A stretch of DNA of 57,645 nucleotides from Candidatus Parcubacteria bacterium (GTDB lineage Bacteria; Patescibacteriota; Minisyncoccia; Phycocordibacterales; UBA918). This document shows, piece after piece, positions 1-57,645 of the stretch. Numbering within the stretch: position 1 is the first letter of the stretch; the number at the start of each line of letters is the position of its first letter. The DNA is taken from assembly GCA_039799085.1 (NCBI GenBank), contig JBDLTL010000001.1, forward strand, positions 1 to 57,645. The letters are read 5' to 3'. The position numbers and the translations under genes were made by a program. A model generated the notes under the pieces. The model had not been told where the DNA came from. It searched no databases and saw only the letters and a program-made list of their open reading frames with translations.

Positions 1-174
1 CTGATGGCGGTGGGAGGCCTTAACTGGCTTCTTGTCGGCGTCGCAGACCTAGACTTGGTCGCCTCACTCTTCGGAGCTGGTTCTACCCTTGCCAAGGTCG
101 TCTACATTGTGGTCGGTCTCGCAACTGTAGCTGAGATTCTGACACACAAAAAGTCTTGCACGATGTGTAAGTAG
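1..174 (+). CDS. DUF378-like small membrane protein (5' end cut by window edge)
   Basis: Frame 1 is open from nt 1 to TAG at 172-174. Translation ..GGLNWLLVGVADLDLVASLFGAGSTLAKVVYIVVGLATV.. fits the LNW..VG...DLV..LFG pattern I recall for DUF378. A hairpin terminator follows. Confidence 0.6.
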   Translation: MMAVGGLNWLLVGVADLDLVASLFGAGSTLAKVVYIVVGLATVAEILTHKKSCTMCK

Positions 175-187
175 CTTACAGAGAACG

Positions 188-219
188 AAAAATCCACTTC
201 TCAAGGAAGTGGATTTTTC
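188..219 (+). terminator. Rho-independent terminator
   Basis: aaaaatccacttc / loop tcaag / gaagtggattttt, a 13-bp stem ending in a T-run, immediately after the stop at 174. Confidence 0.8.
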
Positions 220-222
220 GTT

Positions 223-245
223 TGGCGGAAGTGACAGGATTCGAA
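223..245 (-). pseudogene. Orphan tRNA 3' fragment (T-loop, T-stem 3' strand, acceptor 3' strand, discriminator G, encoded CCA)
   Basis: Minus strand reads TTCGAAT-CCTGT-CACTTCC-G-CCA. No T-stem 5' strand (ACAGG) lies upstream. CACTTCC is the exact complement of GGAAGTG in the orphan 5' fragment at 547-572. Confidence 0.6.
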
Positions 246-256
246 ACTTACAGTTT

Positions 257-293
257 CAGTACAAGCTGTCGATATTATTACTTCCTTATGGTC
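257..293 (-). repeat. Family-B short repeat, degenerate or shortened copy (B4)
   Basis: Minus strand GACCATAAGGAAGTAATAATATCGACAGCTTGTACTG shares GACC.., AAGGA(G/A)G, TCGAC and (A/C)(G/T)CTTGT(A/G).TG blocks with B1-B3. It lies 11 nt upstream of the orphan T-loop fragment. Confidence 0.4.
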
Positions 294-313
294 GTAAAAT
301 ATCTGACAACCTT

Positions 314-340
314 CTGAAATATTCTCCCAGAATATTTCAG
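314..340. repeat. Perfect 12-bp hairpin (ctgaaatattct-ccc-agaatatttcag)
   Basis: Exact inverted repeat with a 3-nt loop in non-coding DNA. No flanking T-run, so it is not an obvious terminator. Confidence 0.7.
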
Positions 341-369
341 CCTGCGTGAGCTTTCACCCAACACGCGCT

Positions 370-426
370 GACCAATTTTTAGGGAGACCTTAAGTCGACC
401 ATAAAAATGGAAATGCTCTTGTGGTG
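370..426 (+). repeat. Family-B short repeat, copy B2 (57 nt)
   Basis: GACCAATTTTTAGGGAGACCTTAAGTCGACCATAAAAATGGAAATGCTCTTGTGGTG. The last 26 nt match B3 at 24/26 and B1 at 21/26 by hand alignment. Confidence 0.7.
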
Positions 427-432
427 CAAGCG

Positions 433-546
433 TTAAAATTCTTAGCGGAGAGAAGAGGATTCGAACCTCCGATACGATTACTCGTATACATCCTTTCCAA
501 GGATGCGCATTCAACCACTCTGCCATCTCTCCGCTAAAAATTTTAA
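433..546. repeat. 14-nt inverted repeat (433-446 / 533-546, 13/14 complementary) bracketing tRNA-Ser(GGA)
   Basis: ttaaaattcttagc versus the reverse complement of gctaaaaattttaa (ttaaaatttttagc). It is contiguous with the 7-bp acceptor stem, giving a potential 21-bp helix. Confidence 0.75.
446..532 (-). tRNA. tRNA-Ser(GGA)
   Basis: Minus strand GGAGAGA-TG-GCAGAGTGGTTGAATGC-G-CATCC-TTGGAAA-GGATG-long variable arm (ATACGA gtaa TCGTAT)-GGAGG-TTCGAAT-CCTCT-TCTCTCC-G. No encoded CCA. Confidence 0.9.
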
Positions 547-572
547 GCCTTCAACCGCTCGGCCACACTTCC
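547..572 (-). pseudogene. Orphan tRNA-Ser-type 5' fragment (acceptor 5' strand plus D-arm only)
   Basis: Minus strand GGAAGTG-TG-GCCGAGCGGTTGAAGGC is a typical class II (Ser/Leu) D-arm. It runs straight into the inverted repeat flanking tRNA-Ser(GGA), with no anticodon arm. Confidence 0.6.
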
Positions 573-586
573 TTTAAAATCATCGG

Positions 587-731
587 CGGAAAGGGCGGGA
601 TTTGCACCACAAGAGTATTTCCGAAATTATAGTCGATACAAGCTCTCCTTAATTTCTAGGTCAACCCGCGATAGAGTTTCCCCTATGCCGGTTTTCGAAA
701 CCGGTGCTTTCAACCACTCAGCCACCTTTCC
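587..731 (-). tRNA. tRNA-Ser(CGA) interrupted by a 58-nt insert in the T-loop (87 nt without the insert)
   Basis: GGAAAGG-TG-GCTGAGTGGTTGAAAGC-A-CCGGT-TTCGAAA-ACCGG-variable arm-GCGGG-TT-[58 nt]-CAAAT-CCCGC-CCTTTCC-G. All stems are perfect once 605-662 is removed. Confidence 0.75.
605..662 (-). mobile_element. Family-B element copy B1 (58 nt) inserted between T-loop positions 55 and 56 of tRNA-Ser(CGA)
   Basis: Minus strand GACCTAGAAATTAAGGAGAGCTTGTATCGACTATAATTTCGGAAATACTCTTGTGGTG. Homologous to 370-426 and 54902-54955. No target duplication at the junctions. Confidence 0.65.
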
Positions 732-759
732 ATGAATGAGCGATTATTTATACCATATG

Positions 760-799
760 AAAGTGCGGTCAAAAATCTTTAGATTTTTGACCGCACTTT
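760..799 (-). terminator. Terminator hairpin downstream of the 802-1929 gene
   Basis: aaagtgcggtcaaaaatc / ttta / gatttttgaccgcacttt, an 18-bp perfect stem 2 nt after the stop codon. Confidence 0.8.
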
Positions 800-801
800 C
801 C

Positions 802-1929
802 CTAGCTCATCCGCACATCTTCAATGAGATGCAGGATATGGAGAATTGGTCGAGCAACAGTGAGCATGTAGTCCTTCACCTCCTCTTCGTCGATACTAGC
901 GACACTGTCGTGAATGCGCGTCTGTGCATCTGGATATAAGAGGTACATTTTCCCTTCGATAAATGAAATGCGAATGTTTCCCTTCTGCTGTTTCCACCAG
1001 TCATAGAGATCGCTCATGAAATTTGGTGTGAGAATGTACCGGGCCTCAATCTTGTCGGTCGTCATGACGTGTAGCAAGTCTTCAAACTCGGCCCACTCAA
1101 GCATGGTTTTTTCTGGAAGTGTTTCTTTTATAAGATTCCAAAAATCCACATGCCCAAAACCTGAGTCATCACCTTCTGTTGAGACAAATGTCTTAGCGTC
1201 GAGTGTGTGTGGGAGATCGTATGACACAAAGTACCCTTTGAAAATTCGCTTCACTTGGCGATTTTTCCCACTACCAGTGATATTTCTAATATCCATCTCA
1301 CCCGCAGAAAGTCGCCGACCGTCTAGTGAAAGGATTTCAAATAGATTGTCGACTTTGGTGGTGTTGAAAGGCTCAGTTATAAGCTCTGAATGGCGGAGTG
1401 TCTCAAGTAGTGCAATTGCCTCCGGTGAAGGTTCGACAAGCTGTCGGTACTTCTGAAATACTCGTTGCACCTTTCCCCACTTTGTATCTGGGTACACGCG
1501 CTCGTCAATTTTTGTCGTGTGCTCAATAAGCGAACCTTCGACGCCAAGAAGCGTAAAGATTTTTTTGAACATCACCTTATCAACCTGCCCATGAAAAGCC
1601 TTGATAACAAGAGCCCCCCTGGCAACCGTCATTACGCCAAAGTATGCAAAAACACCTATAGAAGCGAGGAAAATGAGCGTACCGATAATACCGCTCCAAG
1701 CGGAGACAGAAGTCGAGAGAATCGAACCGAACACAAAGAAAAAGATGTTTGGAATGATGAGAATCATGAAAAGAGACAGTGCCACGAGCCGTTGTTTGCG
1801 ACGGTATGAAACATACTGTACTTCTATATCACCCACCTTTTGTTTGATAGATTGCGTAGTTACAGGCAAATCAGACAGCAAGACAGTCTCGAGGGCTGAT
1901 TCGTTTGGAATGCGTGATTTGAGCTCCAT
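802..1929 (-). CDS. Membrane protein, DUF3137-like (LemA/HtpX neighbourhood)
   Basis: 375-aa ORF with two central TM helices. The domain assignment is from memory of the LemA-DUF3137 gene pairing and is not verified. Confidence 0.6.
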   Translation of the reverse strand: MELKSRIPNESALETVLLSDLPVTTQSIKQKVGDIEVQYVSYRRKQRLVALSLFMILIIPNIFFFVFGSILSTSVSAWSGIIGTLIFLASIGVFAYFGVMTVARGALVIKAFHGQVDKVMFKKIFTLLGVEGSLIEHTTKIDERVYPDTKWGKVQRVFQKYRQLVEPSPEAIALLETLRHSELITEPFNTTKVDNLFEILSLDGRRLSAGEMDIRNITGSGKNRQVKRIFKGYFVSYDLPHTLDAKTFVSTEGDDSGFGHVDFWNLIKETLPEKTMLEWAEFEDLLHVMTTDKIEARYILTPNFMSDLYDWWKQQKGNIRISFIEGKMYLLYPDAQTRIHDSVASIDEEEVKDYMLTVARPILHILHLIEDVRMS

Positions 1930-1938
1930 ACGCCACTG

Positions 1939-2838
1939 TTATACATCCATATTCCGAAGAATGCGAATGCGGTCTTCTGCTGGTGGGTGAGTCTGGAAAA
2001 GACCGCTGATTTTTTGACGAAGTGAACGTGAGTCACCGCCAAATGGATCAGCAATAAAAAGATGGGCGGTTGCATTGTTGGCACGAGCCATTGGGACTGC
2101 GTGTGCGTGGATTTTTTCGAGCGCTGAAGCGAGACCTTCTGGGTAACGAGTGAGGAGGGCGCCGCTTGCGTCCGCGAGATACTCACGCTTCCGAGATATC
2201 GCCATTTGAATAAGCTGAGCCGCAATTGGTGCCAAAATAATCCCGACGATACCAAGAATCAAAAAGATAACTCCAGCTTTGTTGTCTTCCCTATCACCAC
2301 CAAACATCATCGCACGCATAAAAAAATCAGCAAGAATAGCAACAAAGCCAGCGAGTACAACAGCAACTGTCGACACGAGCATATCGCGATTTCCAATATG
2401 AGAAAGTTCGTGTGCCATCACCCCTTCAAGCTCAGTTTGATTCAAGATAGCAAGTAGTCCTGTGGTGGCCGCTACTGCAGCGTGCTCAGGATCACGCCCG
2501 GTTGCAAACGCATTTGGCGCCATGTCATTGACGACATACACCTTTGGCATTGGTAGCCCAGCGGTGATCGAGAGATTTTCAACGACATTCCAAAGCATTG
2601 GATGTGTGTCTCTGGTCACCGGCTGAGCACCAGTCATTTTGATGACTAACTTATCGGACCACCAGTAGCTACCGATATTCATTACAATCGCAAAGATAAC
2701 CGCGACATAAAGAACAATCGGGTCACCCAGCAAGTAGGCCGCCCCGTACCCAAGCCCAATAACGAGCACGAGAAAAACAGCCATGAGAAACCATGTCTTA
2801 CGAATATTAGCCCCCTGGTGTGTGTAGAGTGTTGCCAT
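1939..2838 (-). CDS. htpX: Zinc metalloprotease HtpX (M48)
   Basis: 299 aa with an N-terminal TM pair, a HELSHIGNRD zinc motif, and C-terminal FQTHPP..RI. Confidence 0.92.
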   Translation of the reverse strand: MATLYTHQGANIRKTWFLMAVFLVLVIGLGYGAAYLLGDPIVLYVAVIFAIVMNIGSYWWSDKLVIKMTGAQPVTRDTHPMLWNVVENLSITAGLPMPKVYVVNDMAPNAFATGRDPEHAAVAATTGLLAILNQTELEGVMAHELSHIGNRDMLVSTVAVVLAGFVAILADFFMRAMMFGGDREDNKAGVIFLILGIVGIILAPIAAQLIQMAISRKREYLADASGALLTRYPEGLASALEKIHAHAVPMARANNATAHLFIADPFGGDSRSLRQKISGLFQTHPPAEDRIRILRNMDV

Positions 2839-2978
2839 TGAATGAGAAAACGAGCCGTAAGGCGATTATTTCGAATTTATACAGGCGCTTAGCATATTTC
2901 GACCTCCAAGGGAGAAGTAGGCTGTAGCGAGCTGTAAAGGAATTCTAACGCATTACAGAATTAAATAAAATGTACAAA

Positions 2979-3368
2979 TTACAACGGAATTCCTTGTGGA
3001 CTCTCGTTTGATTTGTAGCCAACATCAGCTGACCAGTGCAGGAAATACCCGTGCTTGTATCCACCCTTTCGTATCAAGTTTTCTTTACGCGCAGCGATTA
3101 CTTCTTCTTTCGTTATTTCAAGCTGATTAATGAGGGTTTCGAGTACAACCATAAGGTCGCTGTATTCTTCGAGAAATTCTTGCTTTTCTCGCACCATTGC
3201 GATAGACGATGCTTCTTCTTGAATTTTTTTGAAGAGCTCTTGCTGAAGCTCCTGGACGTCAGTTATCTTTCGGTACTCACACTGCTCGTGCTTTCCTTCA
3301 ATTTTTGTTGGAATATTGTCACGCACCAACTTGTTGTAGTAGACACGAGTAATTTCGGACATACTCAA
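2979..3368 (-). CDS. MazG-like nucleoside triphosphate pyrophosphohydrolase
   Basis: 129 aa. The YNKLVRDNIP start and E-rich helices (EEASS..EFLEEYSDL) are typical of the small all-alpha NTP-PPase family. Confidence 0.65.
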   Translation of the reverse strand: MSMSEITRVYYNKLVRDNIPTKIEGKHEQCEYRKITDVQELQQELFKKIQEEASSIAMVREKQEFLEEYSDLMVVLETLINQLEITKEEVIAARKENLIRKGGYKHGYFLHWSADVGYKSNESPQGIPL

Positions 3369-3953
3369 CTAAAAACTAACCTTTACTGGCTCTCGCTGCT
3401 CGCTTCCTTCGGGAAGTTCGAAGAATGCCTCTGCCTTAAAGTTGAACATGTTACCAACCACATTTGAAGGAAATGCCTGAAGCGCGATATTGAGATCACG
3501 AACATTACCATTGTAGAAACGACGAGCTGCCTGAATCTTGTTTTCAGTGTCTGAGAGCTCTGTCTGAAGCTGAGCGAAGTTAGTATTTGCTTTGAGATCT
3601 GGGTAGTTTTCTGCGATAGCTATGAGCTTTCCAAGTGCGCCAGTAAGTGCACCTTCAGCTTGCGACATTGCAGCCATTTGCTCTGGAGTAACGGCACCTG
3701 CGTCGATGTGAGTCTGAGTTGCTATCGTACGAGCCTGTGTAACCGCATCAAGTGTCTCACGCTCATGCGCAGCGTAGCCCTTTACTGTCTCAATAAGATT
3801 TGGGATGAGGTCATAGCGACGCTTGAGCTGTACATCAATATCAGCCCATGCTTCCTTAGCGCGCTGAGTAAGTTTTACGAAATTATTGTAAAGGTAGATA
3901 ACATAGAAAACTACGAGAGCAACTACGGCGATGATAATCCAAGTCGTGTTCAT
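3369..3953 (-). CDS. lemA: LemA family protein
   Basis: 194 aa with an N-terminal TM helix, then YNNFV.L...EAWADIDVQLKRRYDLIPNL, a typical LemA sequence. Confidence 0.9.
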   Translation of the reverse strand: MNTTWIIIAVVALVVFYVIYLYNNFVKLTQRAKEAWADIDVQLKRRYDLIPNLIETVKGYAAHERETLDAVTQARTIATQTHIDAGAVTPEQMAAMSQAEGALTGALGKLIAIAENYPDLKANTNFAQLQTELSDTENKIQAARRFYNGNVRDLNIALQAFPSNVVGNMFNFKAEAFFELPEGSEQREPVKVSF

Positions 3954-4043
3954 GATTGCAATACTTATTGTAATGACAAAATTATACCACGATTTCTGAA
4001 TTTCAAGCGCCCTCTCTTAGTGAAGGTGTCCTGAACTTTAATA

Positions 4044-4072
4044 TTGACACTTTATATTTTAAGTGTTATTTT
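4044..4072 (+). promoter_or_regulatory. Candidate sigma70-type promoter for the 4109 gene
   Basis: TTGACA (4044-4049), 17-nt spacer, TATTTT (4067-4072). By-eye match only. Confidence 0.3.
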
Positions 4073-4108
4073 CTTTGCCCGCTGTTTTGCGGAATTTTGG
4101 AGGGTCAA

Positions 4109-4693
4109 ATGAAACACGAGTTCTTCTTCGATACTGACAAAGTGTCTGTCCTTTACATGTCGAACACGGTGTCAATCATCGAAAACCAAGACGGCACGAT
4201 ATCCGTAAGTGGGACCGCTATACATCTGAGGGATCAGGAGAAGGCACTTCTTCGCTACCTCATCAAGGGCGAAGGTCGGGTGCGCACCAAGGCAATGTTC
4301 CTCTCACACCTCGCCTGTGGCAAGAACATCGACTACAAGCTAATTGACGTCCTCGTCTGCAAGGTGCGCACGAAACTTCGATTGGCACATCCTGCCGCGG
4401 CGGAGCTGCTTCGCCTGGTCTGGGGTCGCGGCTACGCCTGGGGACTGCCTCAGACAACTCCCCCGACCAATTGGCATCCCTTAGTCCCCAATCCGGGACG
4501 ATGGACCATCGCACTGAAGTCAGACCTCATCGAAGCGTTGCGACGCTATGATGTCGAAGTCGATACGGTGTTGCAGCACCTTCCCGACCTCTCGATTGAG
4601 GAACTCTTCGAATGGAAGCGCGCCTATCAGGACAAAGGCCGCGCGGGACTTCGCACGACGAGACCTGATGTGAAATACCTGTGTCTCACGTAA
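4109..4693 (+). CDS. DNA-binding protein: OmpR/PhoB-type winged helix fused to a DUF1153-like HTH
   Basis: ATG at 4109 lies 6 nt after GGAGGG; the ORF track's TTG at 4097 is less likely. EKALLRYL..G.V.TK..F...L......IDVLVCKVRTKL.....RLVWGRGYAW is a Trans_reg_C pattern. RWTIALKSDLIEALRR....LSIEELFEWKRAYQDKGRAGLRTTR resembles DUF1153. Visibly G+C-rich. Confidence 0.75.
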   Translation: MKHEFFFDTDKVSVLYMSNTVSIIENQDGTISVSGTAIHLRDQEKALLRYLIKGEGRVRTKAMFLSHLACGKNIDYKLIDVLVCKVRTKLRLAHPAAAELLRLVWGRGYAWGLPQTTPPTNWHPLVPNPGRWTIALKSDLIEALRRYDVEVDTVLQHLPDLSIEELFEWKRAYQDKGRAGLRTTRPDVKYLCLT

Positions 4694-4717
4694 ACATCAT
4701 TGCCACAGCGGCTAAGC

Positions 4718-4746
4718 GGCGCGGGCTCCCCATCGGAGCCCGCGCC
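4718..4746 (+). terminator. Terminator of the 4109-4693 gene
   Basis: ggcgcgggctcc / ccatc / ggagcccgcgcc, followed by attt. Confidence 0.75.
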
Positions 4747-4761
4747 ATTTCTATATATGAA

Positions 4762-4792
4762 GAAAGAGCGGCGCCTTCGGCGCCGCTCTTTC
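4762..4792 (-). terminator. Terminator of groEL
   Basis: gaaagagcggcgcc / ttcg / gcgccgctctttc, 20 nt beyond the groEL stop. Confidence 0.8.
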
Positions 4793-4812
4793 TTAAAAGA
4801 CTTTTAGAAGAT

Positions 4813-6462
4813 CTAATACATTCCTCCCATGCCACCCATACCCGACATGTCAGGCATGACAGACTTTCCTTCCTCTGGTTCATCAGCAATCGCTGCCTCT
4901 GTCGTGAGGAGAATCGCCGCAGCTGAGACTGCGTGCTGTACACCTGAGCGCTCCACCTTCACTGGGTCGATGATACCGGCCTTTATCATATCGTCTACCA
5001 TCTCACCCTTCGCAGCATCGTAGCCAGCATTACCACCAGCTTGCTTCACCTTCTCAACAATCACCGCACCATCGTGCTTACCGGTATTGTCCGCGATTTG
5101 CTTAAGTGGTACTTCAAGTGCCTTAAGCACAATATTGTATCCAATCATCTCTTCGCGTGAGAGCTCTTTGTTTTCGATATTCTTCTCCACGATTCCCGCA
5201 GCGCGAGCAAGTGATGTTCCGCCACCTGGCACAATACCTTCATCAATCGCTGCCTTCGTAGCGTTTACCGCATCTTCGATTTTAAGCTTGAGGTACTTCA
5301 TTTCAGTCTCAGTGGCGGCACCTACTCGAATGACAGCTACACCGCCAGTAAGCTTAGCGATACGCTCCTCGAGTTTTTCTTTATCAAACTTCGAAGATGT
5401 TCCTTCAAGCTGTGCTTTAAGTGCAATCACGCGCTCTTCGACAGCCGACTTTTCGCCAGCGCCACCAACAATAGTTGTCGTATCTTTGGTTGATACCACT
5501 CGGTCAGCATGTCCTAGTTGCGCAAGCTCAACTGTTTCGAGCTTGTAGCCAAGGTCGTCACTAATCACCTGTGCACCGGTTGTCACCGCGATATCGGTAA
5601 GCATTTCCTTCTTACGGTCACCATAGCCTGGAGCCTTGATAGCAAGCACTGAGAATCCGCCCTTGAGCTTATTAACCACAAAGGTCGTGAGGGCTTCACC
5701 TTCAACTTCGTCTGCAATAATTACTAGCTCCTTCTTACCTGACTGCGCGATTTTCTCGAGGAGTGGAAGGATCTCTTGTACTGACGAAATCTTCTTGTCA
5801 GTAATCAGAAGCTGGGCATTTTTGTACTCTGCTTCCATACGCTCCGGGTTGGTCACCATGTACGGCGACACGTAGCCCTTATCGAACTGCATGCCTTCGG
5901 TGAGCTCCGTTTCGATACCAAATGACTGTGATTCCTCTACTGTCACCACACCGTCCTTACCGACCTTGTCGATAGTCTCGGCAATCTTCTCACCAAGCTC
6001 AGCGTCTTCTGCAGAAATAGTCGCAACCTGCTTAATCTCTTCAACGGAAGAAATCTTGGTAGCCATCTCCTTGAGGGCATCTACCACATCCTTAGCAGCG
6101 TGCTCCATACCATTGCGCACCGCCATTGCGTTGATACCCATAGTCGTCTGACGGAGTCCTTCGTTTACAAGTGCCTGAGTAAGCACCGTCGCAGTAGTCG
6201 TACCATCTCCAGCTACTTCGTTGGTCTTGGTCGCTACTTCCTTGATGATTTCAGCGCCCATGTTCTCGAACTTATCTTTGAGGACAATTTCCTTTGCAAT
6301 CGAGACACCATCATTCGTAATAGTTGGACCACCAAAGCCCTTGTCGAGGATGACATTGCGACCACGCGGACCGAGTGTTACCTTCACAGCATTTGCGACC
6401 GTATCAACTCCTTTCTGCAGCTTCTTTTTTACTTCCTCTCCGTAAATTACTTGTTTTGCCAT
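4813..6462 (-). CDS. groL: Chaperonin GroEL
   Basis: 549 aa: [31 protein letters not shown]..., with a C-terminal [10 protein letters not shown] tail. Confidence 0.98.
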
Positions 6463-6476
6463 AAAAATCTCTACGA

Positions 6477-6797
6477 TTAGTTAGTAAATACACCCAAGAT
6501 GCTCGCTTCGTTTACAATGTAATATTCCTTTCCATCTACCTTCAGCTCATCATAGCCATACTTTGAAAAGACAACGTGGTCACCGACCTGTACATCAAGT
6601 GGAATACGATTTTCGCCATCTTCATCAAATTTTCCGGGACCGACAGCGAGCACCACTCCTTGTTCTGGTTTTTCTTTCTTGGCACTGTCAGGGATGATAA
6701 TTCCTGACGGTGACGCAGTTCCCTGCTCTTCATCTGTGAGCGGACGCACAATCACCTTATCGTTAAGCGGTCTGATTGGACTGTTTTGTTCTGACAT
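6477..6797 (-). CDS. groS: Co-chaperonin GroES
   Basis: 106 aa: IRPLNDKVIVRP...GIIIPDSAKEKP.QG.V.AVGPG, immediately upstream of groEL. Confidence 0.96.
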   Translation of the reverse strand: MSEQNSPIRPLNDKVIVRPLTDEEQGTASPSGIIIPDSAKKEKPEQGVVLAVGPGKFDEDGENRIPLDVQVGDHVVFSKYGYDELKVDGKEYYIVNEASILGVFTN

Positions 6798-6917
6798 AGT
6801 TAAAGATTAAGAACTAATTTTTAATACAATTTTATGTACGACGAAAAGGCCAATTTATTTCGTTCGTCGCGCCGATATTTTACTCGATTCTTATAGTTGG
6901 CGCAAAAGATGGCCTCC

Positions 6918-6946
6918 TTGCGAAAAGGCAGTTTCTTTGCTATATT
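6918..6946 (+). promoter_or_regulatory. Candidate promoter for secG
   Basis: TTGCGA (6918-6923), 17 nt, TATATT (6941-6946). The ATG is only 9 nt downstream and there is no Shine-Dalgarno sequence, implying a very short leader or a leaderless mRNA. Confidence 0.3.
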
Positions 6947-6955
6947 CTTCCTCGC

Positions 6956-7195
6956 ATGAATATTATCGATTCAGTGCTTCCAGCACTGCCGTATATCCAG
7001 ATAATCCTCTCCGTCCTCCTTGTTGCAGCTATTCTCTTGCAGCAGCGTGGTTCTAGTTTGGGAGGGGCCTTTGGAGGCGACAACTTCAGCTCAGCATTTC
7101 ACAAGCGCCGTGGCGCCGAGCTTTTCCTCTTTAAGTTCACCGTAGGTATTTCAATCCTCTTTGTATTGTCTACCATCGTGAGCCTGATGGCATAG
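6956..7195 (+). CDS. secG: Preprotein translocase subunit SecG
   Basis: 79 aa with two TM helices flanking LLQQRGSSLGGAFGG, the SecG signature G-rich loop. Confidence 0.85.
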   Translation: MNIIDSVLPALPYIQIILSVLLVAAILLQQRGSSLGGAFGGDNFSSAFHKRRGAELFLFKFTVGISILFVLSTIVSLMA

Positions 7196-7298
7196 GGTTT
7201 CTCTCCCTCTCCATCTCTTTTTGGAAAACTACGCCAGGTGTAACTCCTGTCTTTTGACGCGTTCTTTTGTGAAATATTGGTAATCTCTTATAACGTTT

Positions 7299-9044
7299 AT
7301 GAATCTCTCTCGTCGACCGTTTTCATCACTGTTCGACAAACTCCTCTCTCTCATCGAAACTCCAGCTCCAAGCGATCGGACTCTGCTTCGGGTTTTGTTT
7401 TTTGCTACGATTTTTTCTGGTATCTTTCTTCTGTTTACAATCAGTAGTCACTTTGCTTCTCCGACCCCTATTAGTGGCGGCACCCTTCGCGAAGGGCTCG
7501 TCGGCACGCCACGTTTTATCAATCCGACACTCGCCACGACGCGTGTAGACCAAGACCTTACGGCTCTCATATACCGTGGTCTCATGAAGATTGATGGCAC
7601 CGGAACTCTTGTTCCTGATGCAGCTGAATCCATTACCATTTCAGAAGATGGTCTTACGTATAATGTCATTGTACGCAAAGATATCCGCTTTCATGACGAC
7701 AAACCACTGACCGCACGTGATGTTGTCTTTACCATTCAAACGATTCAAAACCCCGACCTCAAGAGCCCGCTTCGCGGCAACTGGAGTGATATCACTGTCG
7801 AAGAGATTGGCGAGTATGAATTCAATGTAGTTCTTACAGAGCCATATGCTCCTTTTATTGAAAACTTCCAGTTTGGTATTCTTCCCGCACACCTCTGGAG
7901 CAGTCTCCCCACAGAACAGATTCCATTTAGTCAGCTCAACACCGAGCCAATCGGGGCTGGTCCTTTTGCTCTCAAAAGCGCCGTTCGTGACGAATCTGGT
8001 GTTATTGATCACTATGTCTTCACTTCATTTAAGGATAATCCTGACGCTCCAAACATCAATACCTTCGAGCTCTATTTCTACACTGAGGAGACACTTCTCA
8101 TTGAAGCTTTGAAGAAGCACGCCATTGACGCAAGTGCGTACGTCTCGAACGAAAACCTTGCATCACTCACAGCAGACAAAGACTACATCGTGCATCAAAG
8201 TCCTCTCCCCCGTGTCTTTGGTATTTTCCTCAATCAAAATAAATCAGCCGCTCTTCGCGACCCTGCAGTACGAGAAGCGCTTTCGATTGCTATCGACAGA
8301 GACGTGCTTATCGATTCAGCGCTTGGCGGACAAGGTTTCCCCATTTTCGGACCTGTCGCAAGTGAAAATGATGCGCTACAATCAGGAGACGGTTCATACC
8401 CTACCGCTTCCACCAGCCCTTCAGTCGAACGTGCCAAAACACTCCTCACTGAAGCCGGTTGGCTTCCCAATAACCTCGGTCTCTTAGAGAAACAAATTGA
8501 TGGCTCTGCTGAAACTCTCAGCCTCACACTGCGCACCAGCAACGCACCTCTCTTTGAACCAATGACAGAGCATATCATTGAAAAGTGGAAGGCTATTGGA
8601 GTGGAGGTAAGCGTAGAGCAATTTGAACAATCAGGACTTGTCCAGTCAGTGATTCGCCCACGAGACTTTCAAGGGCTACTCTTTGGACTTGATATGAGCA
8701 GGTCGGGTGACCTTTACCCTTTCTGGCATTCGTCACAAAAGGACGACCCGGGGCTGAATATCGCCCAGTACACCAACCTCACCGTAGACACTCTACTTGG
8801 GAAAGCACGAACTGAGCAAAATGCCGAAGCACGAAAAGCGGCCCTACAAGAAGCAAGTACCATCATCGCGAGCGAACGACCTGCCATCTTCCTCTTCCAG
8901 CCAATGATGACGTATGTCGTAGCCGAGGATGTCATCGTGACCGAAAGTAAGAATATCGCCAAGCCGTCAGACAGATTTAGCACCGTAAACGAATGGTACA
9001 CAGACAGCGATACCTTATGGAATGTATTTCACAATAGAAATTAA
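7299..9044 (+). CDS. ABC transporter substrate-binding protein, family 5 (peptide/nickel type), membrane-anchored
   Basis: 581 aa with an N-terminal TM helix. GL.K.D..G.LVPDLAESW..S.DG.TYTF.LRKDI.FHDG-like blocks (GLMKIDGTGTLVPDAAESITISEDGLTYNVIVRKDIRFHDD). Confidence 0.8.
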   Translation: MNLSRRPFSSLFDKLLSLIETPAPSDRTLLRVLFFATIFSGIFLLFTISSHFASPTPISGGTLREGLVGTPRFINPTLATTRVDQDLTALIYRGLMKIDGTGTLVPDAAESITISEDGLTYNVIVRKDIRFHDDKPLTARDVVFTIQTIQNPDLKSPLRGNWSDITVEEIGEYEFNVVLTEPYAPFIENFQFGILPAHLWSSLPTEQIPFSQLNTEPIGAGPFALKSAVRDESGVIDHYVFTSFKDNPDAPNINTFELYFYTEETLLIEALKKHAIDASAYVSNENLASLTADKDYIVHQSPLPRVFGIFLNQNKSAALRDPAVREALSIAIDRDVLIDSALGGQGFPIFGPVASENDALQSGDGSYPTASTSPSVERAKTLLTEAGWLPNNLGLLEKQIDGSAETLSLTLRTSNAPLFEPMTEHIIEKWKAIGVEVSVEQFEQSGLVQSVIRPRDFQGLLFGLDMSRSGDLYPFWHSSQKDDPGLNIAQYTNLTVDTLLGKARTEQNAEARKAALQEASTIIASERPAIFLFQPMMTYVVAEDVIVTESKNIAKPSDRFSTVNEWYTDSDTLWNVFHNRN

Positions 9045-9076
9045 TCAGAATATTAGAACCGAATAACAAACATTTT

Positions 9077-11074
9077 ATGGAAAATTCTCCACAACAACCA
9101 ACAGCAGGTGGTAGCAATCAAAACGGCCGCCGCAACAACCACAGGCGCCGTCGAACGAGTCGACCTTTCACTGCTGGAACACCTCGACGTGACCACAATG
9201 GTCCTCGACACGAGCGACCGCTTGCAACGGGAGCAAAACCTCACACCGCAAAAGCTGATCAGCCAAAAGGTAACAGTAAGCCTAATCGCGCACGCCGTGG
9301 CCGAAGTAACGATCGACGCCGCCCTAACAAAGCTCCAGCCCTCACACACCGACTTTCTATCACCGACCAAAAATCACCGGTAATTCCAGAGATTCTTGAC
9401 GAAGACACAGTTCGCATCATCACCGTATCAGGTGTTGAAGAAATTGGTCGCAACATGAACATTATCGAAACCAAGGACGACATCATCGTAATCGATGCTG
9501 GCTTCCAGTTCGTGTCAGCAGAAGGCGGAACACCAGGTGTCGACTACATTCTTCCAAATACGCAGTACCTCGAAGAGCGTAAGGATAAGATTCGAGCCAT
9601 GGTCGTAACCCACGGTCACCTCGACCACATCGGTGGTATTCCGTACGTTATGGAACGTATTGGCAATCCCCCTATCTACACTCAGTACCTCACGTCACTC
9701 ATGATTTTGAAGCGCCAAGAGGAATTCCCTCAGATGGAGCCAATCACCATGAACGTGATTAAGGAGGGCGAATCATTCACTGTCGGAAAGACTCACATCA
9801 AGACCTTCCGCGTAACGCACTCAATCCCAGACGCGATGGGTGTCTGTGTTGAAACCAAGCACGGTGATGTTGTCATCACTGGTGACATCAAGCTCGTTCA
9901 CGAAGACGGCAAAGTCGTAGTTGAAGAGCGTGGCCAATGGGAAAAGGTCGGGCTCAACAAAAACCTCGCACTTTTGTGTGACTCGACCAACGCGGACCGC
10001 GCCGGCTTCTCAGCTTCTGAAGCAAAGGTATTTGAAACACTCGAGACCATTATTAAGGCTTCTCGTGGACGTCTCGTCATTGGTACATTTGCCTCACAGT
10101 TTGACCGACTTATTAGTGTCATCAAGACCTGTGAAGAGAACGGTAAAAAGGTGGTAATGGAAGGACGTAGCATCAAGACAAACATCGACATTGCTGTACT
10201 CGCAAAGCTCGTTGAAGTAAAGTCAGATACTTTCATTCAAGCAAAAGACATCAACAACTACCCTGCTGACCGAGTGGTAATTCTCTCAACTGGTGCTCAG
10301 GGAGAACAGTTTGCTGCTCTCATGCGCATGGCAACTGACAAGCACAAAGACATCATTCTCAATGAACGAGACACCGTTGTTCTCTCATCATCAGTTATTC
10401 CAGGCAACGAAGTTGCGGTACAGAAGCTCAAAGATGCTATCTACCGAAAGAACGTAAAGGTAATAAACTACCAAGGTTCTCACGTGCACTCTTCAGGTCA
10501 CGGTAACGCCGGCGAGCTTGTGTGGGTACACCAGACAATCAAGCCAAAATTCCTTATTCCTGTACACGGTCACCACTTCCATCTCAAGAGTCACATGTAC
10601 GCTGCGATTGAGAATGGTTTCCCTCGTGAAAACATCGCCGTACCAGACAACGGTACCATCATCGATATCAAGAACGGTACTGAGATGACTGTTCTCCCAA
10701 TGAAGATTCCAAACGAGCTCATGCTTGTGGACGGCTTCACTGTCGGTACCAAACAAGAAGTGGTGCTCCGCGATCGTGAGACCCTTGCAAATGATGGCAT
10801 GTTTGTGATTATCGCCACCGTCAACAGCAAGACTGGCAAACTTCGTAAATCTCCTGACATCATCTCTCGTGGCTTCATTTACCTCCGCGAGAATCAGCAG
10901 CTACTTTCTGAAGCGCGCGTCCTTATCAAGCGTACTGTTGAGAAACAGACCGAAGGCATGAATCCTGTCGACCTTGAACAAGTAAAAGACCACGTCGCTG
11001 ACGTAGTAAGCACCTTCCTTCTTCAGAAGACACAGAAGAACCCGATGGTGATTCCCGTACTCATTGGAATTTAA
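9077..11074 (+). CDS. rnj: Ribonuclease J (beta-CASP metallo-beta-lactamase) with a roughly 100-aa basic N-terminal extension
   Basis: 665 aa. VTHGHLDHIGG motif, beta-CASP region and a C-terminal domain. The N-terminal 100 aa are R/N/P-rich low complexity. Confidence 0.9.
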   Translation: MENSPQQPTAGGSNQNGRRNNHRRRRTSRPFTAGTPRRDHNGPRHERPLATGAKPHTAKADQPKGNSKPNRARRGRSNDRRRPNKAPALTHRLSITDQKSPVIPEILDEDTVRIITVSGVEEIGRNMNIIETKDDIIVIDAGFQFVSAEGGTPGVDYILPNTQYLEERKDKIRAMVVTHGHLDHIGGIPYVMERIGNPPIYTQYLTSLMILKRQEEFPQMEPITMNVIKEGESFTVGKTHIKTFRVTHSIPDAMGVCVETKHGDVVITGDIKLVHEDGKVVVEERGQWEKVGLNKNLALLCDSTNADRAGFSASEAKVFETLETIIKASRGRLVIGTFASQFDRLISVIKTCEENGKKVVMEGRSIKTNIDIAVLAKLVEVKSDTFIQAKDINNYPADRVVILSTGAQGEQFAALMRMATDKHKDIILNERDTVVLSSSVIPGNEVAVQKLKDAIYRKNVKVINYQGSHVHSSGHGNAGELVWVHQTIKPKFLIPVHGHHFHLKSHMYAAIENGFPRENIAVPDNGTIIDIKNGTEMTVLPMKIPNELMLVDGFTVGTKQEVVLRDRETLANDGMFVIIATVNSKTGKLRKSPDIISRGFIYLRENQQLLSEARVLIKRTVEKQTEGMNPVDLEQVKDHVADVVSTFLLQKTQKNPMVIPVLIGI

Positions 11075-11089
11075 CGAATAACCGACGAA

Positions 11090-11122
11090 AAGGCGTGGGA
11101 GGCTCTGCCTCCCACGCCTTTT
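11090..11122 (+). terminator. Terminator of rnj
   Basis: aaggcgtgggagg / ctctg / cctcccacgcctt, then tt. Confidence 0.85.
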
Positions 11123-11172
11123 CACATTCTTCTGCAATTCACTCCACACTTCACGGTACAATAAAGCCACCT

Positions 11173-12372
11173 ATGCCACGCGCCACCTCACGTTCCGAGC
11201 ACGGAAAAATGCTCAAACACCGCTATATACCACTTTATATCGCATCACTTGCACTGATGTTCCATACCTTTGTGATTGCGTACCTTAACTCCTCTCTTCT
11301 CGAGCAATTCATTTCAACAGAAGCTGTCAGTACCATCTACATCATCACTTCGGCCCTGACAGTTCTCATTTTCCTTTTCGTCTCTCGAGTTCTGCACAAG
11401 GTAGGCAACTTCAAACTCACTCTCGCACTCCTTATTCTCAATGGACTTGCAGTTACCGGCATTGCGTTTGCAGAAACAATGCGTATTGCCGTCCCACTGA
11501 TGGCAACCCACCTTATCATCATTGCACTCATCGTCTTCAACCTCGACATTTTCATGGAAGAGCATATTGGTAATGACGAAGGAGTAACTGGTACTAGGCG
11601 AGGTCTTCTCCTCACTCTCATGAGTGCCATTGGCGCGATTTCACCATTCATCGCGAGTGAACTCATCGCCTACTCAGATGGTGACTTCACCCCAGTGTAT
11701 GTTGTCAGTGCGCTATCGTTGATTCCTATCATCGGGATTCTTCTTTTATACTTCCGAGACTTCCAAGACCCACCTTATACCGACATCAAAGTACTTGAGG
11801 CCCTGCACGGCTTTTGGGTAAAGAAGGATATCCGAGCGGTTTTCTGTGTCCACTTCGTACTACAAATGTTCTTCATGTGTATGGTGGTCTTTGTGCCGCT
11901 ATATCTCATCACCCATGTTGGTCTATCTTGGGCGCAGTTTGGCATCATCATGCTCTTCGGACAATTCGCGTACGTACTCTTTGAGTACCCAATTGGAGTC
12001 ATTGCCGACAAGTATATTGGCGAGAAAGAAATGATGGCACTTGGTCTCATGATTCTTTCTGTCTCAACCGCTTGGATTTCGTTTGTGAATGAACCAAATG
12101 TGTTGGTCTGGATAATAGTGATGTTTATCACTCGCGTCGGCGCGAGCTTCGTTGAGGTGACGACCGAAGTCCACTTCTTCAAGCGGGCCAATAGTACCGA
12201 CGCACAAATCATCAGCTTCTTCCGTGTCACTCGACCGCTCGCATACCTCGCAGGCGCTATCGTCGGCAGCATCGCCCTCCTCTACCTTCCATTCAATCTC
12301 CTCTTTGTGGTCTTCGGTCTCCTCACCATTCCAGCAATGTTTATGACGCTAGAGATAGAAGATACGAAATAA
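11173..12372 (+). CDS. MFS transporter
   Basis: About 12 predicted TM helices. The ORF-track start at 11095 lies inside the rnj terminator hairpin, so ATG 11173 (or 11209) is preferred. Confidence 0.75.
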   Translation: MPRATSRSEHGKMLKHRYIPLYIASLALMFHTFVIAYLNSSLLEQFISTEAVSTIYIITSALTVLIFLFVSRVLHKVGNFKLTLALLILNGLAVTGIAFAETMRIAVPLMATHLIIIALIVFNLDIFMEEHIGNDEGVTGTRRGLLLTLMSAIGAISPFIASELIAYSDGDFTPVYVVSALSLIPIIGILLLYFRDFQDPPYTDIKVLEALHGFWVKKDIRAVFCVHFVLQMFFMCMVVFVPLYLITHVGLSWAQFGIIMLFGQFAYVLFEYPIGVIADKYIGEKEMMALGLMILSVSTAWISFVNEPNVLVWIIVMFITRVGASFVEVTTEVHFFKRANSTDAQIISFFRVTRPLAYLAGAIVGSIALLYLPFNLLFVVFGLLTIPAMFMTLEIEDTK

Positions 12373-12377
12373 TCATT

Positions 12378-13211
12378 CTAAGGCAATCGGTATTTTGTCT
12401 TATCCTTAATTACCAAACCTTCCTTATGGAGCGCGTCGAGCGAAAGCTCGACGCGCTCTTTTTCTATATCTCGTAATTGCTTCAGAAACTCACTCTGTGA
12501 AAATGATTTTTCTGATAACATACGTAAAATCGCACCACGGACAAAGCGATTACTGGTTTTAAAATCTGATTGCTTTTGATACGATGTACTCTTTTTATTT
12601 AAGTTCCCAACCGTCTCTTTCAAGTGTGAACCATAATCCATCAGTGCCCAATTCCATTCTCGAGGATTTTTGATATCGAGCGTACGTTCAATAATTGGAA
12701 AGAGTTCTTTGTCAGTGACACCTTCCTTGTCATGAAAAAAGTGGTGAATGTATACCGTGCGGACGTTGGTCTCAATCAGCGGCACTGGTTCGCTATACGC
12801 AAAGCTCATGACAGCACCGGCGGTGTATTCACCAATGCCAGGAAGCGCGCGAAGTGCTTGCAGGGTCTTTGGCCACTTCCCATTATGCTCCAGAGCCACC
12901 ATTTCGGCAGCCTGCTTCAAAAACTTCGCACGTCGATTGTACCCAAGTCCCTGCCAAGCTCTGAGCACGTCGCCAAGAGGCGCGGCGGCAAGCCGCTTAA
13001 GCGTGGGAAACGACTTCAAAAATTCTTTGTACTTAGGCATCACGCGCGACACTTGTGTCTGCTGAAGCATAATTTCTGACACGAGAATCCTATACGGGTC
13101 TATTGTCTTTCGCCACGGCAAATCATGTCTACCAGAAGCCTTGTAGTAGTTCCAGACATGTTTTACAAAGTCTTTCTCCTGCTTACTCAAAGAGACTTTC
13201 TTTTCTGCCAT
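12378..13211 (-). CDS. HhH-GPD DNA glycosylase, MutY/EndoIII-like, lacking Fe-S cluster cysteines
   Basis: DLPWRKT.DPY.ILVSEIMLQQTQV.RV...Y..F...FP and LPGIGEYTAGAV (HhH). There are no Cys residues after the HhH-GPD core. The start is uncertain (13211 or 13238); either overlaps the photolyase 3' end. Confidence 0.7.
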   Translation of the reverse strand: MAEKKVSLSKQEKDFVKHVWNYYKASGRHDLPWRKTIDPYRILVSEIMLQQTQVSRVMPKYKEFLKSFPTLKRLAAAPLGDVLRAWQGLGYNRRAKFLKQAAEMVALEHNGKWPKTLQALRALPGIGEYTAGAVMSFAYSEPVPLIETNVRTVYIHHFFHDKEGVTDKELFPIIERTLDIKNPREWNWALMDYGSHLKETVGNLNKKSTSYQKQSDFKTSNRFVRGAILRMLSEKSFSQSEFLKQLRDIEKERVELSLDALHKEGLVIKDKTKYRLP

Positions 13212-14544
13212 ACCGCTCAATATACGCCTTGATATCAAACTTCCGCTTCGCTCCGGCGTAGTTCATAAAGCGAATTTTGCCAAAGACGGTGCGCTCATTC
13301 CACGCCCTGTCATGCACACCGCACATTGACCACATCACACCTACGACACCATTTGGATCCATACCATCAAGCTCATACTTGTCATTGAGATACAGCCCCA
13401 TATCGATCGCAGTCTGCACATCTGGAGTCCACTCGAGAATCTTTTTTGCCCAATACATACGGCACCAGCCATGCATCTTACCTTCGCTTACCATCTGGAG
13501 TTGCATGGCGTTCCAGAGGTCGTCGTGTGTTTCGGCCCTTTCAAACTGCTCTTTCGTATAGATATATTCTCGAACATCACTCTTGTGTTCATCAAGTGTT
13601 TTTTGAGCCCAAGCATGTGCGCCCGCCACCTTGTCGTAGTTTTTATTATAAAAACAATAATTATCAGCAAGTTCACGACGTACAATGAGCTCTTCGAGGA
13701 AAGCTTCGCGAGCTTCCTTATTATTCTCATACGCCTGATTTACCTCATAAGCCACACGTTGTGCAGACAGTTGACCAAAGTGCAGGTATGGCGAAAGTCC
13801 TGACACGCCGTTCTTGGTCGGGTCATTGCGGTCTTCGTGGTAGGTATCGAGTCTCGAAGCAATAAATGTTTGGAGATGTTTCTTGGCAGCTTTTTCTCCC
13901 GCCACAAATGCCGTGTCGCCCACTTCTTCAAGCGGTAGCTTTTTGAGATATCCATCCCAATTTATTTCAGAGTGTTTTAAAGAACCTTCATGTGGATGTT
14001 TACGCACCTTAGGAAAATCAGTGAGGTACTGCGTGAGCGCACGGTGTACTTTCGGACGAAATGTATACGCAGCAAATTCTTCTTTATCACTTGCCTGCCA
14101 GACCGGGATGATGTTGTGAGCGTCGACTTCGGTCAGGGCGCACGAAAGTTGCGCAGCAACTTTCGTGCGCCGCTCCCTCGCATATCGAAGCGGGCTAAAA
14201 TCAACCACCACTTCACCGACACCGTGTTTCTTCGCAAACTGTGGTATCACTTCTTCTGGAGTACCGAAAAGAACAGTAAATGGAATATTGAGAGAAGCTA
14301 AATTCTCTTCAACTTCAGAAAGTCCTGCAAACATGAAGTTATACTGACGTGTATTGGCACGACCTTCAATCCGAAAAAGATTGAAAACTACGTAGAGCGG
14401 GACATTTCGTTCAATCGCTTTCTCTTGTGCATAGAGAAGAGCCCAGTTGTCAGAAACACGTTGGTCTCGACTCATCCAGTACACGACCGGCCCACCTGTG
14501 GCAGCGCGGTCATTCAAACTCCTTACTCTCCGCTCATCTACCAT
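13183..14544 (-). CDS. phr: Deoxyribodipyrimidine photolyase, class II CPD type
   Basis: 453 aa: GPVVYWMSRDQRVSDNWAL N-terminus, and a C-terminal GKMHGWCRMYWAKKILEW...NDKYELDG.DPNG FAD-binding region. Confidence 0.9.
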   Translation of the reverse strand: MVDERRVRSLNDRAATGGPVVYWMSRDQRVSDNWALLYAQEKAIERNVPLYVVFNLFRIEGRANTRQYNFMFAGLSEVEENLASLNIPFTVLFGTPEEVIPQFAKKHGVGEVVVDFSPLRYARERRTKVAAQLSCALTEVDAHNIIPVWQASDKEEFAAYTFRPKVHRALTQYLTDFPKVRKHPHEGSLKHSEINWDGYLKKLPLEEVGDTAFVAGEKAAKKHLQTFIASRLDTYHEDRNDPTKNGVSGLSPYLHFGQLSAQRVAYEVNQAYENNKEAREAFLEELIVRRELADNYCFYNKNYDKVAGAHAWAQKTLDEHKSDVREYIYTKEQFERAETHDDLWNAMQLQMVSEGKMHGWCRMYWAKKILEWTPDVQTAIDMGLYLNDKYELDGMDPNGVVGVMWSMCGVHDRAWNERTVFGKIRFMNYAGAKRKFDIKAYIERYGRKESLFE

Positions 14545-14546
14545 AC

Positions 14547-14777
14547 TTACTCCACAACTTCGTAGTCTACACGTTGCGAATCTTGAACCTTACGAGGCAT
14601 CACAACCATCGCTGCAAGATACAAGAGAATACCTGGAAAGAACCCAGTGAGAATAAGAAACGCCACCGCAAGTACGCGAAAGAGAGTTGGGTCCTGCTCA
14701 AAATAGTTCGCCAATCCCGCCAGCACTCCAGATACCACCGCTTTCTCCTTATCCTTTGTCAATCTCTTTTTGCTCAT
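14547..14777 (-). CDS. PspC domain protein
   Basis: 76 aa: L.KDKE.AVVSGVLAGLANYF..DPTLFRV, followed by a TM helix. Confidence 0.8.
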   Translation of the reverse strand: MSKKRLTKDKEKAVVSGVLAGLANYFEQDPTLFRVLAVAFLILTGFFPGILLYLAAMVVMPRKVQDSQRVDYEVVE

Positions 14778-14785
14778 ATAAAATC

Positions 14786-15472
14786 CTACAACTTATAAAT
14801 AACATCCTTTCGCTCAACGACAACCTCCCACCCATTGCGTTTGGCGTGATTGTACAAGGCTTGATTGGGATTAAAACAAATCGGTCGAGCCACACTCTCA
14901 AGAAGCGGAATGTCTCCCTCGGTATCCCCTACTGCAATCGACTTTTCGCGAGAAAGCTCGGGATACTTCTCAAAAATTCGCTTCACGATATTTGATTTAT
15001 TCTTGATGAGATGTTCTTCACTGACGATGCCTGTGAATCTATCCTGCGGACCAATTTCATAAATGCGCCCATACACCTTATCGAAGCCGTACTGCTCACA
15101 GAATTCGTCGAGAATAGTTTTAGGTGACTGTGAAATAGCAATGATTATATAGCCTTGTGCCTTAAGCTCAGCAATCAAGTCTCGTGTGTAACGGTACACA
15201 AACTTACTCTGCACCGCCACCACTCGTCTACCGACATCTGCAAGTGCACCGTAGTGCACTCCTTTGATGTACGTCACAAACGCCAACACCACGTCGTCGA
15301 TATATGTCTCGTAACTTCCCTCGCGATTGCGCCAAAGTCTGTGTGACTCTGCGTACATGTCTTTTGCTTCTTCGGGAAACACACCATCTTTAATAAACTG
15401 CTCGACAATTTCAATCAAGAGACTTGAGCGGAAGACTGTGCCGTCAACGTCAAAGAATGCTACCGGTTTCAT
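14786..15472 (-). CDS. HAD-superfamily hydrolase (HAD-IB / SerB-like)
   Basis: MKPVAFFDVDGTVF (DxDGT motif) and a distal GDTEGDIPLL. The longer ORF-track N-terminus crosses the 15497-15532 terminator, so ATG 15472 is used. Confidence 0.8.
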   Translation of the reverse strand: MKPVAFFDVDGTVFRSSLLIEIVEQFIKDGVFPEEAKDMYAESHRLWRNREGSYETYIDDVVLAFVTYIKGVHYGALADVGRRVVAVQSKFVYRYTRDLIAELKAQGYIIIAISQSPKTILDEFCEQYGFDKVYGRIYEIGPQDRFTGIVSEEHLIKNKSNIVKRIFEKYPELSREKSIAVGDTEGDIPLLESVARPICFNPNQALYNHAKRNGWEVVVERKDVIYKL

Positions 15473-15496
15473 AGTGGCTCTATTATACCGCAAAAG

Positions 15497-15532
15497 AAAA
15501 AAGGCGCCGGCCCTCAGGCCGGCGCCTTTTTT
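15497..15532 (-). terminator. Terminator of the 15537-16652 gene
   Basis: aaaaaaggcgccggcc / ctca / ggccggcgcctttttt. Confidence 0.85.
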
Positions 15533-15536
15533 CACC

Positions 15537-16652
15537 CTACCGAACAGGATGAAGAACAACGTCAACGAGCGCACCGAGCGTAACCATAAAGAGTGCGAGA
15601 AGGAGGGCTGGACCGAGTACCGGCACAAGCACCAAGAGCGCAATTCCAGCCACACCTGACACAAGAATCACGGGTGAAAGCGGCATAAAACGTTTTTTGT
15701 AGACGTACATGAGAAGTTGTCCAAGTACCGCCGCCATACTGAAGAGAGCGAGAAGAATTGCAAAGAGGTACGCCACAAGCGCTGTCACTCCAACAAATGA
15801 GCCGAGCACACTCACGATTAAGACCACAAACACAACCGGTGCCGCAAATAAGAAGACGAAGCCAGTTGCAAACGGACGAATACCACGAACGAGTGCACGT
15901 TCCGTGACTCGAATGAGGAGCTGTTTAGCGATGAGGTACCAAACAAGCGTCGAGAAAAGAAGCATCAAAAGCGGTACCAAGAAAGCCTTATATGCAACTC
16001 CTTCTGTTTCGTTCACGGGGTCGTTACGGACCGGGTCTCCAGCCATTTTTGCATTTGGAGAACGTTCGAGGGTTGCGAGACTCGTGTACTTCACGTTGCC
16101 AGCAATATCAGCCTTGTCGCCAAGAATAAGTTGTCCTGTCGCAACATCAATACTACCTTTTACGGGTGCATCGATTCGTAGATTTTCTACCTGGCCAAGA
16201 ATATTACCACCGACAGAACCGCTAATGTCAGCTTCACCACTGTATAAAATGACATCACCTCCAACCGATGCGGTAGAGAGAATTGTTACAGACCCAGCAA
16301 GCACAAAGAGGTCGCCGGTAATCGGCTTAGCGATCACCACATCTCCAGCCACAACTCGCACATCATCACCAATAGCACCATGCACATCAACACTCTCTCC
16401 TGCGAGAAGCGCGTCTGAAGTGACACTGCCGTTTACAGTCACTTTTCGACCGATAGACACCATGTCGCCCGCGATTTCGCCCGAGACATTAAGGATGTTG
16501 GCCATCGAGTAGAAGTCACCTTCAATTTTTTGGTCATTTTCAACAGAAACAGTCTCGCCGGTGCGAATCACCGAAGTAGCCTCAGCTGGAGTAGCGAAGA
16601 CAAAGAGAAAAAGTCCGATAAAGGTTGCAAATGCTAGTTTTTTTGGATTCAT
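15537..16652 (-). CDS. Membrane protein with a polymer-forming (bactofilin-like) beta-helical repeat domain
   Basis: Signal/TM segment, then repeated G(D/S)(V/I)...G motifs (ISGEIAGDM, VNGSVTSDA, VHGAIGDDV, VAGDVVI), then multiple C-terminal TM helices. Start at MNPKKL (16652). Confidence 0.65.
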   Translation of the reverse strand: MNPKKLAFATFIGLFLFVFATPAEATSVIRTGETVSVENDQKIEGDFYSMANILNVSGEIAGDMVSIGRKVTVNGSVTSDALLAGESVDVHGAIGDDVRVVAGDVVIAKPITGDLFVLAGSVTILSTASVGGDVILYSGEADISGSVGGNILGQVENLRIDAPVKGSIDVATGQLILGDKADIAGNVKYTSLATLERSPNAKMAGDPVRNDPVNETEGVAYKAFLVPLLMLLFSTLVWYLIAKQLLIRVTERALVRGIRPFATGFVFLFAAPVVFVVLIVSVLGSFVGVTALVAYLFAILLALFSMAAVLGQLLMYVYKKRFMPLSPVILVSGVAGIALLVLVPVLGPALLLALFMVTLGALVDVVLHPVR

Positions 16653-16840
16653 ATATTGACAAAGGGCAGAAGTCTGCCCAGATGCCACGATTCTACCACA
16701 TTTTAGAAAAAAATGAAGGGCATTTGCTCTTTCCTGTATTTAACATATTTGAGCGTCCGCGGGGAAGACAAGCTCGCTTGAGCACAAAAGACATAGAAGC
16801 GTGCGAAATATGTTACGTGCAGGAGATACGAAGATTCCTT

Positions 16841-17263
16841 CTACCTCGTTAAACACGGAATGAGCTTGGTGATTTCGAGAACACTCGGTGCCGCACCCGC
16901 AATAATTTCCTCAATTCGTGTCGCACCGAGCTTCTCTCCCCCACAGGTAATCATTTCTGGCGTAAGAACAAACGTCTCAACATCAATGTTTACAGCAGAA
17001 AGTGCTTTCTTGTGCGAGTCGGTCAGTGGAAGTGACGAGAGCGGAATTCCCTCCTTGGGGACCTTCTCAACCAAATCTGAAACGGCCGTCTCTGTTTCCG
17101 ACTTTGTCTCTACTACTGCGTCTTTCAAAGACTCTTTCACGACCTCAGCAGAAGGAGTCCCTGCCGAGGTTGAGAGGTTTTTCGTGACGTACAGATATAC
17201 CCCCACTGTCACGATGCCAGCAAGAACGAAGAAAAATACCGACCGCAAAATAAATGTTTTCAT
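16841..17263 (-). CDS. Hypothetical membrane-anchored protein
   Basis: 140 aa with an N-terminal TM helix. No motif recognised. Confidence 0.55.
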   Translation of the reverse strand: MKTFILRSVFFFVLAGIVTVGVYLYVTKNLSTSAGTPSAEVVKESLKDAVVETKSETETAVSDLVEKVPKEGIPLSSLPLTDSHKKALSAVNIDVETFVLTPEMITCGGEKLGATRIEEIIAGAAPSVLEITKLIPCLTR

Positions 17264-17373
17264 ATAGTGCTGTACTCGACCGGTGCTTGCAAGAAAAGAA
17301 TCATTGTAAGCGCAAGCATGATAAGAAACAAAATTGCAAAAAAGATTGAGAGCCGAGGTCTCGATAATTCCAT
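17260..17373 (-). CDS. Possible 37-aa hydrophobic micro-protein, stop overlapping the next start (ATGA)
   Basis: MELSRPRLSIFFAILFLIMLALTMILFLQAPVEYSTI. Read by hand because it is below the ORF-track cut-off. Confidence 0.3.
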   Translation of the reverse strand: MELSRPRLSIFFAILFLIMLALTMILFLQAPVEYSTI

Positions 17374-17429
17374 TTTCCCTGTATGCCAGTTACGGACGTA
17401 AAGGAACGAGAAGATAAATTTTACAAAGC

Positions 17430-17744
17430 TCATGAAATATCTCTCTTATACGCAGCGCCAGTAACGATAAGAAGTAGCAAACCAAAAGCGAGCACGAGAA
17501 ATGGGTGGTTAGAAAAAAAGTGGTATCGATGCATAATCTCCTCAATTCCAAACGACACTGACACAAATCCGACCGTGACGAGCAGAAGAAACATAACCGG
17601 AAAACGCTTAATGAGGAGCTTTCGAATTGGTCTCACTTCAGCCCGCAGTACCGTTTCGGATTTAAGGGCCACGTCTTCAATCTCTTTTAAAGTTTGAAAC
17701 ACTCCTTCGGTGCCTTCAAGTACATTATTAGGTTCTACTTTCAC
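17430..17744 (-). CDS. Hypothetical two-TM membrane protein
   Basis: 104 aa with a hydrophilic N-terminus and then two TM helices. Confidence 0.5.
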   Translation of the reverse strand: MKVEPNNVLEGTEGVFQTLKEIEDVALKSETVLRAEVRPIRKLLIKRFPVMFLLLVTVGFVSVSFGIEEIMHRYHFFSNHPFLVLAFGLLLLIVTGAAYKRDIS

Positions 17745-17752
17745 GCGACTAA

Positions 17753-18952
17753 TTATAACGCTTTTTCAAGCGTGAGCGTTACCGTTTTTTCCTCACCCTT
17801 TGAAAGAATTTCCAGCGTTACCGTCTGTCCAACTGTCTTCGTTCGCAAAACAGAAGAAAAATCTTTGTCTCTCAATTCTTCACCATCAACCGAAAGAATA
17901 ATATCTCCCTCTGTAATTCCAGCTTTTTCAGCTGGTGAGTTTGGCGCGACGGCCGGCTCGGCCTCACTCTGTCCTCGTGCTACGAGCGCACCGTAGTCAA
18001 CCGTGAGATTATTGATTCTTACTAGCCTTGGTGTCACCATCGTGTACCGCACACCAGCAAAGGGGCGGACGATTTCGCCATGCTCTTTCACTGAATCAAC
18101 TGCCTGTTTTACTACGTGTGCTGGTAGAGCAAAACCAATATTCTCAGCTCCTCGTGATGTGGCAACATTCACTCCGATAACTTTCCCATCAAGTGTTAGG
18201 AGCGGTCCTCCAGAGTTGCCAGGGTTTATAGCTGCATCGGTTTGGATAACCTGATCAAGCTGCTCACTTCTTCCCCATTCGTCACTCGCCACAATCGAGC
18301 GCGAGAGCCCCGAAACAACTCCGACCGAAACTGAGTTTTGAAACTCAGCCAAAGCATTACCAATTGCAACCACCGCTTGGCCGAGTTTGAGCGCGGAAGA
18401 ATCTCCAAACTCAAGATACGTAAGCGCTTCTACAATAGGCTCGTTGATTTTAAGCACCGCAATATCCAAGTCAGCATCACGCGCCAACACATCAACCTTG
18501 TACGCAGTTCCATCATTAAGAAGGATTGAATACCGCGCATCGACATCAGCTACGACATGATTGTTTGTCACGATAAGACCATCGTTGCTCACAATAAATC
18601 CTGAGCCGCCACCAACCTCACGTTCTTCGGTACCATTCTCTCGAATGCGCGGAATATTAAAAAATCCCCACGGGTCAAACTGCTCATAGTATCGTTCGTA
18701 GACAGGGACGTCTTTGGTAACCACAACAGAAACAACCGCACTGTTCGCTTTCGATACCATTTCAACAACTGGCTCTTTTTGTTCGGCAGAAACTACGGCG
18801 CTTGAGACTTCTTTTACATCACCACCTTGCGACAACACAAAGGAAGCAATCTGACTACGAAATATAAATAGCGTACCTGCAACAATAACGAGCGTGAGGA
18901 AACTGCTCAGCAACACTACCTGTGCAGGATGTAACGGGGGTTTGTTTTCCAT
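17753..18952 (-). CDS. htrA: HtrA/DegP-family serine protease with PDZ domain
   Basis: GSGFIVS.DGLIVTNNHVV, QTDAAINPGNSGGPLL (catalytic Ser), and a C-terminal PDZ (AEKAGI.EGDIILSVDG). Confidence 0.92.
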   Translation of the reverse strand: MENKPPLHPAQVVLLSSFLTLVIVAGTLFIFRSQIASFVLSQGGDVKEVSSAVVSAEQKEPVVEMVSKANSAVVSVVVTKDVPVYERYYEQFDPWGFFNIPRIRENGTEEREVGGGSGFIVSNDGLIVTNNHVVADVDARYSILLNDGTAYKVDVLARDADLDIAVLKINEPIVEALTYLEFGDSSALKLGQAVVAIGNALAEFQNSVSVGVVSGLSRSIVASDEWGRSEQLDQVIQTDAAINPGNSGGPLLTLDGKVIGVNVATSRGAENIGFALPAHVVKQAVDSVKEHGEIVRPFAGVRYTMVTPRLVRINNLTVDYGALVARGQSEAEPAVAPNSPAEKAGITEGDIILSVDGEELRDKDFSSVLRTKTVGQTVTLEILSKGEEKTVTLTLEKAL

Positions 18953-18972
18953 ACGCGCTATTATACGCGATG

Positions 18973-19998
18973 TTACTCAGTTTTATTCTGGAAAAGACGC
19001 TTGCCTCGTTCCCACATTTCTGGTCTGTCTTGAAGAAGTAGCCAGTACCACCATTCTGCTCCCCAAAGATACTGCGTGTCATAGTGTGTACCCTCAGCAT
19101 ACGTCAGAATATCTTCAAATTTTTCAAGATTCATACGGGTAAATTGCGTCTCAACCGGGACGTCAACCACCGGCTCAAGAAGCCACGGCTCGGCAGAAAG
19201 TTCAATGAGTACTGTCCTCTTTTCGCCGTATATAGCCCCCATGAGATTATCCTTCACGCGATAAAACCACGGTGGAAGGAACGTGCGGAATTGACCGAGC
19301 TCAGGATTCCAGAAATGCACATAGACACTAGTCCCAAACATATCGCCGCGAGAGTACGCACCCTGCCACGTACCGAGATTGCCACTATCGGTGACCAATA
19401 TCGGACGCGTGCCATCAAGCGAACGGACGAGCTCTATCTCCTTGTCTAAGAAAGCAGTATCCAGATGACCACAATGCTCAAACGCAAAGACTTCCAAGAA
19501 CGGCTCGTTCTCAACCTGCCAAATCGTCACCGCCGAACTTCCTTTGTAGCGATTCACGACTGCTTCCATGTACTTCATCTGCTCTTCGTTTCGCTCTTCC
19601 TCAGAAAGAGTTTGTGCCCACTTCGGCACATGACACTCTGGCCATCGCGGTAAGCGACGTCCTACCGCCAAAACCACACTCGCCCCCACACGCTCTGCGC
19701 CAGCAATTTGGTAGTCGAGTTCGTCAAAATTATAGACACCTCTCCCCGGCTCCACCATGGGCCAGTGGGCCGCGAGCCTCAGATGACGTACCCCGAGGTC
19801 ATTTAATATTGCATCGTATGCGTCTCTCCACTCCAGCCCGAGCTCCTCTGCGTACATGGTATTAAACGACATACCGTACGTAATACTTTCAGGTTTTGCT
19901 TTTTGCGCCAAAAGAAATACTGCAATACACAGAAATACAACGATGCAAAGGACACCAATCACGAAATATTTGAGCCCTCTACGCATCCATGGCTTCAT
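18973..19998 (-). CDS. Membrane-anchored glycoside hydrolase, clan GH-A-like
   Basis: 341 aa with an N-terminal TM helix. WQVENEP (the NEP acid/base motif typical of (beta/alpha)8 GH-A enzymes). The family is not resolved. Confidence 0.6.
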   Translation of the reverse strand: MKPWMRRGLKYFVIGVLCIVVFLCIAVFLLAQKAKPESITYGMSFNTMYAEELGLEWRDAYDAILNDLGVRHLRLAAHWPMVEPGRGVYNFDELDYQIAGAERVGASVVLAVGRRLPRWPECHVPKWAQTLSEEERNEEQMKYMEAVVNRYKGSSAVTIWQVENEPFLEVFAFEHCGHLDTAFLDKEIELVRSLDGTRPILVTDSGNLGTWQGAYSRGDMFGTSVYVHFWNPELGQFRTFLPPWFYRVKDNLMGAIYGEKRTVLIELSAEPWLLEPVVDVPVETQFTRMNLEKFEDILTYAEGTHYDTQYLWGAEWWYWLLLQDRPEMWERGKRLFQNKTE

Positions 19999-20013
19999 AC
20001 GTAACTCATTCTA

Positions 20014-20946
20014 TCATGCGAAGAGCATGAAGAAGCCTGAAACAATGACAATGATGAAGATAAGTTTCCTGAAGAAAACATTCGGCCGTGTATCTCTATC
20101 AGTAGCTGAAGCAGGAAGCCAATGAGCGAAGATAACTGTGAGGAATAGAATGAATACGAAACGAACGCCGTCCATAGCTTGGACCACAGACACCTCCCCA
20201 AGATCAGTGGCCTTAAGGAGCAAGAATGCAGCCACACCAGCAATAACTTTTGTGAGAATAACGATGAATCCTGTCTTTTTGGTAGTTGATTTCGATTGCT
20301 GCTTGATTTTGTCCCAGTAGACAGGAACCATGAGAAGTGAAAGTGCAAAAAACACAAAACAAAGACGTGACCAAAAGAAACCGTCGTCAAAACTAGTCTC
20401 CATAAAGAGCCCCTTCATAGTGATGTAGTGGAGAGCAAAGAACACTCCGCTATGGAAAACATGTAGCACCACACTCCACTCAGGCAGTGTTTTAGCAACA
20501 AGTAATGTCCCAAGTGACATTAGAACAATCCCTATCATGTGACCTTGTGTAAGCTGTGCATCAAGGAAGATAAAGCTCATTCCAAAAGTCGAGAGCGCTG
20601 AAACGGTGCCGATAATCGGCATGACTACCGCTGCGTCAGAATTCTTGAGGGCATCGTACATCGAAACGAGCGCCATAAAGAATGTATACGCCGACAAAAA
20701 CGCCATACTCACGACCTGAATAGTCGGAAACTCCACATTTCTAAAACTCGGCATACCGAGGTCAGCCAGCGGTGGAATTAGCCCCGCAAAGAAAATGACA
20801 ACCCAAAATCCCGTAAGGAGACATGAGTAAAACGCGTACACAAATGGCCGCGGCATTACTTTGTCATCAGAGACGATATATTTGTCGAGCACGGCAACAA
20901 AGGCATTCAACAATTGCCCGAATGTCGCCAGTAAGATCCAATGCAT
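20014..20946 (-). CDS. DMT/EamA-like permease
   Basis: 310 aa with about 10 TM helices in two repeats. Confidence 0.65.
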   Translation of the reverse strand: MHWILLATFGQLLNAFVAVLDKYIVSDDKVMPRPFVYAFYSCLLTGFWVVIFFAGLIPPLADLGMPSFRNVEFPTIQVVSMAFLSAYTFFMALVSMYDALKNSDAAVVMPIIGTVSALSTFGMSFIFLDAQLTQGHMIGIVLMSLGTLLVAKTLPEWSVVLHVFHSGVFFALHYITMKGLFMETSFDDGFFWSRLCFVFFALSLLMVPVYWDKIKQQSKSTTKKTGFIVILTKVIAGVAAFLLLKATDLGEVSVVQAMDGVRFVFILFLTVIFAHWLPASATDRDTRPNVFFRKLIFIIVIVSGFFMLFA

Positions 20947-20951
20947 CCCCT

Positions 20952-22175
20952 CTATTCTACAACAGCATTTGCGTCACAAATCGCTTTGTACACGTATGCG
21001 GAAGGACGAATCTTTCGTTCGAGAGTAGCGTAATCAACCTCAACCAAACCGAATCTTTTTTCAAATCCAAGCGCCCACTCATAGTTATCAAGAAGTGACC
21101 AGTAAATGTGCGCTTGTACGTCCACCCCACTTTGCAACGCTCGCCACGCAGCGCCGACTTGCTTTGTGATGTATTCAGCCCGACCAGAGTCAGCCTCATC
21201 GGCCAGACCGGCTTCTGCAATATAGATTGGCTTTTTGTACCGCTTAAGCATCATGAGCGCATCGTAGATTCTCTCTGGAGCAAAGTTCCAATCCATATCA
21301 GTCTTTCTCCACTTCCGCTTATCACCAAATTTCGTATAAAAGTAATAATTGAGTCCGATTGAATCATAGTGTCCGGCGGTGCGTTTCATGAAAACATGCG
21401 TCCATTGCCAGTTAGCGATGCTGGCAGCAAGCTTATTGAACGGGTTCCAATTTGCATCAAAGACAATCACATGGTGGACAAAGTTTACATCAACATTCGG
21501 GCGAACGTTCTTAATCGCTTTATATGCAGCATTGTGTGCAAGAGCCATGTGCTTGCGCACCTTAAAGTAGAGAAATAGCGGCGCAAGACCCTTGGTAGCC
21601 TTCGCTTCATAACTCCTACCAGAGTTAGTAATAGCCACCATATCAGTGAGAGCAAAACGCTTGAACGGAGGCCAGCTACCGCGGAGCCAACCGTTACTGG
21701 CGTACACACTTGGCTCGTTGATGGTAGAAAAATGACCACATAAATCACTCAGGCGCTCGACCACAAACGCACAGTAGCGTGCGAAAATTTCCGGTGAGTC
21801 TTTTTGTTCAAAGCCACCACGGTCAGAAAACCAAAGCGGTAGTGTGAAATGCCAGAGCGTGATGATTGGCATGATGCTGCGCGCCTGAAGGGCGCGCAAC
21901 ACTTCTCGATAATGCTCTATCGCCTCTTCGTTGAATTTTCCTTCCTCAGGCTCAATTCGTGCCCATTCCACTGAAAAACGATGAACATTATGTCCAAGAC
22001 TCTTTGCAATATCAAAATCTTGCTCGTACCTTGTGTAATGTTCACATGCACGGCCACAGGTAGGTACACGACCGTCGCGAGCAGCTTGCGCCCAGTCACA
22101 GTTTTCAATTCCACCTTCTACCTGGTAGGAAGCGGTAGCGGCACCCCAGAGGAAGCCTTTTGGAAATTCTTTCAT
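20952..22175 (-). CDS. Glycoside hydrolase family 1 (beta-glucosidase-like)
   Basis: FPKGFLWGAATASYQVEGG, TINEP acid/base, and a YIAEAGL nucleophile region (a variant of ITENG). Confidence 0.9.
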   Translation of the reverse strand: MKEFPKGFLWGAATASYQVEGGIENCDWAQAARDGRVPTCGRACEHYTRYEQDFDIAKSLGHNVHRFSVEWARIEPEEGKFNEEAIEHYREVLRALQARSIMPIITLWHFTLPLWFSDRGGFEQKDSPEIFARYCAFVVERLSDLCGHFSTINEPSVYASNGWLRGSWPPFKRFALTDMVAITNSGRSYEAKATKGLAPLFLYFKVRKHMALAHNAAYKAIKNVRPNVDVNFVHHVIVFDANWNPFNKLAASIANWQWTHVFMKRTAGHYDSIGLNYYFYTKFGDKRKWRKTDMDWNFAPERIYDALMMLKRYKKPIYIAEAGLADEADSGRAEYITKQVGAAWRALQSGVDVQAHIYWSLLDNYEWALGFEKRFGLVEVDYATLERKIRPSAYVYKAICDANAVVE

Positions 22176-22332
22176 ATTTATTGTTGCTGTATCTTACAGA
22201 TACTGTACACCTTGTCGCCACTTTGCTCCAAGTATTCGCAAAGTAGCTGGCAAGGTCTTGCGAAATGGGTTCCTTCCCATTTCTCACCCCATAAAAACCC
22301 CTCTGGAAATTTCTTTTCACCCATACCTGAAA

Positions 22333-23175
22333 CTACTTCTGCTTACTCTTAATAAGCGCCATTGCGCCATACAGTCCACCCTCATCTCTCAGTGCTGCAT
22401 CAACAATAATCGGACATGGTACAAACCCACGTAGTGCTTCGACTGTCTTCTCGCGTATTACTTCAAGCATAATGCGAGGGTCACCCACCACCATCGAACC
22501 TCCAAGTACTATCACATCTGGTGACCAAAAAAGAATAGCGTTTCGAAGTCCTACCGCTAAGTACCCTGCCAATTCGTCCCATACCGGGTCATCTTGAGCT
22601 ATCTCATACGGCTTACATCCACGCCTCCGCTCCAAAGCTGAACCTGAGATGAGATTTTCAAGCGTATGGAGCGTGTCTGAACCAAAAATACTTCCATCTA
22701 TATCAAGAATCTGATGTCCCGGTTCGAAGCCAATACTCGTAACGTCAAGAACCCCATTCACATAACGAGCTCCACCAACACCGGTACTCACCGTAAAGTA
22801 AGCAACAATCGCACCCTCTTTCCCAGCTCCATAAACCGCTTCGCCAAGTCCAACAATCGCAGAATCATTCTCCAGGAAAACAGGTGCTGAGAGTTTATTC
22901 TCAATATCAATAGTCAGTGGCTTATTAATCCAATCTGTGAGGACAACCTCATTACTGATACCTGTCTTATCCTTCTTCAATGGACCTCGAATACCTCCTG
23001 CGATAGCAGTGATTGGTTTTCCGCCTGTAAGTTCTAGTGCGGCGGAACAAATAGCTTCAACCCCCGCCTCATACTGCATCGGAGTTTCAAATTTAATCGG
23101 AGTTCCGTAGCTCTTTAAATCCTCACTGACAGCAACACGGGTCTTCGTTCCCCCAATATCAAAAATTACGTACAT
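22333..23175 (-). CDS. ROK-family sugar kinase
   Basis: FDIGGTKTRVA, ENDSAIVGLGE and GGS blocks. Confidence 0.8.
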   Translation of the reverse strand: MYVIFDIGGTKTRVAVSEDLKSYGTPIKFETPMQYEAGVEAICSAALELTGGKPITAIAGGIRGPLKKDKTGISNEVVLTDWINKPLTIDIENKLSAPVFLENDSAIVGLGEAVYGAGKEGAIVAYFTVSTGVGGARYVNGVLDVTSIGFEPGHQILDIDGSIFGSDTLHTLENLISGSALERRRGCKPYEIAQDDPVWDELAGYLAVGLRNAILFWSPDVIVLGGSMVVGDPRIMLEVIREKTVEALRGFVPCPIIVDAALRDEGGLYGAMALIKSKQK

Positions 23176-23194
23176 AACAAAAGTATAACAGAAG

Positions 23195-23224
23195 CCGCGC
23201 CCAAGCTCGAAAGCAAGGGCGCGG
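23195..23224 (-). terminator. Terminator after paralogue 1
   Basis: ccgcgccc...gggcgcgg stem with an inner gct-cgaa-agc pairing. Confidence 0.55.
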
Positions 23225-23242
23225 GACGGTCACGGTAATGAC

Positions 23243-23653
23243 CTAAATGAAGGTGTGTCCACCGAAGGTGCGTTGGATGGCCAAGGCTTCGAGATGGTTC
23301 TGGGAAACATCTTTCCGAAGTAGGCCCGGCATCATTCCTTCGGTGAGAACGAGCTCACCAGGAACTCCCCGATGATCCTCAACCCAGAACGTGACTGGAT
23401 CGGGACCAATCCTGACCATGATATACAAAGAAACAAGCTCTCGACGACACATCATAGTTACACCGCCGGAAGAAAAGAAGGCTCGGTAACCACGCGAATG
23501 GATGTGCGGCACGCGAATCATGAGACTCTGCCAGTTCTGGCCGAAGCGCCAGATAATCGGCCACCGCTTCGAGATAGCCTTTGGGTCGCCATCCAAGGTG
23601 ACGGCACCTTGCTTCGGAGGCTCCACATCGACATTTTTCCACCACATACCCAT
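23243..23653 (-). CDS. Hypothetical W/R-rich protein, paralogue 1 of 2
   Basis: AAGGAG lies 7 nt upstream of ATG 23653. ISKRWPIIWRFGQNW...RGYRAFF...VRIGPDPVTFWVE aligns with the 23728-24135 product. No known domain recognised. Confidence 0.65.
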   Translation of the reverse strand: MGMWWKNVDVEPPKQGAVTLDGDPKAISKRWPIIWRFGQNWQSLMIRVPHIHSRGYRAFFSSGGVTMMCRRELVSLYIMVRIGPDPVTFWVEDHRGVPGELVLTEGMMPGLLRKDVSQNHLEALAIQRTFGGHTFI

Positions 23654-23690
23654 CAAACTTCTCCTTCAATAGAAAGTGCATTCAAATTTT

Positions 23691-23719
23691 ATTATAACAT
23701 AATAATTAGACTATTTCAA
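23691..23719 (-). promoter_or_regulatory. Near-consensus sigma70 promoter for paralogue 1
   Basis: Minus strand TTGAAA (23719-23714), 17 nt, TATAAT (23696-23691). It is embedded in the motif GCTATTGAAATA, which recurs upstream of paralogue 2 (24190-24201). Confidence 0.55.
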
Positions 23720-23727
23720 TAGCCTCA

Positions 23728-24135
23728 TTAAATCTTTGTGAAAGTGAAGCCTTTGGGGAAAAATTTAAGTTGAGCCTCGTTTCGCTTCTTGGTGACGAGC
23801 GGACCCCCCTTCTTGGTACCACTGTATGTCAGCTGAAGCGGTTCGTGTGTGCGGGTTTCAGCCCAAAAATATGTCTTCTGTGGACCAACACGAACAGAGA
23901 CAAACTCAGTGTGAATAAGCTGATGGTAGCGCACTATTCGCCTACCTTCTACATAGAAATATAGGTAATATCCTCGCCTAGGTGATGCCATGCCGACCAC
24001 CCGCAAAAGATACCGATACTGTCCCAATCGCCACAGTAACGGCCATCGCCTCGAGATCGTTCCGTGCACCTCTTGCAACACAAGGGCGTGCGCAGGAACG
24101 CGTCTATATCGCATTACTGGCCAAAACATTCCCAT
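23728..24135 (-). CDS. Hypothetical W/R-rich protein, paralogue 2 of 2
   Basis: ISRRWPLLWRLGQYR...RGYYLYF...VRVGPQKTYFWAE. Roughly one-third identical to paralogue 1 by hand alignment. Confidence 0.65.
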   Translation of the reverse strand: MGMFWPVMRYRRVPAHALVLQEVHGTISRRWPLLWRLGQYRYLLRVVGMASPRRGYYLYFYVEGRRIVRYHQLIHTEFVSVRVGPQKTYFWAETRTHEPLQLTYSGTKKGGPLVTKKRNEAQLKFFPKGFTFTKI

Positions 24136-24201
24136 AATGTTTACCTTATCGGTTAAAACCTCCTATATATACAGTACAATGTTTTTGGAGTATTTCAATA
24201 G

Positions 24202-24903
24202 CTAAAACTCAACCGCATTTAAAAAGCTTGCCGGTGCAAGGTGCTGTTTCCACTTTTCATAGAGAGCTGTGGTAGCAAGAACATCATCGATGTTGTGTGA
24301 GATAAGTTCAGCGAACCTCCCGGCGGCGTATAGTTCCGCAACCTGACTTCCATCCACCTCTCCTTTCTGACTCTCAATACCATAGGCTCGAAGCAAGAGG
24401 TGAAGCGACGGACGTTTACTCATTGCTCCATACATAGTAAGTTCATCCATCAAATCAACGTGGTAGGGCAAGAATTGCTTCGTGAGATACCGATTCTGTT
24501 GGAATGTCTGAGCTGGACGAATACCGTGCACCACCGAACGGTGAAGCAAGAACGGCACATCAAAGGCTCGACCATTGAAGGTAACAAACACATCATAACT
24601 CTGCACACCGTCCCAAAAATCTTCGAGAGTCTCTTTTTCTGTACGTTTCTTTATAACAAAATCACCTATACGAGACTCCACTTGCTTTTCATCTGCAACA
24701 GAGTAAACGACACCTTGTCGTCGCTCGATATCAAAAAGCGTAATACTTACTATACTTCCCGTGAGCGGAGAAAGTCCCAACTGTGATTTCACTTCATCCT
24801 CGCTTGCGCCTCTGGCACTTCTAAGCAACTGGGATTTTGTGTAAGCGTCAAAAGAATCCCACGGGTCGGGAATCGTTTCAATATCAAAGACGAGTGTGGC
24901 CAT
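24202..24903 (-). CDS. RNase H-fold 3'-5' exonuclease (DnaQ/PolB-exonuclease-like)
   Basis: LVFDIETIPD (ExoI), VTFNGRAFDVPFL (ExoII), and a distal H....D (ISHNIDDV) ExoIII-like block. Confidence 0.75.
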   Translation of the reverse strand: MATLVFDIETIPDPWDSFDAYTKSQLLRSARGASEDEVKSQLGLSPLTGSIVSITLFDIERRQGVVYSVADEKQVESRIGDFVIKKRTEKETLEDFWDGVQSYDVFVTFNGRAFDVPFLLHRSVVHGIRPAQTFQQNRYLTKQFLPYHVDLMDELTMYGAMSKRPSLHLLLRAYGIESQKGEVDGSQVAELYAAGRFAELISHNIDDVLATTALYEKWKQHLAPASFLNAVEF

Positions 24904-24905
24904 GC

Positions 24906-25691
24906 CTAAAGCGATACCGGCACACCAGCAAAGCAGTTGATGATTGTCTCACGCTCGGCACTGATGACATACCGATACTGACCGCCGACCATCATACCGC
25001 CACAGACATCTGTCTTTCCTTCTGAAGTGCCGTAAATTGGGAAGCCATCAAGCGCGTATCCGACGAGTGTCCCAGCGCCAAAAACTCCGTATGCCCCCAC
25101 TTCGTTATTACGAATGAGTGAACCGTCTTTTGCAATACCAATGATGTCTGTTGAGAGACAGCTCGGGTTAGCATTTGGGACACTTCGCACTGGAAGCTGC
25201 AAAACAATTTCTTTTGAAACAATAGGCGCAGAAGAAGAGCTTGTATCAGCAGAGGTAGCCTGGCCCTCACGATACACCAGTCTTGCACCCTCGACTTCTT
25301 CAATGATGAGTCCTCGCGGGCTCCATGCTGGAGTTGCTATGCGGTAATTAACGCACTCTTTTACAGCCACAGCTGCTTCTGCACCTTCCTCCACTTCTGG
25401 AAGTGGCGATTCTTCAGACACTGTCTCTTCCACTTGTGACTCAACTTCTTCATCAAGACCCAAGGCGGCGATTTTCTTACGAAGTGAAGAGATTCGATCT
25501 TCTCGTGAAGGCTCAGTCTCTTCTGGAGTGATGACTTCGTAGGTTTCTGGCTGCTCTGTTGAAGAAAAGACCGAAGCCGACATACCTGAAAGACCTGGTA
25601 TAACACCCTGAGTCAAAGCAGTTGCCGCAATCCCCACCAGCAAAAAGGTGATAGTCGCGAGCATAAGCGCATAATCCCTCGTTCGAAACAT
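24906..25691 (-). CDS. Membrane-anchored YHYH-domain-like protein
   Basis: GYALDGFPIYG...DVCGG...GQYRYV resembles the LDxCxGH...YHYH family. Start taken at MFRTRDY because the longer N-terminus crosses the 25705-25733 hairpin. Confidence 0.6.
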   Translation of the reverse strand: MFRTRDYALMLATITFLLVGIAATALTQGVIPGLSGMSASVFSSTEQPETYEVITPEETEPSREDRISSLRKKIAALGLDEEVESQVEETVSEESPLPEVEEGAEAAVAVKECVNYRIATPAWSPRGLIIEEVEGARLVYREGQATSADTSSSSAPIVSKEIVLQLPVRSVPNANPSCLSTDIIGIAKDGSLIRNNEVGAYGVFGAGTLVGYALDGFPIYGTSEGKTDVCGGMMVGGQYRYVISAERETIINCFAGVPVSL

Positions 25692-25704
25692 AGCGCCATA
25701 ATAC

Positions 25705-25733
25705 CACAAAGCGAGGCAGCTCACGCTGCCTCG
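25705..25733 (-). terminator. Terminator of the ATP-grasp gene
   Basis: gcgaggcag / ctcac / gctgcctcgc. Confidence 0.55.
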
Positions 25734-25755
25734 CTTCCCCACACCACAGTCTCAA

Positions 25756-27051
25756 CTACTTAGAAGAACGGCTTTTAACCTTGATATCAACCATTTTTTC
25801 TACCCGACGAATATCAGCAAGGAGTTTCGCTCGTTCGGAATTATACAAAAAGAGATTAAACACCGAACGTCCACCGTTTCGTGCAAACGTCGCTTTGTCA
25901 CCCACTTTTTTATTGATATCAATCTTATGAAATGATGAAAGTTGTTCGAGCCGCTTGATACCTTTCATTTCTGTTATCACTCCTTCCTTGGCAGCAAACC
26001 ACTTCATGGCACACGCATACCCTTTGCACTTCTTTGGAAGAATTGGCTTCTTAGGAATGCGAATCAATACGTCGTTGAGGGTGTGATTGATATCACAACT
26101 GAGCTCGTGAAGGATATGACGGAATCCGCCAACACGAGCACCAATTTCGATAATTTTCCAATCATCGTCAATCTTGAGGAGTTCCGTGTGCGCAGTGGTA
26201 CTTCTAAGACCAAGTGCATGAATACCGGCTTCTGCAACAGTCTGTGCCTTTTGAATCGAGCGAGCAGTCAAACCAGATGGTGTCATTTGGAGGTAATTGT
26301 AAAAATCATCATGACCGATTTTCTTTCCTGTTGTCACCTTTACGAGCGGACAGTGATGTACCGTTCCGCGAGAATCAACATACGAATCAACTGAATACAT
26401 GTCTCCCTCCATGTATTCCTCTGCTATGATGCGTGGATCAATGAGATGATGCTCCTGCACGTAGGCTTTTTTTACATCACGAAAAGTCCGACGTAGTGTC
26501 GCTTCCAACTCTTCCTCGTGGTAACAAATCGACACAAAACGACTAGCGGCCAAGTTGGTCGGTTTGATAATCATTGGAAAGCCAACTTTCTTGGCAATCC
26601 GTTCGCGCTCTTCTTTTGAGTTTGCCTTTACGAGCGTGAACTTCGGCGTGATTTTCTTGTCGTAGAGACGAAAACGCTTGCGCATTTCGTACTTATCGCT
26701 CGCCCAGTTGAGCGACTCCGTGGTAGGTGTTCGCAGATACGGCACATGTGGAAGCACCTCAACAAATCGGCGCATGTACTGTTCAGACCGACAGGTAACA
26801 GCGAGTAGCTCACCTTGGTACGGAAGTAGTGCTTCCGCGATTTTCTGCGGTTTGGAAAAATCACACTCAAGATAGAGATCGAGACCAGGAATATTTACGT
26901 ACTCTTTCTTGGTTTCTACACGAGAATCTCGAAGCAACATAATACGCAAAGGACCACCGAAAAGTGGTTCATACGCGCGAAGCTGTGCGAGGGTGTTTGC
27001 ACTATCTGGCAGACCCATCACATAGACAATAATATTCTTTTTCTTTTTCAT
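25756..27051 (-). CDS. ATP-grasp enzyme (amino-acid/carboxylate-amine ligase-like)
   Basis: 431 aa. DKYEMRKRF, GFPMIIKPTNLAASR, IAEEYMEG and IEIGARVGG fit ATP-grasp motifs. Substrate unknown. Confidence 0.85.
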   Translation of the reverse strand: MKKKKNIIVYVMGLPDSANTLAQLRAYEPLFGGPLRIMLLRDSRVETKKEYVNIPGLDLYLECDFSKPQKIAEALLPYQGELLAVTCRSEQYMRRFVEVLPHVPYLRTPTTESLNWASDKYEMRKRFRLYDKKITPKFTLVKANSKEERERIAKKVGFPMIIKPTNLAASRFVSICYHEEELEATLRRTFRDVKKAYVQEHHLIDPRIIAEEYMEGDMYSVDSYVDSRGTVHHCPLVKVTTGKKIGHDDFYNYLQMTPSGLTARSIQKAQTVAEAGIHALGLRSTTAHTELLKIDDDWKIIEIGARVGGFRHILHELSCDINHTLNDVLIRIPKKPILPKKCKGYACAMKWFAAKEGVITEMKGIKRLEQLSSFHKIDINKKVGDKATFARNGGRSVFNLFLYNSERAKLLADIRRVEKMVDIKVKSRSSK

Positions 27052-27163
27052 TCTGCAGGCAATAAAAAAGCTGTCCTAATGACACAGCACTATATCTTTT
27101 ATGTATACGACAGTTCGTACTTGCTTCCTTGACAAACATGATAATACAATATTTAATCAAAAA

Positions 27164-27910
27164 ATGCAACTCACCTATCCGAGTCACCACTCGTGGACAA
27201 AGGATATTTCAGCCGGCATCGAGATAGATTTCTCGGGGCGAGCCGCAAAGAAAATCCACCACTCTCTTCCAAGGCTAGAAGAAGCAGGTGTCACCTACCG
27301 TATTGAGCCTCTCACCGAGCACTTTTTCAACGACTTCCTTCCTCTCTACACAAACCAGATTGGCGCAAAAGACAACGCACTCTTGCATGACGTCGTCGAA
27401 AAAACTCTCCACAACAAAAGCCACGATTTCCCCTACTACTCATTTTCACTATGGGAGCATGGTGAGTTTATCGGCGGAACGATTTTTTCACTCCGGACCG
27501 ACAAAGTATCTTACGCCTTTAGAGTCTTCGTGACCGATTGGAATCAAAGTAATCTTAAAGCAAGTCCTGCTCTGATTGGTGAGTACGTCATTGCTGAATT
27601 CGCCACTAAGGAAGGTAAGAAATTTCTGTCTCATGGCAAAGACAGAAATCCGTATGGCATCAATGCCGCCATCGGACTTGCCACATTCAAACTATCTGTC
27701 GGCTGTAAGGCAACGGTAGCGACCGGTAGCGAAACACGCACAATAGACACAACGACAATAGACACCGACTGTCTGATTCTTGAACAACCCACCGAAGGCG
27801 ACGTCATCACAAACGCCCGACTTGTCACCAGTCGTGATACATACGAAAAATACATTCAGGTAACAAAATACCCCAACCTATTATCGGTTGAGGTACTGTT
27901 TAGAGATTAG
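27164..27910 (+). CDS. Hypothetical protein, possibly acyltransferase-fold, divergent from the ATP-grasp gene
   Basis: The ORF is open from 27101. TTGACA at 27129-27134 followed by TATTTA at 27150-27155 would place the transcription start near ATG 27164. Function not recognised with confidence. Confidence 0.55.
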   Translation: MQLTYPSHHSWTKDISAGIEIDFSGRAAKKIHHSLPRLEEAGVTYRIEPLTEHFFNDFLPLYTNQIGAKDNALLHDVVEKTLHNKSHDFPYYSFSLWEHGEFIGGTIFSLRTDKVSYAFRVFVTDWNQSNLKASPALIGEYVIAEFATKEGKKFLSHGKDRNPYGINAAIGLATFKLSVGCKATVATGSETRTIDTTTIDTDCLILEQPTEGDVITNARLVTSRDTYEKYIQVTKYPNLLSVEVLFRD

Positions 27911-28614
27911 AGGCCGAAGCGTACACCCTCTGTTCCAGTTGCTGCTCCTGCAGGAGGTGTTGAAGTGGCGGAACTTGATGCCATCGCAGCAGCGGTACCT
28001 TCTGGGTCGGCTGCCATGGCAATCTGCGTAATAAATTCTTCGAAAGTTTCGATTTCCATCTTTTGGCCGTTAAGGAAGAAGGTCGGTGTACTGGTGAGTT
28101 CGAGCTCTCGCGCTTCAGTAAGGTCAGCCTTTACCGCATCACGAAGCAGTGATGCGCGCTGGTGGCGCTTGAATGTTTCCACATCAAGACCGAGATCCTG
28201 CGCATACTGCACAAAGAGAGACGCTGGGGCAACTGCATTAGTCCAAGCCTGCTGGTTCTTAAACAACATGTCATGGTACTCAAAGAATTTTCCCTGCTGG
28301 CCAGCTGCTTCAGCAGCAATTGCTGCCTGCTGTGCGTATGGGTGAATTGGTAGCGGGTAGTGCTTGTACTCGAAGCGAATCTTATCGCCGTACTGATTCA
28401 TAACTTCTTCGAGAACCGGCTGGAAAGATGCACATGCTGGACACTGAAAGTCTGAGTATTCGACTAGTGTCACCGCTGCTTCAGGATTTCCTTTAATCTT
28501 ATCAACGACGGTCACTCCCTCATTATTACTCTTACTTGCAGTATTCGAGTACCAAATAGCGCCCCCGAAGAGCACGACTGCAATAAGTCCAACAAGTATC
28601 CATGGATTTTTCAT
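27907..28614 (-). CDS. DsbA-family thiol:disulfide oxidoreductase, membrane-anchored
   Basis: N-terminal TM helix, VEYSDFQCPAC active site, HP...A, and PTFFLNG (cis-Pro loop). Confidence 0.85.
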   Translation of the reverse strand: MKNPWILVGLIAVVLFGGAIWYSNTASKSNNEGVTVVDKIKGNPEAAVTLVEYSDFQCPACASFQPVLEEVMNQYGDKIRFEYKHYPLPIHPYAQQAAIAAEAAGQQGKFFEYHDMLFKNQQAWTNAVAPASLFVQYAQDLGLDVETFKRHQRASLLRDAVKADLTEARELELTSTPTFFLNGQKMEIETFEEFITQIAMAADPEGTAAAMASSSATSTPPAGAATGTEGVRFGL

Positions 28615-28706
28615 ATGACGATAAGTGTATCACAGTGCGGCGACCTGCAAAAAATTAGACAAAGTTACAAAAACATTGTATTGTAACGGCCACTCTATTA
28701 CTACGT

Positions 28707-29453
28707 ATGGCGGTCAAACCAAATTTCACTAAGAAAAAGAAGCGCAAAGTTCACGGCGCCACCTTCTGGGATAGCGAATACACCAATCCTTCCCACTTGA
28801 AGCTCTCTACTGTTGAGAGTGGTGACTTGGCAAAATTTACTCGTTGGCTCGGCCGTCAGGACACCAATCTCATCCTAAGACAAGGAGCAAGCGCCGTTGA
28901 CGCAGGCTGTGGCAATGGTCGTAACCTCATTTACCTCGCTCGAGAATTTCATATGAAGGGATTTGGCGTCGACATTTCCTCCGCTGCTATCGCTCAAGCG
29001 AGGCGAGCTTCAGAAAAACTTCCTATCACCTACCAGGTCGGTAGCGCAGGAAGTGCTTTTGCACTTCCTGACGAGTCACAAACACTCGCACTCGACATGA
29101 TGACGTCGCACTTCCTAAGCAAAACTGAGCGCACTGCGCTTCGTGACGAACTTCACCGTGTTTTGGTACCAGGTGGATTTCTCTTTATGAAAACCTTCCT
29201 TAAAGACGAAGACCTTCACACTTCTCGCCTTCTCAAGGATCACCCTGGAACAGAGGTTGGTAGTTACATTCATCCCGTCATGGGCGTAGCTGAGTATGTA
29301 TACAGTGAAGAGGAGCTGGTGGCATTTCTTTCAGAGAAGTTCATTGTCCGCAAAATCTACCGCTCACACCGTCACGCTACAAAGGGAGGTGCTGGTAAGC
29401 GTCGGACAATTTCTATCTACGCAGAAAAAGACTACGGTGTCGCCCGTGGTTAA
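28707..29453 (+). CDS. Class I SAM-dependent methyltransferase
   Basis: VDAGCGNGRN (motif I) and LVPGGFLF (post-II). Confidence 0.85.
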   Translation: MAVKPNFTKKKKRKVHGATFWDSEYTNPSHLKLSTVESGDLAKFTRWLGRQDTNLILRQGASAVDAGCGNGRNLIYLAREFHMKGFGVDISSAAIAQARRASEKLPITYQVGSAGSAFALPDESQTLALDMMTSHFLSKTERTALRDELHRVLVPGGFLFMKTFLKDEDLHTSRLLKDHPGTEVGSYIHPVMGVAEYVYSEEELVAFLSEKFIVRKIYRSHRHATKGGAGKRRTISIYAEKDYGVARG

Positions 29454-30049
29454 AACTCTCCTTCAAGAGTTCCGTACTCCATTCCAGCCTCGACAACAGC
29501 GCCGAGGTCTTTAAACTGTACGTCAGCAGGCGGAATGAAGATGCTGCCATCGACTGTCGCCCATTCGCTGCACGTATATTGAACAGTTTCATCAAGTGGA
29601 ACTGGCTCTTTGGTATCAACTTGTTTGGTTTTTTCATCTGTGACATCAGACTTGAAGCCAAAAGTGTCATCGCCAATTTTTGACCAAACGTACATAGAGT
29701 TTCCGCCCACAATCATCGAGGAGACGACGGTGCCCCCAAACTCGGCCGCAGGCATAACGAAGTCTCCACGAAGATTGCCACCGCTGGTGAAGTACGTTCC
29801 TTCGATTTTTTCTTGTCCTGACTTCTCAACAACAATCTGACACTCAAGATTTTTACCCTTTGCTTGTAGCTCGGCGAGTGTTCCGTTACCTGAGAACGAC
29901 TTCTCGTCGGCAGGACCAACACCCTCAACAGAAACCGGTCCAACAGGCTCGGTCGTAGCTGTTTTGTCTTTCGTCCCAAAGATAGCCACTACCGCATAGG
30001 CAGCTGCGAGAAGTGCAATGATAACAACAATGATGAGTGCTCGTTTCAT
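29450..30049 (-). CDS. Hypothetical membrane-anchored or secreted protein
   Basis: 199 aa with an N-terminal TM helix. No motif recognised. Confidence 0.55.
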   Translation of the reverse strand: MKRALIIVVIIALLAAAYAVVAIFGTKDKTATTEPVGPVSVEGVGPADEKSFSGNGTLAELQAKGKNLECQIVVEKSGQEKIEGTYFTSGGNLRGDFVMPAAEFGGTVVSSMIVGGNSMYVWSKIGDDTFGFKSDVTDEKTKQVDTKEPVPLDETVQYTCSEWATVDGSIFIPPADVQFKDLGAVVEAGMEYGTLEGEF

Positions 30050-30134
30050 AGGCGTTTTATATTAATGCTTCTAGTATACCTCCTTTTGGAAAAATGCAGC
30101 AGGTTTTACTCATTTTTATGTCATAATAGACTGT

Positions 30135-31139
30135 ATGTTACGGAAGATTCTGATTCGCGGACTATACGGAATGGTGCTCATACTCTGCGTCGCCACAACC
30201 GCTGGCATAAGTCTCCTTCTGGAATCAAAGCAGTTTGTCTTTGATCAAAGTATTCCGGATGAAAAAACCGCCACCGTCATCGACACCAGTCCTTTCCCTG
30301 TGAGTGTTGACCCTGTGTCTAAGACCATAGCTGACGTTGACCTCCTTCAAAACCAACCTCAAGAAAATCTCGCATACAGCAACACTAATCGCGATAGCTG
30401 GAAAGCAAAAGTAGCTGCTTTCTTCTCAAAACGTGAGTGGTACCAGAACCTCGCTTCACCAGTCTCTCGCATAATTGTTATCTGGCCCGGTGAACGAAAA
30501 GAGGAAGTTGTCAAAAATGTTGGCGACATTCTTCGTTGGAGTACAGAAGAGCGAGCTGAGTTTGCCAAGCGTATCGAGACAAGCGAGCCCTCACTCAGTG
30601 AAGGTAAATTTTATCCCGGACAGTACGTTGCTCACCGTGGCGCCACCCCTGAAGAAGTGGCGCTCATGATTGAAGAAAAATTTGATACCGACATTCTCAA
30701 CCGTTACACCACTGACGTTGCTGACAAAGTACCGCTGGAAGATGCTCTGGTGATTGCATCACTCCTTGAACGAGAGGCTCACGACTTTGAGAACATGCGC
30801 GAGATTTCTGGGGTTATCTGGAACAGACTTTTTATTGCTATGCCTCTCCAGCTTGATGCCACACTTCAGTATGCGAAGGGTGCTTCAGGAAAAAACTGGT
30901 GGCCGACACCGCGTCCAGCTGATAAGTACATTAAATCTCCATACAATACCTATATGAATGAAGGGCTGCCTCCCGGACCGATTGCGAATCCTTCTGCTGC
31001 TGCCGTCATTGCCGCTCTCAACCCCCTACCAACCGACTGCCTCTTCTACTTCCACGACAGAAAGGGTGGGTACTACTGCTCTGAAACATACGAAGAGCAC
31101 GTCGCGAAATTAAAGCAAGTATACGGTCGAGGGAAATAA
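30135..31139 (+). CDS. mltG: Endolytic murein transglycosylase MltG (YceG-like)
   Basis: ASLLEREA, VIWNRL...MPLQLDATLQYA and YNTY...GLPPGPIANP. Confidence 0.9.
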   Translation: MLRKILIRGLYGMVLILCVATTAGISLLLESKQFVFDQSIPDEKTATVIDTSPFPVSVDPVSKTIADVDLLQNQPQENLAYSNTNRDSWKAKVAAFFSKREWYQNLASPVSRIIVIWPGERKEEVVKNVGDILRWSTEERAEFAKRIETSEPSLSEGKFYPGQYVAHRGATPEEVALMIEEKFDTDILNRYTTDVADKVPLEDALVIASLLEREAHDFENMREISGVIWNRLFIAMPLQLDATLQYAKGASGKNWWPTPRPADKYIKSPYNTYMNEGLPPGPIANPSAAAVIAALNPLPTDCLFYFHDRKGGYYCSETYEEHVAKLKQVYGRGK

Positions 31140-31140
31140 T

Positions 31141-31172
31141 AAAAGGCGGGCCCCATCCGGGGCCCGCCTTTT
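31141..31172. terminator. Bidirectional terminator between convergent genes
   Basis: aaaaggcgggcccc / atcc / ggggcccgcctttt. Confidence 0.85.
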
Positions 31173-31180
31173 ATTATTTC

Positions 31181-31996
31181 TTACGCCTCCTTCAGCGCCT
31201 GCTCAATCATCTGTTCGATAGCGCTCGCTGGTAGCGCTCCGTTGATCGGGTAGGTCTTTCCACTTGGACCAATGATGATACTCCATGGAGTTCCGCGACC
31301 GCCAGTCTCTGCTGCGTCTGCAATATCTGCTTCAATTGCAGCCTTATGCTTTTCGCCTTCAAAACAAGCTGTGAAAGCACTCTTTGAGACACCAGTTTCG
31401 CCAACAAGCTTTGGAATGAGTGTTTCGATATCAGTACGATTGTTGGTAAGTGTCTCTTCAAAGTAACGGTCCGTAAACATCCAGAACTTCTCGTTGCCAC
31501 CGAGCTCGCCTACACATTCAGAAGCCATTGCTGCGGCCATTGCCTTTACCGGGTGGAGTTGCTCAAGCGGGAACTGTCGGTATACCCACGCCACCTTATC
31601 TTCTCCGTACTTATCGACTACGACCTTCAGTGTCTCGTGGTGCCGCTTACAATATGGACACTCAAAGTCAGAGAACTCAACAATCTTCACCGGAGCATTG
31701 ATATCGCCACGAATGTGATCTGCGTCGGTGACCGGATCAATTTTATTTGTTGTATCGGCTGCAGGCTCCTCAACACCATCGCCACCCTCCACTGCGAGTT
31801 TACCCTTTTCTACTGTACCACCACTTAGGTACAACCCCGCTCCCACAAAAAGCCCAGCGATAACAATCGAAACTGGAACAAGCAGGTCCTTAAGCACGAT
31901 ACTCTGTGCCGGCGCAGTTGTAGCGACTACTGGAGCAGCAACCGGAGCACTCGTTTCAGCTACCGGCTTTGCTTCAACAACATTCTCTTCAGACAT
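31181..31996 (-). CDS. DsbA-family thioredoxin-fold protein, membrane-anchored
   Basis: VEFSDFECPYC active site and GTPWSII near the C-terminus. Confidence 0.85.
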   Translation of the reverse strand: MSEENVVEAKPVAETSAPVAAPVVATTAPAQSIVLKDLLVPVSIVIAGLFVGAGLYLSGGTVEKGKLAVEGGDGVEEPAADTTNKIDPVTDADHIRGDINAPVKIVEFSDFECPYCKRHHETLKVVVDKYGEDKVAWVYRQFPLEQLHPVKAMAAAMASECVGELGGNEKFWMFTDRYFEETLTNNRTDIETLIPKLVGETGVSKSAFTACFEGEKHKAAIEADIADAAETGGRGTPWSIIIGPSGKTYPINGALPASAIEQMIEQALKEA

Positions 31997-32041
31997 AACA
32001 ATTAGATAATCAGATAACCTTTAATAAGTTCACACATACTA

Positions 32042-33010
32042 CTACGCAACAGCGTTTTGAGCTATTTCACCCTTGAGCACAGCGATTATGTTTTCGGCTG
32101 CCATAACCGCCATTTTGTCTCTCGTCTCGATGCTGGCAGAAGCAATATGTGGCGTCAAAACAACATTCTCAAGGTTGGCTAGTCCTGGTGCAAGTTCTGG
32201 TTCATGCTCAAACACATCAAGCCCAGCTCCAGAAATAACACCGTTTCTCAATGCTTCTGTAAGAGCTACTTCGTCGACAACCGGTCCACGGGAGGTGTTC
32301 ACGAGGTATGCAGTTGGTTTCATCAACGCCAATCGCTCAGAATTAATGAGGTGCTCGGTGGTTGGTAAAAGCGGCACATGGACAGATACAACATCAGCTA
32401 CCTTAAGCACCTCCTCAACTGATGAGAGGTAGGTGCACGGGATGTCAGCTTCAAGCGCCGGGACTGGATTCACATCATAGTAAACGACATTCATACCAAA
32501 ACCCTTTTGAAGACGAGTTGCAACCCCTGCACCAATCCGACCAGCTCCGAGGACACCGAGTGTCTTTCCCTTCATATCAGACCCGAGCAAGAGCTCTGGC
32601 CCCCACGCCTTGAACTTGCCTGCCCGCGTGAACCGATCACCTTCTGGAATACGCTTAGCAACCGCAAGAATAAGTGACACCGCAAACTCAGCTACTGTAT
32701 CAGTAAGGACACCAGGAGTGTTTGAGACGACGATTCCCTTTTCCTTTGCAGTTGCAACATCAATGTTATTGAACCCTACTGCATAGTTGGCGATGATTTT
32801 TACACCAGGAACAGCATTAAGCACGTCTCTATCGACAGTGTCTGTAAGGAGTGCAAGTACAGCATCGTAAGGACGTTCTTCGAGCTTAGCAATAAGTTCT
32901 GCTTTACCAAGCACCTCACCTCTTGAACCAATAACTACCTCGTGTCCCGCTGCCTCCAACGCATCAATACCAGCTTTTGGAATTGCCTGCGTCACAAAAA
33001 TCAGTGCCAT
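32042..33010 (-). CDS. D-isomer-specific 2-hydroxyacid dehydrogenase (glyoxylate/hydroxypyruvate reductase-like)
   Basis: GVLGAGRIGAGVA Rossmann motif, NTSRGPVVDE, and TPHIASAS (catalytic His). Confidence 0.9.
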   Translation of the reverse strand: MALIFVTQAIPKAGIDALEAAGHEVVIGSRGEVLGKAELIAKLEERPYDAVLALLTDTVDRDVLNAVPGVKIIANYAVGFNNIDVATAKEKGIVVSNTPGVLTDTVAEFAVSLILAVAKRIPEGDRFTRAGKFKAWGPELLLGSDMKGKTLGVLGAGRIGAGVATRLQKGFGMNVVYYDVNPVPALEADIPCTYLSSVEEVLKVADVVSVHVPLLPTTEHLINSERLALMKPTAYLVNTSRGPVVDEVALTEALRNGVISGAGLDVFEHEPELAPGLANLENVVLTPHIASASIETRDKMAVMAAENIIAVLKGEIAQNAVA

Positions 33011-33052
33011 ACTATATTACTTAAATTACGGGGATATTTTACCATACGGAAA

Positions 33053-33081
33053 ATGGGCGCCTTGCTACGCAAGGCGCCCAT
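33053..33081 (-). terminator. Terminator of the NUDIX gene
   Basis: atgggcgccttg / cta / cgcaaggcgcccat, followed on the minus strand by tttcc. Confidence 0.7.
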
Positions 33082-33087
33082 CACTCT

Positions 33088-33570
33088 CTACACCTCCTCC
33101 ACCACCTCAAGCTCCTTTTCTAGAATTACCCCAGGATGGTCGCTGGTCGCTGGTCTATCAAAATGAAATCGTCCCCGAAATTTCTGATCCGCTTCAAGAT
33201 ACGGAAACCAGTGACTGTCATCAATCCACATCTGCTCAAACGGAACAGAGGAAAATTCAAACCATTGTGGGCGCATTTCTTCACTTTCGGTCGGCTCACC
33301 ATCGTACGCGGTCACTTTGAAAATATGTACCTCAAGTTCTTTTGGCTCGCTTTCAAATGTAAAATCAAGAATACCCACCTTTTCATACGATACAGGTGTG
33401 ACACCCACTTCTTCTTCAAACTCACGCACCAGTGCTTCCTCAATACTTTCCCCCTCTTCAAGCTTACCGCCAAAACCATTCCATCGTCCTTCACCAAAAC
33501 CCCGCTTCTTCATACCAAGAAGAACCCTATTCCCTTGCACAACCATACCGAGTGTTAAAACCTTCTTCAT
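33088..33570 (-). CDS. NUDIX hydrolase (MutT-like)
   Basis: Nudix box GGKLEEGESIEEALVREFEEEVGV. Confidence 0.88.
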   Translation of the reverse strand: MKKVLTLGMVVQGNRVLLGMKKRGFGEGRWNGFGGKLEEGESIEEALVREFEEEVGVTPVSYEKVGILDFTFESEPKELEVHIFKVTAYDGEPTESEEMRPQWFEFSSVPFEQMWIDDSHWFPYLEADQKFRGRFHFDRPATSDHPGVILEKELEVVEEV

Positions 33571-33579
33571 GAATTAATT

Positions 33580-33990
33580 CTATCGTTCATTATAGACTCC
33601 CGCCACTTTAAAATTGATGTATAAATTCATGAGATAATTCCACACTCCTGTCACAGCCGCCACAATCACCCGCGCATACACGTAGTACGCACCAAAGACA
33701 CTCACGAGCACATACATTCCAAACGTCACAAAAATCAAACCGACCCCGGCTATACCAAGAAAATTAGCATAAGCACTCTGGTGTGCGCGCGTCGTCCCGA
33801 CAAAAACAAAGCGTCGACTGAGCACGTAGTTGAGAGAGACAGCCAAGACAAATGCTATGCCAGCCGCGACCAAGTAATCTACCTGAAGCCAGTCAGTCAA
33901 AAGAAAAAGTAAAGCAAGATCAAGTAAAAAGGTTCCTAGTCCAATACTTGAATAGAGTAAAAAACGTCTCAATGCCCGCGCTTCAATCAT
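33580..33990 (-). CDS. GtrA-family membrane protein
   Basis: 136 aa with 4 TM helices, and NY.LSRRFVF. Confidence 0.85.
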   Translation of the reverse strand: MIEARALRRFLLYSSIGLGTFLLDLALLFLLTDWLQVDYLVAAGIAFVLAVSLNYVLSRRFVFVGTTRAHQSAYANFLGIAGVGLIFVTFGMYVLVSVFGAYYVYARVIVAAVTGVWNYLMNLYINFKVAGVYNER

Positions 33991-34118
33991 TTTACCTTTG
34001 GCTCCCTCTTAACGTTCTTTGTACCAAGATTTTTCACAACACCCTCCATCCGTGACGCCACACGACGAGGTTCTTGCTGTTTATCAGTATGGTGATTTGG
34101 AACATTGTCTTTTTTCAT
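33987..34118 (-). CDS. Possible 43-aa basic micro-protein translationally coupled (ATGA) to gtrA
   Basis: Hand translation MKKDNVPNHHTDKQQEPRRVASRMEGVVKNLGTKNVKREPKVK. Weak AAAGAG upstream. Confidence 0.25.
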   Translation of the reverse strand: MKKDNVPNHHTDKQQEPRRVASRMEGVVKNLGTKNVKREPKVK

Positions 34119-34191
34119 ACTCTTTCATTGTACGCCTGCGATTTGAACTCGACAATGCACATCATCTTAGAGAGTGGTATCATGGTGGTAT

Positions 34192-34998
34192 ATGAATCGT
34201 TCAATTACTTTCATCGGAGTTTTTGCAGCCTTATTTGTAATGTTTACAACTGCACCAACCGCCGATGCCAATCACACGTGGGGCAACTATCACTGGGCTC
34301 GTATCCAAAATCCTTTTACACTTAAATTGGGAGACAATCTTACCAACACATGGGACAGCTACCTCCTTACCACGTCTACTGACTGGAGTTCGTCCACAGT
34401 ACTTGATACTGTCGTAGTTGCTGGCAACACCAACAACACTAAGGGTAAGAACACACCGAAGAACTGTACTCCAACAAATGGTCGAGGTGAGGTGTGTAAT
34501 GCTAAGTATGGCGCGACCGGCTGGCTCGGTATCGCGTCTATCTGGGCTTCGGGTGATCACATTACAGCAGGTACCGTAAAGCTCAATGACACGTACTTCA
34601 ATACAGCTACGTATAACAAGCCAGCCTGGAAGAATCTTGTGATGTGTCAGGAGGTTGGTCACCTTTTTGGCCTCGGACACCAAGATGAAACATTTGATAA
34701 TCCAAACCTGAATACCTGCATGGATTACACGAATAATCCAGATTCAAATCAGGAGCCAAATAGTCATGACTACGAACTCCTTCTTCAGATTTATAATCAT
34801 CTCGACACAACAACCACTATCGCAAACAGCCTCTCTCTCCTTGCAGCCGATAGTAACAGCGAGGCTGACTGGGGTCTTGAAATTCACCGTTCTGATGATG
34901 GACGTTCATCAATCTTTGTAAAAGATCTTGGAAACGGTAACCGCGTCGTCCGGCACGTGTACTGGGTTGAACCACGAGGCAACCACCATCACGAATAG
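34192..34998 (+). CDS. Secreted metzincin-like protein with a variant zinc motif (QEVGHLFGLGH)
   Basis: Signal peptide MNRSITFIGVFAALFVMFTTAPTADA. CQEVGHLFGLGHQDE resembles HExxHxxGxxH, but the first His is Gln. Confidence 0.6.
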   Translation: MNRSITFIGVFAALFVMFTTAPTADANHTWGNYHWARIQNPFTLKLGDNLTNTWDSYLLTTSTDWSSSTVLDTVVVAGNTNNTKGKNTPKNCTPTNGRGEVCNAKYGATGWLGIASIWASGDHITAGTVKLNDTYFNTATYNKPAWKNLVMCQEVGHLFGLGHQDETFDNPNLNTCMDYTNNPDSNQEPNSHDYELLLQIYNHLDTTTTIANSLSLLAADSNSEADWGLEIHRSDDGRSSIFVKDLGNGNRVVRHVYWVEPRGNHHHE

Positions 34999-35016
34999 AT
35001 TCATTAAAATTAGATT

Positions 35017-35047
35017 GGCCGGCGCACGATTCGTGCGCCGGCCTTTT
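35017..35047 (+). terminator. Terminator
   Basis: ggccggcgcacg / att / cgtgcgccggcc, then tttt. Confidence 0.88.
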
Positions 35048-35347
35048 CAAAAGAGCGAGTGCGAGGTCTAGCAACGGGTGTATCCCCGCGCTTAGCGATT
35101 GCTCCCTTCTTTGGACGATGCATGACTTGCAGAGGCATCATTTGTACAGCGCACCACCGTGATTGGCTTGCGTGCTTTTTCTTTTTCTTCTGCAGTAAGA
35201 AAAAGAACCGGATAGTCTCACTCCTTGGTAATTCTGGCAAATCCCCTGGTATTTGTCCATTATCTCACTTGCCACAGAAAGGTATTGCTCTTAGCTCAAC
35301 ATGGCGCTATCGTACACAGAGGAGCACACCAGTAGGGAGTTCTTCTT

Positions 35348-35791
35348 ATGCCGACCAAATACATGCCCCCTCCACTCGATCAAGCATGGCTTCGAGCCAA
35401 ACTTATCGATACCTTCTATATAAAAGAGAAAGGCGACAACAATCCAGATTTAGAAGCCAGACAACTGATGTCTGACCTGGTACACGCCTACCTTATGTGG
35501 TGGGTGCTGATGATTACTTTTCCTGAGCGTCGAATAGTCGGAACTGCTCCACTATGGGAAGTCCGGCGAATCCACGCTAGCGAACTCGAACGATTTCTCT
35601 CCGACTGCCTTGGCTACCTCGGACGAATTCCACAGAAGAAGGATCTGTGGCGAGGACCGCTTGATTTCCGCGGCACTCATGAGACCGCTCGTTCTGTTCA
35701 TGAACTATTCGATTACCCTGATCTTGTCTGGGAACCAATTCTCCGCACTGCGAGAGAACAACGGGATGAAAAAATCATCCGTCTTCATTAA
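35348..35791 (+). CDS. Hypothetical protein (orphan)
   Basis: 147 aa. AGGGAG lies about 10 nt upstream of the ATG. No domain recognised. Confidence 0.55.
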   Translation: MPTKYMPPPLDQAWLRAKLIDTFYIKEKGDNNPDLEARQLMSDLVHAYLMWWVLMITFPERRIVGTAPLWEVRRIHASELERFLSDCLGYLGRIPQKKDLWRGPLDFRGTHETARSVHELFDYPDLVWEPILRTAREQRDEKIIRLH

Positions 35792-35821
35792 ACAAAGCCC
35801 CTCTTCGGAGGGGCTTAAGTA

Positions 35822-36352
35822 TTATTTAAAGATAACCTTCGTACCATCACTCGTTTTTACAATAAGCTCACCCTTACCAGTGAATTGGTAGGTGGCAAAT
35901 TTCTCAAGGAGACTGGCGTACTCTGCTTCTTGTGAACCTTCACAGTACATCTTGGTGCCAGCAATCGGGCCAAAGGTAAGTGCGCCACTGTACGCTTCGT
36001 ACGTACTCGACATACTATTGCAATCAGTACCAATCTCAACCGTACCACTACCTCCAAACGCGAGTGTAAAGACGTCTGGCTTCTTGGGGAGAAGTTCATT
36101 TCCATCAGCAAATTCGGCGCGTACCCACTCCCACGTCTTCATATCAAGTGCGACCAACGCCGGGACTACGGTACTTCCCTCCACCGGCGTCGCTTCCTCT
36201 AGAGAATCAGTCTGCTCGATAGTTGATGATGCGACCGGAGTAGCTGACATCGGCACATCCCCCTTTGGTGAAAACACATACACATACGCCACTATGCCAA
36301 CGACCGTGGCAAGCACAAGGATTAGCAGAGCTATGATGTGTGTTTTTTTCAT
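35822..36352 (-). CDS. META-domain (HslJ-like) protein, membrane-anchored
   Basis: W.W........P..P..FTL.F...G.V...TDCN......Y......L.FGP.A.T.M.C pattern (WEWVRAEF...FTLAFGGSGTVEIGTDCNSMSSTYEA..LTFGPIAGTKMYC). Confidence 0.78.
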   Translation of the reverse strand: MKKTHIIALLILVLATVVGIVAYVYVFSPKGDVPMSATPVASSTIEQTDSLEEATPVEGSTVVPALVALDMKTWEWVRAEFADGNELLPKKPDVFTLAFGGSGTVEIGTDCNSMSSTYEAYSGALTFGPIAGTKMYCEGSQEAEYASLLEKFATYQFTGKGELIVKTSDGTKVIFK

Positions 36353-36373
36353 AGGCGGTTATTCTAACACACC

Positions 36374-36832
36374 TTATCCAAGTGTCAGATATAAAAGAAC
36401 AGGCATCACCCACGTCAGCCAGTCGACCACCCCCTTATATCGAAGTTGACCAAGCTGCTTTGGTTGCCAATAAAATTCTTGAATGAAAATCCCCACAATC
36501 ATAAGAGACATCAAGATATAGAGAGCCATCTCGCTGCCAAAGAGCCGTTGTGACAAAAAAGTTGAAAGGATGATAAATGCAATCGAACCAAGCAAGTGGA
36601 ACGTCCCTCGATAGAACGTCAGCTTGAACCCGAAGTGATTTGGTCCATACTTCGCGAACGACTCTTCCAGCGCTCGCTTGTATGACTCTCGACCACGCAC
36701 AAACCTCCCACCCACATCTGAAGCAAAGGGGTAAATCCGGTCTGGAATGGTATGAATAAATAAGTAGAGGTTTTTCAGAGTTGCTCTCATAGGGCCAGTA
36801 TACCACCACAATAACCTTGAAGTCGTTCTCAC
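36374..36832 (-). CDS. Hypothetical membrane protein
   Basis: 152 aa with 3 TM helices in the C-terminal half. Preferred over the overlapping 36435-36842 frame, whose product looks non-protein-like. Confidence 0.5.
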   Translation of the reverse strand: MRTTSRLLWWYTGPMRATLKNLYLFIHTIPDRIYPFASDVGGRFVRGRESYKRALEESFAKYGPNHFGFKLTFYRGTFHLLGSIAFIILSTFLSQRLFGSEMALYILMSLMIVGIFIQEFYWQPKQLGQLRYKGVVDWLTWVMPVLLYLTLG

Positions 36833-36868
36833 ACAGCACCACCTCCCATTAGTTCAAAATTACGCAGT

Positions 36869-37231
36869 CTACTCAACCTCCACCGCGAATCCTCCAACTG
36901 CCATCCGCTTCATATCAAACGGCATATCCATGGGCTTGTCGGCATACTTTTTATCAAAGTACTGCATAACTTTTTTGTTAATTTCGTTTCGTTCTTTCTT
37001 CGAGGCAAACACAATGAAAGAAAACCACACCTCCTCGTCTTCCTTTGCCTTTGCCATTTTAGGAAAGGTAAAAGTAACACCTGGCGGAGTTATATCGTCA
37101 GCTCGACACTCTTTGTAATCTAGCGCGCCAAACTCTCGCCACTTCTTAGACGCCTCACGTGCCATCTTTTTATACTCAGCTTTCTTGTCCTTTGGAATAA
37201 CGAGAACAAAACCATCAACATATGTTTTCAT
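36869..37231 (-). CDS. DUF1428-like protein
   Basis: MKTYVDGFVLVIPKDK...YKKMA....K.W.E.GAL.Y.EC..DD fits DUF1428 as I remember it. Confidence 0.7.
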   Translation of the reverse strand: MKTYVDGFVLVIPKDKKAEYKKMAREASKKWREFGALDYKECRADDITPPGVTFTFPKMAKAKEDEEVWFSFIVFASKKERNEINKKVMQYFDKKYADKPMDMPFDMKRMAVGGFAVEVE

Positions 37232-37347
37232 ATACTTCAGTGTATCACGACCATATTTAGTACGTCACTTTCCATCTAATTAAAACTTAGATTATGTACA
37301 GGAAAATCAATCTTACGTGCTTTGCTCGCCTGCGCGACGAATCTTGA

Positions 37348-37632
37348 TTAAATGTCAGAGTATCGCTTTTTCCGCTCTTTGGTGTAATAAAACCACGGAC
37401 GCGCTGGTGCACCATTCATAAAGTCTAGCGCCGCCATGTACGTATCGAGCACACATGGGTCTTGTCGCACTCCACTTACCTTACATATCTTCTGATAAAG
37501 CTTATACGGGTCCTGCTTTTTTAATTCAGAGGGACTCTTAAGACCGAGCAGCGTGAAGTCACGCACCATCGCCGGACCAATATTTGGAATATCTCTAAAC
37601 TCCCTTACCTCAGAAAAGTGCTTGGCCTTCAC
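37348..37632 (-). CDS. Helix-hairpin-helix DNA-binding protein (Cdd1 / mitomycin-resistance-like)
   Basis: F.DIPNIGPAMVRDF.LLGI..P..L....P..LY..L. Confidence 0.65.
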   Translation of the reverse strand: MKAKHFSEVREFRDIPNIGPAMVRDFTLLGLKSPSELKKQDPYKLYQKICKVSGVRQDPCVLDTYMAALDFMNGAPARPWFYYTKERKKRYSDI

Positions 37633-37634
37633 AG

Positions 37635-38090
37635 TTACACAAAGAGACTAACAAGAAACGCCGTGAGCAACATCGTTACGAGCGGATAGAGAGCATCGGC
37701 AAAAAACTTCTGCCACGCAATCTCGCGCTCACAGTTACCCCAAAGGATATGTGCGCCGATTGTCGGCACAATGAAACACAGCCAGTTGAACACAATAAAC
37801 CCGAGTGCAACAGTGAGGTCTACGCCATTTTTGACACTCATGGTGACGATAGTCACTACTGCAACTGAGGTAAGGAGCGAGAGTAACATTTGCGCCCCAT
37901 ACACCTTTGGCATAGTTGGCTTGGCTTCTTCAATTTTTTGCTTCTGCTCTTCTGGTGAGAGCTTGTCGAAACCAAGGTACCGCATATGGAGCCGACCCAT
38001 CGGACTCTGTGGCATGTGCCAAAGTGTCCCGACCACAACAGAAAGCACCACCCCAGCAAGTACCAATAATATAAATGAAACTGTAATCAT
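37635..38090 (-). CDS. DUF1761-like membrane protein
   Basis: 151 aa with 4 TM helices, and LWH.P..PMG.. Confidence 0.6.
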   Translation of the reverse strand: MITVSFILLVLAGVVLSVVVGTLWHMPQSPMGRLHMRYLGFDKLSPEEQKQKIEEAKPTMPKVYGAQMLLSLLTSVAVVTIVTMSVKNGVDLTVALGFIVFNWLCFIVPTIGAHILWGNCEREIAWQKFFADALYPLVTMLLTAFLVSLFV

Positions 38091-38200
38091 AAGATGTGAA
38101 GTTAGAGCTATTTTAAGGGAACGTACCTAAAGTCTAGCACAGATTCAAATCCCTGAAATCGTGGTATAATGAGGATTATTGGCTTATAAGCACTAATGTT

Positions 38201-39181
38201 ATGAACACCAATCTAACCTTGCCCCTACAAAAGGCACTGCTGATTGTGCTCACTGCCGCGTTAGTTTTTCTCGGCTTTGCACCATACGCTCGTGCTGATA
38301 GAGGTGGCATACCAAATTATCACGCAAATTACCGGGCCTTTTTAAACCCTGGTCACCAGTACAAGTACACGAGCGGTTATTACTCAACCACCGAACTACA
38401 AGAAATTATTAATCAATTACTAATCTATCTTGCACAACTACAAGATTTGCAAGATGAGGAAGATGACAACACATACGATAGTGACGTTGAAGTAAAGACA
38501 CTCGCTGCAACCGATATTGACGGGGACGAAGCAACCTTACGCGGTGAAGTTACTGACTTCAACTCATCTTCATACGCTACGGTATGGTTTCAGCATGGGT
38601 ACAGCCAGCGCTCACTCCATTCTTCAAATTCAGTTACTATCGATGATGACGAGGATGGCCTGTTTACCCTTCCGCTTGATAACCTCATTGAAGATCGCTC
38701 CTACTACTATCGCGCTGTCGCTCGCGATGACGATGGCGACGTAGACTACGGCGAGCTTCGCCACTTCATCACCGATGGTAGCAACTACGATGATACTGAC
38801 GGCACTGATAACGAGCCGGATGTAGACACCGACAGTGCTAACGACATCGATGACGACAGTGTGACGCTTCGTGGTTCAGTCGACATGAATGACTTTGAGG
38901 ACGGTCTCGTCTTCTTTATCTACGGTGAGAGCGAGAACCAAATTGACGATATCGAAAACGACTTCGACACCTATAACGACATTGATGAGGATGGGGTCAA
39001 TCTCCAAAAAGTGACTGTCGATAGTGGCCTCGATGATGATGACTACTATGAAGAAGGTATTTCTGGACTCGATGAGGACACTGACTACTTCTTCCGTCTC
39101 TGTGTTGAGTACGAAGATGAAGATACTGACGAAGTCCTTGCTTGTGGCACAACCGAGGATTTCACTACTGATGAATTCTAG
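38201..39181 (+). CDS. Secreted, extremely acidic (D/E-rich) repeat protein
   Basis: Signal peptide ending ..PYARA. Two related modules (DEATLRGEVTDFNSSSYATVWFQHG / DSVTLRGSVDMNDFEDGLVFFIYG) are separated by D/E/T/N-rich stretches. Confidence 0.7.
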   Translation: MNTNLTLPLQKALLIVLTAALVFLGFAPYARADRGGIPNYHANYRAFLNPGHQYKYTSGYYSTTELQEIINQLLIYLAQLQDLQDEEDDNTYDSDVEVKTLAATDIDGDEATLRGEVTDFNSSSYATVWFQHGYSQRSLHSSNSVTIDDDEDGLFTLPLDNLIEDRSYYYRAVARDDDGDVDYGELRHFITDGSNYDDTDGTDNEPDVDTDSANDIDDDSVTLRGSVDMNDFEDGLVFFIYGESENQIDDIENDFDTYNDIDEDGVNLQKVTVDSGLDDDDYYEEGISGLDEDTDYFFRLCVEYEDEDTDEVLACGTTEDFTTDEF

Positions 39182-39266
39182 AGAGTCCGTCTAGTAAAAG
39201 AAAAAGCAGGCGTGAAGCCTGCTTTTTCTGTGTTTGTTGGGTGTTTGAGAGGATGTTGGAACTACT

Positions 39267-39917
39267 TTAGTATTCCAAATATAAACCATCTCCAACAAAA
39301 TCAAACTTATCATGATTAAGACTAATAGCCGCAAAATCATCAACTGCAATAACTCTTGATGAAAATCTATCCAACTTAGATTCAATCACCTCAGCAGTTA
39401 TGTTTGGAAAATATGGCGAATCCAAATGTGGCATAAAAACAAAATCAAAAAACCTCATTCCAGTACCATTATCAGACTCACAGTCTTCTCCGTACAGTTC
39501 GATATTTAAACCTTTTGGTAAAAATATCCCGGCGACCATACTACCAGCACTAATTCCCATATATACTCGATCATCAAGAGAATTAACTAAATAATCTTTA
39601 ACTCCTTGCTCTATAAAAATTTTTGAAAGATACGATTCATCACCTCCTCCAACACAAATTACATCAGCAAGTTCAAAATGTTTTTGCCACAACACGTTCG
39701 GTAAGCCAGCAATGTCTAAGATATCGAAAGATAGAGGTTTTCTATTGGTGAATTCGAAAATATTTTCTGTAAGCCATCGCTTGTCTTCAACTGATGTGTT
39801 TGCCGCTGTTGTGACGAATAAAACCTTAATTTCTGAAAAGGGTTTACCAACTAGGCCTACAAGTGCCTCTGCAATCTTATCTGAAGTGAGACCAGCTGAT
39901 GTAAGAAGTAGTTTCAT
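39267..39917 (-). CDS. Peptidase S51 (peptidase E-like) family protein
   Basis: MKLLLTSAG........L....GK......VLFVTTAA, and GISAGSMV (nucleophile Ser). Confidence 0.78.
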   Translation of the reverse strand: MKLLLTSAGLTSDKIAEALVGLVGKPFSEIKVLFVTTAANTSVEDKRWLTENIFEFTNRKPLSFDILDIAGLPNVLWQKHFELADVICVGGGDESYLSKIFIEQGVKDYLVNSLDDRVYMGISAGSMVAGIFLPKGLNIELYGEDCESDNGTGMRFFDFVFMPHLDSPYFPNITAEVIESKLDRFSSRVIAVDDFAAISLNHDKFDFVGDGLYLEY

Positions 39918-40004
39918 ACTGTAAGTATACCAAAAAGTTCCTCATCCCCGCCTCAACATCGATAAACACAGAAAAGCGCCATGAAGGCGCTTTTCTCTGG
40001 TTTG

Positions 40005-40150
40005 CTGCCCGACAAGGACTCGGTCACGAATCACTAAGTATATTTATTCGCTTCGCTCTAAATCTACCAAGTGTTCTCGACCCCGGCTCGCTGTTCGTCG
40101 CTCTAGGAAAGGAGCGACTCACAACGCTCCGCCTTTCTCGTCCTTTGTCA
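40005..40150 (-). repeat. Family-A repeat copy E2, including an 18-nt copy of the tRNA-Gln 3' end (40005-40022)
   Basis: ctgcccgacaaggactcg is 18/18 identical to 41160-41177. It is followed by gtcacgaatcactaagtatattt..., homologous to 40980 onward. Confidence 0.7.
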
Positions 40151-40156
40151 GATTGG

Positions 40157-40202
40157 GCGAGCAAAAGAAAAACACCCTCAAGGGTGCTTTTCTTTTGCTC
40201 GC
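40157..40202. repeat. Long hairpin with about 20 bp of pairing
   Basis: gcgagcaaaagaaaaacaccct / caa / gggtgcttttcttttgctcgc. Confidence 0.6.
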
Positions 40203-40296
40203 TGGCTGTATGGAATGAAGTTAGAACTTTTTTAAATGAAAAAGCCGCCGTTCCCTTTCGGTACTAGGCGGCTACTGAGACACTAAAGGGCGTTGA

Positions 40297-40893
40297 TCAT
40301 TTGGGTGCCTTCTCACCCATGAAGCGACGGCCGACCAGTTGACTATGCAGATTTTCCAGAATCTCCACACCTACTGATGATACGCCCTTGAGCGAAAGGT
40401 GCGGATTGTCCTTATCTCGTTGCACAGGGCTCGTCTCGAGAAATTTTCGCAGAGCATTGTATGCTTCTGTTTCGAGAAAACCCTGCTGGTCTGCCCCGTT
40501 TTCTTGAAGAGCAAAGTAGGGTCGGATTTCACCGAGAAGTTCCTTGAAGTCAGAATAGCCCTCCAACGCCCGAAACGGGTCTTCGATGTCGACCTCATCC
40601 ATCAAGGATTTTTCAAGAACCGCAATTCCGGTAAGCAGTGATGCGAGACTCGAGAAGTCAATATAGACCTTTCTAGGTGCAAACACGCAGATTAAGTCTG
40701 AAACTCGTCCGAGGGCGATCGCGGCCTGGCCTGCTTCGATAAGACGATAGTAGGTCGGCGAAACTCCTAGCGATTGAGCCATATACTCAGTTGAGAGTTT
40801 TACCGAATTTCTTCTTAGGCGCAGATAAGCACCGAGGAACTTCTGGAGCGGGTTTAGGGCTCCGTTCGGAGCATGTACTCTATTTCTTCCCAT
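40297..40893 (-). CDS. XRE-family helix-turn-helix protein with an unknown C-terminal domain
   Basis: LRLRRNSVKLSTEYMAQSLGVSPTYYRLIEAGQ is an HTH_XRE pattern. It has its own terminator (agccgcctagtaccgaaagggaacggcggcttttt on the minus strand) just after the stop. Confidence 0.8.
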   Translation of the reverse strand: MGRNRVHAPNGALNPLQKFLGAYLRLRRNSVKLSTEYMAQSLGVSPTYYRLIEAGQAAIALGRVSDLICVFAPRKVYIDFSSLASLLTGIAVLEKSLMDEVDIEDPFRALEGYSDFKELLGEIRPYFALQENGADQQGFLETEAYNALRKFLETSPVQRDKDNPHLSLKGVSSVGVEILENLHSQLVGRRFMGEKAPK

Positions 40894-40961
40894 TGTTTTT
40901 CCCCTTCAGGAATAATCTTCTATAAGGAGAATAGAATGAAAATAGGGTATTGTCAAATATA

Positions 40962-41113
40962 CTGCCCGACAGGGACTCGGTCACGAATCACTAAGTATAT
41001 TTGTTCACTACGTTCCAAATCTACTAAGTGTTCTCGACCCAGACTCGCCGACAAGCCCTCGCTACGCTCGTCTTGTATACCGGCTCCGTCTTTCGAGTCC
41101 CTGTCCGGCTAGC
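40962..41113 (-). repeat. Family-A repeat copy E1, bounded by a direct (40962-40979) and an inverted (41094-41113) copy of the tRNA-Gln 3' end
   Basis: ctgcccgacagggactcg is 17/18 identical to the tRNA end. cgagtccctgtccggctagc on the same strand is its near reverse complement. The core is homologous to E2, E3 and E4. Confidence 0.7.
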
Positions 41114-41122
41114 AACAGCAAA

Positions 41123-41150
41123 GGCCGCAGATGTATACACATCTGCGGCC
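41123..41150 (-). terminator. Terminator downstream of tRNA-Gln
   Basis: ggccgcagatgt / atac / acatctgcggcc. On the minus strand it is followed by tttgctgtt. Confidence 0.75.
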
Positions 41151-41159
41151 TGCTGATTG

Positions 41160-41230
41160 CTGCCCGACAAGGACTCGAACCTCGATAGACGGTACCAGAA
41201 ACCGTAGTCCTACCATTAGACGATCGGGCA
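41160..41230 (-). tRNA. tRNA-Gln(CTG)
   Basis: TGCCCGA-TC-GTCTAATGGTAGGAC-T-ACGGT-TTCTGGT-ACCGT-CTAT-CGAGG-TTCGAGT-CCTTG-TCGGGCA-G. The U1-A72 pair is typical of bacterial tRNA-Gln. Confidence 0.92.
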
Positions 41231-41234
41231 ATAT

Positions 41235-41372
41235 TTGATTGTGCATTTACCCGAATCGGATAATGGGAGGACGGGAGTCCTCCTGCCAAGCGAGCGAGGG
41301 TCGCGGAAATGTTTACATTTCCATGACCGAGCGAGTGCAGGCAGAAAGATTTGGACCTGTTCCAAATCTTGG
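41235..41372 (-). repeat. 138-nt hairpin-rich element (D) bounded by a perfect 21-bp direct repeat (41214-41234 / 41373-41393) of the tRNA-Gln 5' end
   Basis: cattagacgatcgggcaatat occurs twice. The interior has three clean hairpins (aagatttgg/ccaaatctt, ggaaatg/catttcc, ggaggac/gtcctcc). Confidence 0.7.
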
Positions 41373-41478
41373 CATTAGACGATCGGGCAATATGTTGGGG
41401 CGACATTGCGAAGCTTTGTCGCCCAGTGGCAGTATAGTGCCAGAAACTAGAAAACTTTCAAGTACTCCTCTCCCCTCC

Positions 41479-42090
41479 TTATTTCTCTACATGCCAGCCA
41501 CAGCGGTGTGACGGCTTATCAAAGTCATAGACAAACTTTGTCACACTACCATTCTTGATAGTGAGAATGTAGTAGAAACACTGAAGCGCTCGGAGCGGAC
41601 CGATTGGTCTGTCGTTGCACAAGTGCATGATGAAGAAGTTAATGAAAACTGAATGTGAGACCACCACCACTCGTGCATGAGGCGGGTATGAGAGGAGGTG
41701 AAGTCGCGCTTTATTGATACGTTCGCGGAACATCTTGTATGTCTCCCCTCCTTCGTTTTTGCTGGTAAAACCAAAGTACCACCTTGCATAAAACCAGATG
41801 GATTTGAGACTCTTGAGAAGGTGCCCATCGAGCCGTGGTGGTTTTTCAACTTCCGCGAACAAGGCCGTTGTCTCAGGGATGATGTCACACTCACGACCAA
41901 TGATTCTTGCCGTCTCAAGAGCTCGCACCATAGAGCTTGAGAGAAGATGAGTTGGATTGAGCGACGCCACATATGTCGCTGCCTCTGTGGCCTGCTTGAT
42001 ACCGAGTTCAGTAATGTCTGTTCTGTCTGATTGGTGACGTCCAGCAATGTTGCCATTGGTTTGCCCATGGCGTACAAGATACACTTCCAT
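41479..42090 (-). CDS. Histidine phosphatase family protein (phosphoglycerate-mutase-like)
   Basis: MEVYLVRHGQTNGN (RHG motif) and a distal SH. Confidence 0.85.
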   Translation of the reverse strand: MEVYLVRHGQTNGNIAGRHQSDRTDITELGIKQATEAATYVASLNPTHLLSSSMVRALETARIIGRECDIIPETTALFAEVEKPPRLDGHLLKSLKSIWFYARWYFGFTSKNEGGETYKMFRERINKARLHLLSYPPHARVVVVSHSVFINFFIMHLCNDRPIGPLRALQCFYYILTIKNGSVTKFVYDFDKPSHRCGWHVEK

Positions 42091-42091
42091 A

Positions 42092-43123
42092 CTATCCTTC
42101 GAGACTATCTATAATTGCCATCTCAAGCGGAAGCACCGGAATCGGTGAACGACTGATGAGGTCGGATGCCGAAAGAAGCTTCAGAAGTAAATGCGAGTTG
42201 AGTGGAGATGGGCCGCTGGCGTAGGTGAGGAGTTTTTCTTGTGACTCTGGACCAAAGGAAGCAAGAATTGACTTACTCTGTGACGGAAGATTACGCAAGA
42301 GCATAACAGCACGGATATGCTCAAGCAGCAGGCGCACAAAGAGCTTGATATTCACCGGACCTTGGGTGATGGTGTGTACGACTTCAAGAGCACATTCTTT
42401 GTCTTTCATATGAAGCGCGTGGAGAAGCTCAAGAATACTTGAAGTCTTCGGCGCACCGATGATAGCTGCAACTTCGTCCGCACTGCCGATAGTGTCGCCT
42501 GAAGCGAGGATGACCTTTTGGACGATACCGAGCGCATCACGGAAGGAACCGTCGGCTGCGAGCGCGATGAGGTCGCCCGCTTCAGGCGACATCGTAAATC
42601 CTTCTTCCTTCGCAACATCAATCGCGAGTTTCGTAAGTACCGCACGCGACGGAGAATTGAAGCGAAACACCTGACAACGAGAGAGAATGGTATCAAGAAG
42701 TTTTTCTTCTTCGGTCGTCGCAAGAATGAAGATGACGTGCGCTGGTGGCTCTTCGAGGGTCTTTAGGAGCGCATTGAATGCTTCTTTGGTGAGCATGTGC
42801 ACCTCGTCGATAATGTATACCTTGTACGGCGATTCATACGGCAATGTATGTACTGCTTCTTTGAGTTCACGCACATCATCAATACCACGATTGGAGGCAG
42901 CGTCGATTTCGTAGATATCGAGATCGCGCGCGCCAACGGCGCGCGCGAAAATACGCGCCAGCGTCGTCTTCCCAGTCCCACGAGTCCCAGAGAAAAGTAA
43001 TGCGTGCGGAATAGTGCCTTTTTTAATCGCACCTTCAAGGACGGTGACAATATGGTCTTGGTCACGGACTTCGTTAAATTCTTGTGGTCGATACTTGCGA
43101 TAGAGCGCTGTTGCTTCTGACAT
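42092..43123 (-). CDS. dnaX: DNA polymerase III subunit gamma/tau (short form)
   Basis: LYRKYRPQEF.EV..Q.H, GTRGTGKTT (P-loop), IIDEVHML and TLEEPP. Confidence 0.92.
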   Translation of the reverse strand: MSEATALYRKYRPQEFNEVRDQDHIVTVLEGAIKKGTIPHALLFSGTRGTGKTTLARIFARAVGARDLDIYEIDAASNRGIDDVRELKEAVHTLPYESPYKVYIIDEVHMLTKEAFNALLKTLEEPPAHVIFILATTEEEKLLDTILSRCQVFRFNSPSRAVLTKLAIDVAKEEGFTMSPEAGDLIALAADGSFRDALGIVQKVILASGDTIGSADEVAAIIGAPKTSSILELLHALHMKDKECALEVVHTITQGPVNIKLFVRLLLEHIRAVMLLRNLPSQSKSILASFGPESQEKLLTYASGPSPLNSHLLLKLLSASDLISRSPIPVLPLEMAIIDSLEG

Positions 43124-43143
43124 GGTGAGTAGTATACCAGATA

Positions 43144-43175
43144 AAAAGAGCGGCGCCGTAGGCGCCGCTCTTTTT
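43144..43175 (-). terminator. Terminator
   Basis: aaaagagcggcgcc / gta / ggcgccgctctttt. Confidence 0.85.
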
Positions 43176-43177
43176 CT

Positions 43178-43663
43178 TTACTTCACTGCCTTCTTGGCTG
43201 TTTTAGCCACTTTCTTCGCTGTGGTCTTCACATCCTTAACTGCTGCCTTTGCCTCCTTCTTTACCACTTTAGCGGTTGCTGTTGTGGTCTTCTTGAGCGG
43301 TGCAGCTGCTTTTTCAATCTGCTTCCAGTGATCTTTCATTTCTTTTGAGAACTCAACGAGGTCTTTTTTACTTGCATTCTTAGCACCAGCATATGCTCCT
43401 GATACAGACTTGATAAGGTCTTCGTATTCCTTCTGTGTCATCTCACTTGCGTCTTCGAGTTTCTCAAGCACTTCAGCCTTCGCTTTAAGCGCCCAACTTT
43501 TCACCTGCTTACGATTCTTTGCAGCATTCTTGCTTCCGTAGAGGAAGAACGCTCCCGCTGCTGCTACTGCAGCCGCTCCAAGTCCTACACCAACTGCTGC
43601 TGCACTTCCCTTCTTTTCGGCTGGTGATGCGGCCGACTTACTCACTTCTTTCTTTTGCGCCAT
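43178..43663 (-). CDS. Lys/Ala-rich protein with one TM-like segment (YtxH-like?)
   Basis: 161 aa. GAAAVAAAGAFFLYG followed by K/A/E-rich helices. Confidence 0.55.
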   Translation of the reverse strand: MAQKKEVSKSAASPAEKKGSAAAVGVGLGAAAVAAAGAFFLYGSKNAAKNRKQVKSWALKAKAEVLEKLEDASEMTQKEYEDLIKSVSGAYAGAKNASKKDLVEFSKEMKDHWKQIEKAAAPLKKTTTATAKVVKKEAKAAVKDVKTTAKKVAKTAKKAVK

Positions 43664-43684
43664 GATTTTATTATTTAAAAAATA

Positions 43685-43966
43685 CTAATTGTCAGCTTCT
43701 GTTTTGGCACGCTTCTTTTTCTTTGTACCAAACACAAATCCAACAATGGTAGACACCAGTCCACCAGTTGCAACGAGCTTACGTACATGAGCCACATCTT
43801 CTGCCATCACTTCGCTTGCGCTATCAATACGCTCCAAAATAGAACGAACCGTCTTCATGATTTTGTAAATTTGGAACAAAATCATTGTCACAACAATGCA
43901 AAAAACGACCGTCGCTAGGCTGGCAATGTAAAAGAAAATGTTTGCTTGAAGTACTTCACTCATCAC
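43685..43966 (-). CDS. Small membrane protein (DUF948-like?)
   Basis: 93 aa with an N-terminal TM helix and then a coiled segment. Confidence 0.55.
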   Translation of the reverse strand: MMSEVLQANIFFYIASLATVVFCIVVTMILFQIYKIMKTVRSILERIDSASEVMAEDVAHVRKLVATGGLVSTIVGFVFGTKKKKRAKTEADN

Positions 43967-44021
43967 TTACTAGTGTACCAATGAAATGCCTTAAATTAAG
44001 GTATCTGTGCACAGGATAAGG

Positions 44022-44052
44022 AAAGCCCCGCAGCATATAGGTGCGGGGCTTT
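44022..44052 (-). terminator. Terminator
   Basis: aaagccccgca / gcatatagg / tgcggggcttt. Confidence 0.8.
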
Positions 44053-44060
44053 GACGTATG

Positions 44061-44294
44061 TCACCGAAACGAAAAATCGGTCTCTCTGTCGGTAAGTTCG
44101 TATGAACGAGTGAGATGTCTTCCTTCGGATTCATATTTCACACTCTTCCTACCTTCACAATCGTGACTGACAGAAAGAATTGTTGCCTTTTCTATTCCAC
44201 CAGACTGTGTACGGACCAAAACTTCACAATTTTTCAGAGCTTCAGTTACCTCTTGTCTCGGAAGCCAGCGAACACTTTGACGTACTTCTGACAT
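44061..44294 (-). CDS. Hypothetical 77-aa protein
   Basis: An ORF bracketed by two terminators. No motif recognised. Confidence 0.45.
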   Translation of the reverse strand: MSEVRQSVRWLPRQEVTEALKNCEVLVRTQSGGIEKATILSVSHDCEGRKSVKYESEGRHLTRSYELTDRETDFSFR

Positions 44295-44317
44295 ACTGTC
44301 TCCTCTTTAAAGAACAG

Positions 44318-44344
44318 AAAAGCCCTCCACGATGGAGGGCTTTT
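44318..44344 (-). terminator. Terminator of dus
   Basis: aaaagccctcc / acgat / ggagggctttt. Confidence 0.85.
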
Positions 44345-44456
44345 GTATACCGAGATAAATTTATCCAAACACACAGAAGTCCTCCATCGTTGATGGAAGG
44401 AGCAGGAGACCAAGTAGGTTCTGTGCGTGCGAATGAATCATAAATATGAGAGTAAT

Positions 44457-45599
44457 CTACGACTGAAGGTCTATCAATTTGTGACCTTGGAGAAACTTCT
44501 CTACGACTTGTTCTACCTCAGAAGCAGAGTTTTGTTGCATCAACTCATGGCGAAAATCAGCTGCGCCATGGAAGCCATTTACATAGGCTTTGTAGTGCTT
44601 TTTCATTACAGCAAAGTTCTTGTGCGGCAAAAGCTCCTCAAAAAGTTTGGTGTGCTCGACCATTACTGCGAGGCGTTCTTCAAGCGAGACATACTCGACC
44701 CCTTCCTCACTAACATCATGTGAAATTAGCTTTTCCCTATCGACACCACTCGTCGGGAGCGCATTGAGTCTGTGTGGTAGTCGTTTGGTCGGATGGAAGA
44801 ACCACGGATTACCAAAGAGCGCCCGACCAATCATGGCACCATCTGCACCTGTTTCGACGACTTTCTGGCGCGCGTCGCCCTGTGAGAGTACGTCTCCGTT
44901 ACCTATGATGCGAGTATTTGGTGCGAGCTTATCGCGCAGTGCGACGACGCGCGCAACGCGCTCCCACTGTGCCGGTGCTTTACTCATCTCTTTACGAGTA
45001 CGAGCGTGAATAGTGAGTGCAGCAGGTTGCTCCGCGAGCAGTGTCGGAATCCAGGTATCAATTTCGTCTTTGTTGTATCCGATGCGGGTCTTCACCGAAA
45101 CCGGCAAATCTCCCGCACCTCGCTTGGCAGCTCGAATGATTTCTCGCGCAACATCAGGAGTTTTAATCATTGCTGATCCACAACCTTGCTTTTCAATCGA
45201 ACGATCTGGGCACCCCATGTTGATGTCGATACCATCAAAGCCAAGCTCACGGCAGAGATTAGCAGCATATTCCATATGCTCAGGATTACTCGTAAAAAGC
45301 TGAGCTACAATCGGTCGCTCTTCTTCATGATAGATAAGGTCAGCCATGAGTTTCACCTTCCCTTCTGGTGTGGCGCGCACGAGCCCGTCTGCGGCGACGA
45401 ACTCTGTCCACATCACGTCAGGTCCGCCCACAGTAGCGTCAGACCGCTCGTGCGCGCCATACTTCGCCAACATACGACGAAAGGCCGCGTCAGTGACATC
45501 GGCCATCGGTGCTACAACAAAATATGGTGTTGGAAGTTTCTCCCAGAAATTCATAAATGAAATAATGAACGTAGTGACTATATTGAATTTACGTCCCAA
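44457..45599 (-). CDS. dus: tRNA-dihydrouridine synthase
   Basis: APMADVTDAAFR, GIDINMGCP and VKTRIG motifs. Confidence 0.9.
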   Translation of the reverse strand: MGRKFNIVTTFIISFMNFWEKLPTPYFVVAPMADVTDAAFRRMLAKYGAHERSDATVGGPDVMWTEFVAADGLVRATPEGKVKLMADLIYHEEERPIVAQLFTSNPEHMEYAANLCRELGFDGIDINMGCPDRSIEKQGCGSAMIKTPDVAREIIRAAKRGAGDLPVSVKTRIGYNKDEIDTWIPTLLAEQPAALTIHARTRKEMSKAPAQWERVARVVALRDKLAPNTRIIGNGDVLSQGDARQKVVETGADGAMIGRALFGNPWFFHPTKRLPHRLNALPTSGVDREKLISHDVSEEGVEYVSLEERLAVMVEHTKLFEELLPHKNFAVMKKHYKAYVNGFHGAADFRHELMQQNSASEVEQVVEKFLQGHKLIDLQS

Positions 45600-45688
45600 T
45601 TCGTCCTACCTAAGGCGGATCGCTGAACGTCACGTCAGTACTCTACCGTTCAAATAATAAAAAGCAATAACCATTACCTTAAAGTGAA

Positions 45689-46666
45689 TTAAAAAGAGAT
45701 AGTTACACCATCTTCGGCTTCTGGAGCTGGAGACTCATCTTCCACCACCGACTCACTTATTGGTGTTGAAGCAAGCGCAGGAACTGGTTCTGGCGGTACG
45801 GTCTCTGACGACGGGGTACTCGATGAAGTACTTGCCGGTGTACTTGAAGCTGTTGTTTCTAGAGTCACTTCATTTACAAACACCTTTTCGCCGAAGCGTA
45901 AGTCAACGTACTCGAAGTTACCGGGTTTGATGTGCGCAAACTTCTCAGAATGAAGCACGGTGAGCATGTTATCAAGCGTTGCTTTTGAATCTTGCTTTAG
46001 AGACACCTTAAACTCTCCGCCATTAACAACACCAAAGAACACATCACCAGCAGCATCTACCTCGGCTCTCTCAATATACCAGCCAGCTTCACCAAAAAGA
46101 CGGACGAGCTCTTGAACCTTTTTGTAATCTTCAGCGGGAAATGCTTGTGTATGTTCGCTTGGACCACGACCAATCGCCACAAATCGCAAAAACGCTCCCC
46201 CACTAAGCGCGGGAGCTGATGAGAAAGAGTATCCATTTTCGTCCAAGAAAAAGCACCCCTCGGTGTCACTGCCACCGCACCACAGCGCATGCGGAGTATA
46301 CTCATCAAACTCAACTACGAGCTCCGTCCCTCCTGAGCGGACCACTGAAAGATTTTTGATTCGTTTTATTTCTTTCACGCTATTCTCGATATCATCGTGA
46401 GGAAAGGTAAAAGCAAAAGTGCGAGGTACGAGCTTAAGGTATGAACCTTCGAGCTTACCACGAACAATCTTCTCGACCTCCTCGTGTGGGATTGTTTCTC
46501 CACCCTTTACTGTAACAGTAGAAATAGTGAGAGCGTGCACTCGTGTCCCGTACCAGATACTAATGATGAGCATACCAAAAAACGCAATAATCATTAGGCC
46601 AATGATTATTTGTCGCATGAGGAGCATAGTGCTCGGACTGACCGTTTTGTATGGTCGGGGCTTCAT
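45689..46666 (-). CDS. ftsQ: Cell-division protein FtsQ-like (TM plus POTRA) with an S/T/P/E-rich tail
   Basis: TM helix, then I.TV.V.G....P.EEV and a POTRA-like fold pattern. Start at MKPRPYK because the longer N-terminus overlaps the serS terminator hairpin. Confidence 0.7.
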   Translation of the reverse strand: MKPRPYKTVSPSTMLLMRQIIIGLMIIAFFGMLIISIWYGTRVHALTISTVTVKGGETIPHEEVEKIVRGKLEGSYLKLVPRTFAFTFPHDDIENSVKEIKRIKNLSVVRSGGTELVVEFDEYTPHALWCGGSDTEGCFFLDENGYSFSSAPALSGGAFLRFVAIGRGPSEHTQAFPAEDYKKVQELVRLFGEAGWYIERAEVDAAGDVFFGVVNGGEFKVSLKQDSKATLDNMLTVLHSEKFAHIKPGNFEYVDLRFGEKVFVNEVTLETTASSTPASTSSSTPSSETVPPEPVPALASTPISESVVEDESPAPEAEDGVTISF

Positions 46667-46686
46667 GGTGAAAATAGTACCACGAA

Positions 46687-46728
46687 AAAAGCCGAGAAAA
46701 TGCACTCCCGTGCATTTTCTCGGCTTTT
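46687..46728 (-). terminator. Terminator of serS
   Basis: aaaagccgagaaaatgcac / tccc / gtgcattttctcggctttt. Confidence 0.85.
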
Positions 46729-46736
46729 CACAAAAC

Positions 46737-47999
46737 TTAACCTATCACTTCCTTTCCGAAGTATGGTCGAAGCACTTCTGGAATCTTAATGCTTCCGTCT
46801 GCCTGTTGAAAATTCTCAACGAGTGACACGAGAATGCGTGGTGTTGGGATAGCCGTACAGTTGAGCGAGTGCGCATAGCGTACCTTCCCAGCCTCATCAC
46901 GATACCGGATATTGAAACGGCGAGTCTGGAAATCATGAAAGTATGACGCAGAACTAATTTCACGGTACGTTTTCTCGCCCGGAACCCAGAGCTCAACGTC
47001 GTACTTCTTCACCTGACCCTGCCCAAGATCACCGCCACAGTTCACAACAGTATGATACGGGATATTGAGCGACTCGATAAACTCCTCAGTGTTGCGATTA
47101 AGCTCTTCGTGAAGTCGTACACTTTCTGCATGTGACGCTTCACAGAGTATGACCTGTTCGAGCTTGTAAAACTCATGCACACGAATGAGTCCACGTGTAT
47201 CCTTCCCATGACTACCCGCTTCACGGCGATAACAGGGAGAGAAGCCGAGGTACTTAATCGGAAACTGCTCCTTATCAAGAATCTCATCTGAGTGGTACCC
47301 CATCACTGACACTTCAGCTGTACCGATGAGATAATCTTCGTCTTGCGTACGGTAAACATCGTCAGCGTCGTTTGGAAGATGCCCGGTACCGTAGAGGTTG
47401 GCCTTGCGAACCACTGTCGGCGGGAGCACTGGCACAAACCCTTTTGCTTGGAAGAAGTCATTGGCGTAATTCCAAATCGCCCAAGAGAGGCGAGCACCAT
47501 CTCCAAGCAGGTAATAGCCACGGAAGCCGTGTACCTTACTTCCACGTTCGAAGTCGACCATGTTGTGCTTGAGCATTAATTCCACGTGATCTTTCGCCTC
47601 AAAATCAAAGTGTGACTGCTCGCCCCACACCTTTACTTCCTCATTGTCAGCATCGCTGTTTCCATCAGGTACTGTCATATCTGGAATGTTCGGCACCTGG
47701 AGCATGAGCGCTTGCCATTCCTCCATGATTGGCTTAATAGCTTCTTCATCCTTCTGCATATCAGCCTTCAGGACTTGCATGTCATTGATAAGCTGCTGGC
47801 GAGCTACTGGGTCAGCTGTTGTTGGGATAGCATCAGAGGCTTTCTTTTGTTCGGCACGCTTCGTTTCAAGTCGAGACATAATCTCACGACGAGAATCATC
47901 CACCGAAACAAGACGGTCGATGTCGATAGTAATTTTCTTTTTGGTCGCCGCCATCTTTACGATATCGACGTTTTCTCGGATGAATTTAATGTCCAACAT
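46737..47999 (-). CDS. serS: Seryl-tRNA synthetase
   Basis: MLDIKFIREN, an N-terminal coiled coil, class II motifs (FRGY.., GTAEV, CYRREAGS, H.LN.TA). Confidence 0.97.
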   Translation of the reverse strand: MLDIKFIRENVDIVKMAATKKKITIDIDRLVSVDDSRREIMSRLETKRAEQKKASDAIPTTADPVARQQLINDMQVLKADMQKDEEAIKPIMEEWQALMLQVPNIPDMTVPDGNSDADNEEVKVWGEQSHFDFEAKDHVELMLKHNMVDFERGSKVHGFRGYYLLGDGARLSWAIWNYANDFFQAKGFVPVLPPTVVRKANLYGTGHLPNDADDVYRTQDEDYLIGTAEVSVMGYHSDEILDKEQFPIKYLGFSPCYRREAGSHGKDTRGLIRVHEFYKLEQVILCEASHAESVRLHEELNRNTEEFIESLNIPYHTVVNCGGDLGQGQVKKYDVELWVPGEKTYREISSASYFHDFQTRRFNIRYRDEAGKVRYAHSLNCTAIPTPRILVSLVENFQQADGSIKIPEVLRPYFGKEVIG

Positions 48000-48145
48000 T
48001 AAGTGAAAATAATGAGCGGTAGCGAATATATTTTACTTACATCGCAGAAGGCGCCATTCCTAGCGCCTGTCGCCGATGCAGTACCACCAACCGTTGCTTC
48101 TAATAGTCACATTATACACGAAAGTCCTAGTGTTAGAATGGTGCC

Positions 48146-49009
48146 ATGTCCTTTCCAATTTGTGAGGTGTCGGCGGCGGAATTTCCTTCGCTTTTGCGGG
48201 AAATTCCGCAGCCACCGAAGTCGCTCAATTACCGTGGCTCACTGCCACCCACTGATATCACACTCCTCTCAGTTGTCGGTTCTCGTAAATACACGTCGTA
48301 TGGAAAGCAGGTGGCAGATGAACTCATTGGTGGACTCCGAAATTACCCCGTTGGGATTGTTTCTGGGCTTGCACTTGGCATCGACTCGCTCGCGCACGAA
48401 GCAGCACTCAAAAATAATTTGTATACCCTCGCCATCCCGGGTGGAGGACTGAGTGATGATGTCATTTATCCCGCCAGTCACAAGCCACTTGCTCATCGTA
48501 TTCTTGAAGCTGGTGGTGGACTTCTCTCAGAGTATGCACCGGACTTTCGAGCGGCTGATTGGTCATTCCCACAGCGCAACCGAATTGTTGCTGGTATTAG
48601 CAGGGCAACACTTCTCATAGAAGCCGCTGAAAAATCCGGGACCCTTATCACTGCTCGTATGGCGACAGATTACAATCGTGAACTCCTTGTGGTCCCGGGA
48701 AGTATTTTTTCGAAGACATCCGAAGGCGTGCACCAGTTCTTAAAACTCGGTGCAACACCAGTGACTTCTGCGAAGGATATTTTGGATGTGCTCGGGATTA
48801 TTGAGACAAGAGCGGCAGAGGCGAAGCCTCTGCCGCTCCTCTCTCCCGAAGAATCAACTGTCATCTCTCACCTTTCCGAACCCCGCCACCGAGACGAGCT
48901 CATTCGATTACTTTCAATGGACATTTCCAAGGCTTCCCAGCTTCTTATGATGATGGAATTATCTGGACATATCACCTCTCACGATAATGTTTATCGCTCG
49001 TGCTACTAG
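48146..49009 (+). CDS. dprA: DNA-processing protein DprA (Smf)
   Basis: VVGSRK.T.YG, SGLALGIDS.AHEAAL and GTLITA blocks. Confidence 0.9.
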   Translation: MSFPICEVSAAEFPSLLREIPQPPKSLNYRGSLPPTDITLLSVVGSRKYTSYGKQVADELIGGLRNYPVGIVSGLALGIDSLAHEAALKNNLYTLAIPGGGLSDDVIYPASHKPLAHRILEAGGGLLSEYAPDFRAADWSFPQRNRIVAGISRATLLIEAAEKSGTLITARMATDYNRELLVVPGSIFSKTSEGVHQFLKLGATPVTSAKDILDVLGIIETRAAEAKPLPLLSPEESTVISHLSEPRHRDELIRLLSMDISKASQLLMMMELSGHITSHDNVYRSCY

Positions 49010-49141
49010 AGTTATTGTTTGACAGAATCGCACATTACTAGTATTTGTTACTGCTAACTGCATCCAGGAATTTGCCCAAGGAGAGGACAAATTCGGATGT
49101 AAATTCAGAATAGTCGATTCTCTCCTTTCTTCATTTAATAT

Positions 49142-51502
49142 ATGAGTAAAAAGACACTTGTCATCGTGGAGTCGCCTGCCAAGGCGAAAACTATCGAAAA
49201 ATACCTAGGCGAAGGCTACACTGTGCTTTCGTCTATTGGGCATGTTCGCGATCTCCCAAAAAGCAATAACGACGCCGTCGACATCGAAGGCGGCTTTATT
49301 CCGAAGTACATCATCTCTCCTGACAAGACCAAAGTCATCGCTGGACTCAAATCTGCTGCCAAGAAAGTAGACGAAGTACTCCTCGCATCCGACCCCGACC
49401 GCGAGGGAGAAGCTATCGCGTGGCACGTTGCCGAACTCCTCAAGGACTCAAACAAAAATCTCAAGCGTGTTGCGTTCAATGAAATCACCAAAGATGCTGT
49501 CCTCGAAGCCATCGCCAAACCGCGTGAGATTGATATCAATTTGAAGGAAGCGCAAGAAGCGCGTCGTGTACTCGACCGTTTGGTGGGCTACGATCTTTCT
49601 GGACTTATTTGGAAGAAGGTTCGCTACGGACTTTCGGCTGGTCGTGTACAGTCCCCCGCCCTTCGTATCGTCATGGAACGCGAACGTGAGATTCGTGCCT
49701 TTATTCCTGAAGATTACTTCGTACTCACTGCCAACTTGAAGAAAGACAAGATGGCAATTCCTTTTGCGTGTACTATCGAACCAAAAGAAGAAGTGGAAGC
49801 AAAGCGCATCAAGAAAGTTGGAGAAGCTCACTCGTGGGAAGTTATTGATGTGAAAGAGACGGAAGCGAGTCGTGCGCCGCGCCCGCCGTTTACCACCTCG
49901 ACACTCCAGCAAGTCGCTTCGACCCGCTTAGGCTTCTCACCATCACACACCATGGGCGCGGCGCAAAAACTCTACGAAGCGGGACACATCACCTACATGC
50001 GTACTGACAGCACGAACATGAGCGCGCAGGCACAAAAGCAAATCATCGCGATGCTTCATGCTGACTTCGGCAAAGACTACGTCCAGCCACGCACCTACAA
50101 GACCAAGAGTAAGTCTGCTCAAGAAGCCCACGAAGCTGTTCGCCCTACCAATTTTGGCAAGCATTCAGCCGGAAGTACTGAAGACCAGAAAGCTCTCTAC
50201 GAACTTATCTGGCAGCGCGCTGTATCATCACAAATGGCTGACGCAAAAATTAAGCGCACCAAAATTCTCACCAACGTCACAGGGAGCAAAGAAACCATTC
50301 CCGACTTTGCTGTAAATGGTTCTCGAGTTATCTTCGACGGTTGGCTAGCGGCTGACCCACGTTCACGTGGTGATGATGTCGAAGTACCAAAAATCGCCAA
50401 AGGTGATTCCCTTTCATGCGCCTCAGTTGATATCGAAGCCAAGCAAACCCAACCGCCAAGCCGCTACTCAGAAGCAGGTCTCATTAAGGAACTCGAGAAG
50501 CGTGGTATCGGCCGCCCATCTACGTACGCAAGCATCATGAACACCATCACCCAGCGTGGCTACGTAGCAAAAGAAGGTCGCACACTCATCCCAACCGATA
50601 CTGGTGACGTAGTTTCAACTTTTCTTGAGACGCACTTTGCTGAATATATTGGTGATGATTTCACAAGTGACATGGAAGACCAACTCGATGAAATCGCCAC
50701 CGGTGATCGTACTTACAAAAAGACGCTCGGTGATTTCTATAAGCCTTTCCACAAAGCTGTCGAAGGAAAAGAAAATATTGAGAAACTCACGACGCTCGGA
50801 AAAGCTCCAAAAGAATTCCCTTGTCCGGAGTGTGGCGCAGACATGGTGAAGAAGCTTGGTAAGAACGGTACGTTCCTTTCATGTGAGCGCTTCCCTGACT
50901 GTAATGGCGCACGTCTCGCTGACGGATCAATGCTCAAAGCTGATGCACCTATCGGGACCCACCCTGAAAGTGGTGAAGAGATTTACGTGCTCAACGGCCG
51001 GTTCGGCCCGTACGTTCAACTCGGAGCCACACCTGAAAAAGTAAAAGGTAAGAAAGCGCCGACTCCACGCCGAACCGGCCTACCGGAAGGAACGAAACCG
51101 GAAGATGTCACCCTTGAGCTCGCAGTCCGTCTCCTCGCCCTTCCCCGCGAACTCGGTGCACACCCAACTACCAGCGAGCCAATTATTGCCAATACCGGAA
51201 AGTTTGGTCCGTACATCGGACATGCTGGGGACTTCCGTTCACTCAAGGGCAATGACAACCCATACGACGTCACCTACGAACGAGCCCTTGAGATTCTCGC
51301 CATGCCCAAAGGTACACGTAAAGGAGAAAAGCTTCTCAAAGAACTCGGCGTTAATCCAAAGACAAAAAAGCTCGTAAATGTCTTTGAATCAAAATCAGGT
51401 CGCTACTTGAAGAAAGGATTCAAACGCATCGGCATTCCTGACAATATTAAAACTGAAGATATCACTCTCGAGCTCGCGGTAGAGCTGCTGGGAGGTAAAT
51501 AA
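49142..51502 (+). CDS. topA: DNA topoisomerase I
   Basis: TOPRIM start LVIVESPAKAKTIEKYLG, ITYMRTDS (catalytic Tyr), and a C-terminal C4 zinc ribbon (CPECG...CERFPDC). Confidence 0.97.
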   Translation: MSKKTLVIVESPAKAKTIEKYLGEGYTVLSSIGHVRDLPKSNNDAVDIEGGFIPKYIISPDKTKVIAGLKSAAKKVDEVLLASDPDREGEAIAWHVAELLKDSNKNLKRVAFNEITKDAVLEAIAKPREIDINLKEAQEARRVLDRLVGYDLSGLIWKKVRYGLSAGRVQSPALRIVMEREREIRAFIPEDYFVLTANLKKDKMAIPFACTIEPKEEVEAKRIKKVGEAHSWEVIDVKETEASRAPRPPFTTSTLQQVASTRLGFSPSHTMGAAQKLYEAGHITYMRTDSTNMSAQAQKQIIAMLHADFGKDYVQPRTYKTKSKSAQEAHEAVRPTNFGKHSAGSTEDQKALYELIWQRAVSSQMADAKIKRTKILTNVTGSKETIPDFAVNGSRVIFDGWLAADPRSRGDDVEVPKIAKGDSLSCASVDIEAKQTQPPSRYSEAGLIKELEKRGIGRPSTYASIMNTITQRGYVAKEGRTLIPTDTGDVVSTFLETHFAEYIGDDFTSDMEDQLDEIATGDRTYKKTLGDFYKPFHKAVEGKENIEKLTTLGKAPKEFPCPECGADMVKKLGKNGTFLSCERFPDCNGARLADGSMLKADAPIGTHPESGEEIYVLNGRFGPYVQLGATPEKVKGKKAPTPRRTGLPEGTKPEDVTLELAVRLLALPRELGAHPTTSEPIIANTGKFGPYIGHAGDFRSLKGNDNPYDVTYERALEILAMPKGTRKGEKLLKELGVNPKTKKLVNVFESKSGRYLKKGFKRIGIPDNIKTEDITLELAVELLGGK

Positions 51503-51509
51503 ACGAAGG

Positions 51510-51545
51510 CCCGGCGCTGCAATTGCATGCGCCGGGTCTTTTCTT
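51510..51545. terminator. Bidirectional terminator
   Basis: cccggcgc-tgcaattgcat-gcgccggg, followed by tcttttctt. Confidence 0.8.
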
Positions 51546-51555
51546 GAGGCCGCTC

Positions 51556-51837
51556 CTAGCGACCTCTTGTACTCATGAGTGCAATCTGCTCACGAACAGT
51601 ATCATCATTACCCTCGGGCCAAGAGGAGACTTCCTCCACCCGAGGCGGAGAAATCCGCCTCCGCATTTTCAGATCTCCGATTTCTGAATTTGAACCTGCA
51701 ACCGGAACGTACCGCGGTCCGTCGTAGTCGATGCAAACAAATTTTTCTGTCAGATCGATGTGCGAGAATCCCGAAAGGTCCATTCCAGGAAACTGATCTG
51801 CGACGACGGTGTTACGTTCACTGAAATCTTCAAGCAT
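51556..51837 (-). CDS. Hypothetical 93-aa protein (orphan)
   Basis: GGAGGG lies 7 nt upstream of ATG 51837. The longer ORF-track version overlaps the rel start region. Confidence 0.4.
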   Translation of the reverse strand: MLEDFSERNTVVADQFPGMDLSGFSHIDLTEKFVCIDYDGPRYVPVAGSNSEIGDLKMRRRISPPRVEEVSSWPEGNDDTVREQIALMSTRGR

Positions 51838-51969
51838 GGTAGTACCCTCCAAATGTACAGTCTCTTCCCTGCCATCCAAGCAAGGAAGCATGTTATATCT
51901 CGAGTATCGAAAAAAGACAACTCCAAGTAAAAACTTGTCACATTCTACTTTAGTGCCTACAATGAAAAA

Positions 51970-53517
51970 ATGGTTATTGGAGTAGATAAAATCATTGGGC
52001 AAATCCGCCACCTTACCCCTGCCGACAAGGCGCTTATTGAACGTGCTTACGAATTTGCGGAAAAGGCACACGCGAACCACAAGCGGTACTCAGGCGATCC
52101 GTACATGATACACGTCGCTGATGTCGGCTTTAAGCTCGCCGCTATGGGCATGCAACCTTCTACCATTGCAGCCGGCCTCCTCCATGACACAGTCGAAGAC
52201 ACTGAAGTAACCACCACAGATATTAAAGAGCAGTTTGGTGAAGAAATCCTCTTTCTCGTAGATGGTGTTACCAAACTATCTTCTGTTCGCTACCACGGTA
52301 CTGACCGACACAACGAGAGCCTTCGTAAACTCTTCGTGGCAACTAGTCAGGATATCCGCGTCCTCATCATCAAGCTCGTCGACAGACTCCACAATCTCGA
52401 GACCCTTCACCACATTCCTGCCGAAAAACAGCTTCGTATCGCCCGCGAGACGCTTGAAATCCATGTTCCTGTCGCTCACCGCCTTGGTATGGGTAAGCTC
52501 CGCAAGGAACTTGAAGACTTGGCGTTTCCCTACGTATATCCCGAAGAAGCAAAACGTGTCGAAGCACTTCTCAAGCAACGTGCCGGCAAAAGTCAGGAGC
52601 TCCTAGAACGTGAACGAAAAATTCTTCAAAAACGCCTTGTCGATTCTGGACTCAAGGGATTCAACACCTTCTATCGAGTGAAGGGGCTTTACAGTCTCTA
52701 TCATAAGCTCAAAAGAAAAGAATGGGACATCAATGCTGTTTATGATCTTCTTGCCATGCGAGTCGTCGTGGAAAATATGGAAGATTGCTACCGTGTCCTT
52801 GGTATCGTACACGAGCTTTGGCGTCCACTTCCTAAGCGTGTAAAAGACTACATCGCCTTCCCTAAACCAAACGGGTACCAATCAATCCACACCACCGTCA
52901 CCACCCAAAACGGTGTCATCATGGAGATCCAAATCCGCACGAAGCGTATGCATCAAGAATCTGAATTCGGTGTGGCTTCTCACATCCTCTACAAGCAACC
53001 TGAAGTCACTGACAAAGTTGAGAAACCTTCAGTGTTTGCTTCTCTCATTCCTTCACTCTTCCGACCATTTCGTGCTCGTGCACTAGCCAGTGAACAGATT
53101 GATACTGCAAAAGCTGAGCCTCATCACCACAAAATCCCTCGCTGGATTTCACAAATTGGTCAAGTATATAACGAAACAAAACACTCTACCCAAAATTTCG
53201 TCGAGGACATGCAATCGGACTTCTTCTCAAACCGAATCTTTGTCTTCACCCCGATTGGCGACGTTGTCGACCTACCCGTCGGTGCTACGCCGATTGACTT
53301 TGCGTACGCGATTCACTCCGAAGTCGGAGATCATACAGCATCTGCAAAAATTAATAAAAAAATGGTCCAGCTTGATACTGAGCTTAAAAATGGTGACATT
53401 GTAGAAATTGAGACACGAAAATCTGCCCGCCCATCACCAAAATGGCTCGACTTTGCAAAAACTTCGCTGGCCAGACGACGTATCAGAAGCGCTCTTGAAG
53501 AAGGGGCTACACAGTAA
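51970..53517 (+). CDS. rel: Bifunctional (p)ppGpp synthetase/hydrolase, RelA/SpoT homologue
   Basis: HD domain (HDTVEDT), synthetase block (YRVKGLYSLYHKLKRK, DLLAMRVV, GYQSIHT), and a C-terminal TGS-like region (F.FTP.G). Confidence 0.92.
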   Translation: MVIGVDKIIGQIRHLTPADKALIERAYEFAEKAHANHKRYSGDPYMIHVADVGFKLAAMGMQPSTIAAGLLHDTVEDTEVTTTDIKEQFGEEILFLVDGVTKLSSVRYHGTDRHNESLRKLFVATSQDIRVLIIKLVDRLHNLETLHHIPAEKQLRIARETLEIHVPVAHRLGMGKLRKELEDLAFPYVYPEEAKRVEALLKQRAGKSQELLERERKILQKRLVDSGLKGFNTFYRVKGLYSLYHKLKRKEWDINAVYDLLAMRVVVENMEDCYRVLGIVHELWRPLPKRVKDYIAFPKPNGYQSIHTTVTTQNGVIMEIQIRTKRMHQESEFGVASHILYKQPEVTDKVEKPSVFASLIPSLFRPFRARALASEQIDTAKAEPHHHKIPRWISQIGQVYNETKHSTQNFVEDMQSDFFSNRIFVFTPIGDVVDLPVGATPIDFAYAIHSEVGDHTASAKINKKMVQLDTELKNGDIVEIETRKSARPSPKWLDFAKTSLARRRIRSALEEGATQ

Positions 53518-54685
53518 AGTTGTGCATTGAGTAGAGGTCGCTGTCGTCCTCTTCAGCCTCAAGAGGAATCTCCTCAGCAATTTCGTCTGGAATTTCTGGC
53601 ACAACGACAGCTTCACTAATCGCAGCTAGCGACTCAACGGACAAGGATGTGTTCTCATGCTGCGTCGGTACCGTATGAAACACCGGTGTAGTCACTTCTG
53701 TCACAAAATTTGGAATTGTATCTGACACTTCTACCATCTCAGATCTCGGTGCAACATCAAGAAATTCGGCAGGCAGAACAGGTGATATTTCAAGGGGTGT
53801 CGCTTCAGAGAGAGCTTCACTAGCCACCACTGCACGAGGAGCAAATGATACTCCCTGCTGTTCAGCTTTCATGCGATTCAAGATAACCTCAAGATCATCA
53901 GTTGAGAAATAGTCGATAGTAAGCTTCCCACCGAAGTCGGTCTTTTGAATCTGTACACGAGTACCGAGGGTCTCAGTAAAACGCTTCTCAATTTCAATAA
54001 GCTGAACGTCAAAGTCATCGGGGTTTCGCTTACGGATTTTGTCTGTCGCAATCTTTCTCGCAATGCGCTCCACTTCTCGAACTGAGAGTTTTTTGAGGAG
54101 AATTTCTTGAAATACGACTTCTTGCTCTTCTTTTCTATCATTGAGCATGAGAAGCGTTCGCGCATGCCCTTCAGAAAGTTTTCCAAGACGAAGCGCATCG
54201 AGCATGTGCGACGGCAACCCAAGGAGACGGATTGAGTTCGACACATACTCTCGACTTCGTCCCATCTTCTGAGCTACCTGAGCGTGTGAGAGCCCGAACA
54301 TATTAGCAAGTTGTTCAAAAGCGAGTGCACGGTCGACAGCATTGAGGTCCTCACGCTGAAGGTTTTCGATAATCGCAAGCTCGAGCTTTTCTTGTTCACT
54401 TTGCTCACCATCGCGAATAATCACCGGCACGAGCGAAACACCAGCAAGCTTACTGGCACGAAGACGTCGCTCACCAGCGATAAGTTCGTACTCAGTGAAG
54501 AATGTTCCATCTTCACGTTGGATTTCTTTACGGGTTACGGTAAGAGGCTGAAGTACGCCATACATGCGAATAGAATCAGCCAACTCTTGTAGCTTGTGCT
54601 GGTCAAATTCGCGTCGTGGTTGAAACGGATTGGGAACAATCTTCTCAACCTCTACCCAGTAAATTGAATCTCCTTGAAATGCCAT
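53507..54685 (-). CDS. parB: ParB/Spo0J partition protein with a roughly 130-aa acidic C-terminal extension
   Basis: I.PNPFQPRREF, GVLQPLTV and IAGERRLRA. Start at MAFQGD. Confidence 0.85.
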   Translation of the reverse strand: MAFQGDSIYWVEVEKIVPNPFQPRREFDQHKLQELADSIRMYGVLQPLTVTRKEIQREDGTFFTEYELIAGERRLRASKLAGVSLVPVIIRDGEQSEQEKLELAIIENLQREDLNAVDRALAFEQLANMFGLSHAQVAQKMGRSREYVSNSIRLLGLPSHMLDALRLGKLSEGHARTLLMLNDRKEEQEVVFQEILLKKLSVREVERIARKIATDKIRKRNPDDFDVQLIEIEKRFTETLGTRVQIQKTDFGGKLTIDYFSTDDLEVILNRMKAEQQGVSFAPRAVVASEALSEATPLEISPVLPAEFLDVAPRSEMVEVSDTIPNFVTEVTTPVFHTVPTQHENTSLSVESLAAISEAVVVPEIPDEIAEEIPLEAEEDDSDLYSMHNFTV

Positions 54686-54802
54686 ATATAGAAAAATACC
54701 CAAGCGGTCCACCTCCAAAATTGGTAGCAAAATGCTCTTGCCGTCATTCTACCACAGACCGTATTCTCGCCCTGTTTATAACTTTGCTTACGATGGGAAA
54801 TT

Positions 54803-54972
54803 ATGGGACTTGGTCACAAGTCACTCCTTTCAGTCGTGCTCGCGACCCCACCTCGCCGACAAGCCCTCGCTTCGTTCGTCTTGTGTACCGGCTCCGGCTT
54901 TGACCTAATTTTCAAGGAGTGAAACGACTATGAAAATGGAAATGCTCTTGTAGTGCAAGTCCCATCTCCAAC
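54803..54972. mobile_element. Composite: T-arm fragment (54803-54812), family-A copy E3 (54813-54901), nested family-B copy B3 (54902-54955), inverted tRNA-Leu 3'-end copy (54956-54972)
   Basis: atgggacttg and caagtcccat(ctccaac) are inverted and match the T-arm/acceptor of tRNA-Leu(CAA) at 55021-55046. B3 sits precisely at the junction that is uninterrupted in copy E1 (41093/41094). Confidence 0.65.
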
Positions 54973-54984
54973 TACAAAATACAA

Positions 54985-55012
54985 CGACCGCAAACTTGGC
55001 AGTTTGCGGTCG
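54985..55012 (-). terminator. Terminator downstream of tRNA-Leu
   Basis: cgaccgcaaact / tggc / agtttgcggtcg, with T-runs on both sides. Confidence 0.75.
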
Positions 55013-55020
55013 GTATTTTG

Positions 55021-55101
55021 TGCTGGAGATGGGACTTGAACCCATAAGCCTTGCGGCATTCGATTTTGAGTCGAACGTGTATACCATTCCACCACTCCAG
55101 C
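55021..55101 (-). tRNA. tRNA-Leu(CAA)
   Basis: GCTGGAG-TG-GTGGAATGGTATACAC-G-TTCGA-CTCAAAA-TCGAA-variable arm-ATGGG-TTCAAGT-CCCAT-CTCCAGC-A. Confidence 0.9.
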
Positions 55102-55202
55102 GAATGCACATGAGTGTAGCAAATAATATCACTTACATCTAGTTTTGCGCCCGCAGTGCAAAGCACTGCGGGCGCATCAGTTCTATATGCTACACTTTTG
55201 GC

Positions 55203-56099
55203 ATGTCAAAACCTAAAGTCATCGCCATTGTAGGACCAACTGCCTCAGGCAAGACTGCTCTTTCAATTGCAATTGCAAAAAAGTTCGGCGGTGAAGTTGT
55301 CTCTGCCGACTCAAGGCAGGTCTACGTTGGCATGGATATCGGCACAGGAAAAATCACTCACGACGAAATGCAAGGGGTTCCTCATCACCTTATCGACATT
55401 GCTGATCCTGTGACTGTTTACACCGGTGCAGACTTTGCTCGAGATGCACACAAAGCTGTCACTGCCATTCACAATCGAGGACACCTTCCCATCGTTGCTG
55501 GTGGTACGTTTTTCTACATCGACCTTCTCCGTGGCAAGATGCAACCAGCACCTGTGGAACCAAACGAAGACTTCCGTAATTCACTCGCCCACTTCAAAGA
55601 TGATGAGCTCTTTGCTCAACTACAAGACAAGGACCCGAAGCGAGCAGAAAACATCGACCCGTTCAATCGTCGTCGCCTCGTACGTGCACTGGAAGTTATT
55701 GAAGCTCTCGGTAGCGTACCTGAACACAAACCAGCTGAATCACCGTACGATTGGCTCATCATCGGTGTTGAAGTACCGAATTCACCGCTCCATGACAAAA
55801 TCCGCGAACGTCTTTTGGTGCGACTCGAAGCCGGCATGATAAAAGAGGTTGAAAATCTCGTTGCACAAGGAGTTTCCTATGAGCGTCTTGATGACCTTGG
55901 TCTTGAGTATCGTTACATTGGTCAATACCTCCAAAAACAACTCACCTACGATGAAATGGTAAACCAACTTGAAACGAAAATTCGTCAGTACGCCAAGCGT
56001 CAACTCACTTGGCTTAAGCGCGACGCAGAAATTGAATGGTATTCCGCGAGCAATCATCCTGCGATTTTCTCCCGTCTTGAGGATTTTCTAAAAGAATAA
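55203..56099 (+). CDS. miaA: tRNA dimethylallyltransferase
   Basis: IAIVGPTASGKT, SADSRQVY.GMDIGT.K and HHLID. Confidence 0.93.
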   Translation: MSKPKVIAIVGPTASGKTALSIAIAKKFGGEVVSADSRQVYVGMDIGTGKITHDEMQGVPHHLIDIADPVTVYTGADFARDAHKAVTAIHNRGHLPIVAGGTFFYIDLLRGKMQPAPVEPNEDFRNSLAHFKDDELFAQLQDKDPKRAENIDPFNRRRLVRALEVIEALGSVPEHKPAESPYDWLIIGVEVPNSPLHDKIRERLLVRLEAGMIKEVENLVAQGVSYERLDDLGLEYRYIGQYLQKQLTYDEMVNQLETKIRQYAKRQLTWLKRDAEIEWYSASNHPAIFSRLEDFLKE

Positions 56100-56168
56100 C
56101 CGTAGTTGATTTTATTGTTCCTTTCGCCTACTATACAGCGACGTTTGGGAAACCAAACTTACATAAGA

Positions 56169-56239
56169 GGGCCTATAGTTCAGTGGTAGAATGCCGGTCT
56201 CCAAAACCGTTGACCGAGGTTCGAATCCTCGTGGGCCCG
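56169..56239 (+). tRNA. tRNA-Trp(CCA)
   Basis: GGGCCTA-TA-GTTCAGTGGTAGAAT-G-CCGGT-CTCCAAA-ACCGT-TGAC-CGAGG-TTCGAAT-CCTCG-TGGGCCC-G. Confidence 0.92.
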
Positions 56240-56247
56240 CGAGTATC

Positions 56248-56274
56248 AAAAACAACCCATGTAGGGTTGTTTTT
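56248..56274 (+). terminator. Terminator after tRNA-Trp
   Basis: aaaaacaaccc / atgta / gggttgttttt. Confidence 0.8.
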
Positions 56275-56280
56275 GTTTGT

Positions 56281-56383
56281 GGGAGCAAGGGCTTGTCGGC
56301 GAGCTGAGGTCGAGGGTACTTAGAAAAATATGAGCGAAACGAAATATTTTACCTAGTAGCTCGTGACTGAATCCTCGTGGGCC
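56281..56383 (+). repeat. Family-A repeat copy E4 (left-truncated) ending in a 15-nt direct repeat of the tRNA-Trp 3' end (56369-56383 = 56223-56237)
   Basis: gggcttgtcggcgag..ggtcgag..acttag....cgtgac is the reverse-complement orientation of the E1-E3 core. It is followed by gaatcctcgtgggcc. Confidence 0.7.
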
Positions 56384-56393
56384 AGCAAAAATA

Positions 56394-56420
56394 AAACTCC
56401 TTTCGTTCCGAGAGGAGTTT
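56394..56420. terminator. Bidirectional terminator
   Basis: aaactccttt(c) / gttcc / (g)agaggagttt, with T-runs on both strands. Confidence 0.7.
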
Positions 56421-56427
56421 ATTTTGC

Positions 56428-57450
56428 TTAATTTGCAAACTTTGCCACACACGCTCTTTGCTTTGGGTGTGGTTCGCTGTCAGTCCCCAACCAAGCACGA
56501 TAGCCATTTTCTGTTTCATAAATACACAGTGCAGCAGCAACATTACACTGCTGGTTTGATGCCGCCGTTCTACACAAAGCAGCCTGAGCTTCCATTCCAG
56601 CTTTTGGCTTTCCTCCTGAATAGGCTTTTGAGCAGTTAAGATCTGTACTTGAATTTACAGCAGCCTTACACTGAGGAAGATTGAGGTTGTGACAACTGTT
56701 ATTGTAGCCAAATACGACCTGGAACATACCACTTGCAGAAGAGTTTGGATTAGGAGCAGGATTATTGTTACAGGTACTCTCCGCTTCAGCAATGCAAGAA
56801 AATACATTTGCTTGTGTAGCATTCATACCCATCGACTGAAGCTTTGCTGGACTACAATCAGCCTTTGTTGAAACACCAGCCGCACCAACCAGAGCTGGAT
56901 CCACTGGACCTAGGGATTCAAGCATTTGTGCCGCAGTAAATACAGGGTCTGCATCAAAAAAGTTTGGCTCAATCTTTGAGCTCGCCTGTTCAGTACACCT
57001 CACCTTCGTCCACGGACCCCAGCCATCAATCTCTCCACTTCCACCCTTCAATAACGTATGGAGCAATGTATCAATTAAGAGCCACGCACAAAGGAAGATA
57101 ATGAGTCCAATGAATGCATTAGTGAAACTCTGTTTGGCTGCCTGGAGAGCACCAGGATTGCCTTCTGTGACAAGCTTGAAGCCAGCTCGGACCGCCAAGA
57201 TCGCGAAGAAGAGGAAAGCCATGCCAAAAAGCCACTTGATGATGGTGTTGGCCATCACCATGAAGTCACAGAGGTCGCAGGTGATACCGGAGCATGGGAC
57301 GAAGCCTTTCCCTTGAATAACCCCTTCTCCGCTGATAGTAGGGTCTTTGAAAGAGTCGGCGATTTGGGATTGAGCAAAACTCGCCGAAACAGAATAAAAG
57401 AAGAAAAAAACGAAAGTAAAGATTAATGCTGCAGCTGTCTTTTTAAACAT
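56428..57450 (-). CDS. T4SS-pilin-like (TrbC/VirB2-type) N-terminal domain fused to a Cys-rich, possibly lysozyme-like C-terminal domain
   Basis: Signal peptide MFKKTAAALIFTFVFFFFYSVSASFA. LVTEGNPGALQAAKQSFTNAFIGLIIFLCAWLLI matches the two-TM ..GNP....AK pilin pattern seen in CPR genomes. The C-terminal AEAES...SGMFQV resembles SLT E-S / G-L-M-Q motifs. Confidence 0.65.
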   Translation of the reverse strand: MFKKTAAALIFTFVFFFFYSVSASFAQSQIADSFKDPTISGEGVIQGKGFVPCSGITCDLCDFMVMANTIIKWLFGMAFLFFAILAVRAGFKLVTEGNPGALQAAKQSFTNAFIGLIIFLCAWLLIDTLLHTLLKGGSGEIDGWGPWTKVRCTEQASSKIEPNFFDADPVFTAAQMLESLGPVDPALVGAAGVSTKADCSPAKLQSMGMNATQANVFSCIAEAESTCNNNPAPNPNSSASGMFQVVFGYNNSCHNLNLPQCKAAVNSSTDLNCSKAYSGGKPKAGMEAQAALCRTAASNQQCNVAAALCIYETENGYRAWLGTDSEPHPKQRACVAKFAN

Positions 57451-57457
57451 AATATCT

Positions 57458-57645
57458 CTATCTTGCACCACCCATATCACAGTGAATGTGATTTGCCCCT
57501 CGCTCATCATTAATAAAAGTAAACCCTGCCGACCGACACAATTGAATGATTTGATCGTAGTTAGCACCGCCCGAAACCGGCTGCAAGTCAACCGCCGTTC
57601 CTACATAATGCTGACTATTCGCACTATGCCCAACACCTTCTGTGT
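57458..57645 (-). CDS. LAS-type zinc peptidase (M15, VanY / D-Ala-D-Ala carboxypeptidase-like), C-terminal part only
   Basis: Hand translation ..SQHYVGTAVDLQP...ANHIHCDMGGAR*. This gives H-x6-D and H-x-H zinc ligands. The gene continues beyond the window. Confidence 0.6.
   Translation of the reverse strand, partial: TEGVGHSANSQHYVGTAVDLQPVSGGANYDQIIQLCRSAGFTFINDERGANHIHCDMGGAR

Follow-up and report, generated by a model that had tools for sequence, protein, structure and literature searches.

Intervening sequences in the anticodon loop of bacterial tRNA genes are known in the form of group I introns, which measure at least 200 nt, possess a catalytic core that can be detected with Rfam and are always inserted in the sense orientation. 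Of a different nature are the REP/REPIN and IS200/IS605-derived elements, single-strand hairpin elements of which the IS200/IS605 type is moved by HUH Y1 transposases. To our knowledge, split and multi-intron tRNA genes, like the bulge-helix-bulge (BHB) endonuclease, have not been found outside Archaea and some eukaryotes. In the archaeal genes all the nucleotides of the mature tRNA are kept, the junctions have the BHB form, an archaeal splicing endonuclease is needed, and the disrupted gene is the sole gene for its tRNA. Multiple-intron, split and tri-split genes have been described in Nanoarchaeum equitans, Caldivirga maquilingensis and the Thermoproteales (reviewed in PMC4033280).

The locus described here belongs to a stretch of 57,645 nt from a Candidatus Parcubacteria bacterium (the window), whose neighbourhood and protein homologs are those of Paceibacteria/Parcubacteria (CPR) and in which a scan of 20 ORFs gave bacterial housekeeping genes. 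The original prediction held that a tRNA-Ser gene is split into two pieces, at 572-547 and 245-223 of the minus strand, with another tRNA between them. Both pieces (GGAAGTGTGGCCGAGCGGTTGAAGGC and TTCGAATCCTGTCACTTCCGCCA, respectively) do occupy these positions, and their acceptor strands, GGAAGTG and CACTTCC, pair at 7 of 7 positions. The gene is indeed broken, but into four colinear pieces rather than two, and only 6 nt of it are missing. Very probably, positions 223-572 (minus strand) represent a pseudogene of a type-2 tRNA-Ser(GGA), the four segments of which have been separated by three insertions at the DNA level.

This reading is based on a comparison with relatives, whose loci are designated here by L numbers. 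Their gene order is LemA, M48 peptidase, DUF3137 and then one tRNA-Ser(GGA), which in L001, L002, L018, L020, L045 and L046 is of type 1 (acceptor GGAGAGA); L003 has the type-1 gene and an added CGA tRNA. In L021 the position directly after DUF3137 is occupied by an intact type-2 tRNA-Ser(GGA) (acceptor GGAAGTG; L021:2813-2898), followed by a terminator-like hairpin equivalent to the one found in the window. This gene is the uninterrupted ortholog of the broken one. DUF378 lies downstream of the locus both in the window and in L045.

When the intact 86-nt gene of L021 is compared with the window by short-word blastn, four colinear matches on the same strand cover 80 nt, 79 of which are identical; a global MAFFT alignment paired the L021 tRNA with the intact type-1 gene, and the short-word search was needed instead. 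The first segment (547-572, minus strand; nt 1-26) comprises the acceptor 5' strand and the D arm, and agrees with L021:2813-2838 at 26 of 26 positions (E = 1.7e-11). The second (427-433, minus strand; nt 29-35) is ACGCTTG, that is, the anticodon-stem 5' strand ACGC followed by TTG, the last base of which is the first base of the anticodon; its match (7/7) is colinear with L021 and, taken alone, not significant. The third (341-366, minus strand; nt 40-65; 25/26, E = 4e-9) reads GCGTG-TTGGGTGAAAGCTCAC-GCAGG and provides the anticodon-stem 3' strand, the variable arm and the T-stem 5' strand. The fourth (223-245, minus strand; nt 66-86 and an encoded CCA; 21/21 over 245-225, E = 1.6e-8) holds the T-loop, the T-stem 3' strand, the acceptor 3' strand and the discriminator. 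Reported earlier as missing, the anticodon arm, the variable arm and the 5' strand of the T-stem are present at 433-427 and 366-341, colinear with L021.

Six nucleotides of the type-2 gene have been lost or replaced: nt 27-28 are missing, and GC stands in place of GAAA (nt 36-39). After exact removal of the element that it contains, the anticodon loop reads TTGGC where the intact gene has TTGGAAA; anticodon bases 35-36, two out of three, are gone, together with positions 37-38. ARAGORN, the kind of standard detector that might have found a continuous gene, does not call the broken one; it calls a tRNA once the three insertions are taken out, and tRNA-Ser(gga) once the 6 nt are restored from L021. 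In the predicted fold of the 350-nt stretch, the acceptor, D and T stems of the host are kept and each insertion forms a self-contained domain. Judging by the L021 ortholog, the broken gene is a second tRNA-Ser(GGA) and not one of the isoacceptors (UGA or GCU) for which a search had been proposed. The 20-mer of its 3' piece occurs at 13 loci in species-representative genomes of unrelated taxa, all of them tRNA-Ser genes that begin with GGAAGTG (12 are called by ARAGORN, and the thirteenth, L013, also reads as tRNA-Ser); their anticodons are GGA, CGA and TGA, so that the isoacceptor cannot be identified from that piece. A pattern search of species-representative genomes for an intact gene with both end pieces gave 0 hits.

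Upstream of the tRNA cluster there is a putative promoter (743-772, minus strand; 10/12 in a consensus scan), formed by a -35 box TTGACC and an extended -10 box TGGTATAAAT at 746-755; the latter also precedes the first tRNA in L001, L003, L020 and L045. The tRNA-Ser(CGA) of the cluster (587-731, minus strand; Rfam tRNA 43 bits) carries a 58-nt B element in its T-loop, at 605-662, between T55 and C56, and its Rfam alignment shows 63 nt where 5 loop positions belong. ARAGORN misses this gene as it stands and calls tRNA-Ser(cga) after removal of B in silico; the uninterrupted ortholog is found at L003:5992-6080. The cluster is closed by a terminator-like hairpin (184-222, minus strand; inverted repeat I4), read directly from the sequence, with a perfect 17-bp stem, a preceding A tract and a trailing T tract, for which a strict terminator scan gave no call.

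The first insertion (434-546, minus strand; 113 nt) follows the D arm (26/27), sits exactly between nt 26 and nt 29 of the type-2 gene, and is made up of a 14-nt leader, a complete tRNA and a 13-nt trailer. This tRNA is a complete type-1 tRNA-Ser(GGA) at 445-532, with acceptor GGAGAGA (ARAGORN; Rfam 58.9 bits); the original prediction was right to place an intact tRNA-Ser(GGA) between the two pieces, but the gene is itself one of the three insertions. The leader is an inverted repeat of the trailer, and the ends of the insertion pair with each other in a 13-bp extension of the acceptor stem of the nested tRNA; in the predicted fold (-49 kcal/mol, z -8.1), a 20-bp helix closes the cloverleaf. 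In L003, the type-1 unit is a homolog of this insertion, leader and trailer included, with compensatory changes in the helix. Given that the ends of the insertion coincide with those of its own leader/trailer helix, and that the L003 leader begins at approximately the expected transcription start, an entry mediated by RNA or by a hairpin is possible.

The second insertion (367-426, minus strand) lies in the anticodon loop and consists of a B element at 369-426, in forward sense on the plus strand, and GC at 367-368 replacing GAAA. The B-family copy claimed between the two pieces is confirmed here by pattern match, by the inverted repeat that it forms with the B of tRNA-Ser(CGA) and by covariance model R1 (73.6 bits). 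B elements have a length of about 57-58 nt; there are 3 copies in the window, and 14 distinct copies in 19 metagenome stretches. Their stem sequence is variable, the hairpin structure and the flanking motifs are conserved, and double compensatory changes are observed at 11 of the 17 predicted pairs (17 copies). B is in sense orientation in tRNA-Ser(CGA) and antisense in the broken tRNA-Ser(GGA); its presence in both orientations relative to the host tRNAs implies that it entered as DNA. The empty site in L003 (GGGTT/CAAAT) indicates that the insertion in tRNA-Ser(CGA) was exact, with target duplication absent. TTG precedes the reversed B in all three window copies, and CAA follows one of the three copies found by the covariance model alone, the motif having been built into the pattern for the other metagenome matches; a possible preference of B for TT^CAA is based on two sites with known empty sites.

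Several identities were considered for this element and its companions. B was rejected as a classical MITE derived from a DDE transposase, having a single internal hairpin, no terminal inverted repeats and no target duplication, and the second insertion was rejected as a group I intron, being of 58 nt and antisense, and positions 150-850 giving no match to Intron_gpI at E <= 5. A scan of 20 window ORFs revealed no HUH (Y1) transposase or RAYT. Viral contigs contain no real copy of B; the single pattern match (L049, on the same contig as L025) lacks a B-type 5' end, is apparently coding sequence and represents a chance hit. Rfam, searched both at the gathering threshold and at E <= 5, yielded nothing but tRNAs and noise for the B, H and T modules.

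The third insertion (246-340, minus strand; 95 nt) separates G53 from T54 and is composed of an H hairpin (314-340) followed by a T2 core (246-313). The former, correctly described in the original prediction as a perfect 12-bp hairpin, has CTGGGAG at its centre and belongs to a family of 9 distinct members in which the structure is kept through compensatory changes. The T2 core is identical to that of L027 at 47 of 64 positions (z 8.4) and to that of L040 at 46 of 62 (z 7.7), both of which are located directly upstream of tRNA 3'-end copies; this assignment is better than the "degenerate copy B4" previously proposed, the insertion not being a B copy because the B covariance model gives only a partial hairpin match of 12 bits. 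The empty site in L021 (GCAGG/TTCGAAT) again points to an exact insertion with target duplication absent. As for the mini tRNA-like fold proposed for 223-285, it is reproducible (-15 kcal/mol, z -3.0), but its GGAAGT and GACAG arms lie within the much stronger hairpin of the third insertion (-31.9 kcal/mol, z -6.1). We regard this predicted fold as incidental, its GGAAGT/ACTTCC helix being part of the inserted module rather than a remnant of the tRNA.

Small hairpin modules and pieces of tRNA are common companions of tRNA genes in this lineage, and copies of tRNA ends are also found elsewhere in it. A direct copy of the last 16 nt of the tRNA is present within 600 nt downstream of 12 of the 31 tRNAs in Paceibacteria loci (4 of 10 if only the window and unselected relatives are taken) and of 2 of 33 in unrelated genomes, both of them neighbours in one dense tRNA array. 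These copies begin in the T-loop, 80-330 nt downstream of intact tRNAs (most of them at 130-200 nt), and are sometimes in tandem; the sequence between tRNA and copy, of about 100-200 nt, is non-coding and highly structured. The resulting T elements have the layout inverted tRNA 3'-end copy, core, direct copy. In the window, tRNA-Gln has a 5' copy at 41371-41389 and a 3' copy at 40961-40979, and similar fragment copies follow tRNA-Trp and tRNA-Leu. The predicted fold of the tRNA-Gln element is a three-way junction (-70.9 kcal/mol, z -6.9) whose closing stem copies the 3' end of the tRNA. T core sequences are conserved between different metagenomes, and T-type elements vary between close relatives, being absent from L001 and present in L002. 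The T-core pattern had no hit in viral contigs, and no integrase or recombinase near tRNAs was detected among the 20 window ORFs scanned. Two origins were discarded: a target-duplication model, given that a native, non-conserved terminator intervenes between tRNA and element, and tRNA-primed reverse transcription, given that the 3' copies match the gene sequence and not the CCA-ended mature tRNA.

According to the explanation that we favour, the type-2 gene would formerly have been an uninterrupted one flanked by the DUF3137 gene and, in convergent orientation, the DUF378 gene, as in L021. A complete type-1 tRNA-Ser(GGA) with complementary leader and trailer would have entered after the D arm (26/27); a B element, which is a dispersed hairpin repeat of Paceibacteria, would have entered the anticodon loop, and a module of H hairpin and T2 core the junction between T-stem and T-loop (53/54). 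Small deletions at two junctions would have removed nt 27-28 and shrunk the anticodon loop, and the nested type-1 gene would supply the tRNA-Ser(GGA) function. The order of the insertion events is one that we infer, as is the nature of the insertions as mobile or recombination-prone hairpin modules with a preference for tRNA-gene loops, a preference possibly due to the exposure of loops in single-stranded DNA. Wreckage by repeated element insertion was also the reading preferred in the original prediction, and it is upheld by the four segments colinear with L021 and by insertions that have copies elsewhere.

A very different view is that the gene is a functional disrupted tRNA, with insertions that are removed as introns or via RNase P/RNase Z and exons that are ligated, as in archaeal multi-intron, split and tri-split tRNAs. 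All three insertions (26/27, anticodon loop, 53/54) lie at loops or junctions, positions at which archaeal introns are likewise spread among tRNAs (PMC4033280); the 3' piece carries an encoded CCA, and the self-contained folds of the insertions and the host stems retained in the model of 223-572 would suit such a gene. However, the spliced product would have TTGGC and not TTGGAAA, and would lack two anticodon bases, positions 37-38 and nt 27-28; since the anticodon bases and nt 27-28 were lost in DNA, no RNA joining could restore function. In addition, B is antisense here and sense in tRNA-Ser(CGA), and is thus not a strand-specific RNA element, an intact tRNA-Ser with the same anticodon is present inside the wreck, and the host is a bacterium, all of which leaves this view with hardly any credibility. 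The RNA-joined split of the Nanoarchaeum type, mentioned originally as an unlikely alternative, fails on the same grounds (deleted anticodon-loop nucleotides, intact GGA gene inside, B in both orientations, bacterial host), and an RNA-joined split or permuted gene is excluded as far as sequence can exclude it. We consider it highly improbable that the 5' and 3' pieces are att-like duplicates of intact tRNA-Ser ends elsewhere, left by integrative elements, even if flanking tRNA fragments are common in the lineage (the tRNA-Gln, tRNA-Trp and tRNA-Leu copies) and the third insertion belongs to a module family that normally precedes 3' copies. The segments at 433-427 and 366-341 supply the middle of the gene in the correct order and match the L021 ortholog at the same locus, the 3' piece does not reproduce the 3' end of the intact tRNA next to it (CCTGTCACTTCC vs CCTCTTCTCTCC), and it does not form with the adjacent type-1 gene the direct repeat of an att duplication (CCTGTCACTTCCG vs CCTCTTCTCTCCG); besides, integrase is absent among the 20 scanned window ORFs, and B and the tested T-core pattern are absent from viral contigs.

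In relatives, one locus is occupied either by type 1 or by type 2, and strain variants of both could have been merged by assembly into a chimeric contig; the contigs of L018, L019, L020 and L047 break off at or within this tRNA, which shows that assemblers struggle at this repeat-rich spot. Such an artefact is very unlikely, since a chimera would be expected to switch once at a shared k-mer and not to nest, while none of the six junctions falls within sequence common to both tRNA types, the leader/trailer helix of the type-1 unit marks the limits of that unit, the type-2 segments follow one another in colinear order without overlap, and neither the second nor the third insertion is tRNA sequence. 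It is also unlikely, if less so, that a functional tRNA-like RNA is made from 223-340 or from the stretch as a whole; such an RNA would imitate the top half of a tRNA (acceptor and T arm), with its T-loop expanded and its CCA encoded, and would be akin to the T elements. The strong folding of the latter (see the tRNA-Gln copy, above), the many compensatory changes that maintain the B and H hairpins, the conservation of T cores across metagenomes and the possible folding of 223-285 as a CCA-ended mini-helix could be understood in this way; conserved hairpins, however, are equally expected of DNA elements mobilised in single-stranded form, close relatives differ in whether they have an element (L002 has one, L001 does not), the mini-helix competes with the far more stable fold of the third insertion, and the modules match no Rfam family. 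Even if true, this interpretation leaves the broken tRNA-Ser non-functional.

Returning to the pseudogene with three insertions, a broader and frankly tentative proposal, which we hold to be possible but not the probable case, is that B, H and the T cores are undescribed Paceibacteria module families homing to tRNA-gene loops, that broken tRNAs are repeatedly replaced by a fresh nested or adjacent copy, and that T elements are late stages of this process or functional top-half mimic RNAs. If modules do home to tRNA loops, the broken tRNA-Ser would be an early stage in which all the host segments are still visible. The inserted families appear to be undescribed; a full-text literature search found no description of B-, H- or T-type elements, which is not proof of novelty. 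Within 350 nt, the locus shows small hairpin modules inserting at tRNA-gene loops in a reduced CPR genome, and a complete tRNA gene able to reside within the remains of its predecessor; the debris at tRNA-Gln, tRNA-Leu and tRNA-Trp and at related metagenome tRNAs points to an ongoing, element-driven turnover of tRNA genes. For annotation, ARAGORN misses both the broken gene and the B-interrupted tRNA-Ser(CGA), and the former should be marked as a pseudogene. Regarding split tRNAs, the locus offers no evidence for Nanoarchaeum-like genes in bacteria.

Compared with the systems described at the outset, the locus shares with archaeal split and multi-intron tRNAs the division into up to three or four pieces, the non-canonical positions and the similar intervening sequences across tRNAs, but here nucleotides have been lost, the host is bacterial, an intact copy is present and B is antisense. 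As in bacterial tRNAs with group I introns, an intervening sequence occupies the anticodon loop; unlike these introns, it is a 58-nt antisense hairpin without an Rfam match. Direct repeats of tRNA 3' ends downstream of intact tRNAs in the lineage recall the attL/attR of tRNA-targeting integrative elements, but the T elements are non-coding and contain an inverted tRNA-end copy, with no integrase or phage link found, and the 3' piece of the broken tRNA-Ser, in contrast to att repeats, belongs to the broken gene and not to the adjacent intact tRNA. By analogy, B may be likened to REP and IS200/IS605 elements in its conserved hairpin with variable stem, exact insertion and lack of target duplication, and perhaps in the adjoining short motif of the three window copies; it differs from them in having one hairpin rather than two subterminal ones and a target motif that varies in diverged copies. 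In bacterial tRNA pseudogenes with small-repeat or IS/MITE insertions, likewise, a once-intact gene has been cut by members of repeat families, a relative retains the uninterrupted ortholog and another copy provides the function. Unlike IS/MITE, the modules inserted here are devoid of terminal inverted repeats and left no target duplication at the two known empty sites; and, unlike in those pseudogenes, a single gene of 86 nt has taken up three insertions, all of them at loops or junctions of the cloverleaf and one of them an entire tRNA gene that has the same anticodon.

The second tRNA-Ser(GGA) of the window (223-572, minus strand) has been broken up by insertions and is a pseudogene. Its two ends, a 5' piece at 572-547 (GGAAGTGTGGCCGAGCGGTTGAAGGC, minus strand) formed by the acceptor 5' strand and a class II D arm, and a 3' piece at 245-223 (TTCGAATCCTGTCACTTCCGCCA, minus strand), had been recognized in the original prediction, and both are real, with acceptor strands that pair at 7/7. 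A 20-mer of the 3' piece occurs at 13 loci in species-representative genomes, twelve of which are tRNA-Ser genes called by ARAGORN, while the thirteenth (L013), not called by this program, reads as tRNA-Ser too. Given that all 13 are tRNA-Ser-like and start with GGAAGTG, the end pieces are genuine tRNA-Ser sequence and their complementarity is not a matter of chance.

The complete form of this gene is found in L021, a locus from a relative, where it reads GGAAGTGTGGCCGAGCGGTTGAAGGC-GCACGCTTGGAAAGCGTG-TTGAGTGAAAGCTCAC-GCAGG-TTCGAAT-CCTGT-CACTTCC-GC. Used as the query in a short-word blastn search of window positions 1-1000, it matched the minus strand in four colinear segments: nt 1-26 at 572-547 (26/26, E 1.7e-11), nt 29-35 at 433-427 (7/7, not significant alone), nt 40-65 at 366-341 (25/26, E 4e-9) and nt 66-86 at 245-225 (21/21, E 1.6e-8). 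The anticodon stem, the variable arm and the T-stem 5' strand, which had been reported as missing, are therefore present, as segments colinear with the L021 gene, and the broken gene lacks only nt 27-28 (GC) and nt 36-39 (GAAA, here GC). The interruptions, at the 26/27 junction, in the anticodon loop and at the 53/54 junction, are three unrelated self-folding sequences; two of the junction pairs are exact, and a net loss of 2 nt is seen at each of two. With the three insertions removed in silico, ARAGORN calls a tRNA of undeterminable anticodon, and when the six missing nucleotides are also restored it calls tRNA-Ser(gga). The broken gene is shown to have been intact in an ancestor.

The surrounding sequence is a bacterial chromosome segment, with genes for GroEL, RNase J, TopA, RelA/SpoT, SerRS and ParB. 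Directly upstream of the tRNAs lies a DUF3137 gene (802-1929), whose homologs are labelled Paceibacteria/Parcubacteria (closest full-length homolog, 76% identity), and the gene order LemA, M48 peptidase, DUF3137, tRNA is common to relatives; a convergent DUF378 gene follows the tRNA in L045 and L046, and the same gene is found at the window start. Relatives carry a single tRNA-Ser(GGA) at this locus, either type 1, with acceptor GGAGAGA (L001, L002, L018, L020, L045, L046 and L003, where an uninterrupted tRNA-Ser(CGA) follows), or type 2, with acceptor GGAAGTG (L021). The contigs of L018, L019, L020 and L047 stop at or inside the tRNA-Ser after DUF3137, and such contig ends suggest repeats or strain heterogeneity at the locus in natural populations. 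In the window, all the pieces are on one strand, bracketed by a promoter-like site (743-772) and a terminator-like hairpin (184-222). ARAGORN calls one tRNA at the locus, the tRNA-Ser(GGA) at 445-532 that had been placed between the end pieces; Rfam adds a tRNA-Ser(CGA) at 587-731 with its T-loop replaced by 63 nt.

The first insertion (ins1, 546-434, minus strand, 113 nt), located after the D arm, consists of a complete type-1 tRNA-Ser(GGA) with a 14-nt leader (TTAAAATTTTTAGC, 533-546) and a 13-nt trailer (GCTAAGAATTTTA, 434-446), inverted repeats on the minus strand that pair with each other and lengthen the acceptor stem to roughly 20 bp. The insertion is predicted to fold into a cloverleaf with a 20-bp closing helix (-49 kcal/mol, z -8.1). 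The type-1 unit of L003 includes the leader and trailer (5875-5888 and 5976-5990), three positions of the helix having changed on both sides with pairing kept, and its homology to ins1 stops exactly at the helix ends; L001, L002 and L045 are without the helix. In L003 the leader starts about 7 nt past the -10 box, probably near the point at which transcription would begin. The helix may have a role in processing or form the ends of a movable cassette. With low confidence, it is proposed that the unit came in as a cassette, either bounded by a hairpin or derived from a transcript, or, alternatively, by illegitimate recombination with DNA of a relative. The order of events is equally tentative: the type-1 copy may have come first, making type 2 dispensable, or type 2 may have been hit first and the type-1 copy then selected as its replacement.

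The second insertion (ins2, 426-367, minus strand), which interrupts the anticodon loop (ACGC-TTG, B, GC-GCGTG), is a copy of the hairpin element B (369-426), reversed relative to the broken gene, together with GC. Of the other two copies in the window, one (605-662, 58 nt) is in the T-loop of tRNA-Ser(CGA), sense to its host, and one (54901-54955) adjoins tRNA-Leu. Since B has opposite orientations relative to its two host tRNAs, it entered as DNA and not as an RNA intron; its orientation also differs among tRNA fragments of other genomes (L023 vs L044). A pattern scan found B in 19 metagenome stretches, reducing to 14 distinct copies, and four further matches look like chance. The alignment of 17 copies shows two-sided compensatory changes in 11 of 17 hairpin pairs. 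Where the empty site is known, insertion is exact and without target duplication, as at GGGTT|CAAAT, the uninterrupted tRNA-Ser(CGA) site of L003. In the window, B lies exactly between T55 and C56 of an otherwise perfect tRNA-Ser(CGA) (587-731, minus strand), which is missed by ARAGORN and scores 43 bits with Rfam; this gene may be a very recent pseudogene, have a tolerated expanded T-loop, or have B removed from its RNA. A covariance model found three additional, more diverged copies, at L002:4991-5067 (plus strand, intergenic, with no tRNA nearby), L026:7329-7405 (minus) and L040:681-756 (minus), one of which sits inside a T-element core. Because of the tRNA-free copy in L002, and because CAA follows B in just one of these three, the preference is not a rule: B is a dispersed repeat preferring tRNA-like loops, not confined to tRNA genes.

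The third insertion (ins3, 340-246, minus strand, 95 nt) lies exactly between G53 and T54, its empty site being GCAGG|TTCGAAT in L021, and in isolation it forms two hairpins (-31.9 kcal/mol, z -6.1). The first (314-340) belongs to a family of stem-CTGGGAG-stem hairpins, called H, of 19-27 nt, with nine distinct members whose stems are all different; the others are at L027:334-354 and 984-1004, L032:6895-6915 and 6520-6540, L039:11353-11373, and L040:788-808, 1285-1305 and 2289-2307. Seven of the eight non-window copies of H belong to T elements: they lie in the inverted arm, flanked by the acceptor complement and the T-stem complement, where other tRNA arms would emerge. The remaining 68 nt of ins3, previously described as a degenerate B copy, match the B model weakly (12 bits) and show 47/64 identity to a T core of L027 (z 8.4 against shuffles) and 46/62 to one of L040 (z 7.7, likewise), both directly upstream of a direct tRNA 3'-end copy starting in the T-loop. 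The mini tRNA-like helix of the original prediction does fold (-15 kcal/mol, z -3.0); its GGAAGT and GACAG arms are inside the second hairpin of ins3, and the fold is probably incidental.

Such T elements, with the core ...AGGGCTTGTCGGCGAG...GGTCGAG...CGTGAC, follow tRNA-Gln, tRNA-Leu and tRNA-Trp in the window (T1 elements at 40961-41114, minus; 54796-54971, minus; 56283-56386, plus) and tRNA-Ser in relatives (L002:7285-7437 and L003:6090-6238). T1 elements run from an inverted, imperfect copy of the tRNA 3' end through the core to a direct copy of that end from about C56; all three in the window close with such a direct copy of their own tRNA, and those of tRNA-Gln and tRNA-Leu start with the inverted one. 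In T1 elements, the inverted arm corresponds to the direct arm rather than to the tRNA 5' strand. A three-way junction is predicted for the tRNA-Gln element (-70.9 kcal/mol, z -6.9). About 140 nt upstream of tRNA-Gln there is a 19-nt copy of the tRNA-Gln 5' end (41371-41389, minus), so that the intact gene stands between an old 5' and an old 3' fragment, as do tRNA-Leu(TAA) in L040, where a 5'-end copy lies at 2043-2065 (minus), and tRNA-Val(GAC) in L042 and L023. The 5'-end copies of tRNA-Gln and tRNA-Leu reach into or through the D arm, and the flanked tRNAs look like a fresh gene nested in an older one, the tRNA-Ser layout minus the middle part of the old gene. Two tandem T-type elements follow tRNA-Cys in L040 (2080-2440, minus), both closing with a direct copy of the tRNA-Cys 3' end; this suggests that one tRNA has accreted elements repeatedly. 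Counting matches to the last 16 nt of a tRNA with at most 2 mismatches within 600 nt downstream, 3'-end copies accompany 12 of 31 tRNAs in all Paceibacteria loci (4/10 in the window and unselected relatives, 8/21 in loci fetched through the B pattern) and 2 of 33 in unrelated genomes, where the two are neighbours within a single dense array of tRNAs. Viral contigs yielded neither B nor the tested T-core pattern, and no recombinase was found near the window tRNAs among the 20 ORFs scanned.

Two explanations had been offered for the scattered pieces: wreckage of a tRNA gene after element insertion, and a split gene of the Nanoarchaeum type joined at the RNA level. The former is borne out by the L021 match, the three insertions and the lost anticodon bases. 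A bacterial split tRNA was rejected, given that exact removal of B leaves the anticodon loop TTGGC, with two of the three anticodon bases deleted; this loss and that of nt 27-28 are deletions in the DNA, so RNA joining cannot restore a decoding tRNA. The broken gene is unable to decode, and an intact tRNA-Ser(GGA) sits within it. Split, tri-split and multi-intron tRNAs are found only in Archaea and a few eukaryotes, all of them need bulge-helix-bulge motifs and the splicing endonuclease, and the tRNA introns known from bacteria belong to group I (PMC4033280); no group I intron was detected at the locus with Rfam. In the predicted fold of 223-572, the acceptor, D and T stems of the host are kept and each insertion forms a separate domain, which is consistent with insertion at loops and leaves the anticodon unrescued.

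An insertion-wrecked tRNA pseudogene is an already known kind of thing. What is unusual here is how heavily the gene is fragmented (86 nt in four pieces), the nesting of a complete tRNA with the same anticodon inside the broken one, and the membership of the inserted modules in structured families associated with tRNA loops, families that have no record in Rfam and no description in the literature searched. It is possible, with low confidence, that the broken tRNA-Ser is an early form of a structure that would develop into a T element. B, H and the T cores are proposed, with moderate confidence, to be mobile or recombination-prone hairpin modules, and with the same confidence to enter without target duplication, favouring tRNA-gene loops, which would become accessible in a gene folded as single-stranded DNA. 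This inferred insertion behaviour resembles that of REP or IS200/IS605-type elements.

Follow-up and report, generated by a model that had tools for sequence, protein, structure and literature searches.

A short hairpin repeat that splits a tRNA-Ser gene appears to be an undescribed miniature mobile element of Patescibacteria

The three copies of a short repeat, here called B, that lie in our 57.6-kb window (the whole stretch of 57,645 nucleotides that was analysed) apparently represent a miniature mobile element that has not been described before. The unit, 54–60 nt long and built as GACCTA–hairpin–GGAAATACTCTTGTGGTG, was recovered with a covariance model in about 126 copies from about 100 contigs of Patescibacteria (CPR); the loci, 40 from genomes and 62 from metagenomes, are all from CPR where a name is given, and the viral contigs searched held no copy. 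Our leading reading, which we hold tentatively and would place just short of probable, is that B is a non-autonomous DNA element widespread in Patescibacteria and moved in trans via folded single-stranded DNA, an HUH-type enzyme being the best fit. Neither Rfam 15 nor the literature open to search yielded a description of the sequence: Rfam searches of both loci, at the gathering threshold and at E up to 10, returned only tRNAs and noise, and the study of insertions in CPR rRNA genes deals with LAGLIDADG-encoding introns of groups I and II rather than with B (PMC11270868).

The window copies B1, B2 and B3 (Table 1) are real, at the positions and on the strands given in a preliminary description of this DNA. 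The 18-nt end motif GGAAATRCTCTTGTRGTG occurs three times in the window against 0.12 expected by chance, and the covariance model, built from 38 copies, finds all three with scores of 63.5–77.9 bits and E-values spanning 1e-14 to 1e-18. The same scan of the 57.6 kb finds no copy beyond these, and the shortened fourth relative proposed at 257–293 turns out to be a nonmember, scoring 2.5 bits even with the filters off. That chance or local segmental duplication explains the likeness of the three copies is as good as impossible and already refuted. Such an explanation could point to B1 and B2 being inverted neighbours, 78% complementary over 51 nt, but it has to face the excess of the end motif, more than 120 copies in other genomes, and the fact that B1, B2 and B3 belong to different trans-genomic subfamilies. 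The window copies are 84–95% identical to copies in other genomes and only 69–76% identical among themselves, and because they are closer to the former than to each other, local segmental duplication is excluded.

Table 1. Positions of the B copies and of the features next to them in the window
Feature	Positions	Strand	Remarks
B1	605–662	−	58-nt copy; covariance model 74 bits, E = 2e-17; end motif present
B1, P2 hairpin	656–650 paired with 629–623	−	GAAATTA/TAATTTC
B1, conserved 3' tail	622–605	−	
B2	370–426	+	57-nt copy; covariance model 63.5 bits; end motif present
B2, P2 hairpin	375–381/402–408	+	
B2, optional P3 hairpin	386–388/394–396	+	GAC/GTC
B2, tail	409–426	+	
B3	54902–54955	+	54-nt copy; covariance model 77.9 bits; end motif present
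B3, P2 hairpin	54908–54914/54931–54937	+	
B3, tail	54938–54955	+	
tRNA-Ser(CGA) gene, split by B1	587–731	−	5' part 731–663, 3' part 604–587; Rfam tRNA model, ARAGORN after excision
tRNA-Ser(GGA), intact	445–532	−	Between B2 and B1; sole tRNA at this locus in relatives
B2 3' flank	427–436	−	Makes up, with 363–369, the hairpin ACGC-GCT|CAA-GCGT, an anticodon-arm-like stem belonging to a third, fragmented tRNA of Ser type
tRNA-Leu(CAA) 3'-part copy	54956–54969	+	CAAGTCCCATCTCC, beginning with C56 of the T-loop; directly follows B3; part of a long inverted repeat
A-type element	54813–54901	+	End ...GGCTTT gives the T preceding B3; repeat families D2, I2

The anatomy of B is that of a structured unit. 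After the 5' GACCTA comes a hairpin of 7–9 bp (P2), which encloses an internal loop AAGGA...GACTA and is followed by the 18-nt tail. The sequence of P2 varies while its pairing is kept: 98.5% of the positions are paired, and folding the copies, a check proposed in the preliminary description, reveals compensatory changes in six of the seven pairs. None of 500 shuffles reached the P2 score, control helices slid along the alignment pair at 51–58%, and over 97 distinct copies we counted 734 Watson–Crick cells, 89 G·T cells and 4 A·C cells. The predicted stability of the hairpin is not significant on its own, with z from −0.05 to −2.25. The conserved loop may hold a second small and variable hairpin, P3: of 17 variants with a long loop, 14 can close it with 3 bp or more, using nine different stems, compared with 18% of shuffles. 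The 5' GACCTA and the 18-nt 3' tail are unpaired or have pairing that is unsupported; a closing helix ACC/GGT and a pseudoknot AAGGAG/CTCTT were considered and set aside, as their columns are invariant, partly because the search pattern fixed them, and the variants that do occur are uncompensated. Also rejected was a small peptide read from AAGGAG...ATG GAA ATG CTC TTG..., as its ATG is absent in B1 and lies in the covarying helix. The loop and tail are very highly conserved across deep CPR lineages, the 18-nt tail to the point of being invariant, although the conservation of the tail is partly a matter of ascertainment because the search pattern required it. Such loop and tail conservation is more typical of a functional RNA or a protein-binding site than of a selfish MITE, which counts against our leading reading.

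Several observations indicate that B inserts as a discrete unit. Its ends are exact, with neither terminal inverted repeats nor target duplication, and the target bases are neither duplicated nor lost; the absence of a target-site duplication that had been proposed for the window copies holds at B1, B2 and B3 alike. At three loci, the same tRNA piece is present both filled and empty within one locus, again with no duplication. Copies are nested in other copies, always at AATTTT|(T)AAGGAG (ten loci), they form identical head-to-tail arrays (three loci) and, in one sample, four hairpins that differ in their stems carry identical copies. Opposed copies occur near each other, B1 and B2 being 180 nt apart on opposite strands and three further loci also containing opposed copies, less than 200 nt apart in two of them; such mixed orientation over short distances would argue against a strict replication-strand bias. 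In locus L089, six copies share a single orientation and lie in repeats of about 150 nt between unrelated small accessory genes (GNAT, methyltransferase, kinase-like and DedA-like) that point in both directions; locus L004 is alike, with a Fic gene. The view that conserved length, conserved ends and both orientations mark a small non-autonomous mobile unit is thus supported across about 100 Patescibacteria contigs, and scanning other genomes, as had been suggested, recovered the additional copies in unrelated contexts.

The preferred target of B is T|YRA..C in a hairpin loop, typically the T-loop of a tRNA (GGTT|CRAnTCC), and both strands are used. Tabulation of 39 flanks gave T at −1 (33/39), C or T at +1 (32/39), a purine at +2 (30/39), A at +3 (23/39) and C at +6 (23/39), with strong conservation on the 5' side at −1 only and the remaining information downstream (YRA..C) and in the hairpin context; 47% of the sites lie between the arms of a stem of 5 bp or more, compared with 12% of random positions (p = 7e-7). 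The T-loop target GGAYTTG| proposed earlier was right in its T-loop-like preference, but the better-conserved form is that of the element strand, T|CAA or T|CGA, and many of the targets are not tRNA-like: they include the loop of B itself, hairpins of the type CGCCGGAC... and the intergenic repeats of L089. T-loops are entered in both sense (TT|CRA) and antisense (ACT|CGAA) orientation, and most T-loop matches besides B1 are spare tRNA fragments. Copies are threefold enriched up to 300 nt from an intact tRNA gene, yet the 50 intact tRNAs of the fetched loci are all free of them.

The tRNA-Ser(CGA) hit by B1 is otherwise canonical, and the insertion point is exactly that between T55 and C56; the sequence directly after B1, CAAATCCCGC, is the 3' half of the T-arm of that tRNA. 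The Rfam tRNA model finds the split gene with 43 bits, showing the 58-nt insertion in the T-loop and placing 63 nt there; ARAGORN makes no call on the interrupted gene and calls tRNA-Ser(cga) once B1 is removed in silico. Among the 126 copies, B1 is the only one whose excision restores a complete tRNA. Relatives with the LemA–M48–DUF3137 synteny have tRNA-Ser(GGA) only, with no tRNA-Ser(CGA) and no B, and our search for an empty site found the whole tRNA-Ser(CGA) segment to be absent from more distant relatives; among same-strain contigs, the only record was a 2-kb contig ending at the gene. At this locus, tRNA-Ser(CGA) is an extra gene compared with relatives, and it has most likely been inactivated by B1. 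As insertions of this type hide genes from standard tRNA finders, with ARAGORN missing tRNA-Ser(CGA), they affect tRNA censuses in CPR.

The surroundings of the other two copies are also rich in tRNA-derived sequence. B2 is directly followed by CAAGCG and lies within a 4-bp hairpin (Table 1); when the pieces at about 590–552, 436–427, 369–341 and 245–215 are joined, ARAGORN reports a tRNA-like fold. The sequence directly after B3, CAAGTCCCATCTCC, is the reverse complement of 55027–55040 in the neighbouring tRNA-Leu(CAA) gene, and on the other side the A-type element has as its left boundary ATGGGACTTG (54803–54812), the inverted partner of 54956–54965; a matching arrangement of A-type element, B and fragment is seen in locus L019. 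A tmRNA or a tRNA-like 3' end at B3 was considered and discarded, as the acceptor-like end repeats 14 nt of the tRNA-Leu gene next to it and has no 5' partner. A direct repeat of a tRNA 3' part, as left by islands that integrate at tRNA genes (an att-site scar), flanks none of B1, B2 and B3. Elsewhere in the window, such a scar is present at the two ends of a 1.15-kb insert at tRNA-Gln, as a 21-nt direct repeat (40002–40022 = 41157–41177).

The searches for a mobilising enzyme were negative. In agreement with the preliminary description, no transposase was found among the approximately 50 ORFs of the window by Pfam, nor any integrase, and a pooled Pfam search of 150 ORFs lying no more than about 900 nt from copies elsewhere showed enrichment of neither; two of these neighbour ORFs match GIY-YIG, one UvrC-like protein included. 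A scan for the Y1 HUH motif in six-frame translations of the window and 40 loci gave nothing, and the ORFs of L089 and L004 contained, by Pfam, no integron integrase and no mobilising candidate. The autonomous partner with the same ends that had been anticipated was not found in the window, the fetched loci or the neighbour ORFs: about 680 kb of fetched DNA held no long form with B ends and no unpaired 5' or 3' ends.

From the anatomy of B, we infer a mobilisation in trans through single-stranded or hairpin DNA, in an HUH-like manner. An enzyme encoded elsewhere in the genome and working on single-stranded folded DNA, for which an HUH-type "peel-and-paste" or rolling-circle nuclease would be the best fit, may recognise the P2 hairpin together with the conserved loop and tail. 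Cutting the element out at its two ends, 5' of GACC and 3' of the terminal ...GGTG, would then yield a small circle with the junction ...CTCTTGTGGTG|GACCTA..., that is GG-TG|GA-CC, resembling a shortened T-arm, and the excised element would be joined into the T|YRA of another hairpin loop. Insertions in working tRNA genes would mostly be lost by selection, and the copies surviving would be those in spare tRNA fragments beside tRNA genes, in other small hairpin repeats and in older copies of B.

A different account makes B a minimal attP or a CIME-like satellite of tRNA-targeting integrative elements, whose site-specific recombinase would insert the T-arm-like core of the circle into T-loops. 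We judge this unlikely, though still deserving of some weight. B enters at the same point of the T-loop, before C56, at which the A-type tRNA fragments and the 21-nt tRNA-Gln repeat start, many copies are found where an A-type end meets a tRNA 3' fragment (B3, L019, L009/L020, L049, L058, L064 and L065), and both the enrichment near tRNA genes and the resemblance of the B ends to two T-arm halves point the same way. Tyrosine recombinases require an identical overlap of 6–8 bp, however, and none is present at the two junctions, while the dinucleotides expected to agree for a serine integrase are mismatched, TT on the left and TG on the right; worked through by hand, the junction sequences fit the crossover logic of neither enzyme. 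The many targets that are not tRNA-like, and the lack of an integrase in the window or enriched near the copies, speak against it as well. Alternatively, B could be a selected functional module, either an RNA motif or an attC-type folded-DNA recombination site, with its dispersal secondary. Covarying helices around invariant loop and tail nucleotides in deep lineages are what one would look for in such a module, and the layout of L089, and similarly of L004, recalls a gene-cassette array. We nevertheless regard it as quite unlikely: no Rfam family matches even at E = 10, the R''/R' core boxes of attC are absent and no integron integrase is nearby, the genes of L089 run in both directions, AAGGAG...ATG is not kept as a start signal, B1 being without the ATG, and the nested, tandem and tRNA-disrupting copies are hard to square with a host function.

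Very improbable, in our view, is that B acts at the RNA level, as an intervening sequence cut from tRNA precursors either through its own fold or with the help of a nuclease and a ligase of the host, which would leave tRNA-Ser(CGA) with B1 functional, and that it spreads by reverse splicing or retro-homing into T-loop motifs. Removal of B1 would here join ...GCGGGUU to CAAAUCCCGC..., and the attraction of the idea is that B1 splits an otherwise perfect tRNA and that the neighbouring Ser(UGA)-like tRNA is also interrupted, both costly unless repaired; a U precedes the element in 85% of the sites and the terminal G is always there, which is the splice-site rule of group I introns, and the fold is compact and conserved. 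Yet a complete tRNA holds only one of the 126 copies, antisense copies in tRNA-derived sequence are common (five loci), and the majority of copies are nested, tandem or in non-tRNA hairpins. At 55 nt, B is too short for a group I or II core and Rfam shows no ribozyme, the minimum-free-energy fold of the B1-containing pre-tRNA has no bulge–helix–bulge, and the interrupted tRNAs are lineage-specific extras at the locus. If it were true, every known mobile intron-like element capable of splicing would be much larger than B, and none before it would have been known from a bacterial T-loop.

Under our preferred reading, that of a DNA element moved in trans, the importance of B lies in its target and in its enzyme. 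The genomes of Patescibacteria are tiny and their tRNA genes single-copy, and an element seeking the most conserved loop of a tRNA is a hazard. B would also mark an unknown DNA-processing activity, and its small size, sharp boundaries and abundance make it a practical lead to the enzyme, which may be an HUH or another single-strand recombinase specific for hairpin loops.

Set against known systems, B is distinct from a classical MITE of the DDE type, as GACCTA... and ...GTGGTG are not inverted repeats and no target-site duplication of fixed length is seen. The transposed tRNA introns of Thermoproteales resemble it in that related short sequences interrupt tRNA genes, T-loop included, and the group I introns of bacterial tRNA genes share the U before the insertion and the G at the end. 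Those introns, however, are excised from RNA by a BHB endonuclease or by a ribozyme with a core of 200 nt or more and lie in sense orientation in functional tRNAs, whereas B, which has the U at −1 and the terminal G but no catalytic core (P3–P9), is also found antisense, in nongenic positions outside tRNAs, nested and in tandem, and almost never in complete tRNAs. Rolling-circle transposons (IS91/ISCR and Helitrons) come closer with their lack of terminal inverted repeats and target-site duplications, short specific target motif, head-to-tail arrays and hairpin upstream of the 3' end; unlike B, they measure kilobases, have distinct ori and ter ends and are not known to target hairpin loops, and we know of no 55-nt miniature described for them.

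The IS200/IS605 (PATE-like) behaviour suggested by the preliminary description is not specifically supported. PATEs, mobilised by the Y1 HUH enzyme TnpA, are like B non-autonomous, lie 3' of a short flank motif, lack terminal inverted repeats and target duplications, and depend on hairpins in which pairing rather than sequence is conserved. They carry a subterminal hairpin at each end, though, and B has the single central covarying P2, with the optional P3 in its loop; they use a fixed upstream target of 4–5 nt, and B essentially a single T upstream with YRA downstream in a hairpin loop. PATEs are also far longer than the 55-nt B, and neither TnpA or another Y1 transposase nor any other recombinase was found in the window or the neighbour ORFs. 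To our knowledge, a single central hairpin is the architecture of no characterised HUH transposon. The REP repeats are thought to be mobilised in trans by a single-copy HUH enzyme, RAYT (TnpA-REP), and they share with B a size of tens of nucleotides, a single hairpin with a conserved single-stranded tail and an intergenic, sometimes clustered location. They differ in having a 5' GTAG beside the palindrome; in B the conserved loop is large and the 3' tail long, GT(A/G)G is absent at the foot of the B hairpin, no RAYT-like ORF was found in the window, the 40 loci or the neighbour ORFs, and REPs are, as far as we know, not recognised for precise insertion into tRNA T-loops or into each other.

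A final group consists of elements that target hairpins: integron attC sites, IS1111/IS110 elements in REPs or attC, and group IIC introns at terminators. For B, neither a cognate integrase nor a DEDD transposase or reverse transcriptase was found. The attC boxes (RYYYAAC...GTTRRRY, with the crossover at G|TT) are matched only loosely, by ACCTAAT/TTGTGGT, and B inserts at T|YRA; B nevertheless resembles attC in being conserved in structure rather than in sequence, and the L089 array is cassette-like. These elements insert beside or in a stem and use other core motifs, whereas B enters inside the loop, but what they have in common with it is that the target is a secondary structure.

The 54-60 nt element of family B, a structured unit of 55 nt, enters hairpin loops at T|YRA (the bar marks the insertion point), precisely and without duplication. 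The end motif GGAAATRCTCTTGTRGTG occurs three times in the window, where 0.12 matches would be expected by chance, and the alignment of the three full units, B1, B2 and B3, spans 54-58 nt. A covariance model trained on 38 copies scores these units at 63.5-77.9 bits and finds no further copy in the 57.6-kb window; of the four copies in the preliminary description, the short one at 257-293 is rejected, reaching 2.5 bits with all filters off. The flanks read as that description had them, and the insertion site is T|CAA at all three copies. While ARAGORN reports only four tRNAs in the window, the Rfam tRNA model finds a fifth, with a T-loop of 63 nt instead of 5; exact excision of B1 (GACC...GGTG) in silico yields a canonical tRNA-Ser(CGA), which places B1 between T55 and C56. 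A small hairpin, ACGC-GCT|CAA-GCGT, carries B2 in its loop; directly after B3 come 14 nt that repeat the 3' part of the adjacent tRNA-Leu(CAA) from C56 on.

One scan of 185,579 species genomes with a pattern from the 3' half of B gave 40 loci, their titles mostly Patescibacteria (CPR: Paceibacteria, Parcubacteria, Kaiserbacteria, Nomurabacteria, Saccharibacteria, Minisyncoccia), the exceptions being two short contigs from Flavobacteriales bins and a handful of MAGs without classification. Metagenomes added 62 loci and viral contigs none; after the covariance-model search for further copies, a check already proposed in the preliminary description, the total stands at 126 copies. The consensus is GACCtAnttTttAaggAg-n-cGActATaaaaatGGAAATaCTCTTGTGGTG, and in a second subfamily the loop motifs have changed places, AACGACCGTAGGGAGTA. 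The window copies are 84-95% identical to copies from other genomes and 69-76% among themselves; being nearer to foreign copies than to each other, they cannot stem from local duplication, and their likeness as a product of chance or of such duplication is refuted. From these identities, one genome harbours several old subfamilies together. The family has sharp limits and a wide spread, and it is apparently undescribed; Rfam 15 has no entry for it, and the searchable literature, queried with the sequence itself as well, has no account of it.

The covarying hairpin of B, P2, has 7 bp and can be extended by CC/GG around a bulged A. Its pairing holds in 98.5% of cells and the fold check revealed compensatory changes at six of seven pairs, the stem variants being AATTTTTA/TAAAAATT, GAAATTA/TAATTTC, GTTTTTA/TAAAAAC and GAATTCA/TGAATTT; no shuffle matched this covariation, and slid controls pair only 51-58%. 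On 97 distinct copies, G·T and A·C cells number 89 vs 4, most of the 89 supplied by the single T·G pair extending P2; in P2 proper, roughly 10 G·T cells stand against 4 A·C cells, a weak hint that B's own strand is the folding strand. Inside the P2 loop, the variable segment that separates AAGGA from GACTA can fold into a small hairpin of its own, P3; of 17 long variants, 14 close it by 3 bp or more, with nine different stems (shuffles, 18%). Covariation supports neither a closing helix ACC/GGT nor a pseudoknot AAGGAG/CTCTT, and the A+T-rich hairpin is not, by itself, predicted to be remarkably stable. Invariance of the 18-nt 3' tail is partly ascertainment, as the search pattern lay there; the covariance model nonetheless retrieved the tail variants GCCCTTGTGGTG, GCCTTTGGCG and CCCTCGTGGTG.

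Filled and empty sites occur as pairs at two loci from other genomes or metagenomes (L012, L039), where a partial copy of a tRNA 3' part lies about 40 nt from the intact gene and B at ACT|CGAA is the sole difference between them; at another (L018), the partial copy that comes after an intact tRNA-Ile holds two B units, at GGTT|(C)AAATCC. B is nested in B at at least 10 loci, up to three deep and invariably at AATTTT|(T)AAGGAG, because its own hairpin loop, TTTT|TAAGG, conforms to the target rule, and identical units form head-to-tail arrays with the junction GTGGTG|GACC at three loci (L043, L051, L057). In sample Ga0172379, identical B fills four hairpins of differing stems (L044, L056, L068, L094), of the type CGCCGGAC..GGT|CTCTGACC..GTCCGAAACG, a pattern that looks like a recent, targeted burst. 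The metagenomic locus L089 holds four identical copies and a tandem pair of a different subtype, all in the same orientation, within repeats of about 150 nt that separate unrelated small accessory genes. No copy has a target duplication or terminal inverted repeats. Both L089 and a second locus, L004, array such genes (GNAT, methyltransferase, kinase-like, DedA-like, Fic) between conserved ~150-nt repeats, ...GGGCGCCGTCGTAGAGGATGTT|B|CGAACTGTGTTTGAG..., each with B in the same orientation; near this cassette-array-like layout, the fetched DNA contains no integrase.

Of 39 non-redundant sites, tandem and nested ones left out, 33 have T at position -1, 32 have C or T at +1 and 30 have a purine at +2; A at +3 and C at +6 are found in 23 each. 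This tabulation bears out the suspected T-loop preference: the target is T|YRA..C, essentially the tRNA T-loop TT|CGAATCC. Stems of at least 5 bp surround 47% of the sites; for positions drawn at random from the same DNA the figure is 12% (Mann-Whitney p = 7e-7). T-loop insertions lie on both strands, sense at GGTT|CRA and antisense at ACT|CGAA, the latter being the same YT|CGAA word on the opposite strand of the near-palindrome TTCGAA. Intact tRNA genes are found within 300 nt of 21 of the 126 copies vs 5.1% of random positions, a threefold enrichment; 50 intact tRNAs are all free of B, and excision restores a complete tRNA for B1 only (1/126). The usual tRNA-related hosts are spare partial copies adjoining tRNA genes, often where these meet a second small repeat, the A-type element (B3, L019, L009/L020). 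In Saccharibacteria-type contigs, partial tRNA-Ile(GAT) copies combine two or three small inserts: one B in the T-loop, a second B in the D region or right behind AGAGCG in the 3' strand of the acceptor, and a different insert in the anticodon loop; spare tRNA copies seem to be where small elements collect. Two further CPR families of short hairpin repeats, CGCCGGAC..GG-T CTCTGA-CC..GTCCGAAACG and GTCATTCYGRAC-T YGA-TTCYGRAATCCACG, have loops repeatedly filled by B, and the stems of both covary between copies.

The loop that B targets is the best conserved one in tRNA, and its hosts have minimal sets of tRNAs. Relatives (DUF3137 protein 71-76% identical, same LemA-M48-DUF3137 synteny) have one tRNA-Ser(GGA) after the DUF3137 gene, with tRNA-Ser(CGA), further tRNA pieces and B all absent at this locus. 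The additions around the window's tRNA-Ser(GGA) are the tRNA-Ser(CGA) holding B1 and parts of a third Ser-type tRNA, whose acceptor halves, GGAAGTG/CACTTCC, match and whose anticodon-arm-like hairpin carries B2, antisense. Because relatives hold only tRNA-Ser(GGA) there, the interrupted Ser tRNAs are lineage-specific extras at this locus, so that a disabling insertion would be tolerable. The third tRNA is interrupted by the intact tRNA-Ser(GGA), B2 and 95 nt at the T-stem/T-loop border, and in ARAGORN its joined pieces fold only if the anticodon loop is abnormal. Sequence flanking tRNA-Ser(GGA) adds about 12 bp to its acceptor stem (TTAAAATTTTTA...TAAGAATTTTAA), as if the gene were placed at the tip of a long hairpin; one relative (L104) is without this extension.

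The A-type element, GTCAC[G/A]A.TCACT...GCTCCG.CTTT, is about 90-135 nt long and flanked by inverted copies of the neighbouring tRNA 3' part (Gln, Leu, Trp; Ser in one relative), each beginning at C56 of the T-loop; the whole unit is thus a long hairpin with the element in its loop. A 21-nt perfect direct repeat of the tRNA-Gln 3' end brackets an insert of about 1.15 kb that contains an HTH_3/HTH_31 ORF, two A-type copies and no integrase, and looks like a decayed or satellite integrative element. A second copy of the tRNA-Gln 5' end (cattagacgatcgggcaatat) lies about 157 nt upstream of the gene, and a GC-rich segment separates the two copies.

Locations of family B copies and associated features (window coordinates unless a fetched locus, L, is named)
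Feature	Location	Strand	Remark
B1	605-662	minus
B2	370-426	plus
B3	54902-54955	plus
End motif of B	409-426; 605-622; 54938-54955	plus; minus; plus
tRNA-Ser(CGA) with B1	587-731	minus
tRNA-Ser(GGA)	445-532		flanks 423-453, 526-556
Pieces of third Ser-type tRNA	222-245, 341-369, 427-436, 553-586	minus	CCA encoded; 5' part 586-553, 3' part 245-222
A-type element	40959-41113; 40002-40091; 54803-54969; 56284-56383		also L105 4280-4440, L019, L028
tRNA-Gln insert	40002-41177		direct repeat 40002-40022 = 41157-41177; ORF 40297-40893
tRNA-Gln 5'-end copies	41213-41236, 41371-41393
Multiply inserted partial tRNA-Ile(GAT)	L024 1388-1600; L015 2906-3030; L060 1602-1722
CPR hairpin-repeat families hosting B	L044, L056, L068, L094, L006/L062; L001, L003, L026, L036, L077, L100
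Cassette-like arrays	L089 9600-13300; L004 6380-7816		L089: Ga0163154_10003694

No transposase or integrase is found among the ~50 ORFs of the window or in L089 or L004, neither is enriched among 150 ORFs adjacent to B copies, and the autonomous partner sought since the preliminary description, a long element with B ends, is absent from 680 kb of DNA; B is non-autonomous within all DNA examined. We are confident that it is a mobile non-autonomous DNA element with a preference for hairpin loops or T-loops. From the lack of inverted repeats and target duplications, the pairing-conserved hairpin, the fold-exposed single-stranded targets and the head-to-tail arrays, we infer a single-strand enzyme acting in trans: an HUH-type nuclease, or a recombinase that works on folded single strands, would move B, by way of a small circle or concatemer whose junction, GG-TG|GA-CC, would imitate a shortened T-arm. 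Taken whole, with HUH-like chemistry included, this account has slightly less than an even chance of being right.

B could instead hitch-hike on the recombinase of tRNA-integrating islands, with which it has the T-loop position in common; its junctions are, however, without any shared overlap sequence and many of its targets are not tRNA-like, and we find this unlikely. A selected structured RNA or attC-like site, suggested by the conservation pattern and the L089 array, seems marginally less likely still, given that copies are nested, tandem and gene-disrupting, that L089 and L004 yielded no integrase and that gene orientations are mixed. An RNA-level mini-intron would suit the U at -1, the terminal G of B and the two interrupted Ser tRNAs, but just one of the 126 copies has a complete-tRNA location, antisense copies are common, neither a ribozyme core nor a BHB was found, and the interrupted host genes are extras at their locus; we consider it highly improbable.

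The combination of features seen in B is the signature of systems that move as single strands, either with HUH-type nucleases, as in IS200/IS605, REP/RAYT and IS91/Helitron, or with recombinases that use folded strands, and B works most like IS200/IS605-derived PATEs or REP elements. The preliminary description was largely right in what it observed and right in outline in its interpretation, its assignment to the IS200/IS605 family being unproven. Among the defining features tested, B has one hairpin instead of a pair at its ends, no Y1 partner turned up in the DNA examined, and upstream of the insertion point, where that family has a fixed target word, only the T at -1 is strongly conserved; B is therefore not to be filed as a member. 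The classical MITE, the attC site, the att scar and introns of the group I and BHB types are excluded as well. We rate B as a miniature, trans-mobilised, hairpin-dependent element, unusual in both architecture and target.

Follow-up and report, generated by a model that had tools for sequence, protein, structure and literature searches.

Is the tRNA-Ser(CGA) gene of this Candidatus Parcubacteria genome, which has perfect exons on either side of an insert in its T-loop, the site of a recent disruptive insertion, or does it carry an intervening sequence that is removed from the transcript? Both possibilities were raised in an initial annotation of the window, by which we mean the whole stretch of DNA analysed here (57,645 nucleotides; positions 1 to 57,645 of contig JBDLTL010000001.1, GenBank assembly GCA_039799085.1). 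That annotation had placed a 58-nt insert (662-605) exactly between T-loop nucleotides 55 and 56, and both its coordinates and its junctions proved exact in the minus-strand reading. The locus is made up of the following parts, where E denotes the element to which the insert belongs.

663-731, minus strand: 5' part of tRNA-Ser(CGA), nt 1-55, with the T-stem GCGGG plus T54 and T55 as its 3' limit
605-662, minus strand: copy c1 of element E, 58 nt, which in the tRNA sense consists of GACC, a covarying hairpin and the tail GGAAATACTCTTGTGGTG
587-604, minus strand: 3' part of tRNA-Ser(CGA), nt 56-73, CAAATCCCGCCCTTTCCG, without an encoded CCA
743-772, minus strand: promoter-like site TTGACC-18-AATAAT, overlapping TGGTATAAAT, 5' of the interrupted tRNA

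The interrupted gene is of class II, with a 7-bp acceptor stem, a D arm, an anticodon arm (CCGGT/TTCGAAA/ACCGG) and a long variable arm, and 604-587 supplies the rest of the T-loop, the T-stem, the acceptor stem and the discriminator G. With the insert in place, ARAGORN gives no call for tRNA-Ser(CGA), and the Rfam tRNA model covers 587-731 at 43 bits, with 63 nt taken as a T-loop insertion. When the 58 nt are deleted in silico, ARAGORN calls a tRNA-Ser(cga) that spans the junction. These results with and without the 58 nt show that the observation is exact and no chance resemblance. The perfect exons mean either that the insertion is recent or that the gene is still in use.

If the gene is in use, E could be an RNA-level intervening sequence that is excised from the pre-tRNA, after which the halves would be ligated or would form a two-piece tRNA held by the T and acceptor stems. 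We consider this unlikely, and several features of the locus agree with it. E lies in the tRNA sense, 3' of the promoter-like site (772-743), and because of this site a 145-nt transcript is expected from the interrupted gene. In the predicted fold of this transcript (marginally better than shuffles, z = -1.98), the cloverleaf stems are formed, E projects from an extended T-stem, and both junctions would lie opposite each other within one continuous helix (UUG/CAA plus ACC/GGU). The junction sequence GGGTT^GACC...GGTG^CAAAT (^ marks the junctions) has a U at -1 and a G as the last base of the insert, as at group I junctions.

The initial annotation cited T-loop interruptions from archaea. They are known from bacteria as well, where group I introns (average 414 bp, with a P3-P9 catalytic core) interrupt the T-psi-C loop of bacterial tmRNA genes at four subsites (PMC11915505). 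Copy c1 resembles them in interrupting a bacterial T-loop, including the subsite after the second loop nucleotide, and in the U 5' of the insert and the G at its end. At 58 nt, against roughly 200 nt or more, and with no Rfam intron or ribozyme match at E<=10, it is neither a group I intron nor a known small ribozyme. A bulge-helix-bulge motif consists of two 3-nt bulges separated by a 4-bp helix; here the predicted fold is continuous, and on inspection the ACCU that follows TT^G (4 nt) has no pairing partner in AAAU. No splicing endonuclease (EndA-like) is encoded among the 59 open reading frames of the window. Archaeal and eukaryal non-canonical tRNA introns (PMC3241643, PMC9602550) share with c1 the short insert, a position that can include the T-arm and the intact exons, whereas c1 has no bulge-helix-bulge motif, no EndA in the window and a bacterial host, and is a dispersed repeat that is missing from the orthologue. 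Without a bulge-helix-bulge motif, a group I core or a splicing endonuclease in the window, removal at the level of the transcript gained no support.

The DUF3137 gene at 802-1929 adjoins the tRNA cluster and has homologues in Paceibacterota/Parcubacteria, whose contigs share the gene order LemA, hypothetical, M48 peptidase and DUF3137. We found the loci of relatives through homologous proteins and the contigs that encode them; a metagenome protein scan for DUF3137 orthologues gave no match. In one relative (L103, 65% protein identity in DUF3137), the DUF3137 gene has behind it tRNA-Ser(GGA) and then a tRNA-Ser(CGA) without interruption, which scores 63.9 bits with the Rfam tRNA model. This gene is identical to the exons of the window apart from 4 variable-arm positions, two of them paired and compensatory and two G-C/G.U swaps, and by inspection the stem stays paired; such compensatory changes, like the perfect exons, would fit a gene that is kept functional by RNA removal. 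Compared with this empty site, c1 adds 58 nt exactly between ...GGGTT and CAAAT..., without target duplication. Six further relatives (L101, L102, L107 and L109-L111) have tRNA-Ser(GGA) alone at the DUF3137 locus. The simplest layout among the relatives is DUF3137, tRNA-Ser(GGA), a terminator and then DUF378 on the opposite strand, and L109 has the terminator and promoter of the window directly 5' of tRNA-Ser(GGA). Since L103 has an empty site and the other relatives lack the allele, the interrupted allele is present only in the lineage of the window, within a rearranged tRNA cluster, and the absence of the insert from L103 and all other relatives speaks against RNA removal.

Three loci from other samples with an identical or close DUF3137 (L001, L002 and L108) lie on contigs that stop in or just after the DUF3137 terminator hairpin, before the tRNA cluster, which suggests that repeats or strain heterogeneity break assemblies there. 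Together with the repeated nature of E, these contig ends are what could make the insert an assembly artefact, formed by a chimeric join through E. Such an origin is extremely unlikely, as two precise junctions that jointly restore a perfect T-loop would both need to be chimeric, and the left junction GGGTT^GACC is missing from the other copies of E.

The window contains three copies of GGAAATRCTCTTGTRGTG, the 3' end of the insert, where chance would give 0, and the similarity of the three copies extends beyond this tail over the whole insert.

605-662, minus strand: E copy c1, 68.9 bits with model R1
370-426, plus strand: E copy c2, in antisense to the tRNAs, with CAAGCG directly after it
54902-54955, plus strand: E copy c3, between an inverted tRNA-Leu 3' part (54956-54970) and a module V

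We looked for E with a motif scan of one genome per species, a metagenome scan and a scan of viral contigs. The one-genome-per-species scan detected the complete element in 11 MAG loci, all of them Patescibacteria (Saccharibacteria, Paceibacterota, Nomura- and Taylorbacteria where the host is named) or unnamed; two further motif matches, in Treponema and Clostridia, were coding-sequence coincidences. About 32 further copies came from the metagenome scan. Altogether, about 55 copies were found in Patescibacteria MAGs and metagenomes. The copy closest to c1 that we saw is in another metagenome (L068). Viral contigs yielded no E; all 24 matches there were due to chance and lacked the element body, and an origin of E as a phage attP site was rejected on these grounds.

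We aligned 40 distinct copies (alignment A3) and built from them the covariance model R1, which detected exactly three copies in the window and 67 matches across the collected loci. The layout consists of a near-invariant TGACC start, a stem of 2 + 7 pairs, a variable inner hairpin and, 3' of the hairpin, an invariant tail of 16-18 nt that is the same across deep CPR lineages, with 18 nt kept unchanged across CPR classes. The 9-bp stem is variable in sequence yet complementary, with 95.6% pairing against 77% in shuffles; its covariation score of 0.48, against 0.15, was reached by 0 of 500 shuffles, and all slid registers collapse. The helix proposed in the initial annotation to bring the two junctions together (AGGAGAG/CTCTTGT) is not conserved in the family, in which CC...GG and 7 A/U-rich pairs make up the covarying helix; the ACC/GGT pairing proposed with it is present in the predicted fold, and both of its sides are invariant across the copies. 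With RNA or DNA parameters, 33-38 of the 40 copies fold more stably as the E-sense strand than as its complement, a comparison in which the relatedness of the copies inflates the p-values and the direction is consistent. The covarying stem and the strand-specific fold make E a structured element of defined polarity. A T directly precedes E in about 37 of the 40 copies and so behaves like a base of the element, not like a splice signal.

Several other identities for E were considered and rejected. Its ends (TGACC... and ...GTGGTG) do not form inverted repeats; without terminal inverted repeats or a target-site duplication it is not a classical MITE. A promoter on the reverse complement (TTGCAC-N17-TTTTAT) is not conserved, is lacking in c1 and was not supported by the promoter scan, which also found no promoter-like sites facing the E-sense strand. 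A short open reading frame (MEILLW...) is not conserved among the copies and is missing from c1. Neither E nor the module V described below matched Rfam, even at permissive thresholds, and full-text literature searches found no published description of E, V or the tRNA-linked units, so that the family and the units appear to be undescribed.

For about half of the E copies, the 3' end of a tRNA or tmRNA gene is 20-145 nt away, and most of these copies are antisense to the gene. A recurrent unit is found 3' of many intact CPR tRNA genes and of tmRNA genes, and it consists of a terminator, an inverted copy of the tRNA's own nt 56-73 (sometimes carrying an inserted hairpin), a structured module and nt 56-73 once more as a direct copy. 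Two kinds of module occur here, V (AAAGCCGGAGCC... GGGCTTGTCGGCGAG... GGGTCGAG-hairpin-CTCGTGAC) and an E-like module with a hairpin behind it that has covarying stems and a conserved GTA loop. Our census covered 47 distinct tRNAs whose downstream sequence was long enough. A direct copy of the gene's own nt 56-68 (at least 11 of 13 bases; by our own estimate about 0.005 expected by chance per gene) was present within 450 nt downstream of 18 of them, and an inverted copy of the own 3' part downstream of 11. Units that match the sequence of their own tRNA follow tRNA-Leu, tRNA-Gln and tRNA-Trp in the window.

54803-54901, minus strand: module V (54813-54901), then a direct tRNA-Leu 3'-part fragment, CAAGTCCCAT (54803-54812); this unit belongs to tRNA-Leu(CAA), 55021-55101
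40004-41113, minus strand: two tandem units without E, 3' of tRNA-Gln
40962-41113, minus strand: unit 1 of tRNA-Gln, with inv1 41094-41113, V1 40980-41093 and dir1 40962-40979
40297-40893: HTH gene between the two tRNA-Gln units, 198 aa
40004-40162, minus strand: unit 2 of tRNA-Gln, with inv2 40137-40162, V2 40023-40136 and dir2 40004-40022
56282-56385, plus strand: module V without E and direct tRNA-Trp 3' part (56368-56385), then a second intrinsic terminator

The tRNA-Trp unit has no inverted 3'-part copy. The distal direct copy of the tRNA-Gln units is identical to the tRNA-Gln 3' part, and the tandem arrangement suggests that units integrated one after the other, once with cargo. Among the relatives, units are variable, being present in L102 and L103 and missing from L101 and L110. 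Of the two strands of V, it is the tRNA-sense strand that folds better, in 9 of 9 copies. The strand stabilities of E and V follow one rule, namely that on the folding strand the module is directly followed by the tRNA nt 56-73 segment, and c1 follows this rule as well.

Two further observations concern the surroundings of tRNA-Leu. The segment 54956-55038 is a near-perfect palindrome of tRNA-Leu 3' part, spacer, bidirectional terminator, mirrored spacer and inverted 3' part, and the same design is present at a tRNA-Tyr (L006). The order parB, tRNA-Leu(CAA), miaA, tRNA-Trp and T4SS-pilin-like gene is found both in the window (53507-57591) and in a Saccharibacteria-labelled MAG (L007, 1736-6942); both have an E-bearing unit 3' of tRNA-Leu(CAA), with the tRNA-Leu segment inverted between them.

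The units show E as an optional part. Where E is absent (L102, L103, L046, L068, L087, L089 and the tRNA-Gln unit of the window), the junction of the inverted part and V reads ...TTG^AAAG..., and exactly at this junction the reverse complement of E is present in c3 of the window, L015, L011, L055 and L007, while L046 and L057 have E there in the other orientation. Viewed in the E sense, the site reads ...CTTT^CAA(A/G)TCC... and mimics a T-loop and T-stem. E is also nested in another E (L010), partly duplicated (L053) and inserted in the loop of unrelated perfect hairpins (L013, L047 and L092). This optional presence, the use of both orientations and the nesting are marks of a discrete moving unit.

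Two positional rules for E do not hold in general. In some loci (L013, L047, L092 and the T-stem at c1) its flanks pair into a hairpin that has E at the tip, an arrangement that is not general (mean score 4.4 against 3.9 in shuffles), and a fixed NAA target on the 3' side was partly an artefact of the search pattern, as secondary copies have other flanks. At tRNA-Lys in L046 (6029-6263, plus strand), three diverged same-sense copies of E stand in tandem 3' of the gene, with spacers of 28 and 42 nt that partly pair with each other. A conserved motif, AAATTCNNAATAGTCG...CGCTCGTTTC, often lies directly 3' of E (L075, L079, L083, L099, L071, L102 at 1558-1600 and L007 at about 3165-3185); it forms a direct repeat flanking an E-containing segment in L075, stands upstream of the M48 peptidase gene in L102, and may be a third module or target type.

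The same units bear on the possibility that E and V are functional RNA modules of the host and not mobile DNA, for example parts of small RNAs that carry a tRNA 3' part, with c1 having arisen by illegitimate recombination or gene conversion. The tail that is the same across deep CPR lineages, the lack of a linked transposase, the strand-specific covarying folds of both E and V, the presence of units behind about 40% of the sampled tRNAs and behind every intact tRNA of the window, and the terminator that some V-plus-3'-part segments have of their own all agree with such a role. We think it rather unlikely, because close relatives differ in whether they have units and E, E takes either orientation at one junction and is nested in itself, promoter-like sites facing the E-sense strand were not found, and gene conversion needs homology on the left side, where TT alone is shared. 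That E is instead a new class of bacterial tRNA intervening sequence, with RNAs composed of a module and tRNA nt 56-73 as functional CPR-specific products, is likewise improbable.

The V units also recall the islands and prophages that tyrosine integrases place at the T-loop sublocation of tRNA and tmRNA genes (Islander, PMC4383910; phage Ms6, PMC1762012). They share with these the T-loop target, the restored tRNA, the displaced direct 3' copy, tandem accretion and occasional cargo, and they differ in being only about 170-250 bp long, in lacking an integrase, and in having an extra inverted 3'-part copy and structured modules. Copy c1 could accordingly be read as the scar of an island that had integrated at the T-loop, its attL and attR arms fused by deletion of the interior. 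T-loop integration with tRNA 3'-part repeats is classical (PMC1762012, PMC4383910), and the V units of the window have direct repeats, a tandem array and a cargo gene. This origin is nevertheless very unlikely for c1, where the tRNA 3' part is neither duplicated nor restored and no integrase is nearby; E is discrete, with the same boundaries in more than 50 places, and double-stranded arm-type binding sites would not be expected to have covarying stems.

A mobile E remains our preferred reading of c1, and the neighbourhood of the interrupted gene contains a second damaged tRNA gene, remnant X, side by side with it.

547-572, minus strand: 5' piece of remnant X, nt 1-26 of a tRNA-Ser(UGA)-like gene, identical at 24 of 26 positions to the tRNA-Ser(tga) of L074
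223-244, minus strand: 3' piece of remnant X, TCGAATCCTGTCACTTCCGCCA, nt 55-76 including CCA
184-222: terminator 3' of the remnant X 3' piece
446-532, minus strand: intact tRNA-Ser(GGA), with complementary leader (533-548) and trailer (430-445)
245-307, minus strand: second module, E-like, and a GTA-loop hairpin (GAAACT/AGTTTC stem), homologous to modules of L049, L056 and L085

The acceptor strands of the two X pieces are perfectly complementary, the pieces are about 300 nt apart, and nt 27-53 are lacking. Between them lie the intact tRNA-Ser(GGA), c2 and the E-like module. The unit 3' of tRNA-Ser(GGA) has a direct copy that belongs to remnant X and not to tRNA-Ser(GGA). A split gene with its middle part encoded nearby was rejected for X, as no anticodon arm or other middle part, and no ACAGGTT, occurs anywhere in the window. 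Remnant X suggests that the genome may have few spare tRNA-Ser genes, a point in favour of an RNA-level removal of E from tRNA-Ser(CGA). The leader and trailer of tRNA-Ser(GGA) would lengthen its acceptor stem by about 14 bp, their complementarity is kept in L103 (3779-3792 and 3881-3895), and they may form a processing stem.

What could move E? Of the 59 open reading frames of the window, 55 were scanned against Pfam, and we found no transposase, integrase, HUH nuclease or reverse transcriptase encoded in the window. The HTH cargo protein (40297-40893) has no recombinase signature. Across about 55 loci, no protein family recurs near E, and a Y1/HUH transposase was found neither in the window nor near these copies. 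As no linked enzyme was found, a mobilising enzyme is hypothetical and must act in trans.

REP/REPIN sequences (REP families as in PMC3733652), which are mobilised by RAYT, and the PATEs of the IS200/IS605 family are non-autonomous single-strand hairpin elements. E resembles both in being a short, multi-copy, intergenic and strand-specific hairpin with a conserved flanking motif, in occurring as inverted pairs or arrays, in inserting precisely without target duplication, and in depending on an enzyme in trans, which for E is hypothetical. In contrast to them, E is a single hairpin with an invariant 3' tail, and has neither the distinct left- and right-end hairpins of PATEs nor the GTAG/CGTC tag of REPs. 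No Y1/HUH gene was seen in the window or near the copies of E. It further differs from these elements in being conserved across whole CPR classes instead of being species-specific and in being anchored to T-loop position 56.

How often E enters real tRNA genes bears directly on whether it could be removed from transcripts. Only 1 of the 67 R1 matches interrupts a tRNA or tmRNA, though each genome offers dozens of real T-loops and the usual site of E is T-loop-like, which suggests that such insertions are selected against. This depletion argues against a harmless removal from transcripts, as does the fact that most copies are antisense to tRNAs, beyond terminators and without promoters. The strand-specific fold of E includes G.U pairs, and a G.U-type strand asymmetry is equally compatible with a function as RNA. 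A second possible T-arm insertion is present in a Saccharibacteria locus (L012, 4674-4732, minus strand: CTAGG TT^E^CAAAT CCTAG AGCGCGG A); its contig ends 55 nt upstream, and the region downstream resembles 245-380 of the window.

As a copy of E, c1 is thus probably a non-autonomous, strand-specific mobile module that disrupts tRNA-Ser(CGA) in a single lineage. A recent disruptive insertion, the first of the two possibilities named at the outset and favoured here by the dispersed repeat, the empty orthologous site and the restriction of the allele to one lineage, is most likely, rather than a new kind of intron. E and V would be parts of one system, whose small elements attach at T-loop position 56 of tRNA and tmRNA genes. 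E would act as a folded single strand, presenting the hairpin and the invariant 3' tail, and its usual target would be the TT^CAA junction, a T-loop-like site within the inverted copy of the tRNA 3' part that V units carry. At c1 it would have landed in a genuine T-loop, at the bond that is used in the pseudo-T-loops of the units (here T54T55^C56 of tRNA-Ser(CGA)), without target duplication and in this lineage alone. We infer that the chemistry is a strand-specific cut-and-join on folded DNA, of the HUH/Y1 type or by a recombinase, with the enzyme supplied in trans. The interrupted gene would be transcribed with E inside and be either non-functional or functional only after precise excision of the DNA; loss of function of tRNA-Ser(CGA) is what we infer. 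Several points count against a mobile E, namely that no linked enzyme was found and viral contigs yielded no copy, that the exons show no decay and the closest c1-like copy seen is in another metagenome, that the strand asymmetry would suit an RNA as well, and that a conserved function in the host, rather than mobility, could explain why the tail is identical across deep CPR lineages. If X was the only tRNA-Ser(UGA), a further loss of tRNA-Ser(CGA) could hardly be tolerated.

The interrupted tRNA is the visible part of a larger pattern, in which tiny units without enzymes stand 3' of a large share of Patescibacteria tRNA and tmRNA genes. The novelty lies less in an intron than in what is apparently an undescribed family of structured modules anchored to tRNA position 56. 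For the annotation of CPR MAGs, the units create tRNA fragments and broken tRNAs, and probably assembly breaks at tRNA loci. Should the complete genome have no other decoder of UCG and UCA, the removal of E from RNA would gain much weight, and if the modules act as RNA, they would represent a new bacterial route of tRNA processing. If they are mobile DNA, they would constitute a family of miniature tRNA-targeting elements with a folded, strand-specific attachment module and a trans-acting enzyme, with a bearing on genome plasticity in organisms thought to be poor in mobile elements.
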